Positions 1-64,000 of a DNA stretch of 64,000 nt are shown here, in pieces. Made by a program: the position numbers and the translations under genes. The DNA lies in assembly GCA_038087875.1 (NCBI GenBank), contig CM075990.1:15316001-15380000 (forward strand), written 5' to 3'. The notes under the pieces were generated by a model. It made no database searches. It had not been told where the DNA came from and worked only from the letters and a program-made list of their open reading frames with translations. Positions within the stretch are counted from its first letter, which is position 1. The number at the start of each line of letters is the position of its first letter. The DNA is from Malacoraja senta (Eukaryota).

Positions 1-240
1 GTTGTGCGAGATATCGCGCGGCGCTCCGAAATTTTGTAGCGAACAAAATCTTCGCCCGCCAACGGCCTGTCGCGTAACTGACGGCCAAAGTGGGACAGGC
101 CCAAGACCCTGGCGCGATGCAACGTCTCACCTCCAACAGCAGCAGAAGCAGGCAAACGATCGTCGAACTCGACCTGGGGCTCACGTCCGTTGCGGTCCGG
201 ATCTGCCCCCACTTCTACTCCCAGAGCGGGGCCAAGAAAA

Positions 241-440
241 TTGAAGATAGACACAAAATGCAGGAGTAACTCAGCGGGACCGGCAGCATCTCTGGAGAGA
301 AGCAATGGGTGACGTTTCGGGTCAGACAATGGGTGACGTTTCAGACTGAAGAAGGGTCTCGACACGAAACATCACCCATTGCTTCTCTCCAGAGATGCTG
401 CCGGTCCTGCTGAGTTACTCCTGCATTTTGTGTCCATCTT
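241..440. mobile_element. Penelope-derived palindromic pLTR fragment with hammerhead motif
   Basis: gatagacacaaaatg...gtgacgtttc arm and its reverse complement. ctgaagaagggtctcgacacgaaacatc at about 347-374. Confidence 0.8.
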
Positions 441-1192
441 ACATAGATACATAGAAAATAGGTGCAGGAGTAGGCCATTCGGCCCTTCGAGCCTGCACCG
501 CCATTCAATATGATCATGGCTGATCATCCAACTCAGTATCCCGTACCTGCCTTCTCTCCATACCCCCTGATCCCTTTAGCCACAAGGGCCACATCTTACT
601 CCCTCTTAAATATAGCCAATGAACTGGCCTCAACTACCCTCTCTGTGGCAGAGAGTTCCAGAGATTCACCACTCTCTGTGTGAAAAAGTTTTTCCTCATC
701 TCGGTCTTAAAGGATTTCCCCCTTATCCTTAAGCTGTGACCCCTTGTCCTGGACTTCCTCAACATCGGGAACAATCTTCCTGCATCTAGCCTGTCCAACC
801 CCATAAGAATTTTGTACGTTTCTATAAGATCCCCTCTCAATCTCCTAAATTCTAGCGAGTATAAGCCAAGTCTATCCAGTCTTTCTTCATATGAAAGTCC
901 TGACATCCCAGGAATCAGTCTGGTGAACCTTCTCTGCACTCCCTCTATGGCTATAATGTCCTTCCTCAGATTTGGAGACCAAAACTGTATGCAATACTCC
1001 AGGTGTGGTCTCACCAAGACCCTGTACAACTGCAGTAGAACCTCCCTGCTCCTATACTCAAATCCTTTTGCTATGAATGCTAACATACCATTCGCTTTCT
1101 TCACTGCCTGCTGTACCTGCATGCCTACTTTCAATGACTGGTGTACCATGACACCCAGGTCTCGCTGCATCTCCCCATTTCCTAATCGGCCA
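441..1192 (-). mobile_element. CR1 (HER1-like) LINE, 5'-truncated, young
   Basis: ORF2 C-terminus VRPHLEYCIQFWSP...LYSLEFRRLRGDLIETYKI...RGHSLRI...FFTQRVVNLWNSLP, a (tatctatg)n-type tail, and TSD CCATCTT at 434-440 and 1193-1199. Confidence 0.95.
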
Positions 1193-1337
1193 CCATCTTC
1201 AAATGATGTCACGCGCTCCAGACGGCTGTGCGGGCGCATGAAGTCGTGAGCGACCTTCGCGGGACCATCGCGCCTCAACGCGACCACGAGGTCGCGTAAT
1301 TAGCATCCCAAGGACACGTAAGTGGGACAGGGGCTTT

Positions 1338-1420
1338 AGTGTGCGGGCGATCGCTGGTCGACATGGACTCGGTGGGCCGAAGGGCCTGGTTCCACGTTGT
1401 ATCTCTAAACTAAACTAAAA
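1338..1420 (+). mobile_element. HE1-type SINE 3' end
   Basis: gatcgctggtcg...gggccgaagggcctg...tctctaaactaaactaaa tail, shared with the full copies. Confidence 0.85.
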
Positions 1421-2994
1421 ATGTGCAGAAATATATATATTTCAGTTTGAATTTATGTGCATTTGTAGGAAGACATAATTATCTTTCTTTCATTGGAAAG
1501 CTTTAGTGATGAATCATGACAATTCATGTTCCATGTCCAACCCCAGATGAGGTTGCCTTGAGAATTTACATAGTAGATTTAAATTTGGACTTGCAAAGCT
1601 AAATTAAATAAATGGAGTATTAAAAATCTTTGTGGTATGAAAGATCACAAGGAGACATGATCCAAGTAGTGAAATTGATGGATAATTACAAATCTAAATG
1701 TTATTTGATACAAACTATTGTCAAACGGAAGGACAGAAGTGCTTAGTTACCAAGCTTTAAGTGAGAGTAGAATTGAGTTTTAATGCCTGCAATATAATAC
1801 AGACATTAGAAGATTTGAAGGCATGAAGTTCAGTCCTTTGAACGGACATAAATATTATTCCCTATCTCATCTGGCTCAGGGTGTTTCATCTATAATTTGA
1901 TTGGAATGGTTTAATTAGGTTGTAATGTTATATTATCATGTTGGATTGCTGCAACATTACCTTTTGATGGTCTGATTTTGTGAGGGTTAGGTAAGAAAGC
2001 GGGAAGGTGATCAGTTACTGTATGAAGATTCATTCAATGATGATTCATTGCCCCCTGAGTCCAGGGCATCCTCTGCAATCTGTTGCATTTCCAAAAAATA
2101 CAAATGAAAAGATACCTGTGCTTTCAATGGTTTGATTTGAAAACATTTCATTTTCAAAGCCTCGCAAATTTCACTACATTAATCTGCTTTTATTCCATGT
2201 AATATCTATCTGATATACTATTTCACTGTACTGTTGGTTATTTTTATAGGATTGAAAGAGTTGGCAGGACAGACTGATTAGGCTATCGAGTTATTTCAAT
2301 CTGTAGAGAAAAATGTAGTGCCTTGTACCGTTCTGGGCTTAAGATAAGGATAGGTGGGTGTTGAGCCAGTTGTCATTATCTCCAGCCAGCCCAACATAAA
2401 ACTGATACATTTCAATCTGTGGGAAGTATCTACATTTAGCTCGCTAGTTTCAAATTAATGAATAAATTATTCATACATCTGTTCGGAATTGTAAAAACGT
2501 CTTGGGAAATGTGTACAAGCTGTACAAGCCTTCCACTTGTATACTAGCAATACTAGGCAATTTCATGAAAATCTTGGCACAATAACACCATGTAAAATGA
2601 AAGCTGCTGGGACCGGTCCCAATACTCTGCCAAACCGGTCAAGGATAAATAGTGCAGAGTACTATGGAAGATATAAAATTATTGCTTGAGTTACTGTTTG
2701 GGATGGAAGAAAGATACTTTGCTAAATGTTTCCTTATGGCAAAACTAATGGAGGAAAGAGCTTGATGGGTCTAGGAATATTTCATACCACGATTGTGGTT
2801 TCTCACGGCATGCAGAGCAAACAAAAAAGAACATTACAGATATTTTGAGATACATTTTAATATTTTTATTGCGGAACCACAAGGAGCAGTAGTGAAGTGG
2901 GAAATCTTGGAAAATGAACTCTTTGATCACGGGTACATGTAGAAATGGAAGGGTATAGATCATGTACAGGCTGTTTGGGATTAGTTTAATGGAG

Positions 2995-3190
2995 ACACAA
3001 GGAACTGCTTGTTGCTGGAATCTGGCGTACCACACAAAATGCTGAATTAACTCGACAGATCAGGCAGCATCTCTGAAGATAGACACAAAAACCTGGAGTA
3101 AGTCAGTGGGTCAGGCAGGATCTCTGGAGAAAAGGAATAGGTATAGTCGAGGCCCTTCTTCAGACTGACAGTCAGGGGCACCTCTGGAGA
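2995..3190 (-). mobile_element. Penelope-derived pLTR fragments (two tandem, degenerate)
   Basis: ggaactgc...gctgg, gatagacacaaaa...ggcaggatctctggaga...cccttcttcagactga. Confidence 0.7.
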
Positions 3191-4066
3191 TCAGTTTACC
3201 TTGGCATCAAATGCAAACACAGACGTTGTGGGCCGAACGGTCCATTCCTGTGCTGTACAGTTTTATATTCTATACCACAGGTAGGTAGTTACTGTAGCTA
3301 CAAATTATGGCAATGAGGTGATTATGCAATTCTCCTATCAATCCAACCCACTCATCACAGTGAGGTAAGTAGCTGAGATTAACTTAATGTGTATAATTGC
3401 ACTCACTGATTCTTCAATAGACTGTTGACTGAATGACAACTGGGAATGCCTGAAATACTCAGCAGGTCAGGCAGCTTTTCTGGAGTCAGGAATAAAGTGA
3501 ACAATTCAAAGATCTCTCATCATCAGAACTGATAAAGGTCATCAAGCTGAAACATTAACTCTGTCTCTTCTTTCCACCCAGAGCTCTTGACCTGAACACT
3601 TACAGCATTTTGTGCTTTTTATTTCAGATTTCCAGCATCTGCAATATTTTTTGTCAATTGAGCAACTTGGCTCATGAATCGCAGGTTCCCATCCCAAACT
3701 CATGGGAGGACACAATCCTGGCAAAGGAATATACCGCTGAATTATCAACACATCATTTCTGTTGCACTCAATTAATGAAAATGTTGTTTGATACCCTTTG
3801 TGCCGCCAACAATCCTTCATTCACACAACAGTTGCTCCTGAAGAGGGTATTAATATTTAAACAGGGACTGGCTGAGCAAGACGTTTTGAATACTGTTGCT
3901 TCAACGTTAATAAAATGGGAATCATTTTATATCCTCAATTTCATTTTTTTTTTTTAAAGCACATCATCTCTCACTTGAATTCTCAGCCCTCAAAATGGCC
4001 ATAAACTTCATGCATATGGACAGAGCTAACTTTACAAAACATGACTTGATTATTAATGCAGAGTTG

Positions 4067-4372
4067 TGGGCCTGTCCCACTGTACGAGTTCACCCAAGAG
4101 CTCTCCCGAGTAAAAAAAACAAACAAACTCGTGGTAAGCACGTAGAATGTACGTCGGAGCTCGGGACGTTTCTTAGCGGCTCGTAACGCTAACGGCAGGT
4201 ACTCAGGAAACGCAGTAAGCTCGGAATGACTCGTGAAGATTTTTCAACACGTTGAAAAATGTCCACGAGAGCCCCGAGTACCTACGAGCGGCTATTACCG
4301 TAATTCTCTGAGTTCGAATTAGGGGAAACTCGGGAGAACTCTTGAATTAGCTCGTACAGTGGGACAGGCCCA
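4067..4372. mobile_element. PIF/Harbinger MITE
   Basis: TIR tgggcctgtcccactgtacgag / ctcgtacagtgggacaggccca, with flanks ttg and tta. Confidence 0.88.
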
Positions 4373-4539
4373 TTAGTCGCAACATATTTAACGCACATAT
4401 CGGAAACTATCAAAGCAAATATTTTCAATCCTAGCACCATTGCAATGGTTGAATGGTGGGGAAGAAATCCTTCCACGACCAAATATTTAAGGCGCAAGGC
4501 TTGCCTTATTGTACGCAAGTTCTAATCACAGAGCTGTTA

Positions 4540-4856
4540 AGGGCCTGTCCCACTGTACGAGCTAATTCAAAAGTTCTCCTGAGTTTCCCCTGATTCGAAC
4601 TTGGAGAATTACGGTAATAGCCGCTCGTAGGTACTCGGGGCTCTCGTGGACATTTTTCAACATGTTGAAAAAACTTCACGAGTCTTCACGAGCTTACCGC
4701 GTTTCCCGAGTACCTGCCGTTAGCGTTACGAGCCGCTAAGAGACGTCCCCGAGCTCCGACGTACCCGCTACGTACATTCTACGTACTTACCACGAGTCTG
4801 ATTTTTTTTAAACTCGGGAGAGCTCTTGGGTGAACTCGTACAGTGGGACAGGCCCT
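4540..4856. mobile_element. PIF/Harbinger MITE, same family, inverted relative to 4067-4372
   Basis: TIR agggcctgtcccactgtacgag. TTA TSD at 4537-4539 and 4857-4859. Confidence 0.9.
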
Positions 4857-4949
4857 TTACTTGTGAGGAGTCTTGTACATGAGCATTCAGTTAAGGGACA
4901 ATAGCCTGCTAATTTTCGCTGTTTTAAACCAGCTTACGCGAAAGAGACT

Positions 4950-5070
4950 TTATTGTCCTGATGCAGGGTTTGATTTGAAACGTCGACTATTGCTTCCCCC
5001 ACCACAGATGCTTGCCGACCTACCGAGTTCATCCAGCAGATTCAGATTCCAGCAGTCTCCTGTGTCTCTG
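4950..5070 (+). mobile_element. Older Penelope pLTR fragment with degenerate hammerhead
   Basis: attgtc-ctgatgca-gggt..tttgaaacgtc-gactat followed by cacagatgcttgccgacctaccgagttcatccagc. Confidence 0.65.
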
Positions 5071-5174
5071 GCCTCTACTGATTCCGTTAGCAAAATTCAT
5101 CTCATCAGTCCCAACCTATAAAACTCCACCGGTTTCTGTGAAACCAGCTCCTAAACACACATCTGAAAGAAAAA

Positions 5175-5372
5175 TGTTTAAGGAGGAACTGCAGATGCTG
5201 GAAAATCGAAGGTAGATAAAAATGCTGGAGAAACTCAGCGGGTGTGGCAGCATCTATGGAGCGAAGGAAACTGGCAACGTTTTGGGTCGAGACCCGAAAC
5301 TTTGCCTATTTCCTTTGCTCCATAGATGCTGCCTCACCCGCTGAGTTTCTCCAGCATTTTTGTCTACCTTCT
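5175..5372. mobile_element. Penelope-derived palindrome
   Basis: aggaactgcagatgctgg...ctcagcgggtg...catctatggagcgaagg and its inverted copy. Confidence 0.8.
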
Positions 5373-6786
5373 GAAAGAAATGTTGTATTTTTGTTCTCCT
5401 GGTGAAATATCTGCTCCTTTCCACATGTAATTTTATTTTTGCCTTTTTTCTTACTCAGCCATCAATTTCCTGCAGCTCCAGAAAATCTGTGGAGTAAAGC
5501 GGAGGGAAAAACAGAACTCCATTTCTCTCAGTTTATCGGCAAACATATAATACTTACGGCAGTGATTAATGGTGACAAGCTAAAAAGTTCCATACCACAC
5601 TATACCATGCTGGGAAAAACGTGAACTTCATATTTTTGGCACAAGTGTGTTCAAAGTTATGGTGTGTCAGAACTTTTTTCATTATTTTCAGAGTTTTTCC
5701 AAAGAGGAATGATACAATACTCACATGTCATAATGATTAGCTTGGAATGACCTCGATATAGTTTAGACATCTGAGTTCTATTCTAGTGTTACCAACATGT
5801 TTTTAGTTGTGCCAAAAGTTTGAGCAGGTCGGTATTTCCTTTCGAACATCAAAATGAAGACATTTATCATGGAGATTTATCATGGGACAGACATCCAGAT
5901 GGTCTGGGTATTTTAGCTGCAGCTCTGGCATGGGTCTGATTGGACTCATGTCATTGCCTAGTTAGAATCTAATATATCAGCTATTCCAGGGAAGTGCTTG
6001 ACTTTCTTTGAGTAATGTAGAAATATTAATGTCCTGGCAGATGTGAAATAGCTTGTCAGTTTAAAGGAAAACCAAGCCATACCCAATTACCCTTAATTAT
6101 GTTATAATTAGAGTATGATTTGTGTTATAAAAATTGCTGGCTCTGAGAAATATTTATCCCAATAAATCAAATTTAATATATATTAAAATGGAAAAACCCT
6201 TGTAATGCAATGTATATTGATAAAAAGAGGGGAGAGAAGATGCAAAATATCATATCTAACGTTCAGAGAGAAAGCAATAATCTCTCTGATTGTGATAATT
6301 ATGTTGTCAACTGGAAATTAAATTTTGTTAATTAGTGTTAAACAACATGTATGGTTATGGCTGTCATGGAATTTGTACATTCCAGTTTTGAACGAACGGT
6401 ACATCATCTCTCATCATTCTAATAAATAAGGACAACTCATTTCTATTTCAGGATTTGATTGGGTGATCACTTTTGACATGTAATGTCACTACAAGATGAT
6501 ACAGTTCACCGAATCCAATTTTAACTGTTGATTTCAGGATATTATGATTTCATTCTGTAACATCCTTCATTTTATTCGGAACTAGTGACTAAAATAGTTT
6601 AAAAGGTAATGGTTAACCTTTGTGCTGGCACCGACTTTCACCATTACAAAGAAAAATGTTTATTTAATAAGATTCCAAGAATAATTCAAAGATAATGGCT
6701 ACCTTTTGCCTTTCTGAAGGCAAGTATCTTCAGAGCGACTTATAAAATAAATCTGTTCCAGGAACATAAGTTGAGGATAGGTTTAA

Positions 6787-7109
6787 GGGTGGCGCGGTGG
6801 CACAGCGGTAAAGTTGCTGCCTTACAGCGCTTGCAGTGCTGGAGACCCGGGTTCGATCCCGACTATGGGTGCTGTCTGTATGGAGTTTGCACATTCTCCC
6901 CTTGACCACGTGAGTTTACTCCGAGATCTTCGCTTTCCTCCCACACTCCAAAAATGTACAGGTTTATAGGTTGATTGGCTTGGTATAAGTATAAATTGTC
7001 CTTAGTGTGTGTGGGATAGTGTTAATGTGCGGGGATCGCTGGTTGGCGCTGACTCGGTGGGCCGAAGGGCCTGTTTCCACGCTGTATTTCTAAACTAACC
7101 TAAACTAAA
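6787..7109 (+). mobile_element. HE1-type tRNA-derived SINE, full length
   Basis: A box tggcacagcgg, B box ggttcgatccc, central gtttgcacattctccc...ttcctcccacactcc domain, and (taaac)n tail. Confidence 0.9.
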
Positions 7110-7598
7110 AATGAAGCGGTGTTGGCTTTGTATTGTTGCATGGTGTGAAGTGTAATTTTAGGGAGGAATCACTTCAGTTGCATTTAACTTATTTTAATAT
7201 TATAAAAGTCATGAGTCCGCAGTGCTGGCTAACTGCATCTTGAAAGTGAGATTTGTTAAAGCTAACAGCCCACAAAATAAAATCATTGAATGATGCAGCA
7301 CAGAAGAACAAGTGGTCCATTGGTGCTGCCTTGGATCATCAAAGGAACAAATTTATTAGTCCCATTATCCTAGCCTGGCCTGGTAGCCATGCACCCATTT
7401 CCTTATCCGGGGGGGGGGGGGGGGTATTTGGAATGAGCTGCCAGAAGAGGTACTTGAGGCAGGTATGCTAACAGTATTTCATAAGTTCATAAGATATAGG
7501 AGCCAAATTTGGCCATCAGCCGATCAGGTCTACTCACCATTCAATCATGGCTGATCTATCTTTCCCTCTCAACCCCATTCTCCTGCCTTCTCCCCATA

Positions 7599-8124
7599 CA
7601 TAGATACATAGATACATAGAAAATAGGTGCAGGAGTAGGCCATTCGGCCCTTCGAGCCTGCACCGCCATTCAATATGATCATGGCTGATCATCCAACTCA
7701 GTATCCCGTACCTGCCTTCTCTCCATACCCCCTGATCCCTTTAGCCACAAGGGCCACATCTAACTCCCTCTTAAATATAGCCAATGAACTGGCCTCAACT
7801 ACCCTCTGTAGCAGAGAGTTCCAGAGATTCACCACTCTCTGTGTGAAAAAGTTTTTCCTCATCTCGGTCTTAAAGGATTTCCCCCTTATCCTTAAGCTGT
7901 GACCCCTTGTCCTGGACTTCCCCAACATCGGGAACAATCTTCCTGCATCTAGCCTGTCCAACCCCATAAGAATTTTGTACGTTTCTATAAGATCCCCTCT
8001 CAATCTCCTAAATTCTAGCGAGTATAAGCCGAGTCTATCCAGTCTTTCTTCATATGAAAGCCCTGACATCCCAGGAATCAGTCTGGTGAACCTTCTCTGC
8101 ACTCCCTCTATGGCTATAATGTCC
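7599..8124 (-). mobile_element. CR1 (HER1-like) LINE, 5'-truncated, near-identical to 441-963
   Basis: ORF 7698..8147 IEGVQRRFTRLIPG...GYGEKAGTGY*. Nested in an older CR1 3' end (about 7480-7598); possible TSD CCATA. Confidence 0.95.
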
Positions 8125-8198
8125 TTTATGGCCATAACCTCCGACATCTAGTCAAGAAAGTTTAAATGACACTTGGACATATATATGGATAGGAAAGG

Positions 8199-9070
8199 GA
8201 AAAGTGGGCGGCGCGACTTTCGTCTGCAGCGGCCTCTGCAGTCCGTCTGTCTTTTTATTATTTTTGTCTTGTTTTTATGTAGTTTTTTATTTTATTTTTT
8301 TGTCGGGGTATGTGTGTGGGGGGGTGGGGGTGGGGGTGGGGGGGGGAAACTTTGAAATCTTTCCGCTGCACGGGAGACCCGACCTTTTCTTTGTCGGGTC
8401 TCCGTTGTCGTTGGGGCTGGGCAACGTGGAGCGGCCTCCAGCAGGAACGACCTGGGGCTCCCGTGGAGCTGCGGACTACTCACCGTCGCGAGGCTGGCCG
8501 AGTCCGGAGCGGGTGGAGCTGTGGTGCAGACAATCGCTGCTGCTACCCGACCGCCGGAGATTTGGAGGCTACAACCGCGGGTCTGGCGGACGGCAACACC
8601 GGAGGCCCGCGGGTCCCCTGGTGGGAGACCGCTTTTCGGGGCTTCCGCAGCGGCGACTTCTCCCGCCCGAGTTGCGGGGTTGAAGCACACCTGGAGCGGG
8701 GCTTTATCCCCCCGCGCGGCTTGGAATGGCCACCGGACTTTGCGGGCGCGCGCCGGGGCTCTAACACCAAGACCCGGTGCGCGACCTTGCATCACCCGGC
8801 GTGGCTTTAATGGCTGCGGGACAATCACCATCGCCCGCCGGGGGCTTTGACTTTGACTCTGACATCGGGGGGGGGGGGAGTGCAGTGGAGAGATACGTTT
8901 TTTTGCCTTCCATCACAGCGCTGTGATGGATGTATGTGTAAATTGTGTTGTGTCTCGGGTCTTCTTCGTTTTGTATTGTATGGCTGCAGAAACGACATTT
9001 CGTTTGGACCTCAACGGGGTCCAAATGACAAATTTGTCCAAAAGACAAATAAATTGAATTGAATTGAATT
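8199..9070 (+). mobile_element. Unclassified CpG-rich non-autonomous retroposon, copy 1
   Basis: TSD GAAAGG at 8193-8198 and 9071-9076. AATAAA plus (GAATT)n tail. Second copy at 52625-53479. Confidence 0.85.
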
Positions 9071-9565
9071 GAAAGGTTTAGAGGGCTCTAGGCGAAACGT
9101 GGGCAAATGGGACTATCTTAAAGGGCATCTTGGTCGGCATTGACAAATGGGGCGGGAGGTCCTGTTTCTGTGTTGTATGACTCTGAGTGTATATCCAGCT
9201 TCCTTTGGAGTGCCACAATTCACCCACTCAGACAGAGTACGCCAGAGCTAGTGGACATGTACCTTTCCAAAATCAGCTTTAGCCAATTTGCTCAAGTTGC
9301 TCTTGGTGCCAGGCAGTCACGCGATGAGCCCTTCCACCACCATCCCATGTCAGTTCAGTGGGCGTGTTGATGCGGGTCTCAGAGAGTAGTGAGCTCCACA
9401 CCAAAGTACAGCAAGAATATTTCACGCACCCCACCTGCTCCCTCGGCTGCCTGGTCCAGTAAGTCTCCAACCTTCATTCTCAGTCACTCTGACAGGCAGC
9501 AGGCAGGCTCACTTTGTGCTGACGTTAAATGCTAAATAGCGTTTAAATTCCATCAAACAGAGTTA

Positions 9566-9866
9566 TTTAGTTCAGTTTAGTTTAGACATAAAGCGCAGAA
9601 ACAGGCCCTCTGGCCCACCGAGTATACACCGACCAGCAATCCCCGCACACTAACAATGTCCTACACACCAGGGACAATTTCCATTTTTACTTGACCTACA
9701 AACCTGTACCTCTTTGGGGTGTGGGAGGAATCTGGAGCACCCAGAGAAAACCCCACGCTGGACACAGGGAGAAGGTGCAAACTCTGCACAGACAGCACCC
9801 ATGGTCAGGATCGAACCTGGGTCTCTGGCGCTGTTAGGCAGCAGCTCTACCTCAGCGCCAATGTGC
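9566..9866 (-). mobile_element. HE1-type SINE
   Basis: Reverse complement of the 6787-7109 element. Confidence 0.88.
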
Positions 9867-11768
9867 TTCTTGCACAGAGCAAGCCCCCCCCCATCCCTGC
9901 CACCAACCTCCCCAGCAGATGAATCATGGTTTTTTTGACCTGTGACAGAGCAAGCATTAAACACTCCTCTCCACACAGATTATGTTTCCAAATTTTGGTT
10001 ATCAGGTCTGAAGAAGAAAATTACATTGCCTTGCGTATGACACCACAGCTTAATCACGTTGCCTCATATCTCAGCTAGAAAATACAATCATGTAGTTAAG
10101 TACATAATATACTGGGAGCCTCAGCATCGTGTATTTCTATAATTAGCTTTGTCAGGCTCTGGACCTACAACCTTTATGCAGATAATATGATAATATGTCT
10201 TCATAACCAGATGACCTTACATGCACAATATTTCTCTCCTTATGAAGATTGCATGTCAATAAAGTAATTGACTATCGGAGCCTTTGCCAAGTGAGGATGC
10301 ATGATTGGACTTCCAGAGCAGTGATGTACAATCATTACTATTCTATGTGTCAGGGATCCATACACGAGCTTCTGATGGCCACACAGTGACATGACTGGGA
10401 ATTACGCACAGAGAGAAGGGAGCACATAGGAACGATATCTTCCAGTCAGATGAGGTATTCCTTGAGTGATCTCCCTTTTCTATCAATGTGACACTAGGTT
10501 TGGAGCTAACAGTTATCGGTGTTGATAGGCACGCCCCATGCAGTGAGCCAAACATGGTTGTTTTGATCCCTTATTCCTTTTTTCTCCCATCCCTTTTCGC
10601 TGTTTTCCGTCACAGTGTCATGTTAAATCAGCGTTTGGTGGCACAAGGCCGGGCCCTCAGGTACCGAGGTATCAGGCTTCCGACGGCATTATAAAACGAA
10701 TGTAATAACGTCAACCAAAAAGTAGTGCAGACCACTTATCAGACCGGGTGACGTCTAATGAGTGTTGTTTGTGGGTTTTCTTTTGGGCACAAAACCAGGC
10801 TCTCGTCCTGCAGTCCTGCAGGTGTGGATTATGCTGTTGGGGAGTCCAGTTACGGGTAACGTTGGCAGATTACTATTGATGTCTGTCACTTTGTAGATGT
10901 CATGTTGCTTATCTGGGAAGCATGGCGTTCTGGGTGCACGCTGCACAGTCGTGCAGGGAGAAAAAAAAAATCTATAAAACACAGACATTTGGGTCAAACA
11001 GTTGATGTAAATCCGGTTGCCCTGAGAGATTTCTGTTAACGAGCGTGTCAAATTAATGGTTTTGCTGAAATGGTCCACGCTGACTGATGGATGTAACTGG
11101 AAGCAGTGCATTATAAGAGAAAAAACAACTGCCACATTGCTGAAATTTATATCCTCAGGTTCAAAATAATTAACATGCATTACCAAATAAATTGAAAAGA
11201 GAATGATTATCAGGGTTTCACATCTTTGCTTGTAAAATAAAACTGCAATAGAATGTTTACTGCTACACTGGTTATTAATGAAGTAAATATATTATCTTTA
11301 ATTTGCAATGTTATGCGCTTGGAGAAAATTAAGTTAGTGCTCCATGGAATGATTAGGATTAAGTGGAGTGCATGAATTCACTTTTAGTTTATTTATTTTC
11401 TCATAAAGTATTGACATTTCAATATATTATTGCTGTTGTGTTATTATTGTCTGTTATCGCAATGTCATTTCTGCTTTATTAATGAGTCCAGTCATCACCT
11501 AACTAAAGTAAATATTAATTTTGTACAGCTTCAAGTGCAATGTTTGGCTTGTACACCTTTTGTCCCTGCATTTGAGTACCCAAACTAGATTAATGCATCA
11601 CTGTATTAAAGAGAGTGCGTTACATGATCGGAGGCTTTGGATTTATCTGGTAAAGTGAACATCCATGCAATGTTTGGAAATTGATCAAAAAAAGAATTGT
11701 CGGCTAATGTTTCTTCCTAAACCAAAACTGGCAAAAAGGAGATTAGCCCGGCGGTTATTCGCTTACTA

Positions 11769-12077
11769 TTTAGTTTACTTTAGAGATACAGCGCGGAAAC
11801 AGGCCCTTCGGCCCACCGAGTCCGCACCGACCAGCGATCCCCGCACATTAACGCTATCCTGCACACACCAGGGACAATTTACAATTTTACCAAAGCCAAT
11901 TAACCAACAAACCTGTACGTCTTTGGAATGTGGGAGGAGACCGGAGATCCCGGAGAAAACCTATGCAGGTCATGGGGAGAAGGTACAAACTTCGTACAGA
12001 CAGCACCCATAGTCAGGATGGAACCTGGGTCTCTAGAGCTGTAAGGCAACAACTACCGCTACGCCACCATGCCGACC
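11769..12077 (-). mobile_element. HE1-type SINE
   Basis: Reverse complement of the SINE consensus. Confidence 0.88.
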
Positions 12078-12642
12078 TGAATTTCTAGAACTTTGCAATG
12101 TCAAAATTAGCTACCGTGATTGGATGTGTACTAGTAGGAGTAGTGTATTGGGTACATTTTATGATGCATATTTGGTTTGTTGCCTGTTAATTTGGCCTTT
12201 TATGAACTTGGTAAGTTGATAGTTAATTTGGTCTTATGTTGATACCACAACTCTAGGCCCTTGTGTTCATTAGGGAGAGTGATGATGTTATAATCAGACT
12301 TACCCAATCACTGGAACAAACGTTCTATTTAAATGAGTATTTTGCCTCAGGAGGAAGAGTGGTCTCAGATTTCCTGATGCAAATTTGCAACAAAAACCCC
12401 CCATCTCCCATTGGTTAAATAAATTAAGGCCATATTGTACATATTCCAGTGAGTTAAAACTGAAAACTGAAAATGCGCAGATGAGTGAGGGAGTCCAAGA
12501 CAAACTGTGGCTCTGGGTCTGATTCCAGAGTATCAGAGATTCAAACAAAATGATTCAAATGATTGGGTCAACCACTTCTCGATGCAGAGTTCTCAGTAAG
12601 GCCAAGAGAATTTTGTGCAGATAAGGATAAAACTTTCTGGAA

Positions 12643-12727
12643 TAGACACTAAAAACTGGAGTAACTCAGCGGGACAGGCAGCATCTCTGGAGAGAAGGAA
12701 TGGGTGACGTTTCGGGTCGAGGCCCTT
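12643..12727 (-). mobile_element. Penelope pLTR fragment
   Basis: tagacac...ctcagcgggacaggcagcatctctggagagaaggaatgggtgacgtttcgggtcgaggccc. Confidence 0.8.
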
Positions 12728-12877
12728 TGTTCAAAACTTTCTGGGAGTAAATTCTACGGAGAAAGAGAACATTTCCAGAAATTTAGCAAAAGTAAATAGT
12801 AATCACCTGGATTATCTCTAAATGCAACCTTGATATTTTGATATTTGTGGAATATATGCAAACATAGAAGAATGATC

Positions 12878-13620
12878 TTCCATTGCCAGAGTGAGGCCAC
12901 GCGCAAACAACACCTCTTATTCTGCTTCAGTAGTTTACAACCCAATGGTATGAACATTGAATTCTCCAATTTTAGGTAACTAAAGTAGAAACAATACCCC
13001 CCCCCCACTCTTCTCTGTGCCCAACTAGATGGACATCCAGATCTCCCACAATCCCTTCCCGCTTTCCTCTTCCGGCCCCTTCCACCTATATTCCTACGAC
13101 TGCACTTCACGCCTCTTCTCTACTTATCGCACAGGCTTTGGCCTTTTCATCCATGCCCTTTGTCCAACCATCTTCCAATTCAACCCCCTTTCCGCCAGGA
13201 GATAAGTTTAAGGTGAGGGCGGAAAGATTTAATAGGAACTTTTACACACACACAGGGAGCATGGAGCAAGCTGCCAGAGGAGGTGGTTGAGGCAGGTACT
13301 ATTGCAATGTTTAAGAAACATTTAGACAGGTAAATGGATAGGACAGGTTTAGAGGGATATGGGCCAAACACTGACAAGTGGGACTAGTATAGATGGGATA
13401 TTTTGGTCAATGTGGGCAAGCTGGGCCGAAGGGCCTGTTTCCACGCTGTATGACTCTATGGCCTGTATCCACCTATCACTTGTCTGGCTTTTTCCTGCCT
13501 CCACATCACTTCCAGCTTCCCCCCACCCTCTATAATCAATCTGAAGAAGTGTCCTGACCCAAAACATTGCCTATTCATGTCTTCCAGAGATTGTGCCTGA
13601 CCCGCTGAGATATTATAGAA
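12878..13620 (+). mobile_element. Penelope-like element 3' end (GIY-YIG C-terminus, UTR, degenerate hammerhead), interrupted by a CR1 fragment at about 13200-13460
   Basis: 12878-12979 translates FHCQSEATRKQHLLFCFSSLQPNGMNIEFSNFR*. ctgaagaagtgtcctgacccaaaacattg at 13541. Confidence 0.8.
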
Positions 13621-13876
13621 CTTTTGGGGGGGGGGGGGGGGGGGTTTCCTCCAAGAATTAATTTCCCTTTTTTGAAATATCCCATCTCCATCTCCTGAAA
13701 CATTTTTGTTGATTTCCTTCCAATATGAAAGAAATGGCTTTTGCTATTCCTTCTGGAGACCAAAAGGAATTTCTGTATTGAATCTCAGAGGGCTGAGGGA
13801 GGTTTAGTACACTCTGTCCAAAAAGTGATGGAACAACAGCGTGTGGCCAACAAGACGCAAAAGAGGACCATTGCTT

Positions 13877-14530
13877 GAAGATGACAGAAAAGTGCTGGCG
13901 TAACTTAGCAAGTTGGACAGCATCTCAGGAGAACATATTCTCTAGAGGTGTTGCCTGACTGGCTGAGTTACTCTAACATAGACACAAAATGCTGGAGGAA
14001 CTCAGTGGGACAGGCAGCATCTCTGGAGAGAAGGAATGGGCGACGTTTCTAGTCGAGACCCTTCTTCAAACTCAACCCAAAACATCAGAACATCAGAACA
14101 TTTTAGAACGGAGATGAGTAAACACTTTTTCTCACAGAGAGTGGTGAGTCTGTGGAATTCTCTGCCTCAGAGGGCAGTGGAGGCAGGTTCTCTGGATACT
14201 TTCAAGAGAGAACTAGATAGGGCTCTTAAAAATAGCGGAGTCAGGGGATATGGGGAGAAGGCAGGAACGGGGTATTGATTGGGGAAGATCAGCCATGATC
14301 ACATTGAATGGCGGTGCTGGCTTGAAGGGCCAAATGGCCTACTCCTGCACCTATTGTCTATTGTGTATTGTCTTATCACTCATTCCTTCTCTCCAGAGAT
14401 GCTGCATGTCCCACTGAGTTACTCCAGCATTTGTGTTTATCTTTGGTGTAAACCAGCACCTGCAGTTTCTCCCTACATGAATTACTCCAGCACTTTGTGT
14501 CCTTTTGTGTAAGCCAGCATCTGCATTTCC
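13877..14530. mobile_element. Penelope-derived palindromes with a central CR1 3'-end insertion (about 14100-14372, +)
   Basis: pLTR arms flank FRTEMSKHFFSQRVVSLWNSLP...GTGY* and a (ctattgt)n tail. Confidence 0.85.
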
Positions 14531-16159
14531 TTGCATCTACATTGCTTGAAGTGGCTTAGGTGTGTAGCTCCTGGTAATTCCTGGGGTAACTCAGCTGCAG
14601 TAATAAATCCAGCTTTCAAGAACTTTCTTGTTAATGAGTTGGACCATTTTTGTCTCTGGTGGGCTGGGAAGATCATACCATTGGAGAATAAGCATCCAGA
14701 AATAAATCATTAGGATCAGATTTGAATGGATATTCCAGATTCCATTGCCTGATGGATTTTGGAAAGGAATTTGGCAGAGGTTTCTCTGAAGGGATTGATT
14801 AAGTTTGGTGGAATCCATAAAAGATTATGTTGTACAAATGGCTTGTCTTGTAATAATCACTTTTAACTTTTCAGTGAAGGAAACATCTGTTGTGCAATGC
14901 AGAGATATTTCAATGTGTTTCATATTGGAATGCGAGGAAATTCATGCATTGTGATTTCTTGCCTCAAACAATACTTCAGAAGAGCTTGAAAGGTGGACAC
15001 TGGGCTCCCGTTAAGAAAGGGAACCTCGATTATTTTGCCGCACAATGAAAGCTTGATTTATTATGTTCAAAAATATTTCATTCCACAGTCAATGTTGAAT
15101 TTAATGGGAAGCTAGGTTAGTACAAGCGGAATCTACTGTGTTAGGGTGACAATGATTAAGATCGGGGCAGGAGTCGGACAAAACTTAAATGACACAGAGG
15201 AACCATGAAATCTGTGTTTGGCACTGTGAATTGTAAGTAATTTTTTACTTAAAGAGAAAAAAAAATAACTTCTCTGTATTAATTCGTACATTTATCACAA
15301 CCAATAGTTCAAGGACTGCATTTTCCAAAAGGAAATGGTGAATGAATGAGGACATGAAAGGCAGGAAGCAGCAAGACTGAAGTATTGAAGTATTCTGTTA
15401 CCTTCTGATTGTGACCCAGCAGAACGAAAGTTCACATTCCAATATCAAGTTAACAGAAACTTGGTGTTGATAAATATATTTTTTGATTGTATGATGATAA
15501 TCTGGTCAAAATAATTATATCCATGTGCCAGATTAGCTTTGGCACACAAGTAACAACTGTCTAAGTCTAAGTTTCTGTGCACCTTAATTGCTCTGCTTGA
15601 TCTTGGTATAAGACAAATGTTCTACACTGGAGGTAATGTGCTTTAGGTTGATTTGCATCAGAGGGTTGAGCAAAAGAAGCCTATATTCATGAATTGGCTG
15701 AGTTATTAAGTATTTTGGATTGCATCCTATTGCATGAGCAGATGTCATCAACCTTTATTAAGCTCAAAGCATAAATTGCATGGTGACCAACTTGGATTTG
15801 TGCTTTGGAATACATCTGGGTGAAATTGTAGAAATTAATAATGATGAAGGGCATGACAGCCATTGATATTTACTGATAATGCTTCTTATTGAAGAATGAG
15901 CCCACAATTATATGCAGATAAATACCTTGCCGGTCATGCCTTATTGAATTGCCTCTTGGATCAGAATGCCTAGGACGGGTTCAAAGAGAGGTTAGGGATG
16001 CTTCCTGCTCCATCAGCAGGTTTGAATTTCTCTTGAATATCCCCTTCAAATCGGCCCATTCCAAAACTTCCACAGCCTCAATTCCTGGCTGTGGAGTTGA
16101 GGGGGTTTGATCTCCTATGCTAAGCCACTCTTTAGTGCTTAAAAATAGAACAATTAACA

Positions 16160-16297
16160 TCGAAGGTAGACACAAAATGCTGGAGTAACTCAGCGGGACA
16201 GGCAGCATCTCTGGAGAGAAGGAATGGATGACGTTTCGGGTCGAGACCCTTCTTCAGACTCATGGGTGACATTTCGGGTCGAGACCCTTCTTCAGAC
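16160..16297 (-). mobile_element. Penelope pLTR fragment with two tandem hammerhead cores
   Basis: gacgtttcgggtcgagacccttcttcag at 16230-16257 and a second copy at about 16268-16295. Confidence 0.85.
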
Positions 16298-16374
16298 ATC
16301 TTTTTATACAGAGGCATAAATTCATAAACATGTTTATAAGAGTGTTATCAGAAAGCATTAGTACCCTTAGAAAA

Positions 16375-17235
16375 AAGATACAGAGTAACTCCGTAAGAGT
16401 AACTCAGTAAGCCAGGCAACATCTCCAAGGAACATGGATAGGTGAGGTTTTTGGGTCAGGACCCTTCTTCAGACTGATTGTACTTATTTACTGCCTATTA
16501 TGCCTCCTGGCATGAAGGGTAGTAATGAAGGTCCTGTCTGTTCTGGGCTAGCTTCTGGACACTACCCCAGGTCAGGTCCATTGTTTTCATTTCCTCCTCT
16601 ACAGTTCGACGCCAGGTGGTTTTGGGTCTCCCTCTTTTCCTTTTCCCATTCTTGGGATGCTGTCTGGTTCTCACATTCATCCTAGCATCTGTCGATAGCC
16701 CTGGAAGTCCATCACGCCCAATAGTGTTGATTCCTTCAGTTGCTGTTTCCGTAACATATGTGTTTTACGAGACAGGGTTGTTGGCCCTGTGCTCAACCTC
16801 CAACCTGGAGGACCAGTGGATCGCTCTTCGTCTCGCCTCTACCCTTTGACCTGTCCAGCATGGGAGACCCTAACAGGAGACGAATCTCCCGCTGGCATAG
16901 CTCTAGGGGTCACTGAGACACACAAGCTCCCTGACCACGACCAGGTTGCAATCCAACGGGGAGCAGACTGATTGTAGAGAGGGGAAAAACAGCTGGAATG
17001 GAGGAAGGGCAGGACAAAGCAAGGCAGGTAATGAGTCGATGTTACCAGCATGCCAAGCTATGACCTGGCCCCCTCTCTTCCAACTCTCCTTCCCCCCCCC
17101 CACTCCCCACAATCAGTGTGAAGAAAGATCCTGCCCAAAATGTCATCTATCCACGTTCTTGAGATGCTGTCTGACCCTCAAGGTTACTCCATCACTTTGT
17201 TTTTTTTTGGTGAACAAGCTTCTGCAGTTCCTTGT
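16375..17235. mobile_element. Penelope inverted pLTR pair, interrupted by an RTE
   Basis: Left arm ...cccttcttcagactgattgta. Right arm cacaatcagtgtgaagaa...gagatgctgtctgacc. Confidence 0.7.
16483..16963 (-). mobile_element. Internally deleted (bipartite) RTE-clade retrotransposon
   Basis: Perfect 13-bp TSD cagactgattgta (16470-16482, 16964-16976). RTE/BovB-like 5' UTR (gtcgtggtcagggagcttg...agagctatgcc...ggacaggtca...tccactgg) fused to the ORF end GKRKRGRPKTTWRRTVEEEMK. Confidence 0.88.
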
Positions 17236-17522
17236 ATTGGCATCGGTACATTTGCTGTTTTAACATTGCTCTAGAATACCACTTAATGATTAGCCAGGAG
17301 GTTGCGAGACTGAAGCCAAGTAAGAAAGATAGTATTAGTTTTTCTTTTCCCTAGGGCCAATAGCTTGGCATTATATAGTCCACCAGTGATCTCACAATGG
17401 ATGACAGCTAATAATGCAATGTTATTGACCGAAGTTAGCAAGGAATATCTGTCAGTATCTAGTTGGGAAACAGCATGCTATGTTACCAGAATATTCACCA
17501 CTTAAACGTTTAGCTAAGATAG

Positions 17523-17618
17523 GAGGTAGACACAAAAAGCTGGAGTAACTCAGCGGGACAGGCAGCATCTCTGGAGAGAAGGAATGTGTGACGTTTCGGG
17601 TCGAGACCCTTCTTCAGA
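17523..17618 (-). mobile_element. Penelope pLTR fragment with intact hammerhead core
   Basis: gacgtttcgggtcgagacccttcttcag at 17590-17617. Confidence 0.85.
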
Positions 17619-18789
17619 TTGGAGGATTGGAGGATCAGGGCTAGAGTTTTGTTGAGCTACATGCCATTTTTGGCTGCATTACAGAAAATCTCTTCAAACA
17701 GTTGGTCTGTTTTGAAACCTTGTCTCAAGACTGAGCAACACAAACATGACTCTGGTGCCAGCATGTTACAGTGCTTCCTTTGTATCTGTGGAGGACAGTG
17801 AGCATGATGCATATTTTGCACTCCTACATTAGTGTTTTATTGAGCCAAATTTAAGCACTCCATCACTTTCAGATCTGTGTCATGGGTTTACTGAAAATAG
17901 CCAACTTTTGACATCTAGGGCACCGCTGAAAATCAAGTCCTTTGTTTTGCAATTTGCAAGTATACGAGATAAACTGCCCCATCGGGCAGCGCACTTCACA
18001 AAGCTGACAGACCAGCAAATTCATGTTGATGGTAACTGCTACAATTTATTAATCTGAATGGCCACAATTGAGCTGGAAGCTCTAATTAAGGGTGAAAAAA
18101 ATGACATAACTCGCGACGTGATCACATTTTGAAATAACTGCACTTGAAATTATCCTTTGACTTTGTTAACAGCTTCGGTGGGGAAGTGCATGTTTGATTG
18201 CGCCCGGCTCATTCCGTTTTGCAGATGGAATTTAATTTAATTCAGGCTGTAATATTTGATTGTAAACTCTGACTGTGAGATCCCACATGTTCAGAATTTT
18301 CAGCCGCTGTAAATATTTAACTCAGTCAAAAAAGACACTCTGTGCCCTAAAATGGGTGGTTTCATGGAAGGTTTAATTGACCATTTCTGAGACTTTTGGA
18401 AGCGTGCTTTTGTGAACCATGAATTGGAAGTAATCAAGCAATGAGAGGCCATTTGGGAATCTTTGAGGTAGTTATATTTCTTTTTCATATGACGAATGTG
18501 AAATCTTTCTGGTGGCTCTTGAGTTCAGGTTTGGCTTCTGGAGTGGTTGCGAAAATGTTGGGCATGTGCCCTGGTAAATATGGGTGGTGGTCATGTTTGT
18601 TGTTATGTTGCATTCTTTTCAACTTTGTGGCTGTAGTCACAACCAGGACTTTGCGTTGCCATCCGTCTGGGGGAGGATGGGCCATGTCTTGTATGTTCGG
18701 GTTCATATCCAGTTCAAGGCAGCCTATGCATTATGTGGAAGATCTAGCTGAGATATTGATTCCATAGGACAGTGATGAGCCCCCCCTCC

Positions 18790-19038
18790 CCCCGAGTCCA
18801 CGGCCACCAGCGATCTCCGTACAGTAGGCTGTCCTAAACACAAGGGACAATTTACAATTTTTACCGAAGGCAATTAACCTGCAACTCTCTACGCCTTTGA
18901 AGTGTGGGAAGAAATCGGAGCACCCAGGGAAAACCCACGTGGTACAAACTCCTTACAGGCAGCACATGTAGTCAGGATCGTTCCCGGGTCTCTGGTGCTG
19001 CAAGGCAGCAACTCTACCGCTGCGCCACCGTGCCGCCC
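18790..19038 (-). mobile_element. HE1-type SINE
   Basis: Reverse complement of the SINE consensus, ending tgcgccaccgtgccgccc. Confidence 0.85.
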
Positions 19039-19089
19039 TGTGTCCTTTTGTCCATTCATTGTTGGAAAGACTCCATCATTTCTTTTCTA

Positions 19090-19575
19090 ACATCACTCCG
19101 GCCAGGCATGATCATCACCTCCGAAGTGACAAAACAGCTGATCATTCTGGAGCTGACAGCGCCCTGGGAAGGGCGTATTGAAGAGGCTAACCAGAGGAAA
19201 CGCGCAAAGTACCAGGAACTGGTGGAGATGTGCCAGGACAGAGGCTGGAAGACATACTATGAGCCCATAGAGGCGGGCTGTAGAGGCTTTGCAGGACGCT
19301 CACTCTGCCAAGTCCTCAACCAGTTGGGCATTACGGGGCTGGCAAAGAAGAGGGCCATTCAATCCGCAAGCGAAGCCGCAGAGAAAGCCACTAGGTGACT
19401 TTGGATTAAGAGGGCTGATCCGTGGGCAGTTGCTGCTGGGGCCTGATCAACCCCGGCTGGGTCGCCTGGGCGAGGGTGTCTGATGTTGTGAGACTCGAAA
19501 CACCTGATGACCCAGATCACATCACTGAGACTGAGGATGCGTCCCAGCGCATCTAGAAGATGTATCTTTCACACT
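19090..19575 (+). mobile_element. HERO-like non-LTR retrotransposon 3' fragment (restriction-like endonuclease domain), pseudogenised
   Basis: TSLRPGMII...LIILELTAPWEGRIEEANQRKRAKYQEL...GW...PIEAGCRGF...AAEKATR*LWIKR. This is a PD-(D/E)xK RLE signature with RPD changed to RPG and a W-to-stop change at 19396. Confidence 0.85.
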
Positions 19576-20015
19576 AAGAGAATGTTGCCAAGATTCGACG
19601 GGCTGAGCTATAATGAAAGATATAATTGGGAAAGCTAGAACTTTATTCCTTGAAGCCCAGGAAGCTAAGGCGTGAATAAAATCATTAGGTGAATTAGTCT
19701 TTTAGCCAGGGTTGGGGAATAATGAATCAGAGGGCATAGATGTAAGGTGAGATAGGAAAGATTTAATAGGAACCTGAGGGGCAACTCGTTCATTCAATCA
19801 TTGAAGGATATATGGAATGGGCTGCCAGAGGTGGTAGTTAAGGCAGATAATATATCAGCATTTAAAAGACACTTGGACAGATACATGGATAGGAAAAGTT
19901 TAGAGGGATATGGACCAAAACAGGTGTATAGGACTATCGTAGATGGGGCGTCTTGGTCGGCCTGTATGAGGTGGGCTGAAGGGCCTGTTTCCATGCTGTG
20001 TGACTCCAAGACTCA
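19575..20015 (+). mobile_element. CR1 3' fragment (old)
   Basis: WNGLPEVVVKADNISAFKRHLDRYMDRK and a gggcctgtttccatgctg 3' UTR. Confidence 0.85.
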
Positions 20016-20132
20016 ATGATCATTACTGTGCTATGGAGCCTCTCCAAATAATCCTTGATTGATAGCCCTTGGATTAGATACCCCTAGACCTGCATGTCCA
20101 TACATTCATAATGTTACTCCGCCCATTTAATC

Positions 20133-20328
20133 ACAATCACAATCGCAATAATACTTTATTAGCCAAGTATGTTTTGCAACATACGAGGAATTTCATTTGC
20201 CAAGTCAGTCATACAAATAAAAAGCAACAGAACACACAAAACACATTTTAACATAAACATCCACCACAGTGACTCCTCCACATTCCTCACTGTGATGGAA
20301 GGCGAAAAAATGTTAAATCTCTTCCCTT
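20133..20328 (-). mobile_element. Short 3' fragment related to the CpG-rich retroposon
   Basis: Shares catcca..cacag...ctgtgatggaaggc(g/a)aaaaa with 52768-52802, but has a different tail, (gattgt)n. Confidence 0.55.
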
Positions 20329-21253
20329 CATGGCTGATCTATCTTTCCCTCTCAACCCCATTCTCCTCCCTTCACCCCATAACCCCTGACATCTTTACTG
20401 ATCAAGAACCTGTCAAACTGCACCTTAAAAATACCCAATGACTCGACACATTTTCATCAACCCCGCCCCATCAAGTCCTTTTCTTTTCGCTGTCTAATCC
20501 AATTTACCTCTACCATGCATCTCATTTCCTTTTGAAGGCAATGTAATTGATGTGCAATTTATGTTTTGTGTGTTGTCTGAGTTACCTGTGACGTTGCTGC
20601 AAACAGGATTTTCATCGCACACTCCCCTCACACCCCCTATAAGCTTATTCTTATAAAAGTATGTCGTCCCATTAACGTGTGTGCCGTGATCGTGATTCGT
20701 GTGTGGTGAAAAACTGTATTCTCACCATCCTTCCGAGACCTAACTGACTCCTAATCTATGAGTGCGCGCTAGTCTCCTCTAGAAATAGATACACCCCTTC
20801 TATGTATCAAATCCCACCTACAAAAATACAGATAAAAACTAAAATATTAAAAATGTTCGACATGGCTATAATATACTGACTTAAGCTTAATGGCTCCTAC
20901 ACCAACCATACATGTGCATGTGACACTAACCTTGACTCTGCTTGCCTTGTTTCAGCAATGGGCGAACAACAATTACTAGCAGGCTTTTGTTCTTCTTTTT
21001 AATTCCAAAACTATGGTGTGATACAGGTTTAAAATTCTGGACAAAGATTTTGAGGGGGATCTGAGGGAGAAATTACCTTATACGATGAGACCTGGAATTC
21101 TCCACTGATGGGAATGGAATCAATCATTGCCTTCAAAAGAAAATGAGAGGCATGACAGAGGCTTGAGTGTAAGAGCAAGGGCATAGGATGAACAACATAG
21201 CATAGATGTGATGGGCTGAATGGATCCCAACTGTGCTGTAACAGTATTCACTG

Positions 21254-21567
21254 TTTAGTTTAGAGATACTGCAAGGAAACAGACCATTCGGCCCACCAAC
21301 GCCATACTAACCAGCGATCCCCGCACACTAACACTATCCTACTCACACTAGGGACAATTTACATTTACACTCAGCCAATTAACCTACAAACCTGCACGTC
21401 TTTGGAGTGTTGGAGGAAACCAAAGATCTCGTAGAAGGCCGACGCAGGTCACGGGGAGAACGTACAAACTCCGTACAGACAGCATCCGTAGTCGGGATCG
21501 AACCCGGGTTTCTGGCGCTGCAAGCGCTGTAAGGCAGCAACTCTACCGTTGCGCCACCGTGCCACCC
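21254..21567 (-). mobile_element. HE1-type SINE, full length
   Basis: Reverse complement of the SINE consensus. An old CR1 3' end precedes it at about 21020-21245. Confidence 0.9.
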
Positions 21568-24421
21568 ACTGTAGCATTTTGTTCTGAACCTCTGGGGACG
21601 GATAGAGAGTACTCCTGTGGCTTGCAGGAAATCTCACATTACAAATGCTCCTTTCTCGCTGAGTAGGAAGAGTGAGGGGAAATCTGAATGAATGTCTCAT
21701 ATTGTAATTGTTGCTCCACATCGCAAAGTAAAATCTTGCAGGAATGTATGAAACGTGGAGTTTTGTTTCAATGCAATCCAATGCCTAAAAATGAGTTATT
21801 GCTAATGATGATGCTAATAACCACTAAAGATTATGTTTCTTAAGGTAGACTTCAGTGGACCATCTGTCACTGTGTCACTGTGACATTTTCATTTCCTTTT
21901 CCAGATCTCCTTGTGGCCGATTCCATTAAATGCTTCAGATATGATTTTAATTATCCACAGATTCAGAAATTATCTTGTTCTATTGAACTCAATACTTCCC
22001 ATGAGCTCCAGACCCAACTCTTACCACCAACCCATCCCGCTCTGGATTAAACATCATATCTTAGCTACTTTGTATATTCATCACTGACTTATCTTGCTCC
22101 CGGTACTAAATCCTTCCTGGTCCATCCTTCCAGGTTCCTTCCCACACTTCCAATACTTCCAATGGAAGTGAGAAATCTTTAATAAAAAATATGCATCGGT
22201 TCTTTCTTTTACAGACTAAAAGGTGCAATAATGTCTTGCTGCTGGTGTCTATGGCAGTTCTATAAGATGCTTGAGCTGTCTAAGGGCCCGATAGCCTAAC
22301 GTAATCAATAAACTTTGTCTCTTAAACTTTAGTAATTGCTTTGTAAAATAATTTTTCATGAATTTTGAAAATCTAGTTTTGAACCTTGTAGCGGTGGGCA
22401 CCATCACACAAACAGCGCTGGCGTGCAAGATCTTTTCAAGTCAAGTTGAGTTTATTTTTTTTAGGCACAACTATGACGAGGTACAGGTCCAATGAAATAT
22501 CCTTTCCCACTAGTCTCTCACTTTCTCCAAGTTCCATTTCCCTGCCGGGCACTTTGCAACATGTGATGCTAACACACTCACCCAAGCCGTTTTACCCCCA
22601 CATCTGTCACAGCTGCTGCCTCCGTGTCAATAGAGCCCAAGAGCAAGGTATTAATCGTCAGTTAAAACCTACGCACAGAAACCCAATAAGATGAATGCGA
22701 GCCATAGAACGCAAGGTTAGCAGCAACTCAGACTGTGGATTGGAGAACAAAATATTAGCAGCTTCTCGGTTTAAAAAAAAAATCGAGCTGGAAAGTCATG
22801 CAGAGAAAGTAACCTATGAGCAATTTATGTTATAACCGACTGCAGCGTTTAATAACCCTACAATTGATCTAAACCATGTCCTCCAAGTCACCGTGAGCAA
22901 TACCATAGGATGTTCACACATTATTCCCATTATAAATTTCTTCCAGCTCAGGCATGTCATATATTTTGAAATTTCTGCAGTATAGCAATTTATGTAAAAT
23001 GAGCCAATGTGATATTTTATTTCTAATATTTTCTACTTTCACAAATTAATTCTTGCTCAGTTGCTCTGTCTCGGACTTTTCCTTTAAAAGAGAATCCATT
23101 AAACTCCCTCTTATCATCAATCAAAATATCATTTGGGCCTTATTACTCTATTCATTTTTAATCACTTAGTACTTTATGGTGTGGGCAAGGTTCCAGCTTC
23201 TTACAGTGTCACTTCTTTCAGATCCCAACTTCCAAAATAAATCTCCCCAAGGTGCTATAATAGTAGTTAGCTGTGAGCAGAAACCTGACCCTTTTAAATT
23301 TGCTGTGCATATGCTAACAATCCTTTCATCTGCACAATTATTTTTTTTAAAAATATTTTTGGGGTTGTGTTTGCATCTAACTGTGAGAAGGATCTCAATG
23401 CCTTGTGGCAGATCAGAACTCATCTGCTCCTCGTGTTTCCACGCTGGGCCCCACAATCAGACATGATTTATTTGCTGCTGTTACATTTTGGACAACATCT
23501 CTGCCGTTTGTTTGTGTTTCTGTCAAGCCCCAAGATATTTTTTTGGCTTGGACAAACTTTTTTTTTTTTGGAAGAGACTTGCGCTTGAAATACAGCAGAG
23601 CTGAGACGTTTTTGAATAAATTTATAATTGTGAGGATGATGGATGGAGTAGAATTACTGTTCCCAAATGTGCGGTGTCAATTATCCAGCTAATGCACCAA
23701 AAGTAAATACAGATAAAAGGTTTGCTGAATGAGAACCATTCATGCTGATTACTAAATGCAGGATGTCACTCTGGCGGTTTCAGCGTTACGGGAGTACTTT
23801 TACAAGTTTGAAAGGCCTATAACTCATCTGTGGCAAAGTTATGAAGCCTTTCCCACAAGTAAAATAAGCTTTGCTATTCACCCGCATCAGTGCTATGTTC
23901 TTTTGAAGAGTTACTCAATGTGAAAAGCACTAAATTTAGCCTATGGCCTACGCCCTTTGGATTTGCGGTTTTCTCTGTAGTCTCTCCCTCCCCCCGCTTC
24001 CCTGCCTTGGTTTGGACACATTTACTGACTGCTTGTGTGCAGATTAACTAACGTAAATTATTAGGGATTCATCTGAAGAGTTGGTGGCCACATTCACTGA
24101 CACGGTATCTTTAATCCCAGTCTGTTCTGGAGCTGTCAGAGCACTTGGAAACAGACCAAAGTGAGCAAGCGAGGGAGCGTGGATCAAAGCAGCAGCTAAA
24201 TTATGAAGTGTGGGGAAAATCTTAATCCTGCCCTTGACTGGTTGGAGGAAGGTAATGGTAAAGCACAGCATTTACTACCATCTAATTTGAATGCAATTGT
24301 AGGAGGACATTTAACGCACATTTAACCTCATATAACTCCTAGTCATAGAGAGACACAGTATTAAAACAGGCCCTTCGGCCCAGCAACCTTTAAGCAGCCA
24401 TTTGAGCTAATCCTACTCTAA

Positions 24422-24636
24422 AGGGCCTGTCCCACTTTCACGACCTAATTCACGACCTTTTTTACTCGTGGACATTTTTCATCAGGCTAGAAAAACGCCC
24501 CGATCTACTTGATGCCACGAGTACCTACGACTAGCTTCACGGCCTGCTATGACCTACCTACGACCTCGTGACGACCATGCTGCGAGTATGAGTCAAGGGC
24601 AAACTCGGCAGAGGTCGTGAAAGTGGGACAGCCCCT
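24422..24636. mobile_element. PIF/Harbinger MITE
   Basis: TIR agggcctgtcccactttcacgacc / ggtcgtgaaagtgggacagcccct, with a TAA TSD. Inserted in a degenerate SINE. Confidence 0.9.
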
Positions 24637-24954
24637 TAACTCATTTTATTCTCTCTACCTTTCCCATCTAAATTCCTCACAGGATTCTACCACTGATCCA
24701 CACACCAGGGATAATTTACCATGGTCAATGAACCTGCATGACTTTGGCATGTGAGAGGAAACGGGGAGAAGGTGCAAACTGCACGAGACAAGATCCAAGG
24801 TCAGGAACAAGCCCATGTCATTGGAATTGTCTACTAGCTACATGGGTGTGCGACACAAAACTTTTTATGATACTTAAAACCCCACTGTGGCAAGCAATGC
24901 ATTTGTACACCTTCGTGCAATTAAATTTCCTCAGGCAAATGAAACACAATGAAC

Positions 24955-25470
24955 ACAGAAAATAGAACTGTACAGTGCAGGAACGGGCCCTTCCACCCAC
25001 GATGTTTAGGCCGTGTGGAATTCACTGCCACAGATGGCTGTGGAGGCCAAGTCAATGGATATTTTTAAGGCACAGATGGATAGATTCTTGATTAATATGG
25101 GTGTCAGGGATTATGGGGAGAAGGTGGGAGAATGGAGTTATGAGGGAAAGGTTGATCAGCTGCGATTGAATGGTGGAGTAGACTTGATGGCCCAAATGGC
25201 CTCATTCTGCTCCTATCACTTATGAACATGGTGCCATGACCAACTCTTATCTGCCTGCAAATAATCAATATCCCTTCAATGCCTGCATATCCATGTGCCT
25301 ATCTGAAAATCTCTTGTGTATCGCTATTGTATCTGCCTCTACCACCTCTCAGTGGCAGAAAAAACTTCCCCCATGTATCTTGAAAGTTTGCCCCTCATAT
25401 CTTAAAGCTATGCCCTCTGGTATTTGATATTTCCATCTTGGGGGGAAAATATTCCGTCCGTCTACCCTAC
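24955..25470. mobile_element. CR1 3' fragments (plus-strand copy 25013-25230 nested in a minus-strand copy)
   Basis: WNSLPQMAVEAKSMDIFKAQMDRFL inside reverse-oriented CR1 3' sequence. Confidence 0.75.
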
Positions 25471-26249
25471 CAAAGCTTCAATGAAGTTTGAGGATGAACT
25501 TTGTCCATGGGGACTGGAGCTAGGTGTGGAAATCCATTTCTGTGCATTGATAACAACAGGCTTCTCAAACAGAAACCAGAGCCGTTTGCAGTAAGCGTAC
25601 AGAGAATATTTCCAGCCCAGGCTCGCTCAGTTTTGGTGCACAGCCAGCAGCGCAAGCAAGCGCACATTCAAGAAAATGTAGGGAAGCCAAGAAACTATTG
25701 GAAGATGGCCCTGCAGACTTGGGTATATGAGGTGGTATGAAATAACCATGTACTCGGGGAAATATGAACCAATCGAGGCCTGCCAACAGGTCATGTTTGA
25801 ATATGCACAAGGAAGACATTTAGACTGGAAAATGTGTTCCACAGTAGAAAGTGGAAAGCTCGACCACAAGTGGTTACAGAAGTCCATGAATTTCCTTAAA
25901 AGGGAATTAGTTGCTTGGAAAAAAGTTGTGTGGAATGTGAATGGGAGGTTGGTTGTGAACTGTTTCTCATGTGCACAAGTGGATCAAATGGCTGGACCAC
26001 TTGATTTCAATTATGGTACCACATGCATCAAGTGAGCTCCCAGGGTGAAGTATGCCAGGGGGAAAAAAAATTATATGATTTGTATTTACATAGTGCTTTT
26101 CACAAAGGAGAATGAATGACACAGACGGTAAAGTGCCTTTGAAATATAGTCACTGTGAAAGTAAAGGAAATACATTTGTGAAAATTTATATCCACAATTC
26201 TTTTACAAACAGCAATCGAATAAATAACCAGATCATGTGTTTTAAGGTG

Positions 26250-26575
26250 ACACTGCAGATGCTGGAATCTTGAGCGAAAAAAACACCAATGAGTATCAGA
26301 GCAACTCAGCGAGTCAGGCAGCATCTGTGGAAGGAATGGATAGGTTGAAGAAGGGTCCCAAACAGACAAGTTGTCTATCCATTCCCTCCACAGATGCTGC
26401 CTGACTGCTAAGTTACTCCAGCATTTTGTGTGTTTGATCATGTTGTATGGATAGGAAAGTTTTAGAGGGATATGGGCATCTTGCAGGCAGGTTGGACTAG
26501 TGTTGATGGGGCATCTTGGTCAGCATGGGCAAGTTAGTCCAAGTGCCTGTTTCTGTTCTGTATGACTCTATGACT
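26250..26575. mobile_element. Penelope-derived palindrome followed by a CR1 3' end
   Basis: actgcagatgctgg...ggcagcatctgtgg / ccacagatgctgcc. Then ggataggaaagttttagagggatatggg...tatgactctatgact. Confidence 0.75.
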
Positions 26576-26825
26576 CCAGCAGTTTTAAAGTGTTGTTTGA
26601 GAAAAAAGATTGGCTAGCAGGCACTCCTGCTCTTCTTCCCATGTGCCATTGGCCTGAGTTGGCCTATATTTAACAGAGACCCTGCCTAAAATCCTGGAGA
26701 CTTAAATGGGCAATTTAAGTTCCCAGGAATGTAGGCATGGTTTATGTTAAATTTACCATCTGGTGGATGGCACTTCCAACCATACTGTTCCAAGTTCTGG
26801 GCTCTTCTGTTACAAATGAGATATT

Positions 26826-27132
26826 AGTTTAGTTCAGTTTAGATTCACGATTCAGCACGGAAACAGGCCCTTCGGCCCATGCCGATCAGCGATCCCCATA
26901 CACTAGCGCTATCCAACGCACTAGAGACAATTTACAATTTTTACCGAAGCCAATTCACCTGCAGAGCTGTACGTCTTTGCAGTGTGGGAGGAAACCGGAG
27001 CACCTGGAGAAAACTCACGTGGTCACGGCGAGAATATACAAGCTCCCTACAGACAGCACCCGTGGTAAGGATCGATCCTGGGTCTCTGGCGCTGTTAGGC
27101 AGCAACCTTACCACTGCACCACTGTGTTGCCC
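26826..27132 (-). mobile_element. HE1-type SINE
   Basis: Reverse complement of the SINE consensus. Confidence 0.88.
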
Positions 27133-27894
27133 TAAGAATGAACCAAATCCATCCCTTGTTATTTAGAATATTAGTGATTTTCATCATCAGGATACAGTTA
27201 AAAGAAATGTTTGGTTTGGCTCTTGTGTCCTCTTCAAATTATAATCTTATGTGATCTCAAATATATCCATTCAAATGTTCTAAGATGTAGCAAATGCAGA
27301 TTTTGGTAGTTAAATCCATATGATGTATCCAGTTTCCAATGAACTATCACAGATGAATTGTACAACCATCAATGGTCTTGGCACAAATAATGATTAGCGA
27401 TGATTATCTTTTTAATTTTGTATACTACAAAACACTAACTAAACTTGGAGCTACGGACTGTCTTTGGTTGCAGTAAGGACTGGTCTTCTTTTCATTAGTA
27501 TTGGGGTTATTAATTTATTGTTTGTTTTTGTTTCTTGTGTAATCTATGAGTTCATAGGCCTTTTATTGTTCCATTCTTGGTACATATGACAATCAAATGC
27601 TCTTGAGTTTTGACTCTTAAATTATAAGAGATAGTGGCAGCATCTTTGCCTTATCCCAGGAAAGAACAAGGGCAACCCAGAGTTTTGCTTGAATCAGTGA
27701 TGTTCGACAACAAACCATGAAAGCAGAACGTTGAGCTCAGTCCATGGACACTCAGAATGGATGATTAATTGATAATGTTCAACTAAGCTGTTCACAGACC
27801 TCCACAGTTGAATAGAAATTATGTCTTGTACCTAATAGAATACTTGGTGTCTCTGTAGCTACATAGCACACATCCAACTCAACTGCAGTTCTGA

Positions 27895-28290
27895 GGGGCC
27901 TGTCCCACTTCGGCGATTTTTTAGGCGGCTGCCGGCGACTGTCATAGTCCTAGCAGGTTGCCGAAAAAACGGCGGCTGGACTAATGGGCCTGTCCCACTT
28001 ATGCGATTTTTTAGGCGACTGTCGGCGACTACGACAATGGAATTCACCAAAGTTAGCACCGACGACAACCTACGACAGCACCTATGTCTGGAGAAGACAA
28101 GCTACGACAAACCCATGGTCGGCGAAAAGTTTTGAACATTTCAAAATCCAGCGGCGACCAGAAAAACGCTACGACTCTTTGGGCGACTGAGGAGACGACT
28201 CACGACCATACAGGCGACACTCAGGCGACCGTGCGGCGACAACCTAGTCGCCGGCAGTCGCCTAAAAAAATTGCCTGTGGGACAGGCCCT
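27895..28290. mobile_element. PIF/Harbinger MITE with duplicated left end
   Basis: TIRs gggcctgtcccactt at 27896 and again at about 27986. Right TIR gtgggacaggccct. Related to 59163-59766. Confidence 0.85.
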
Positions 28291-28704
28291 TCAGTGTTAT
28301 GAATCCCATATTATTTCCTCATGGTACGTTTGAATATTGTGTCTTCAGATCACCAAAATGAAGTCAGACAGGCCACAAATTTTCTTCTGGGTGGAAAAAA
28401 CCCGTGCTCGGATACAAGATGGACAGCAGCCTGTAAATAACTGGCAGAAAATATCTATGTTAATCCTGGCTTGAAAATTGTTGCATGTTTGTGTTTGTAA
28501 TGGAGATGTTGCACAAAAACTATAATAGAAAGCAGAATTGAGCCATGGTGTTATAGTGCAGGGGAAAGTTGAATCGGCTAGATGCAAACCTCGCTGCGGG
28601 TGTTTTTAATTTGCGGTCTTTTCCCTTTCTCATTCATAGTTAGTAGCTCTGCGGGTGTAAGTTTCCACGGGACAGTGGTGATCAGCTGCTAATCAGGATA
28701 TGTC

Positions 28705-29490
28705 GAACATAAAACAATCCAGCACAGGAACAGGCCCTTCAGCCCACAATGTCCATGCTAATTAAACTAAGGTGTAGAAATGAAGTACAGAATCTGGTTT
28801 ATGTCAAAGATAGACACAAAATGCTGGAGTAACTCAGCGGATCAAGCAGCATCTCTGGAGCAAATATATGGGTGACGTTTCGGATCAAAACCCTACAGAA
28901 GGGTCTTGACCCTAAACACCACCGTCCTTTTACTCAAGAGAGGCTGACTGACCTGCCGAGTTACTCCAGCACTTTCTATGTCTCTCTAATTTAAACTAAT
29001 CTCCTCTTCCTAAAGGGCCTGTCCCACTTGGCGATTTTTTTTGGCGACTGCCGGCATCATATCAGTGTGGCCAAAAGATTTTGAACATTTCAAAATCCAG
29101 CGGCAACAAAAAAATGTTGCGACACTTGAAAAAACACCGCGCGTCATACATCAACACGCCGCGACATGCTGCGTCACGCCACATCACGCCGCAAATTTTT
29201 CGGTGACCTGATACGTTAGTCAATGATGACGGCTGTCGGCGAAAAAAATCGCCAAGTGGGACAGGCCCATAACATGATCCATCGCACTTTATTCCCTGCA
29301 TATCCATGTACCTATCTGAAAGCCTCTTAAATGCCACTGTTGCACCTGCCCCACCACCGCCCCAGGCAGCGAATTCCAGGCACCCACCAGTGTCTGTAAA
29401 AAAAGACGCCCCTCCCACCAATAAACTTTTGACCCTCTCAAGTTAAAGCTACACCTTCTAATGCTTGACATTTCCACCTGGGAAAGAAGT
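28705..29490 (-). mobile_element. Old CR1 3' end carrying a Penelope palindrome (about 28770-28985) and a MITE
   Basis: cagcacaggaacaggcccttcagcccaca...aaactaatctc...atccatgtacctatctgaaagcctcttaaatg. Confidence 0.7.
29014..29269. mobile_element. PIF/Harbinger MITE
   Basis: TIR gggcctgtcccacttggcgatttttt. TAA TSD at 29011-29013 and 29270-29272. Confidence 0.9.
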
Positions 29491-29662
29491 TCTGAAGCCA
29501 CAGGGAACTGAGGCGCACCACAGTGTGCTTTGATACTCTGACATGCGTAAAGCAATTTTGAAGCTTTCCTGCTGAGCGAAACCCAAACAACCTGCTTGCC
29601 CCATTGGCATTCCCAATCCAACCTCACTGTCCTCCAACTTCCAGTCTTTCCTTGCTTCTTCA

Positions 29663-29940
29663 TTTAGTTTTAGAGATACTGTGTGGAAACGGTCCCTTCG
29701 GCCCACTCAGTCCGCGCCGGCCTATGATCACCTGTACACTAGTTCTATCCTAGGGACACTGGGGAGAATTTTGCAGAAGCCAATTAACCTACAAACCTGC
29801 AAGTCTTTAGATTGAGGGAGGAAACCGGAGCAACGGAGAAAACCCTCGCTGTCACTGGGAGAATGTACAAACTCCATACAAACAGCACCCGTAGTCAGGA
29901 TCGAACCCGGGTCTCTGACGCTGTGAGACAGCAACTCTGT
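29663..29940 (-). mobile_element. HE1-type SINE
   Basis: Reverse complement of the SINE consensus. Confidence 0.88.
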
Positions 29941-30017
29941 TACCTCTGAGGCAGCAGCTCTATCTCCTCCTGTGCAAACAACCTCCCAAACCTGATGTTG
30001 GTCCAGTTACACATCTT

Positions 30018-30485
30018 AGATACATAGACAACAGGTGCAGGAGTAGAGGCCATTCGGCCCTTTGAGCCAGCACCACCATTCAATGTGATCGTGGCTGATC
30101 ATCCACAATCAGTACCCCGTTCCTGCCTTCTCCCCATATCCCTTGATTCCGCTAGCCTAAAGAGCTTTATCTAACTCTCTTTTGAATACATCCAGTGGAC
30201 CGGCCTCCACTGCCTTCTGAGGCAGAGAATTCCACAAATTCACAACTCTCTGTGTGAAAACGTTTTTCCTCATCTCAGTTCTAAATGGCCTACCCCTTAT
30301 TCTTAAACTGTGGCCCCTGGTTCTGGACTCCCACAATATCGGGAACATGTTTCCTGCATCTAGAGTGTCCAATCCTTTAATAATTTTATATGTTTCTATA
30401 AGATTCCCTCTCATCCTAAGTTCCAGTGAATACAAGCCCAGTCGCTCCATTCTTTCATCATATGACAGTTCCGCCATCCCGGGAA
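30018..30485 (-). mobile_element. CR1 LINE 3' fragment
   Basis: IPGMAELSYDERMERLGLYSLE...FTQRVVNLWNSLPQKAVEA. Confidence 0.92.
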
Positions 30486-30704
30486 TTTTAAATGAACCAG
30501 TCACGTTTGACTGGTTGAGAATACTGAAGCCATGGCCTTAGCCAGGTGTAATGCAGTAAACAGGAAACACAGTTTGCTGAATATATTTGTTATGGTGCAT
30601 CCTGTGGCAGATAATTGGTAAGCTGTGATTTGACGATCATGTTATCCCAAATAAAGCAGATCATATACTGCCATTCATGTGAAGCACTTCTCTTTAAGGC
30701 AACA

Positions 30705-31170
30705 AACATATCCACCTATTACTTGCCTAGATTTGCCCTGCCCCTCCTCTCTTCCAGCTCTCTCCCCCCCCCCCACCCCACCCCACCCCCCATCACAATC
30801 AGTGCGGAGAGGTCCCGAAAAACAACATTGTCCTATTAATGCTCTCGAGAGATACTGCCTGACCCAATGAGTTTCCCCAGCACTTTGCATCTTTTTTTTG
30901 TAAACCAGCATCTGCAGTTCCTTACAAATGCTGTTTGCTTCAAAGAGAAACACGAAATGCTGGAGTAACTCAGCGGGACAGACAGCATGTCTGGATAGAA
31001 GGAATGGATGATGTTTCGGGTCGAGATCCTTCTTCAGACTGAAGAAAGGTCTCGACCCGAAACTTCACCCATTCCATCTATCCAGAGAACCTGTCTGTCC
31101 CGCTGAGTTACTCCAGCATTTTGTGTCTATCTTCGGTGCAAACCAGCATCTGCAGTTCCTTCCTACACAA
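30705..31170. mobile_element. Penelope pLTR fragment plus palindrome (about 30948-31170)
   Basis: Centre cttcagactgaagaaaggtctcgacccgaaac, with inverted arms. Confidence 0.85.
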
Positions 31171-33141
31171 ATGCTATTTGCTGTTCAGTAAACCTGAGAT
31201 CAGATCTCACTTTAATTGCTGTTCAGACTGCAGGTCACCACCTCGACTTGATTATTTTTAGTTGCGTTCATTGAAACATCACAGGTTTAGATTATTTTGC
31301 CCAATAACACATTTCTTACTTATTTTTTTGGCACGATGCACAATTGATGTGTGAGCATCAAGAAATGAGGGCCTGACACGCCACCTTTAAGACGTAAAGT
31401 TGGATAGATGTGCAAATGAATTGATCTACGCAATGCTTCCATCCTGCCCCCACTGGCAAGGTCCTCCATGCATGCAGTGTAAGCCTCTCCTCGCACTAAT
31501 AGTTGCTGCATAACCCCCTGCTTTGTTTCTTGTCCTCTAATGTGTGGAAAACCTCCTGACCGTTGCCTCTGTGAGATATTCATGATTCATTCCTTGTCAC
31601 AAGGGGCATGACAACCATAACCCTGTGTCTTGCTGCTTCACCACCAGGTCTCCCAAGTAAGAGAGCGCCATCCTGTGTGTAAAAGGCTTGTCAGTGGAAA
31701 ACCTGAATTAACCTTAGTACCTAAAATGGATCCCCTGAGAACACTGTAACTGCTTGTGTTAAATATGTATTTGTCTGTCTTTCCAATCTCCCTCTACCTA
31801 TACATCCCTTAACATACATTGTGTACATGTATACCAACATATGCGGTCCCTTCTTTTAGATAGTACCATCTGAAAGCAATTTATTAAATGTTATTTTTGA
31901 AATATGTGTGTAATATTCCCCTTAACCTGATTGTGTGCAAAAGGGAAGATAAGTTAACCTCCTTTGTTGCCACGGTTTGCTGGTTGGGGAGTTAGACTTA
32001 ACTATGCAGCGAGAAGATCCAGGGACAATGATAATAATGCATCCATGGTAAATGATTCTGCCTGTACCTTTTGTTTTCATTCAATGTTTGTTAAAACAAG
32101 GAGCATTATCTAAAATCCAGGTTGTCACAAATATTTGTCACTTGTGTATGAAATCCCCTGTGATGGGTCACATGGGGCGATGTAGCACAGCGCGGATTAA
32201 ATCTGCGATGGAAACGACTTCTACAACTTAAATTACTGTTCTCTTATCTCCGGCTAACAGAGCGACAGAGTACCTTGTTCCACTTTCTGCAGATTGAATA
32301 TATGTCAGTAAAATTAATTTCATTGCCACTTAAATTAGCTCCTCAGTGTGATCTCCTGCTACCCATCAATATATTTCCTTAAGAATTAAATTTTCTTTTT
32401 ACGTCCTTTATTTCAGAATGGAAATTCCCGGTATTGGACATGCTATCAATAACATTTTCTCATTTCATAGAAATTTATAAAGTCGAGAGCACGGTGCAGA
32501 ATAGAGCAATCTTTCACTTTAATAGTCCTATACAGAGATAGCTAAAACTAATCTGATATCTTGTTATTATTTTCAACATGCAGCACTCTCTGTGTGTGGG
32601 GGGAAAGTGCTTTCTTTGAACAGTAAGCGTATGTCTGGTTAGCTTTAATATCAATAGATCCCTCTTTGTAATTAATCTGCGACCTAATATGAACAATTGC
32701 AGATGGATCCTCATCATTGTCTTGCAACATTGAGGGTGTTGAGGGGAGAGTGAGTGTGCTTTTTGCTGATACATCTCTCCTAAGGACAATAGCCCAAGTT
32801 CACATTTCAGTGGTCGGGTTGGTAGCTCAACCAAAATCATTGGAGAGGTGTTTTCTTGGAACCTAATCAGAAGGGTGGTAATCAGCCTGCAGATAGTGGC
32901 AGATTATTTATGCTGTATATGGCAATGACATTGGACATTGAATAAATGAAAGTAAGGTGTATAGGCCAGGTTGTGAGTTACATAGAATTGTAGAGCACAG
33001 TAACAGGCCTTTCGGCCTACAATGTCTGTTGCTGAATGTGATGCCAACTTAAACTAATCTCCTCTGATTACACATGGAAACGATCCCTCCATTCCCTAAA
33101 TATCCATGTGCCTATCCATAAGCCTCTTAAACACATTATTG

Positions 33142-33341
33142 NNNNNNNNNNNNNNNNNNNNNNNNNNNNNNNNNNNNNNNNNNNNNNNNNNNNNNNNNNN
33201 NNNNNNNNNNNNNNNNNNNNNNNNNNNNNNNNNNNNNNNNNNNNNNNNNNNNNNNNNNNNNNNNNNNNNNNNNNNNNNNNNNNNNNNNNNNNNNNNNNNN
33301 NNNNNNNNNNNNNNNNNNNNNNNNNNNNNNNNNNNNNNNNN
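33142..33341. other. Assembly gap (200 N)
   Basis: Run of N. A CR1 fragment (32982-33141, minus strand) is on the left and a Rex/Babar fragment on the right. Confidence 1.
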
Positions 33342-33804
33342 TGGCAACCTGCTCTGTCTCCGACCGGAAAGCACTGCAGAGGGTGGTGAAAATTGCCCAA
33401 CGCATCACCGGTTCCTCACTCCCCACCATTGAGTCTGTCCAAAGCAAGCGTTGTCTGCGAAGGGCGCTCAGCATCGCCAAGGACTGCTCTCACCCCAACC
33501 ACAGACTGTTTACCCTCCTACCATCCGGGAGGCGCTACAGGTCTCTCCGTTGCCGGACCAGCAGGTCCAGGAACAGCTTCTTCCCTGCGGCGGTTACACT
33601 ACTCAACACTGTACCTCGGTGACTGCCAATCACCCCCCCCCCCCCCGGACACTCCTCCCACCAGGATTTATTAGATTAGATTTATTTATTTACTGCTCAT
33701 ATTTATGTCGCTCTTCTAGGGAGATGCTAACTGCATTTCGTTGTCTCTGTACTGTACACTGCACAATGACAATAAAGTTGAATCTGAATCTGAATCTGAA
33801 TCTG
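33342..33804 (+). mobile_element. Rex1/Babar-type LINE 3' end
   Basis: RKALQRVVKIAQRITG..LP...DCSHPNHRLFTLLPSGRRYRSL..RTSR.RNSFFPAAVTLLN, then a 3' end catttcgttg...aatgacaataaa(gaatct)n. Confidence 0.88.
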
Positions 33805-34009
33805 AGGAGGGAGAGATGGATCAGCCATGATTGAATGGTGGAGTAGACTTGATGGGCCGAATGGCCCAATTCTTCTCCTATCACATGAATTTTTGAAGGT
33901 AGGCAAATATAGGTGGGCCTGCTGTTGGAGATCATCACATTCCCTGCTACGGCCCACCTGGCCAAATAGTCTTTGTATCATCTCCAGTGCGGAGGGGTAG
34001 CAAAGTAGC

Positions 34010-34105
34010 AAAGAAGGGTCTCGACCCGAAACGAGTCTGAAGAAGGGTCTCGTCCCAAAACGTCAACTATTCCTTCGCTCCATAGATGCTGCCTCATCCG
34101 CTGGA
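34010..34105 (+). mobile_element. Penelope pLTR fragment with tandem hammerhead-like cores
   Basis: agaagggtctcgacccgaaacg agtctgaagaagggtctcgtcccaaaacgtc. Confidence 0.8.
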
Positions 34106-34121
34106 GGCGGCCAGTTTCTCT

Positions 34122-34376
34122 GTAGACTTTAGAGATACAGCGTGGAAACAAGCTCTTCGGCCCATCAAGTCCGCGCCGACCAAGATCAAACCGTACCCCA
34201 GCACTATCCTGTAATCTAGGGATGATTTACAATTTACGGAAGCCAATTGACCTACAAACCTGTATGTCTTTGGAGTGTTGGAGGAAACCAGAGCACCCGG
34301 AGAAAACCCACGCGGTCACAGGGAGAACATATGAACTCCATGCTGTCAGCACCCATAGTCAGGGTCGAACCCGAGA
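34122..34376 (-). mobile_element. HE1-type SINE (5'-truncated)
   Basis: Reverse complement of the SINE consensus. Confidence 0.85.
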
Positions 34377-34515
34377 CTCTTCTCTCCTCACTCCAGCTCA
34401 TTCACTTACCTGCCAAACATGACCGACAACCTCAAACAATTCATTCAAAAATAATATTTTTCTCCTGTGAAGGAAGGAGCTGGTTTACACCGATGATAGA
34501 CACAAAATGCTAGAG

Positions 34516-34793
34516 CAGGGGTGGGGAACCTGTTCATGTTGGAAGGCCGCATTAAGTTAGCTGTGATCTAATAAGGCCACATCCAAGAAACTTCAATGAG
34601 ATATAGAATTATTTACTTGAATCTTCTTTTACTCTTTGGTATTTTAAGTACGTTCATTTTAAGATTAAAATAAAAATAATAAAAGACGAACAAAAACATA
34701 TTAATAAAAATAAAAGGATTTGTTCTACAAAATTTGGATTCATTCAAAAGGCTGCACTTAATGGCCTAGAACGCTGCAGGTTCCCCACCCCTA
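34516..34793. mobile_element. hAT (Charlie-like) MITE inserted in a Penelope palindrome (about 34467-34940)
   Basis: TIR caggggtggggaacctg / caggttccccacccct. Left target is tgctagag (central TA); the right TSD is imperfect. Confidence 0.75.
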
Positions 34794-35756
34794 TTGATAT
34801 TAGAGTAGCTCAGTTGGGACAGGCAACATCTCTGGAGAGAAGGAATGGGTGGCAAAGGGTCTCGATCCAAAATGTCACCCATTCCTTCTACCCAGAGATG
34901 CTGCCTTTCCCACTGAGTTACTCCTTTGTTTTTCTCCTTTTGTACCCAGCTCATGATCTTTTGAGGATGAATGGGAAGATGAATAAACTGCGCAAAGCTT
35001 GATATTTAATCATCTACTATGGACCTGAACAAGACTTGGTATCTATTTATTGCGCTAGTGGCCTGAGATTGAGCCAAGGCATTAAGGATAAATGTCAATG
35101 ACCATTTTTGAGCAGACTACTTTGATATTCCTTCTCTGTTCAGGAACCATCCAAGACCCCAATCAGGCTTAGACAATAGACAATAGATGCAGGAGTAGGC
35201 CATTCGGCCCTTCGAGCCAGCACCGCTAATGATAATGATACCCATCTAAAGCTCCAAAAGTGAATTGAGGTGGTTTCTTCCACAGTTTGCACTTGCTCCC
35301 TTCTCTGTGGGTTGGCCACTTGAATCTGATTGAGGATTGTGTAGAATTATGGCTAGTGTTAGTACTTAAATACTGCTTGGCATTACTTTGGTTCGTGAAT
35401 GCACTGGATGTGGAGTTGACTGGTGAGGCCAGCGTACAATGGCCATATTTGGTTCCTTTTGTACAGTACAAAGTGCCGGAGGAACTCCAACAGCATCTGT
35501 GATGGGAATGGACCGACAGATGTTTCGAGCCTGGTCCTTTCTTCAGAAGTTCCTCCAAGACCTTGTAGATTCCAGCACCTGCAGTTCCTTGTGTCTCTGG
35601 TTCCTTCAGGAAAGGTTCAGAGAAGAGGAATCAACACCTTGTGGGCCTGATGATGGAAACGGTCTCATGGTTCTGCAAAGCAGGGATTTCCTGGATTGAT
35701 GATAAGGGATGTTTAATAACCAATGGTTTATTTGTGATGAGAAGTGAGAGGGGGAG

Positions 35757-35980
35757 AGTTTGGTTTGGTTTATTGTCATGTGTACCGAGGTACAGTGAAA
35801 AGCTATCAGTCAGCAGAAAGACAATACACGATTACAATCGAGCCATTTACAGTGTATAGATGCAGGATAAGGGAATAACTTTTAGTGCAAGGTAAAGCCA
35901 GTAAAGTCCGATCAAAGTTAGTCCGAGGGTCACCAATGAGGTAGACAGTACTTTAGGACTGCATTCTAGTTGTGGTAGCA
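35757..35980 (-). mobile_element. Rex/Babar-like LINE 3' UTR fragment
   Basis: tttattgtcatgtgtaccgaggtacagtgaaaagct. The same family occurs at about 39230-39430 (+), 53760-53855 (+), 58740-59050 (+) and 61005-61275 (-). Confidence 0.6.
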
Positions 35981-36086
35981 TGTGATATGGCTAATTATGC
36001 CATTGTTTTGTAAGTGAGGCTTAATGCAAGACTTTCTAATTGTATTCGCACATTCCAAAGCCTTCATTTAAACTGTAACGGCAGCA

Positions 36087-36407
36087 GGGTGGTGCTGCAG
36101 TAGAGTTGCTGCCTTACAGCGCTTGCAGCACCAGAGACCTGGGTTCGAACCCGACTACGGATGCTGTCTGCACGGAGTTTGTATGCTCTCCCCTTGACTG
36201 CGTGGGTTTTCTCCGAGATCTTCAGTTTCCTCTCACGCTCCAAAGATGTACAGATATGTAGGTAAATTGTCTTGGCATGAATGTAAATTGTCCCTAGTGT
36301 GTGTGTGTGTAGGATTGTGTTAACGTGCGGGGATCGCTGGTCGGTGCGGACTCGGTGGGCCGAAGCGCCTGTTTCTGCGCTGTATCTCTAAACTAAACTA
36401 CACTAAA
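36087..36407 (+). mobile_element. HE1-type SINE, full length
   Basis: B box ggttcgaaccc and (taaac)n tail. Confidence 0.9.
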
Positions 36408-37194
36408 AGTAACGGGATCCTACTTGTGTACTTGGCCTTTCAAGGCTCGAAATGTAGATTCCAATGGCAGACAGAGTGACATTGTGCTGTATACCCACCG
36501 TAATGAGATTTCCACAATTCAATTCACATGCCTGTTACAAGTGTCTGTGAGCAAGACAGTGTTGGCAAAAGCTTGCAGAGAGCATTGGAGGATGCAGATA
36601 ATAAGCTAGGTATTTAGCCAGACAAAGTTGTCCTTGTCCAGTGCTTTCTGACATTGTTAATCTGGTGCTCTGATGTAGCTCACCCTTCCTCAGTACAAGG
36701 ACCAGATGTAGTGTAAAGTTATGTTCTTTCAGCGCAGTTATTCATCTGCAACCTCTGAACCGCTGTTCCCAAGCGGAATCATTTCAGATGGTAACCAAAT
36801 CAGTTTGCAAAGTTTTCAACATATTTTTGGACCAACAAAGTATTTTGTTTATCTCCTGAATGTTCCAGGCTCCGTTTTTTTTGGAAACAAATACTTTTCA
36901 ATGGGCTGTCAATGGACAGAAAGTAATGTCGTTTTTAAGGGCCTGCTTTAAACCGGAATGAACTGGTTTTTCCGATGCTTTGGACTCGGCAAGGGGTTTA
37001 CGGTGTGTTGCTGCTGAACCTTTCCCTGGAATATTTAATATGTAATATATAGTTTCCTCTGCTCTGAATGCTTTCTTGTCGAGCCAAAATAAAATCATGT
37101 GCATCACAAAATCGTTCATGGTGAATTTAAAATCTGACATTTCACTATTTTATATGTTGTGTGCCCTTCTGAAGGATGTCATTGCAATAGCCGG

Positions 37195-37442
37195 TCCCAG
37201 CATCCTCTCGATCATCAGAACTGCCCCCTCCATCGACTCCTTTAAATCGAGGCTCAAAACCTATTTCTACTCCCTAGCGTCTTTGTGGCCCTCTGAGAGG
37301 GCGCTGTACACAGTTTATGTCTGCATTGTTAGTGTACCACCGCATGTAACACATTAGTATCTGCACTGATGTACAGCACTTTGGTCAACGTGAGTTGTTT
37401 TTAAATGTGCTATACAAATAAAATTGACTGACTGACTGACTG
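37195..37442 (+). mobile_element. L2 LINE 3' end
   Basis: IRTAPSIDSFKSRLKTYFY, then gtacagcactttgg...aaatgtgctatacaaataaa and a (tgac)n tail. Confidence 0.8.
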
Positions 37443-38622
37443 TGTGTGTTATTCACAATCCAGTCTTGGTGTAAGCTGCCTCTCCCCAAATGATGAATTT
37501 TTAAGGATATGTACTTTCCAAACTCCTGCCCCCATTAGAGATTGAAGATCAGGTGCATTGTTCAACCTCACTGGAAGCTTGAGGTGAGCATTAGCAGTTG
37601 CTAAATCTATTGCTCATCAAGTGTTTCCATTACTTAAGCAGCATAAGATTCATCTCATCATGTCACTGATATTGACACATCGTGAGCTGAAAATGTCCGA
37701 CAATTCTCAAGCAGCTCAACTGCATCCAGGATTAAGCAACCCATTTGGTTCGTGCTCCATAGCCACTCAAAACATTCACTCCCACCACCACCACTGTGTG
37801 CATTGCCTGCCGTGTGTCTCGTCCACTATATGCACTGCACTTATGCATCCCTGACAAACACCTCTCTTACCGAGAAGTGCAAGGGCATTAAGAGCAGGAA
37901 CACTCCACCAACTTTACCAAGACACACACTTTTCCTGACTTGGCGAATATATCCCTGGTCTAAATCCTGGACCCATCAGCACTTTGGGAATACCTGCACC
38001 AGAAAATCCCCAGCTATTGAAGTAGTCGTAGTGATACAGCATGGAAACAGGCCCCTTGTTCATGCCGACCAAGTTGGCATTCTGAGCTAGGCCCAATTTC
38101 CTGCTTTTGGCCCATAGCCTTCTGAACCTGTTATTGCCAGATATCTAAAATATGACTTTTAGATGTTGTAATTGAATCCGCTTCTAGAGATACTAGCTCA
38201 CTACCACCCTCTTGTGATGAATTTGGGATGGGCAACAAATACAGGCCTTATCGGAAATGGCCAGAACCCAACAAAGAAATAATTAAAATTAATATATTTT
38301 TGCCTAATCTTCAAGCTTCTTTAAAAAAAATGCTGCGTGTCATTTGGACAACACAGCCGTTTGCAGTGCACTCTTCCAAGAAACTTTTGCAAACCTCAGT
38401 GATAACCATTTGTCCCTGAACGCTGCCCAGTCAAATATTCCGAGAATGGATAATGTACATTTCATCCAATCTGATTGTTAAACTATATCAATTATGCACA
38501 AATATTCATGGCTCAATGAACTAAGTATGAAATATCAGGCAATAGAATTTGATGTTTAATTGGGGAAGTTTAACAACCTAACAGTTACTGTATGTTCATA
38601 TATATATACTTGAGTATTATAC

Positions 38623-39040
38623 CAATAGACAATAGGTGCAGGAGTAGGCCATTCGGCCCTTCGAGCCAGCACCGCCATTCACTGTGATCATGGCTGATCA
38701 TCCACAATCAGTACCCCGTTCCTGCCACCTCCACATATTCCTTGACTCCGCTATCTTTAAGAGCTCTCTCTAACCCTCTCCTGAAAGCATCCAGAGAATT
38801 GGCCTCCACTGCCTTCTGAGGCAGAGAACTCCACAGATTGACAACTCTCTGGGTGAAAACGTTTTTCCTCATCTCCGTTCTAAATGGCCCACCCCTTATT
38901 CTTAAACTGTGATCCCTTGGTTCTGGACTCCCCCAAAATCGGGAACATGTTTCCTCCATCTAGCGTGTCCTATCCCTTAATAATTTTATATGTCTCAATA
39001 AGATCCCCTCTCATCCTTCTAAATTCCAGTGTATACAAGT
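38623..39040 (-). mobile_element. CR1 LINE 3' fragment
   Basis: HSLRIRGGPFRTEMRKNVFTQRVVNLWSSLPQKAVEA. Confidence 0.92.
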
Positions 39041-39479
39041 CAGTGTGCCTCTAACGTGAATACAATTTTGTTTTCAGTAGTCAACCATATACATAGAAAA
39101 TAAAATCCTTTTAATAAAATGGAACTGCTGGAGGGAGTTCTTAGCCAAAATCCCCCACAGCAGGGAATATCAATCAATCAATCAATCAATTTTATTTATA
39201 TAGCACATTTAAAATAAAATAAACTGGGAGCTGTGACTCTTTGATGACACTGGCTGCCTTTAATCTGACTTTTTCTTGCCCTAAATGTTGTTCCCTTTAT
39301 CCACACCTGTACACTGTGGATGGCCTGACTGTAATCATGTATAATGTTTTCTTTGATTGGATACCACACAACAAAAAGCTTTTCACTGTACCTCGGTACA
39401 CGTGACAATAATAGACTAAACTAAACTAAACTTAAGCTGCCCAGTTTTCAAAATGCTTCTCAAAATGATGTCCAGGTGC

Positions 39480-39710
39480 AAGGGCTGCCTTTTTCAAGCA
39501 ATGCCTCCTATGGATGCCTTCGATGGTGAGGAGATCAGTACCTGTGATGGACCGGGCAATGTCTACCACTCTCTGTAGTCCCCTTCATGCCTGGGTTGTT
39601 TGAGTCGTTGATCCATGTGGTAATGCAACCAGTCAGCCTGCTCTCTACCGTACACTTGTAGAAGTTCAACAGAGTATTCATCATCGTGCTGAATCTCCTC
39701 GTTTGACTCT
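39480..39710 (-). mobile_element. Degenerate Rex/Babar RT C-terminal fragment
   Basis: TLLNFYKCTVESRLTGCITTW. Confidence 0.7.
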
Positions 39711-40509
39711 TCGTCTTGAAAATCTGACATCTACTGGGATCCATTCAAATTAATTAATACATATTATAGATGAACAGACAGTTTTATTTCTTGAATTCTT
39801 ATTTCATTAACTATGAATCAAGAAGAGGCATTTTAAATATAGAGCCCAGCTTGTTGCATGACCAGATCTCAATTCTCCTGATGGATTTGTATTATAATCT
39901 CAAGTAAAATAATGAGTTTTATTTATTTTTATTTTTTATTCTAATCTAAATTTGTAGGTCGAGGTGGGGGGTGGGGGATGGTTGGGGTGCGGGGAGGTGC
40001 CATGGCCTCCAAAGTAATTACACACTACTCCTAGACATTGCTGCTGTTGTGGTCATTCAAGGTCCAAAAGTCTCTGACTATAATGAAAAATGTGACACTA
40101 TTAGTGCTGTGGATTCATGAGACTGTCAGATAGTCACTATATTCAGTAACTAATAGGCTTAAAGTGTGCAACCATTACAGATTTTTGTGAATAAATTGTA
40201 AATCAGTATGGATCTTTTTATTGATTAACCTTCATTTCTTAGACATTTATGATGCAAATGACACAATCTTGCTAGCTGTATATGTTATAATAGATCGCAC
40301 AATGAGGCAGGATTTAATTTGGCCTGAATCCTTAATATGCTATTTCTGTATTTATGACACAGACGTGACACCATTTTTGTTACTAATATATTGTAATACC
40401 TCCTATCTGAGTATGCGGTAGCATGGATCAAAACTGCTTTCAACTCATTCATTTATTTGGCAAATAGTGTTCATTTATTTTATATTATGATTGTAAAACG
40501 TTTCTATAA

Positions 40510-41030
40510 CATAGAACAGTACAGCGCAAGAACAGGCCCTTCAGCCCATTATGTCTGTACCGAGCATGATGATAAGACCAACATTTATCTGCCTGCACAT
40601 AATCTGTGTCCCTCCACTCCAGACGTAACCATGTGCTTATCCAAATGTCATTTAAATGCCACCATTGTATCTGCCTTCTTCACCATTCCCATCAGCACAA
40701 TCCATTCAATCACCACCCTGTACATAAACAAAAACTTGTCCTACACATCTCCTTTAAACATTTCCCCTCTCACTCTAAGCCAATGCCCCCTAGCATTAGA
40801 TATTTCCATCCTGATAGTAAACTCTGACTGCCTACCCTCTCTGTGACTCTCATAATTTAACATACTTCTACAGATCTTTCCGCAACCTCTGGTGTTCCAG
40901 ATAAATCAATCCAACTCTGTCCGATTGCTCACACCCTCTATTCCAGGCAACATTCCTCTGCACCTTTTTCCAAAGAATCTACTTCCAAAGAAACATCCTC
41001 AGCACCTTTTTCCAAAGGATCCACTCCCTT
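40510..41030 (-). mobile_element. Old CR1 3' fragment
   Basis: catagaacagtacagc...aacaggcccttcagccc and degenerate ORF2 sequence. Confidence 0.75.
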
Positions 41031-41059
41031 CCAATTGATCGATGAGAACTGGATGCTGC

Positions 41060-41252
41060 ATGCCTTGATTTGGTCTTTTTGTACCTTTTCATACCTCTGG
41101 TTTCTCTCTCCCTTGACTCTCAGTCTGAAGAAGGGTCTCGACCTGAAACGCACCTCTTCTATTTCTCCAGAGATGCTGCCTGACCCGCTGAGTTACTCCA
41201 GCATTTTGTGTCTATCTTCGGTATAAACCAGCATCTGCAGTCCCTTCCTACA
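41060..41252 (+). mobile_element. Penelope pLTR fragment
   Basis: cagtctgaagaagggtctcgacctgaaacg...gagatgctgcctgacccgctgagttactccagc. Confidence 0.85.
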
Positions 41253-43721
41253 CATAATACTCCAAAATGCAGCCTAACCAAAGTCCGATGAAGCTGCATA
41301 CGAAATTAATATATTTTTCTAAAGAAGAAGACCTCAAAGCGAGAATAGATATCTCCATATCTCCCAATGGGGAGATTTTAAATGAAAATATTGACGAAAT
41401 AGGAACAAAATCAGAAGTGTTGATTTCATGCATAAGCTGACTTGATGATGTAAATACTTTGGTGCTGGTTTTGATACCAGGTCAAGATCCTGCACTAGTT
41501 TCTGAGGTGTTGCAGTTTGTACCTTTAAAACTCCATTCTGTTTCCTCCTACGACAAACCTCATTTACAGACTATAATTCACGCATTTAATGTCAGGCTTT
41601 GATCAGTGGCCTGGCAACACCAAATAATAAATGCATTTTGTTCCACTGTGACAGAGTCTTAAAGAACAAATCGATGTTTTAAACAAAATAAGCAGGTTGC
41701 ACAAGGCCGTCTTTGTGAGCCCGAACACTAGCTACTGATTAATATAATTGCGTGTCTAAAATCATTTTTGCATTGAGGCCACACATTTAACATTGTAGAT
41801 TAATTGGTTGCCTCTGTTGCAAAAATTCTTAAACTGTTCCACACCATGTAACAAGCAATTTATGTTGCTGTTTATTGCACATTATAGCAAGCGAATGCAG
41901 TTTCGGAAAACATTTTTTTGTACCACTGCACCTTTAATTAGTTGCTCTTTGGCAATGTATAATACTGTACTGTAAATGGACAGGCCCCCGTGTCCTAATT
42001 TTATGCAGTGGAACTGCCAAGATTTGCTTCCAAGCATCCACTACAGTGAAAAATGGCATGCATTTTCCTGATAGTCCATGTGGTTGCAGAGTATAAATGG
42101 CTAATGAATTACAGATGAACATTGACGCAAATTAATCTTTTTGATGTCCCTAGGTTATATGGCAGGCATTTAAAAGTTTAATCAATACACTAAAGTTGAA
42201 AACATGCAGGCACTGCAGTTGTTTGGATGTAATAAACATTGGAGGAAAACTGGAGACTTGTACTCAGTGCATGTATCATAATGACAGGTATTTATGTTTA
42301 ATGGACTAAATATTTTTTACTGGAAGAGAACAAATGTCAGTTTAACTTTGAAGGTTCTGGATTTAAGTTAGCAATACAGTCTGAGGGAGGTAGATGTCAT
42401 CTGAAATAGTCTGTAAGGAAGCAAATATCTAAACAATATAATGACTGATTGGTTCTGCCTTCAGTTGGTTAATAATAATGAGGTGAAATAGTCGGGGGTT
42501 TTATTTTTACACATTAGCATTTTCACCATTCTGCAAAATGCGAGGCTGAACTGATTTTTGTTTTTCTTTTTCAGTAACCTAGGTTTAACTTTTTGATACA
42601 AGTTAACGTAATGTGTTGGTTAAGCAAGGAATATCTTTCCGAAACAACTGCTGGGTGAGCAGTAACTTTGAAGTCTTGTGTCAGTGCAGACTGATAAACA
42701 GTCTGGATGAGATATATCCAGTCTAAAGTAACAACTCTGCTACCCACCCCATCTTTGCTTCACCCCATAATTCAGTCTCACATATGGTTATGGATGTCTG
42801 TGCTCTATGAGTCTATCTTTTTTCTACAGGTATTATTTCAGTCCTTTCACATAATAAGGAAAGCTTAATTGCATTGTTAATTGATTTTTTTTTGCACAGT
42901 GTTATTACCATGATTGATTGCCATGTTGATGAAAATGTTAAATGCAGCCAAAGTTTAAAAAAAGCCAGAGCTGTAAGAATTGCCGAGCCTTGTGGTGAGC
43001 AGATAACCTTGATGTTAAGAGCTACATCCTTTGGATATGTCTTTCCTTGACATATTGATGGCTCTGGAATGGGGAAAGCTGATTGTATGCAGAATACAAT
43101 CATTAAACCCACTTCAGTAGGCTGTTGATTAATTTGTTTTTTCCTGAAGGTTCTAGTTAAATAGAAGGGCCTCGGTAACCTTAAGAGCGGCAATATTTCA
43201 GAGTGGAAATTGAGTATTAACTGATTATTTATCTTCGCTGCTTCCCTTCTTCACCTCCCCGCACATCAAAAAAAAAAATTATTTTCCCATCATCACTGCT
43301 GCAGAATAATCATTCAACACTGGTAGCTAATCTGAAGACAGCACATGCCCACATCAAAGCCAAGCGTGTCAATGTCAGTCAGGGATGTGAAGATGCCCTC
43401 CCTGTTTTAAACAAAGTATGACATATGAGGAACAAAGTGTTGATTGTTCCACTGCCAAATAGTACATAATGGAAACATTAGCTTCAAGATAACTTTTAAT
43501 CTGTCAGACTAATGGGTTCTTAATGTGCATTGGGGTTTAAATGTATGTCAGCCATGTCTGTATAAGGTAATATACTTGCAGCCCAAAGAGGATCTCAATG
43601 ACTGGATGCTCGACACAATATGGTTTATTATTGCGCATCAGCTCGTCACTTTCTTCCCGCGGACTTGGGGCTGCTTCTCGATTTTTCCACCAGCACACTA
43701 GATGAAGTGAAAACTTCAGAT

Positions 43722-43818
43722 GGTCTGAAGAAGGGTCTCGACCCAGAACGACACCTATTCCTTCTCTCCAGAGATGCTGTCTGACCCGCTGAGTTACTCC
43801 AGCCTTGTGTGTCTAACT
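43722..43818 (+). mobile_element. Penelope pLTR fragment
   Basis: gtctgaagaagggtctcgacccagaacgacacc... Confidence 0.82.
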
Positions 43819-44592
43819 TGAGATGGCCTGTTTGCTTTCCAGTTGCAGATGGACTCGAGCGCAGTTGGATATCACGTCATCACTAATACATTGAACCGAA
43901 ACCTTATTCGGGAAAGTGCATTTGTACGTTAATTAACCCCACTTGGAGATATCTGCACAAGTCTGTTTCACGGGCTGGCCTTGAATCCGTTCAGCACTTG
44001 CCTTTATGTTGTGTTCGACATGTGCAAAGGAAAATCCAAATGTCAACGTTTCCAGATCAGATTGCAGCCGATTAAATCTCCTCAGTGAACATGAGGAGAT
44101 GGATATAGAATCTGACAGTCTTTACATTTGTAATAGGCATCATCTGTACCTAATTTTGGTTTGTTAAGTTGTAAGTTATCAAAGTTAACATAAATAAATA
44201 GAATAAAGGCATATATTAAGAAAGTACATTTACATCACATTCCTCTTAGTGTCATTTTCAATTTGTCCATTCTGGACATGTAACTAAACAAGTTGGCACG
44301 GGCAGTGAATATATCTTTGGTCTCTACCAATTATTGCTTATGACATCTGGTGAAGCACCAGACAGTATCCCTTTGTTGGAATTGAATATGTTTTTCCTCA
44401 ACTGCTGTAATCCACACAAGTATGTTGCTATTATTTCAGATTTTTGTTGTTGTAATTGTGACTTCACACCACGGATTTGTTACACTACTGAAAATCCGGT
44501 GGAATAAATCTGTCCATCTCTGCCTTATTGATAACTTTCCCACGGTGAGAAAGATTGCCACACACACACACACACACACTGCATGGTGTGTA

Positions 44593-44917
44593 AGGGTGAC
44601 ACAGTGGCGCAGCTGGTGGACATCCGTCTCACAGCACCAGAGACCCAGGTCCGATCCTGACTTAGCAGCTCTCTGTGTGGAGTTTCCACGATCTCCCTGT
44701 GGCTTCAGGGCTTTCCTCCGAGTGCTCCAGTTTCCTCCCACACCCCAAAGACGTGCGGGTTTGTGGATTAATTAGCCACTGCATAAATTCCCCTAATGTG
44801 TAGGGAATGGATGGGAAAGTGGGATTACATAGAACTAGTGTGAATGGGTGATTGATGGTCAGCATCAACCCGGTGTGTCGAAGGGGCTGTGTCCATGCTG
44901 TATCTCCAAACTAAACT
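44593..44917 (+). mobile_element. HE1-type SINE
   Basis: tRNA-like head, central domain and (taaac) tail. Confidence 0.85.
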
Positions 44918-45077
44918 GGGATCGCAGGTCAATCAACCTGCTACCTTCATCTCAATGAGGAAACTAATTTTAGCCAAGCATCCCTTTTAGGGTAGGAACG
45001 ATTGATCGATATCCAAGATTGATCGATATCCAAGATCCCCACTACAAGCTTGTGGGCCGATGTTAATGAATCATGTT

Positions 45078-45446
45078 GGGTGACACAGTGGTGCAACAGT
45101 AGAGACCCGGGTTCCATCCTGACTACGGGTGCTGTCTGTATGGAGTCTGTACATTCTCCCCATGGCCTGCATGGGTTTTCTCTGAGATTTCCGGTTTCCT
45201 CCCACACGTAGGTATAATTGGCTTGGTATGGATGCAAATTGTCCATAGGTAGACACGAAAAGCTGGAGTAACTCAGCGGGGCAGGCAGCATCTCTGGAGA
45301 GAGTGAATGGGTGACCTTTCGGGTCGAGACCCTTCTTCAGACAATTGTCCCCAGTGTGTGTAGGATAGCAGGGATCGCCGGTCGGTACGGACTAGGTGGG
45401 CTGAAGGGACTGTTTCCGCACTGTATCTCTAAACTAAACTAAGCTA
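45078..45446 (+). mobile_element. HE1-type SINE interrupted by a Penelope fragment (45249-45342)
   Basis: Imperfect duplication aattgtccatag / aattgtccccag flanks the insert. Confidence 0.85.
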
Positions 45447-46059
45447 ATGTCTTCATTAATGATGCCCTAGTTGCATTCCAGTCAAGTATCATCCATTTTG
45501 CTTTCCTGTCGAGATGTGAGGAGGAATGTTTGTGAAGCAGAGTTTTGTGGAATATGGCCATCCAGACTCAGCAAATAACTGAAGGCAGCTCTGATAGCAG
45601 TTTACAAGAACATGTGTTATACATATGTTGTTGTGCATTCACAGTGTGGGTAATTTATCATTTCATCAAGTTTTTTCTCAGATTATTTCAATGCTCTATT
45701 GGACAACGAAAATTGGACAGGGGAAACAGAGTAAATATACTCAGATGGTCATTGTGTTTTTTTATGGATTCTAATCAATCACACTTGTAAACGAACACCT
45801 TCACCATCTCCCAAACTAATAATGCAGCGGCATTGTATGATTCATTACCGCGATTAAAAAGTCGACCATTGTCTGCCAGCCAATATTTGTTTTTGCATCA
45901 GTAATTTGGGAAGGATTTCATACATAATGCACCCATATGTCCAGTATCAAATTGTGTCAACCAGCCAGAAAGAGGCAGGGGGGAGGAAACTGCACTCAAA
46001 CGGATGGGAATCGTAATGTGACTCGAAATGAGAGAGACTTTAATTTACGATAATGTTGC

Positions 46060-46820
46060 CAGGACTCGTGGGCCTGTGCCACAGGGAGAGGTTTGGCAAG
46101 CGAGGACTTTATTCCTTGGAGCACTGGAGACTTTAAGAGGTGAGTTTATAGAAGCGTGCAAAATAATGAGGGGAATAGTTTATTTTAATTTTAGCTTTGA
46201 GTTACAGCACGGAAACAGGCCCTTCGGCCCATCGGGCCCATGACGACCAGCAATCCCCACACATTAATACTATCCACTGGGGACAATTTTTACATTTACC
46301 ACGCCGATTATCCTACAAACCTCTACGTCTTGGGAGTGTGGGAGGAAACCGAAGATCTCGGAGAAAACCCACGCAGGTCACAGGGGAGAACGTACAAACT
46401 CCATACAGACAGCACCCGTAGTCAGGATTGAACCCGGGTCTCCGGCGCTGCATTCGCTGCAAGGCAGCAAATCAATCGCTGCGCCAACGTGTCCGCCCTA
46501 ATAGATAGGATGAATGTACAGTCTTTTACCCAGAGCAGGGGAACCAAAAACCAAGGGGCATAGGTTTCAGATGAGGGGGGAAAGATTTAATAGGAACCTG
46601 GGCGTTACACAGAGAGTGGTGGGTAAATGGAACAAGCTGCTAGAGGAGGTAGTTGAGGCGGGTACTAAAACAATATTTATAAGACATTTGGATGGGTACG
46701 TGGACAGGAAGGGTTTCGAGAGATTTGGACAAATGCAGGCAGATGGGGCTAGAGTAGATGGGGCATCTTGGCATGGACAAGTTGGGCTGAAGGACCTATT
46801 TCCATGCTCTGTGACTCTAA
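46060..46820 (+). mobile_element. Old CR1 3' fragment split by an HE1 SINE (46189-46498, minus strand)
   Basis: LRGEFIEACKIMRGI...[SINE]...KTKGHRFQMRGERFNRNL..QRVVGKWNKL. Confidence 0.85.
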
Positions 46821-47328
46821 CTGAGAGATGAACTTCACTTAAGTAAACATAGGAATTGTGAAAATTGGTTCTACAGTTTAAACATTCTTTTTCAATAAAG
46901 TAACATCAATAAAATGTTGAAGGATAGTTGAGAAGATGGTTCCAGATGCCTCAAATGTTGAAGTTAACCCAGTTGTTCTATTGATGAAAACTCCAAGGTT
47001 AGACTGATGGGGCTGGGGACCTTCTCTTTGGGTCTAAGAGGATTGGGATAATGGTATGAAAAGACACCTTGAGGACTCTAGCAACTCTAATTATCTAACA
47101 ATGTGTCTCCTGTACGTACAGTATTTCCTACACCGGTTACGTTGTCAAGGTTTCGCCAATCCTACTGCAGATTTATTTTCCATTGGATGGCCAGTTCTTT
47201 GTCAATTGTAATCCCACAGATACTCGCAGAGAGATAGGGCAACAAAAGGTTTTATCAGACTCCACTCTGAACTAAGTTTATTACTGATGATACGTAGAGC
47301 TCATTGGTTAGAACCTACATCGGGTCTT

Positions 47329-47629
47329 GTGGCACGGGCAGCTCAGTGGTGCAGCGGCAGAGTTGCTGCCTTACAGTACTTATAGCGCCAGAGACATGGG
47401 TTTGATCCCGACTCTGGATGCTGTCTGTACGGAGTTTGTATGACCGTGTGGGTTTTCTCCGAGATCTTCGTTTTCCTCCCACACTCCATTGACTTGCAAG
47501 TTTGTAGGTTAATTGGCTTGGTTTATGCATGTGTGTAGGATAGTGCTAATGTGTGGGGGATTGCTGGTTAGTGCGGACTCATTGGGTCGAAGGGCCTGTT
47601 TCTATACTCTATCTCTAAACTAAACGAAA
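47329..47629 (+). mobile_element. HE1-type SINE
   Basis: gtggtgcagcggcagagttgctgcc...tctctaaactaaac. Confidence 0.88.
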
Positions 47630-47639
47630 CATGCCCTGT

Positions 47640-48063
47640 AAGATAGACACAAAATGCTGGAGTAACTCAGCGGGACAGACAGCATCTCCGGAGAGAAGGA
47701 ACGGGTGCCTCCACCTGCCTCAGAGGGTGGTGGAGGCAGGTTCTCTGGATGCTTTCAAGAGAGAGCTAGATAGGGCTCTTAAAAATAGTGGAGTCAGGGG
47801 ATATGGGGAGAAGGCAGGAACGGGGTACAGATTGGGGATGATCAGCCATGATCACATTGAATGGCGGTGCTGGCTCAAAGGGCCGAATGGCCATACTCCT
47901 GCACCTATTGTCTATTGTCTATTGTCTGTTGTGACGTTTCGGGCCGACCCAAAATGTCAACCCATTCCTTCTCTCCAGAGATTCTGCCTGTCCCGCTGAG
48001 TTACTCCAGACATTTTGTGTCTTTCTTCGGTTTAAACCAGCATCTGCAGTTCCTTCCTAAACA
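47640..48063. mobile_element. Penelope palindrome with a CR1 3' end (about 47713-47928, +) inserted near its centre
   Basis: pLTR arms flank LPQRVVEAGSLDAFKRELDRAL...(ctattgt)n. Confidence 0.85.
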
Positions 48064-48867
48064 TGTTCTATAATGTGACCCCTCTCAAGTAGTGCAGTGA
48101 TGGGGGGTTAGGAGGGTCAAAATATTGACAGTGGTTCCCTCTCTTATCATCATTCTCCTTATGTGGAGATCGACCTTTCTTTCCATAGTGTCCATGTTGA
48201 GTCAACCTCTTGGTGCATCTGACTGCTGGCAGAGGCAGAAACAACAGTGGCATTACCAATAACTATTAGATAGTATTAGCAAAGTCATTCATGCCTGCTT
48301 GGATGTTGATTATTGGATGTATAATTCAATAGCAGTTGAGTACTGCAGAACAGAAGGGAGAAAGAAACCATTTCATTAATTCCCAATGAAAGAGCTTTGC
48401 TCAGTTTCAATGATCGTCTTGTAGGCTGCTTCAAATAAGGCACAAAAAAATGATACAATGCACAATGATGGCACATCATTAACAAGCTAGTTAAACCATT
48501 ATTCCCCAATTAATCCCAAAACAATCACTCTCAGGGGTTTCTTATATTTGAAAAAAAAAGGACCTATTTAATAGAAATAAGACAAAATATTAAGTGTTTT
48601 ACAAGTTTCCGGAACCTCACCCTCTCAGCCACGTTGTACTCACTCTGTCTACAATCTCCTCCGGTTCTTTGCAAGCTAAAGTTTGACTGTTCAGAAGCAA
48701 CACTTCCTTTCATAAGCAAATTGTCTCTTTATTTGCATGGCAACTTGAATTCCTATTTTAAATTGGTATTTCTTTTTATTGCCCCTTTGAACTTGAGGTT
48801 TATTAGGTGCATGTGAAAGCTGTAAAATTGATTTGTTATTGAATCAAAGCCACACTGCCTGGTGTGG

Positions 48868-48953
<86 letters not shown>

Positions 48954-48958
48954 TCTCT

Positions 48959-49033
<75 letters not shown>

Positions 49034-49197
49034 CCTCTCTCTCTCTGTCTCTATCAGTCTCCGTGTATCTCTGTCTCTGTCTCTCTCTGTCTCTCTGACT
49101 TTGTCTCTGTATCTCTCTCTGTCTCTCGTCTCTGTCTCTGTCTCTCTCTCTCTCTCTGTATCGTTCTCGCTCTCTTCTATCGCTCTCTCTCATTCTC

Positions 49198-49285
<88 letters not shown>

Positions 49286-49307
49286 TCTATCTCTCTCTCT
49301 CATTCTC

Positions 49308-49373
<66 letters not shown>

Positions 49374-49435
49374 CTCTCTCTCTCTCTCTCTCCCTCTCTC
49401 TCCCTCTCTCTCCCTCTCTCTCCCTCTCTCTCTCT
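48868..49435. repeat. Compound (CT)n/(GA)n microsatellite, about 570 bp
   Basis: Directly visible. It explains the SL- and RE-repeat ORFs. Confidence 0.99.
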
Positions 49436-51569
49436 GTAAACCCAATGCTTTGGGTAAAAAAATATATATTAACCAATTTCAAAGCCCAGGAGTTCAGAAA
49501 TTTCAGCTGACTTTTACTGTCACTAGCTCGAGCACCTTTATCCCCAGGCGAACTACAGCAGCTGGAATTTATTTCCCACTGCCAGACAGTCCGGCTGCCT
49601 TACAATACATCCAGAAATTCACTTTCTTTAATATTCCAACCCATTATTCGAGGTGACAGCTGCTCGCATGTTGCTGTACAGAGCACCTCAAGTAGCAAGA
49701 GTTATCAGAAAAATGAGTGTCCCGTCATTGCAAGCTCACAATGTAGAATGACTGAGGTTATCCTAAGGCCTCCGAGTCCCAACATCCCTGACAGAACCGC
49801 TGGTAACATAAAAACTTGACTACAGTTTGTAATGTTGTCTGGGGAAAGCTAGGCGGAGGAGCAGCAGAGGACGCTGCAAGTGATAGGCAATGATGTCAGA
49901 TTCAGTTAGGAGTGCAGACAGTGTTGGAATATGGTTGGCACTAATATGGTACCAGTATCTTTCTCCTCATCTCTGTTTTCTGTCACGACTCACAATTCTG
50001 GGCCTGTCTCCACAACTGACAGTGTCTTTTCAGATCAGGTTATTGCCAGCACAGAGTGCACTTTGCACATCATCACTCAGCTGTTTTGTTTGAAGCCACG
50101 TCTTTTGTCATTAATGCACTTGATATCTATTTAAAACTGACGGAGAATATGTGATCTGTTTTCCTGTCTCGAGATCATTGACAATATTAATACCACATGT
50201 CTTTGCTTCATTTTCTAAGCGCTGACACCTAGCTGCAGTCTCTTGCATGCATCAAGTGGCTCTTTCACCGGTATGTCTGTTAGCAGTCCTGCTTCTAATC
50301 CGTCAGCAACACCACCAGATAGCAATCACTAACTGTTAACATAAGCTCCAAAAACATATCCTTAACAAGTCACTTCATTTATTTTGGTTTGGTGGCGACG
50401 GCGAGGTGGATGAGATGAGTGCCAGGTTCAAGGAAGGAAGGCACGCTAAGCCTGGCGTATAAAAGGGCAAATGCCCAAAAGTGTTTCTGGAAAGGATTTC
50501 TGCGAATAGCCTGAAGACGTCGAGCATTGAACCTTGTCCTGATAATCCCGGAGTTATGATTTTTGCAACCGAGCAAGTCCTGAGCTACCGAGATGATCAA
50601 TAGAGTGATTCTGGAGTTGAGTTCCATGCCTGGTTGACCTGTTGGGCCAAAGTGTAAATGGCAAGCAGACCATCATTAGACTGGTTTGCTGCAGGGCACT
50701 GATCATTGTTACGGCACCGTTGTATCATTTTGCTCTCTATTTCCCAGCTACAACTTCGTGCTCTGGAAGAAGTGAGAAAAAGGTAAAGCATAAAACTGAC
50801 GCTAAAATTGCAATGTACCGTATTGTCAGGATCTTGACATCACTGAGAAAACCAGCATTTATTGACTATCCCTAATAGAGTGGCTCCTTGGGCAATTTTT
50901 GAGTCACCAACATTTCTTTGCAGATAAGAAATCATATTAAGGTTTTGCAAATAGAACAAAGATATGTGGCAGTTTAATGAGCCAGTCAAATGACAATATA
51001 TCGGATGCATAGAATTAATCAATAATTTAATATTTAACATTTTGGGTGTCAGGACAAGCGAGAAATAAATTTCATCTTTTGGACAGTTGACACATCATCC
51101 TTGCGCATTGGTTCTCTCTCCCTGAGATAAACGCGATAGTGCCATACATCTCCTGAGTCATTATTTTCCCACATGTAATCTTTTCAAGGATTCTGTTTCC
51201 CTCCTTGACACTGTTCAATCATCATTTCTCTCCACGAGCCTGTCAATTCCTTCTGGAGATCATTGTGAGTGATGTTCTTCTCCTGAGATCAGTCCTCCCT
51301 GACATCTGGGGAGAAAAATGATAGACTGACTTCGCGTGCGGCTAAAAGACTAAAATGGATCCATGATGGGAAAAAAATGTCGACCAAATTAAATTACACA
51401 AAGCTTGCCAATTTATTACAAGAGAGATACAGCTTAACTATTTGAAGAGCGTTATTTTCCCTTTGCGTTCGTAGGTAACGGCCTTTGTCCTCGGCTAGAT
51501 TGTGTATGAAAAAAGAATGAAAGCAACTAAATCTATTTCAAGGAGCAGGGAAGGTATTTAATGGGACTT

Positions 51570-51906
51570 TTTAGCTTTTAGTGTGGAGATATAGTGCGGA
51601 AACAGGCCCTTTGGCCCAATGCATCTGCGCCAACCAGCAATCCACGCACACGAACACTATCCTGCACACATTAGGGACAAGTTGAACACAGTCTGAGGAT
51701 GGGTCTCGACACTACACGTCTATTCCTTTTCTCCAGTGCCGCCTGACCCGCTGAGTTAAGCGGGTTCCAGCTCTCTGTGTCTATCTTAGGGACAATTTGA
51801 AATTTTACCAAGCTAATTAGCCTACAAACCTGCACGTCTCCCAGTGTGGGAGGAAATCGGAGATCCCGGTGAAAACCCACGCAGGTCACGGGGAGAACGT
51901 ACAAAG
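51570..51906 (-). mobile_element. HE1-type SINE interrupted by a Penelope fragment (51687-51785)
   Basis: 16-bp duplication ttagggacaa(g/t)ttgaa at 51671-51686 and 51786-51801. Confidence 0.85.
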
Positions 51907-52401
51907 TCCTTAGTTTGCAGAAAAAGCGACCATGTCCGAGAGAGTCACAGCACCACAGAATTGTACAACAGTGAAACAGGCTCTCCAGGTGCTGAACATA
52001 AAACACCCATCAACACTAATCCTACACCAATCTCAAATTATTCTCCTCTCATTCCATCAACTCCTCCCCAAATCCTACTATTCTCCGACACACGAAGGGC
52101 AGCACTCCGTGTAGCTGCTGGTAGAGCTGCTGCCTCAAGTCGCCAGAGACCCAGGTTCAATCCTGGCCTCTGCTGCTGCCTATGTGGAGTTTGCATGTTC
52201 TCTTCATGGGTCATAACGTTGGAGGTGGCGGCTGCGGGAGGCCCTACAGCAGCCGGGCGAGGGAATGGAGTAAGCGCAGCATGCGGCAGCTACACGGGGT
52301 GGCGGTGGAAGGGGCCGATGGCATCACTCTGGGCCAGGCCCACCCCTACTTCACCCATCTCTGTGTGCTCTTCCCGCATTCACGTAGATGGTCAACAAGA
52401 A

Positions 52402-52624
52402 GTGTAGGAAGGAACTGCAGATGCTGGTTTAAACCGAAGATAGACACAAAAAGCTGGAGTAACTCAGCGGGACAGGCAGCATCTCTGGAGAGAAGGAATG
52501 GGTGACGTTTCGGGTCGAGACCCTTCTTCAGACCCAGACCATCCTCAACCCCGAAACGTCACCCATTTCTTCTCTCCAGAGATGCTGCCTGTCCCGCTGA
52601 GTTACTCCAGCTTTTTGTGTCTAT
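52402..52624. mobile_element. Penelope-derived palindrome, consensus-like
   Basis: gtgtaggaaggaactgcagatgctgg...gatagacac...cttcag, then cccgaaacgtcaccc...gtgtctat. Confidence 0.9.
52499..52536 (-). ncRNA. Candidate minimal type-I hammerhead ribozyme
   Basis: Minus strand reads UGGGU-CUGAAGA-A-GGGUC-UC-GACCC-GAAAC-GUC^ACCCA. It has both core boxes, a stem II, a palindromic loopless stem III (ACGU) and a 5-bp stem I. Confidence 0.7.
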
Positions 52625-53479
52625 TATTATTATTATTATTATTATTATTTATTTGTCATGTGGACAAATTTGTCATTTGGACCCCTTGAGGTCCAAACGA
52701 AATGTCGTTTCTGCAGCCATACATCACAAAACGAAGAAGACCCGAGACACAACACAATTTACACATACATCCATCACAGCGCTGTGATGGAAGGCAAAAA
52801 AAACGTATCTCTCCACTGCACTCCCCCCCCCCCCCGATGTCAGAGTCAAAGTCAAAGCCCCCGGCGGGCGATGGTGATTATCCCGCGGCCATTAAAGCCA
52901 CGCCGGTTAATGCAAGGTCGCGCACCGGGTCTTGGTGTTAGAGCCCCGGCGCACGCTCGCAAAGGGCCGCGGCCATTCCAAGCCGTGCGGGGCGACGATG
53001 TAAAGCTCCAGGTGCTCTTCAACCCCGCAACTCGGGCGGGAGAAGTCGCCGCTGCGGAAGCCCCGAAAAGCGGTCTCCCCCCCCCAGGGACCCACGGGCT
53101 TCCGGTGTTGCCGTCCGCCAGACCCGCGGTTGTACCCTCCGAATCTCCGGGGGTCGGGTCGCAGCAGCGATTGTCTCCACCACAGCTCCACCCGCTCCGG
53201 ACTCGGTCAGCCCCGTGACGGTGAATAGTCCGCAGCTCCGCAACTGGAGCCCCAGGTCGTTCCTGCTGGAGGCCGCTCCACGTTGCCCAGCCCCAACGAC
53301 AACGGAGACCCGACAAAGAAAAGGTCGGGTCTCCCGTGCAGGGGAAAGATTTTAAAGTTTCCCCCCCAACCCCACCCCCACCCCCACTCCCCCCGACAAA
53401 AAAAAGAATAAAAACTACATAGAAACGAGACAAAAATAATAAAAAGACAGACGGACTGCAGAGGCCGCTGCTGACGAGA
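52625..53479 (-). mobile_element. Unclassified CpG-rich non-autonomous retroposon, copy 2
   Basis: Reverse complement of 8199-9070. TSD GTCTAT at 52619-52624 and 53480-53485. (AAT)n tail. Confidence 0.85.
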
Positions 53480-53934
53480 GTCTATCATGCAGAACAAGAA
53501 TTTAATTGTACATCTGTAGACATGACAATAAATAAACTAACTAACTAACTAATAAATGGGCAGCAGAGTGGCACAGCTAGTAGTGGTGTGGCCTCACAGT
53601 TCCGTCAACCTAAATTCAATCCTGACCTCTAGTAGTGGCTGGGGTGAGGTTTCCATATTCTGCCCTTGATCCTGTGAGTTTTCTTCAGGTACTCTCATTT
53701 CCTTCCATAGTCCACAGATGTGTGGGTTAAAGGTCCACTGGAAGTTACCCCATTGTGTGTGGATCATTGGACTATACGCAACAAAAGCTTTTCACTGTAC
53801 CTCGGAACATGTGACAATAAAATTAAACCAAAATAAAACAACTAAACTAAACTAAGGGGAGTTAATGGAGAATGTGGGGAGAATTAAGCCTCCACCACCA
53901 TCACGACCCAAGTGTGGAACCATGTAACGTCTTC

Positions 53935-54480
53935 TGTAAGACTAGCACAATGAATACACGTCCGACATCTTGTAAGAAGGATTTAATCTGCACAACCAGG
54001 AAACTTCTAGTAGGTCACATGACCTTAGTCACCAGGCACAGGCACATTTGCCAGCTTCTGCTTTTGGCCTCAAGGGGCACTGGCATTTATATTACATATA
54101 CATCACATCTCCCCCTTCAACGTTGGGGTCAAAACTAATAACTTGAACATTAATCGATTTAATGTGGATAAAGCACCACAAATAACACATACTACAAAAC
54201 TATAAAATAAATGCCTTACAATTTTACATGACATGTTGAGTTGGGGGTTTTGACAATCGCCCACTTCTCGTGCAAGTCGTATTTCCATCTCGTTCTGTGT
54301 GGTATTTCTGTTGTGTGCGAGTGTGGCTTGGCACGCTTCGAGCCGGTTCCCCCACCACAGAACCTTGTGATGCGGCCTGTGATAGTTCTCTTGAGTCTGG
54401 GTGACTAGCTCCTTCTGGGAGAGGGGTTCCTCCTTGTGGGAGAGTGTTCGTGCTCGTCTGCTAACTCCACATCGACAGCA
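53935..54480 (-). mobile_element. Gypsy-type LTR retrotransposon remnant: 3' LTR (53935-54107), PPT and pol end
   Basis: Minus strand: TRSGRLSKPP (54242-54271), a stop, a purine tract ending gggggaga immediately before the LTR, then TGTGATG...ATTAAA...TTACA (173 bp). Confidence 0.75.
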
Positions 54481-54667
54481 GCAGAGTTCAGGATTGGTGT
54501 GAATGGGTGTTTGGAAGGGCCGAAGGGGCTATATCTGTGCTGTTTCACCCAATGAATCTCGATGGTTCTAGTTCTAGTGCTGCTATCTTGCGTTCAGATA
54601 TGGGTGAGAGTTGGCTACAGCCTTCTAGACCACCTCAATTTTTTCAATGCCTGTCCCTCTAATTGTT

Positions 54668-55122
54668 TAACTCAGCGGGACAGGCAGCATCCCTGGAGAG
54701 AAGGAATGAGTGACGTTTCGGGTCGAGACCCTTCTTCCGACTGATGTCAGGGGAGTGGTCGGTACAGAGATAAAAATGTAGTCAGAGTGAGGCCCAGCGC
54801 AAATTGGAGGAACAGGACCTCATATTTCGCTCGGGTAGCTTACACCCCAGCAGTATGAACATTGACTTCACTAACTTCAAGTAGCCCTTGCTCTCCCCTC
54901 TCTCTCCATCCCCTCCCGCATCCCAGTTCTCTGACCAGTCTTACTGTCTCCGACTACATTCTATCTCTGTACCGCCCACTCCCCTGACATCAGTCTGAAG
55001 AATGGTCTCGACCCGAAACGTCACCCATTCCTTCTCTCCAGAGGTGCTGCCTGTCCCACTGAGTTGCTCCAGCATTTTGTGTCTATCTTCGATTTAAACC
55101 AGCATCTGCAGTTTTTTTCCTA
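54668..55122 (+). mobile_element. Penelope-like element 3' end with inverted partial pLTR
   Basis: 54783-54884 translates QSEAQRKLEEQDLIFRSGSLHPSSMNIDFTNFK* (GIY-YIG C-terminus). Hammerhead core at 54995-55022. 54668-54783 is the reverse complement of about 54952-55065. Confidence 0.88.
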
Positions 55123-55571
55123 CTCCTCTCATAGTTTCTTTCTATATCCAGTGAAAACAGTCAGGTTCTGCGTAATTAATTTAAATTTCAACACAGTGGA
55201 TTGGTACTATGGATTGGAGCTGGATACCGGAATGCACTTTGTATTTTAGTGTTCAAAGTTTAAAGGCTTCAGAGATAGATTCCACTGCAACCGTGCAGAT
55301 GGAAGCCAAATATATGCTGAGGGAAATGTTCTAACTCTGTCGCACACTTGCCCGACCATTAGATTTTATCTGCAGGCGCTGTTCCTTGAGATAAGCTTAT
55401 GTAAAGGCTTTGTGTCTTTCTACAGTCCATGGTGACAGGCCGGCTAATTGAAGTGCTTAGTGTGTCAGACAGAACAACTTTATTCCCAGTTTGGCCATCC
55501 AGCGATATAATCTGTTCTGTGAGGGTGATTTCCACCTATGGAGCAGCCAAACACTTTACCACTGCAATAAA

Positions 55572-55760
55572 CAGACACAAAAAGCTGGAGTAACTCAGCG
55601 GGTCGGGCGGCATCTCTGGAGAAAATAAAGAGGTGACGTTTCGGGTCGTGTCCCTGCTTCAGACAATAAACAGACTGCTGGAGGTACTCAGCAGGTCAAT
55701 CAGCATCTGTGAGGGAAATGGACAGGCGGCGTTTCAGGTCCGGACATTTCTTTCAGCGCA
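55572..55760 (-). mobile_element. Two Penelope pLTR fragments
   Basis: agacacaaaaagctggagtaactcagcggg...cttcagac. The first is flanked by the repeat caataaacagac. Confidence 0.75.
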
Positions 55761-55794
55761 AAACGTACTCTGAAGCAATTCTGGTTACCCCATT

Positions 55795-56600
55795 AAGTTA
55801 TGAGAAGAAGGCAGGAGAATGGGGTTCGGAGGGAGAGGTAGATCAGCCATGATTGAATGGTGCAGTAGACTTGATGGGCCGAATGGCTTAATTCTGCTCC
55901 TATCACTTATGATGATGAACTTATGAATAATGTGGAAGCTTCTTAGATGGTGCAGAGGAGGTTTATCGGAATGCTGCATGGATTAGAGGGTTTCTGCTGC
56001 AGGGAGAAGTTGGATAGACGTGGATTGTTTTCTCTGGAACGCGAGAGGTTGAGGGGAGACTTGATAGAAGTACATGAAATGATGAGAGGCATGAATAGGA
56101 TAGATATTCAGAACCTTTGTCCCGGGGTGGAGATGTCGAACACCGGAGAGCTTGGCCTTAAGGCGAGAGGTAGACAATATAATGGAGAGTAGACAAAAGT
56201 GTTGGAGAAACTCAGCGGGTGAGGCAGCATCTATGGAGCGAAGGAAATAGGTGACGTTTCGGGTCGAGGCCCTTCTTCAGTCTGAAGGAGGGTCTCGACC
56301 CGAAACGTCACCTATTTCCTTCGCTCCATAGATGCTGCCTCACCCGCTGAGTTTCTCCAGCATTTTTGCCTACCTTCGATTTTTCCAGCACCTGCAGTTC
56401 TTTCTTAAACAATATAATGGAGAAGTGAGGGGCAAGGTTTTCTCACACCGAGATTAATGGAGGGGCTGTAACGCATTGCCAGGGGTGGTGGTGGAGGCAG
56501 ATACAAGAGTGGCTTTTAAGAAGCTTTAAGTTAGGCACATGGATTTGCAGGTAATGGAGCGATATGGACCACGTGCAGGCAGATGAAATCAGTTCAGCTT
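55795..56600 (+). mobile_element. CR1 fragments
   Basis: VQRRFIGML...GLFSLERERLRGDLIEV, plus 3' UTRs. Confidence 0.85.
56189..56408. mobile_element. Penelope palindrome with 15-bp TSD
   Basis: TSD acaatataatggaga at 56174-56188 and 56409-56423. Arms of about 92 bp meet at cttcag-t-ctgaag. Confidence 0.92.
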
Positions 56601-56909
56601 GGCATGATGTTCGGCACTAACATTATGGGTCGAAGGGCCCGTTCCTGTGCTGTGCAGTTCTGGAATGGAATGCCTTTTATTGTCATTCAAACAACTAGGT
56701 TTGAACGAAATCTCATTTTCTACAGTTTTTACATGTTCTACAAGTCTTGTGTTCGATATGTTTTCCTTGCCTTCATCATTAACCTCAATCCCATCATAGA
56801 AGATCAGGCATAGATTAGTGCTATGGTGAAATGTACAATGAAGTGATCATTCCTGGAAATGGTCAAATCTAAGTTTATTTCTCTTCTGTTTTTAAGACTG
56901 TGAAGATAA

Positions 56910-56942
56910 TTGATTCACTGTCATCTTGTATTGCATTTGCAG
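56910..56942 (+). promoter_or_regulatory. 3' splice acceptor of LRMDA last exon
   Basis: Branch-like tgattcac, a pyrimidine-rich tract and TTGCAG immediately before the conserved peptide. Confidence 0.85.
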
Positions 56943-57022
56943 GTATCTTTGCGAAATGCCGATATGTGTATCACGGAAAACATTCGGAGGGGAACAGGTT
57001 CATTCGGGACGACCAGCTTTGA
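56943..57022 (+). CDS. LRMDA: Terminal coding exon of LRMDA (leucine-rich melanocyte differentiation-associated, C10orf11), phase-1 start
   Basis: Follows the acceptor tcatcttgtattgcatttgcAG (AG at 56941-56942). GT+ATC TTT GCG... translates (G)[25 protein letters not shown], with TGA at 57020-57022. This matches the recalled human LRMDA C-terminus [26 protein letters not shown]. Confidence 0.93.
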
Positions 57023-58510
57023 GAACGCTTCTGTTCACTGCCCGTGTGTATATATATTTTTGGCGGGTAAAAAGATTGACTTCTTTTTTCCAAAATAGGA
57101 AGGAGAGAGAAAAAGAAAACCACAGAGAGAATACAACTTCAGCCTGCCAGTGTCTTCTGCTGACTTTGCCATGCCTGTCAAGATCAACCTTTCATTCCAG
57201 TCTGAGCAGCCATATAGAAATTGACATGATTGCCTTTAAGCAGGTCCCCTGTAACGCCATGACAGGCAGCTGTATGCCTGACAGGATGAGCTTCATGATG
57301 GATTGCCTTGTAGAACTGCTGCTCATGGGAGGCCAGAGGTCACAGCTGATGTTGAACTGAGCATTCTTATTGCATCACCACCAAGTTCCAGAAAGTCACA
57401 TTAAGCCCCTGCACCACTCATTAGTATGACTTGTTGTTGAGTAATGTGAAAATTCTCTTGCATTTTATAGATGACCATGGACACGATGAAATAAATAGTC
57501 ATACCTAAACTGCAAATCCCTCTGACTGACCAACATTATTTCAGGGATTTTATCCTGATTTATGTTTTGCCTTGTGGGTCTTATTTTGATGTTGGAAAGA
57601 TTAAATATCAACCCCATTAGATGAGCTTCTCGTTTTAACTTTGATCAGTGAAGGCTCACGAACAAAATTGACAACTCTGGCAGGCTGGATAGATTATACT
57701 TGTATCTCTGTGTGGCTTTGACTTTCGGTTCTATTCGAAACCGGTCTATCTTCACAGGGTTTTTTTTCATGCAGAAGAACATAACTGAACTGTGTGCGAA
57801 GATATATTTGCGATATTATATTTGTGCTGCATATTTAATTAGAATTTACAATTTATCCCCACTGTAAAAGGTGACAACATATTTTGGGGCTTTTTTTCTG
57901 TGTTCAATGCTGTTCAGTTGCAGTCCAATATATTTTTTAATATGAAAACAATCTTGCATTGAGATAATGCACAGTATTAATTCAGTATTTGGACTTCTCC
58001 AGCAGTTATGTTTTTTAACACAGTGCAGTGTGCCATTGAATTCATATGTAATTCTGGAATGGATATGTTCCTGTTTTATATTTAGCAATGACTAAATGGT
58101 TCAGTCTGTATACTTTTCCACACAGTACACCATTGTTGTTCTCTCCCATTTAATGGAATAACTAAATATTTGCATGCATGTTTTTCTCTAAATAGTTTTC
58201 CTGTTGCATTTGATAGAGAAAATGTTCCAAGTATCTTGTTTACAGTTTACAGTGGATTCATTGACAAGCGATAACTAAAATTTACTCTAAACAATATGAA
58301 ATGTATGCATATATTTACATATACCAAGACTATTGTTTTGATTTAAAAACTAACAAAGTAGACCTCACAGCTTAATTAATCTCTTTATGACCAATGATTG
58401 CACTAAGATAAGCTCCAGTCTTTTGCCAAAGTTATTTGCAACAATTTGTTATTGAGCTCAAATGGCTGTTTCACTTTACCAAATAAAAGCATTAACCAAA
58501 ATGTTGGATT
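57023..58510 (+). other. LRMDA: Putative LRMDA 3' UTR
   Basis: Repeat-free, AT-rich stretch after the stop codon. AATAAA at 57490-57495 and 58482-58487; the second is followed by a T/GT-rich tract. Confidence 0.55.
58482..58487 (+). terminator. Candidate polyadenylation signal
   Basis: AATAAA followed about 15-40 nt later by tgttggattcttcttggttgtg, near the end of the repeat-free region. Confidence 0.45.
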
Positions 58511-59162
58511 CTTCTTGGTTGTGACACAGACATTTGCTCTGCTTCAAGTCTTTAGAGTGATGTACAGGTAAAGCATTTCAGACATGGACTGACTCTGCAA
58601 TATGTGCCGCCACTTTGCACACTTGCTCTCTGATTGCTGATTATATTTTTAATGTACATTTTTCCATTTATTTCAGTGGTGTACAAATGAAGAGATAACA
58701 GACTTATAACATTTTATTTTAGAAGTTTATTGCTGATAACCAGATTCAGAAACAGCTCCTTCCCTGCGGTTAACAGATTACCGAACAGTCCTCCTATAAG
58801 ATAGGATGTAGTCCCAATCTCCCAACCTACCTCACTGTAGCTCTTACAATTTTTTAAAATCTCTACTTTCTCAGTAAATGTAACGCTATAATGCTTGAAA
58901 CACTATATTCTACACTCTGGAATTTTTCTCTGTACTATATCTTATACTTGTGTAATACTTGATTGTACTCATGCATAGTATGATTTGACTGGATAGCATG
59001 CAAACAAAGATTTTCACTGTGGCGGTATATGTGCCAATAATGAACTAATAACAATTTGAGTTGAAGCACAGACCAGTCAAGATGCACCAATTATGCAAGT
59101 TTTTTACCACTTCATTTGGGCAACCAAATCCATTGAAAAATTTCCTTTTATTATTAGACTTA

Positions 59163-59766
59163 AGCCCCTGTCCCACTTAGGCGATTTTTTTCGGCGACTG
59201 CAGGCGACTAGGCTGTCGGCACATGGTCGCGGGGTGACGCCTGTATTGCTGTGAGTTGTCTCCTCAAGTCGCCTAAAGAGTCGTAACGTTTTTCTGGTCA
59301 CCGCTGGATTTTGAAATGTTCAAAACTTTTTGCCGACTGTAGGCTTGATGTAGCTTGTCTTCTCCTGTCGTAGGTGCTGTCGTAGGTTGTCGCCAGGATG
59401 ACGCAGGTTGTCGCCGGGTGACGTTGGTTGTCGCCGGGTGCTGACTTTGGTGAATTCCATTGGCGACTATCTACGTCGACCGGCGACAGGTACCGGCGAC
59501 TGAATTGTCTTCAGTTGTCGCCGACAGGGTCGTTACTTGCCGTAGCTTGTCGCGGGTGGACGTAGGTTGTCGTGGGCGTGGTCGTAGGTGTACGTCCTAA
59601 TGGGACGCCGGTTGTCGGTAGCTTGGCATAGCTTGACGTCGACCAGGTGGTAGGTTGTCGTAGACATTGTCGTAGGGGGGTCCAGTCGCTGGTTTTTCGG
59701 TGACCTACTACGACTGTGACAGTCGCCGGCAGTCGCCGAAAAAATCGCCTAAGTGGGACAGGCCCA
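59163..59766. mobile_element. PIF/Harbinger MITE (604 bp)
   Basis: TIR cctgtcccacttaggcgattttt, TTA TSD, and internal gtcgtaggttgtcg repeats. Confidence 0.9.
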
Positions 59767-59769
59767 TTA

Positions 59770-60082
59770 GACTTTACTTTCGACTTTAGAGTTATAGCGC
59801 GGAAACATGCCCTTCAGCCCACCAAATCTGGACCAAATGGTGATCCCCATACACTAACACTATTCTGCACACTAGGGACAATGTACAATTTTGATCAAAG
59901 CCAATTAACCTACAAACCTGTACATCTTTAGAGTGTGGGAAGAAACCGGAGCACCTGAAGAAAACGCAAGTGGTCACAGGGAGAAGGTACAAACTCCGTA
60001 TGGCCAGCACCCAAAGTCAGGATCAAACCCAGATCTCTGGTGCTGTAAGGCAGCAACTCTACCACTGCTCCACAGTGCCTCA
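59770..60082 (-). mobile_element. HE1-type SINE
   Basis: Reverse complement of the SINE consensus. The MITE sits in its tail. Confidence 0.88.
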
Positions 60083-60296
60083 CTCTGACACCTGGACTTG
60101 AGATTTTTTTATTTTTTGCATGCGCACAGACTCTGGATTTTATCATGCCATTGCATCAGGCAAAGTTTGACACACAGACAACAACTTGGCTGCTCAACAC
60201 CTGGCTTGAGATCTAACTATTCCTTTGGTTTATGTTTCATTCGCAAGAAGAAGAAGATGAGGCAAAGTAAAGTAAAGAAAAGAGCACATTTCATTT

Positions 60297-60396
60297 CAGT
60301 CTGAAGAAGGGTTTCGGCCCGAAACGTTGCCTCTTTCCTTCGCTCCATAGATGCTGCCGCACCCGCTGAGTTCCTCCAGCAATTGTGTCTACCTTC
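60297..60396 (+). mobile_element. Penelope pLTR fragment with hammerhead core
   Basis: ctgaagaagggtttcggcccgaaacgtt at 60301-60328. Confidence 0.85.
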
Positions 60397-61952
60397 ATTT
60401 TTATAGTTGTACTATCTTAACATTTAAGAAACATTTAGACAGATTCATGGATTGGACAGATGTAGAGGGATATTGGCTAAACGCTAGCAGGTGGGACTAG
60501 TGTAGATGTGACATGTTGGCCAGTGTAGGCAAGGTCACCATTTGTGAAATGAATGAATTTGGATAGAATTTTAATCATGTTTTTAATTGGTTTCAAAATG
60601 TATTTTAATTTAATTGAACTCTTAATTTAACATTTTTGATTCTATTTTATACTTTAGTATTTTTAATGGTCTGATTCATTTTTATTTTTTGCAAGAGTTC
60701 AAAGTTTTTTTTCAACATTTTTTTAGTTGGGTCATTTTCTGTCTTCACCACATGGGGCAATGTTTCCCCTGGGAGAACCTACTGAAGAGCACTGTCGATG
60801 AAGATCTGGGCAGCTTGGTTGTGGGACTTGAACCTTGAACTGTACACAGGTTTAAAATTAAAGCGACCACACGGGTATCACTTCAACAGCCAGGAATGTC
60901 TGATCCAATGACCAAGGCCCTTTACATAGAGCGATGTGGGCATAGGTCTTAGATATTGGTCAACTTGGATCCCAAAAGAGGTTAAAAAAATATTCATTGA
61001 AAGTTTAATTTGGTTTTTTATTGTTACCTGTACTGAGGTAGAGTTTTTGTTGCGTGCTATCCAGTCAGCGAAAGGACCACACAACCAAGCCATTCGCAGT
61101 GTACCAATACAGGATAAAAGCAATGATGTTTAGTGCAAGATAAATTCCTATTCGATAGTCCAAGGGGTCTCCATTGAGATAGATGGTAGCTCGGGACTGC
61201 TCTCTAGTTGGTTATAGGATGGTTCAGTTGCCTGTTTTTACAGCTGGGAAGAAACTGTCCCTGAATCTGGAGGAATTTGACCGAGTGATCTTCTGCCCAA
61301 AAGTATTTTGTGCATGAACTTTGGTTGCATCAATCTGTTTATGACTGGCAACCTTCCACCTTGTGACATACAACCTCAGACCCACGGACTTTTTTAGGCG
61401 GTTCCTGGACTGTTGAAGAGTTAGCCGATAGCAGACAATTCAGTGGAACATTATTTTTTCCTTCTTATTATTTTCCGTGCCTTGGCCAATGTGGAACTCA
61501 CCAGTCCCAATCTCACTCAGGAGGTTTGGGCCCAATGTGTCATCAAAGGATTAGATTTTGCCAGACACACTGACGACCTATTCACGTGCAATTTATGTCA
61601 TAAAGAATCTCCTCACAGAAAATCATTGTTTTTCGAAGGTATTGAGAAATCTCCAAACAAAAACGAACAAATGTTTCCATTTATTTTAAATCCATTAATT
61701 GTGTAGCATGCCAGATTGAATGCTAGCTTAAGGCAACAGTTGAACAACAGTGTGTCATTGAATTTTGTGTGTCTGCTGAACAAAATAGTACCGGAAATAC
61801 ACAATTAGGAGTTTTGATTTGAGTCTCATAAACTGTGCAATGGGGATATCAACATCCACTCCCGGTACTGGCAAAGTACCATCTAAAAGGCTTTGATCAC
61901 ATGAATTAAGAAAAGGAAAAGGCCACTCTGCCCCTCGAGTCTGTTCTGTCAT

Positions 61953-62465
61953 TCATAGAGTCATAGAATGATACAGTGTGGAAACAGGCCCTTCGGCCCA
62001 ACTTGCCCGAACCGGCCAACATGTCCCAGCTACACTAGTCTCACTTGCCTGCGCTTGGTCCATATCCCTCCAAACATGTCCTATCCATGTACCTGTCTGT
62101 TTCTTAAATGATGGGATAGTCCCAGCCTCAACTACCTCCTCTGGCAGCTTGTTCCATACACCCACCACCCTTTGGGTGGAAAAGTTACCCTTCGGATTCC
62201 TATTAAATCTTTTCCCCTCTAATTTGAACCTATGTCCTCTTGTCCTCTATTCCACTACTCTGGGCAAGAGACCCTGTGCATCTACCCGATCTATTCCTCT
62301 CATGATCTTATACACCTCTAAGATCTCCCCTCATCCTCCTGCGCTCCATGGAATAGAGACCCAGCCTACTCAACCTCTCTCTATAGCTCACACCCTCTAG
62401 TCCTGGCAACATCCTCGTAAATCTTTTCTGAACCCTTTCAAGCTTGACAATATCTTTCCTATCAG
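61953..62465 (-). mobile_element. CR1 LINE 3' fragment
   Basis: VGVWNKLPEEVVEAGTIPSFKK and a (tatgactc) tail. Older CR1 pieces continue to about 63100. Confidence 0.9.
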
Positions 62466-62874
62466 GTTATTGCCAATCTAAATGCAGTTTCAACTCTGCA
62501 TCTGCATTGACCTTTAGTAACCTTTCACCCCCTTGTTTATCAAGTCACCGTCTAAATCTACTTAAAAAATATATAAAACATTTTCTTCCTTCTCCCTTTG
62601 AGGACAAGTGTTCCAAACAACTCTCAATACTCGGAGGAAAACAAATCCTTGCCTCATCTCTGACTTAAATGGGTGAGTCCTTATTTTTAAAGGATGCCCC
62701 TTAGTTCTAGAATCTCCCATGGGGAAATATCCTTTCAACATCTGTGTTGTCAATACCCTTCAGGATTGCAGATGTTTCAATCAAGTCCTCCCTCCTTCTA
62801 AACTTCAATGCATGTAAGCAAGCCTCATCTGTCTAACTTTTTCTTTTGAGACCACCAAGTGTTAGTTCGGTGAG

Positions 62875-62965
62875 GACAGACACAAAATGCTGGAGTAACT
62901 CAGCAGGTTAGGCAGCCTCACTGGAGAAAAGGAATAGGACATTTTGGGCCGAGACCATCTTCATA
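62875..62965 (-). mobile_element. Penelope pLTR fragment (another degenerate copy at about 63540-63730)
   Basis: agacacaaaatgctggagtaactcagcagg... Confidence 0.75.
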
Positions 62966-64000
62966 CCCTGAACCTTCTTGAACCTAATTGAGGTTCAGTA
63001 AGCCTTCCCTGAATTGCTAATGCAGTAACATTATGAAGTGAGGGGGACAATTCTGTACTTCATACTCCAGACATGGTCTCAGCAATATAACTGAAGCACA
63101 CTCTCTCTATGCAAACAAATACCCTATCATAAATGAAAACATTATGTTACCTTTACTAATTACTTGTTCTGGTTACATACTAGCCTTTTTGGTAACTAGC
63201 CTTCATGTACCAGGACACAAATATCTCTCTGCATCTCAGAGATCTATAATCTCCCAACATTGTAAAGGGAAGGTTTAGAGGATATGGCCCAAATGGGCCT
63301 AACTTGGATGGAGCCACTTGTTCAGCATGGATGAGCTGGGCCGAAGGGCATGTTTCCATGCTGTGTGACTCTGACTCCATGTACTCTTCATTTTTATTTT
63401 CAAGATGGACATATGCTCTATTTCCTACATTATTTTCCATCTGTCAGCCTTTGCCTACCTTCTTAACCTTTCTAGTTCCCTTTGTATTCATTCCCCTTAT
63501 ATCACTTCACAACATAGGGTTTCTCCTTAGAGGGCAAAAGAGACTGCAGGTGCTGGAATGTGGAATTAAAAAAACAGAATGCTGGAAGAACTCAGCGGGT
63601 CAAGCAGCAACTGTGGAAGCAGAAGATGCAGCTCAAGACCTTGCATAAGGACTGAGAGAGAAGGGGAAAGATTGCCTGTGTACAGCGGCATGAGGGAGGG
63701 GATAAAGACAAAGGCTGGTTGGTGAGAAGTTGGTGAGGATCTGACTGGTAGTGGCATCATATTGGATTAGTTTCTTACATGCCTCTATCAACCTTGTCTA
63801 TCAATATGTGCCTCCATCTCCTTCAGTTACATAAGTTGTATAACGTTGTGGTCCTTGTAACAATCACTGAGGCACATTACCCATTACTTATTCCAAACAG
63901 CCCATTTATACTGAAAACAGCCCATTTATACTAGAGACCACAGCTTTAAGGTGTAAGGGCAAAATTGAAAGGAAACTTCTGGGACATGTTTTTGGTTTAC

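Follow-up and report, generated by a model that had tools for sequence, protein, structure and literature searches.

Truncated insertions of a Penelope-like element, likely of the Neptune clade, and their predicted hammerhead motif in Malacoraja senta

Introduction

The recurrence of a ~100-bp unit with a hammerhead-like core along 64,000 nucleotides of Malacoraja senta DNA (contig CM075990.1; this whole stretch is the window below) has led us to wonder what the copy around position 54668 represents, which lies beside a peptide that a sequence-only reading had assigned to the GIY-YIG endonuclease of Penelope-like elements (PLEs). That reading saw in the unit an amplified ribozyme-bearing pLTR. 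The unit is indeed a pLTR, but its dispersed copies are mostly decaying stubs and form no maintained set of ribozymes. It is very probable that the repeats are truncated insertions of an EN+ PLE, likely of the Neptune clade, with a predicted minimal type-I hammerhead in its pLTR, the motif being likely inactive in most of the scattered copies. PLE hammerheads in pLTRs, inverted pLTRs and tails are already published (PMC4209133, PMC8557442, PMC3846280); the identification is therefore ordinary, and the initial observation is confirmed in kind while its importance had been overstated.

Results

In kind, the locus is confirmed as a single PLE insertion, in which two head-to-head pLTRs surround the last 33 codons of the ORF. 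Its parts are as follows.

54656..54668, no strand: left copy of a probable 13-bp target-site duplication, 11/13 identical to 55125-55137
54669..54787, minus strand: inverted pLTR arm, about -48 to +70 from hammerhead C3, without tail
54712..54739, minus strand: minimal hammerhead motif with the core change U4>G (CGGAAGA)
54783..54787, no strand: 5-nt microhomology CAGAG at the point of inversion, belonging both to the inverted arm and to the first bases of the direct arm
54783..54884, plus strand: last 33 codons and stop (54882-54884) of the PLE ORF, the GIY-YIG C-terminus
54885..54989, plus strand: pyrimidine-rich 3' UTR, as read from the sequence
54990..54995, plus strand: TCAGTC directly 5' of the core, the usual start of the family's short copies
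54995..55022, plus strand: minimal type-I hammerhead motif with G10.1>U, which breaks the closing pair of helix II; predicted cut 3' of 55022
55023..55088, plus strand: downstream body of the pLTR, as far as the first of the usual end points (~+92)
55089..55124, plus strand: ~35-nt tail, on this arm only, ending at +129
55125..55137, no strand: right copy of the probable target-site duplication, from the same 13-bp comparison

The two arms are 93% complementary between 54669-54775 and 54959-55065, and the left one extends with one gap to 54787, ending at +70 and not at the usual ~+92. The target-site duplication was spotted by eye after stricter scans had missed it, so that we hold it to be probable and not certain; its 11/13 identity was reached by 24 of 20,000 random right-hand windows. 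Both motifs depart from the conserved core or from the G10.1-C11.1 pair (U4>G at 54712, G10.1>U at 54995), and in the predicted transcript across the locus arm pairs with arm (-247 kcal/mol, z -19.7), which would bury both of them in a long hairpin. TCAGTC at 54990..54995 can be read as Inr-like, as acceptor-like or as a small palindrome. Over ~300-360 nt the locus is 84-92% identical to loci of its own subfamily. The peptide at 54783-54884 lies where it had been placed; the inverted repeat, both core mutations and the probable 13-bp duplication had been overlooked.

Several other copies in the window help to place the locus.

12633..13624, no strand: second ORF-bearing insertion, with an inverted arm at 12633-12727 and, after an intervening stretch, a degenerate motif at 13541
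16230..16257, minus strand: exact hammerhead motif, with a near-exact second copy in tandem at 16268-16295
17590..17617, minus strand: exact hammerhead motif
52504..52531, minus strand: exact hammerhead motif
60301..60328, plus strand: exact hammerhead motif in its young-subfamily form, with loop UUCG and GUU as the cut triplet
56177..56411, no strand: ORF-less head-to-head pLTR hairpin flanked by an 18-nt target duplication and tailed only on its right arm
5178..5382, no strand: ORF-less head-to-head pLTR hairpin flanked by a 13-nt target duplication and tailed only on its left arm

A unit had also been described downstream of the same peptide at 12878: the peptide is present there, although without LEE (GIY-YIG C-terminus at ~12884-12979, with a 3-residue deletion), but the motif is degenerate and lies ~560 nt away. 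The short pair at 16230/16268 is the one tandem in the window, the remainder being solo or inverted. pLTR copies that lie inside or right next to other pLTR copies, and so form short tandems of the motif, were seen at 16230-16295 and 34011-34094 of the window and, elsewhere, at L015:2064 and L107.

A pLTR profile built from 112 distinct genomic units gave 50 matches in the window against 0 in each of 10 shuffles, and BLAST with the locus's own arm gave 45; the more than 25 copies first counted were thus an undercount. Fifteen head-to-head pairs are found among the 50 matches, which leaves ~35 insertions in the window, or one per ~1.8 kb. A sample of 80 stretches of 10 kb, placed arbitrarily on large contigs, gave 380 profile matches over 798.6 kb (one per 2.1 kb), which occupy 4.5% of the sampled DNA, and by extrapolation the genome holds ~900,000 pLTR fragments. 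Within the first 399.4 kb of these stretches the ORF end lies upstream in only 14/175 profile matches, and a structural descriptor of the hammerhead matched 25 times (0 in 5 shuffles). The exact two-variant motif occurs 42,171 times genome-wide (control 0). It fits only 4 of the 50 window matches, so that the initial description of most copies as intact or degenerate holds only if the weight is put on the second word. No hammerhead family was reported by Rfam for the window at E<=1, which means that standard RNA annotation misses the motif copies. The miRNA-model matches that Rfam placed on pLTR hairpins were set aside, being below gathering scores; the hairpins concerned (5211-5369, 56210-56352, 34809-34917 and 26303-26414) could be mis-called miRNA precursors. 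Pfam returned nothing on 26 of the 78 long open frames of the window, and no host gene context was thus found among them.

The parent of these fragments was approached through the peptide of the locus, which gave 57,345 first-look candidates in the genome (G000, 1.94 Gb), 150 of them scored at 80-100% identity. Pfam found nothing on the isolated 35-residue peptide, but longer copies run into the GIY-YIG domain and the reverse transcriptase (RT), one of them (L006) exceeding the Pfam cut-off for GIY-YIG (23.9 vs 22.6 bits); the peptide is, as had been claimed, the C-terminus of a PLE GIY-YIG domain. A search with the RT led to long open frames, and in all 20 loci fetched, chosen for frame length, the young variant of the motif lies ~120 nt after the stop; several of these loci are partial tandems or inverted pairs. 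A full-length relative is found in L041, where an uninterrupted frame of 1224 residues (2904-6575, minus strand; 1212 from the first Met) lies between two pLTRs identical at 222/223 positions. Pfam recognised RVT_1 (E 1.3e-6) and GIY-YIG (E 1.6e-3) in L041 and the same two domains in L036 (E about 1e-6 and about 1e-3), in each case below the curated cut-offs. At least 99% identity to L041 over ~1.5 kb was found in 13/19 other fetched loci, so that this subfamily is young and recently mobile. The window locus, ~70% identical to L041 as compared with 84-92% to its own subfamily, belongs, judging from these identities, to an older subfamily.

Three traits by which EN+ PLEs are recognised were found. 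A single ORF with RT and C-terminal GIY-YIG is present in L041 and L036, and homologs have both domains; partial-tandem pseudo-LTRs, with a truncated ORF end and a pLTR upstream, occur in L038, L040 and L041; an inverted truncated copy with a one-sided tail of 30-40 bp is seen at the locus and in 29/34 head-to-head pairs bounded by target-site duplications (TSDs). A CX2-5CxxC linker (C1091-x4-C1096-x2-C1099 in L041) is invariant in 9/9 aligned proteins. This linker is common to Neptune and Nematis (PMC8557442), and the PLEs of the vertebrates sampled belong to Neptune or Poseidon (10.64898/2026.07.22.740005); the parent is likely a Neptune element. Among the homologs in the databases is a sea-urchin protein at 47% identity, and a search of PDB by sequence with L041 gave no match. 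Three further observations concern the element itself: its first in-frame ATG, at +161 from C3 of the 5' pLTR, sits in a splice-donor-like AAG/GTATG; a pLTR pyrimidine tract and CAG directly precede helix I, as if the hammerhead region were a ~160-nt exon; and five loci (L045, L046, L048, L049 and L050) are large head-to-head insertions with both arms running into RT/endonuclease, which repeats the geometry of the small hairpins at the kilobase scale.

The core of the motif reads CTGAAGA-A-GGGT-CTCG-ACCC-GAAACGTC; the version first noted was one base too long, and its pattern gave 1 match at 3 mismatches. The family has the conserved core, a base at 9.1, the G10.1-C11.1 pair and an NUH triplet, and in each of the subfamilies seen the majority state is the expected one at all core positions, at 9.1, at the G10.1-C11.1 pair and in the palindrome, loop 2 being variable. 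The loopless helix III with its ACGU palindrome (15.1-16.1), as first described, is present in the family and in most relatives. Four features were not built into the search of PMC4209133, namely families with compensatory changes, a base between 9 and 10.1, G10.1-C11.1 and a palindrome at 15.2-16.2; the family motif has all four, the compensatory changes being here across relatives.

These relatives come from 80 metagenome loci (L156-L235), metagenome-filed contigs which encode PLE relatives with hammerheads and are probably animal host DNA. They gave 22 sense and 6 antisense descriptor matches as compared with 0-3 in total per shuffle. From the 22 sense matches 13 were kept as distinct families, near-duplicates being dropped and one match without helix I retained. 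The descriptor requires helix II, whose variation among relatives is thus no independent support, and does not include helix I. Across the 13 relatives and the family, helix I shows 50 paired steps against a null mean of 16.3 and a maximum of 36 in 20,000 shuffles; with four genome rows added it scores 0.77 vs 0.18, slid controls reaching at most 0.17, and double changes are found at all four pairs. The covariation asked for is thus there for helix I. In the family helix I has 2 bp followed by an A.C mismatch, most relatives having 3-6 bp; in the young subfamily the cut site is GUU and helix II contains a U.G pair; folding of monomers did not give the hammerhead (z between -0.4 and 0.7). No compensatory helix II subfamily was found within the genome, the double changes at 10.2/11.2 among the 100 listed of 657 matches being mostly A.A. 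By sequence, then, the motif is the minimal type-I pLTR hammerhead that had been proposed, with the published feature set and a covarying helix I, and self-cutting is predicted.

The ends of the copies provide another source of evidence. When 478 copies were mapped, 195 of them began in the interval from -7 to +1 and only 4 at the cut site (+28), where there is no peak; this set includes motif-chosen loci, ~20 of them passengers of a DNA transposon described below, so that the start peak is inflated. In unselected sequence, 63/86 core-bearing copies lack the 3' UTR, a few UTR-bearing copies being in the wrong class. A target duplication ending at -12 to +3 was found in 26/139 non-inverted UTR-less copies, against 6, 5 and 2 in shifted windows; the starts so defined spread from -11 to +3, with the duplication abutting -2 to 0 in 11/26, and the 3' ends of these 26 solo copies fall at +86-96 or +120-132. 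Among head-to-head pairs, 35/124 have a target duplication of at least 10 nt (controls 2 and 1), the pair at 30921 of the window having been dropped from the 35 as its duplication is element sequence. The duplications vary from 10 to 20 nt, and the tail, which in L041 is the next 35 nt of the element body, is present on one arm only in 29/34 of the TSD-bounded pairs. Many inverted junctions are centred on the palindrome TCAG-T-CTGA. An extra G derived from a cap is indistinguishable from the native G at -2. The reading of the 5' start as a splice acceptor (pyrimidine tract and CAG) was discarded for copies with a target duplication directly at their start, as these carry no upstream exon. Among the matches listed for four assembled-contig sets from sequencing runs, three of them of other organisms, neither a start nor an end nor a canonical splice joint was seen.

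Once inserted, the copies decay. Over 169 unselected copies, divergence is 6.6% at the nine core positions outside CpG and 7.6% at 36 downstream positions, and G12 is lost in 29% through CpG loss. The core thus decays about as fast as its flanks, which suggests that selection on the motif acted on source elements and not on the stubs. Both motifs of the locus and most dispersed hammerheads are likely inactive.

Discussion

How did so many fragments come to share the same ends? It is tempting to propose that the element's protein nicks both DNA strands ~12-14 nt apart and that reverse transcription is primed at two internal sites of the pLTR RNA, ~+92 and +128 from C3; a single cDNA would leave a solo stub, and where two became linked through microhomology, a head-to-head pair like the locus would result. 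Since the inserts run through the cut site, the RNA would have been copied uncut, and we infer that the one-sided tails of 29/34 pairs fit priming from both strands on such RNA. The green anole PLE sets a precedent, with two-site internal priming, extension on both strands and dispensable ribozyme cleavage (PMC11167929). At the locus one cDNA of the pair would have extended ~210 nt past the motif into the ORF. This ORF-reaching cDNA must derive from a 3' pLTR or from a tandem transcript, so that run-off at an RNA 5' end cannot explain every copy. Within an active tandem transcript, helix III would have to be built through the ACGU palindrome between the hammerhead and a second copy of it, perhaps with the help of the protein; dimer cleavage was reportedly described by Lunse and colleagues in 2017 (cited in PMC6765202).

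As to the sharp 5' start, we suggest, with slightly less than even confidence, that transcription of the element starts right at the 5' edge of the hammerhead, with TCAGTC as initiator. The several hundred thousand short copies would then be strong-stop-like cDNAs, primed at two fixed sites of the leader, each serving one DNA strand, and extended until they ran off the RNA at its 5' end. The start of transcription of D. virilis Penelope likewise lies inside its pLTR (PMC2377424). The start could instead be an ordinary hot spot of 5' truncation or fold-back at the TCAG-T-CTGA palindrome, on which many inverted junctions are centred; palindromic junctions have been read as self-priming (PMC3846280), and TSD-defined starts do spread from -11 to +3. 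Yet non-inverted solo copies start there too, 11/26 with the duplication abutting -2 to 0, and a structure-stalled polymerase should, as we see it, stop 3' of the motif, which makes this account rather unlikely; for the short copies an RNA start at TCAGTC is what we favour over it, if with a confidence that itself stays just under even. Somewhat more doubtful still is the view that this lineage retains the motif as a hammerhead relic or as a signal at the DNA level, cleavage being lost even in active elements. It would agree with the 2-bp helix I, with the GUU cut site and U.G pair of the young subfamily, with inserts derived from uncut RNA and with the poor cutting of other minimal PLE hammerheads in vitro (PMC4209133). 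But D. virilis Penelope also has a 2-bp helix I (PMC4209133), the anole ribozyme cuts once protein is added (PMC11167929), and a core, base at 9.1, G10.1-C11.1 pair and palindrome that prevail in every subfamily seen while loop 2 varies speak against it.

Two other explanations make the short units families of their own. Self-propagation of a non-autonomous retrozyme- or SINE-like family, with its own transcription and active ribozymes, would account for the 63/86 copies without 3' UTR and for the target duplications of solo copies (26/139 vs 6, 5 and 2), and animal retrozymes have been derived from pLTRs (10.64898/2026.07.22.740005). We consider it improbable: the copies are dispersed or inverted with tandem arrays rare, the core decays with its flanks, solo copies share subfamily variants with ORF-bearing elements, and copies do not start at the cut site. 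Even less credible, and close to dismissed, is that the hairpins are MITEs of a DNA transposon. They do have long inverted repeats, but with unequal arms (one-sided tail), duplications of 10-20 nt and a spacer that is PLE ORF or absent, they lack the symmetric termini and the fixed short TSD of MITEs. One true TIR element did capture and spread a hairpin copy. This element of ~700 bp (ends GGGCCTGTCCCACT) carries a pLTR hairpin with a broken helix II, A.A at 10.2/11.2, at L129, L130, L134, L143, L146 and other loci, and related ends are seen in the window at 4067-4860 and 29015-29268. The A.A variant makes up most of the 100 listed among 657 matches, and 14 of the 16 copies examined share the flanks of the TIR element, and are thus its passengers. 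Truncated insertions of a PLE remain our reading of the bulk of the family.

The family has close parallels. The metazoan PLE hammerheads of Xena, Poseidon and Neptune (Cervera and de la Pena 2014, PMC4209133) have the same CUGANGA/GAAA core, extra base between 9 and 10.1 and G10.1-C11.1 pair, likewise a palindromic 15.2-16.2 without loop 3 and a location in pLTRs, and occur mostly solo or as opposite-strand pairs. Here, however, helix I has 2 bp and helix II 4 bp as compared with 4-5 and 7-8 in the Schistosoma families, and 42,171 exact copies contrast with ~4,000 in coelacanth and ~9,000 in Xenopus, which were obtained by a different search; the accessible text of PMC4209133 names no shark or ray. 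Neptune EN+ PLEs (Craig et al. 2021, PMC8557442) share the single ORF with RT, CX2-5CxxC linker and C-terminal GIY-YIG, as well as partial tandems, inverted 5'-truncated copies and a 30-40 bp tail at one end; unlike them, L041 has a long frame (1212 residues, counted from its first Met) that is rich in proline over ~170-490, in the N-terminal half. PAc, the green anole element (Frangieh et al. 2024, PMC11167929), uses the same kind of two internal start sites defining the tail, both-strand extension and uncut RNA template, but is of the Poseidon clade, and its ORF starts inside the hammerhead, whereas the first in-frame ATG is here ~160 nt downstream of C3. Non-LTR retrozymes (10.64898/2026.07.22.740005) are likewise non-coding, derived from pLTRs and equipped with a type-I hammerhead, but form tandem arrays with at least 2 complete ribozymes, whereas the window copies are dispersed solos or inverted pairs with decaying cores; the preprint samples one chondrichthyan. 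In a limited literature collection we found no paper on PLE hammerheads in sharks or rays, nor on PLE twin priming.

The scale of the family is useful in itself, with ~4.5% of the sampled DNA, 42,171 exact motifs and none of the window copies in the Rfam output. The copy ends constitute a large natural record of PLE integration, whose mechanism is still poorly understood. An RNA start at TCAGTC, if true, would account together for a helix I of 2 bp, for the tail on one side and for the hairpins; full-length copying would then depend on a template jump or on a tandem transcript. The young subfamily, with its intact frame, offers material to study whether a ribozyme with a 2-bp helix I cuts and where the RNA starts. 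Finally, the head-to-head pairs, if transcribed, would yield long double-stranded RNA, which may matter for editing or silencing.
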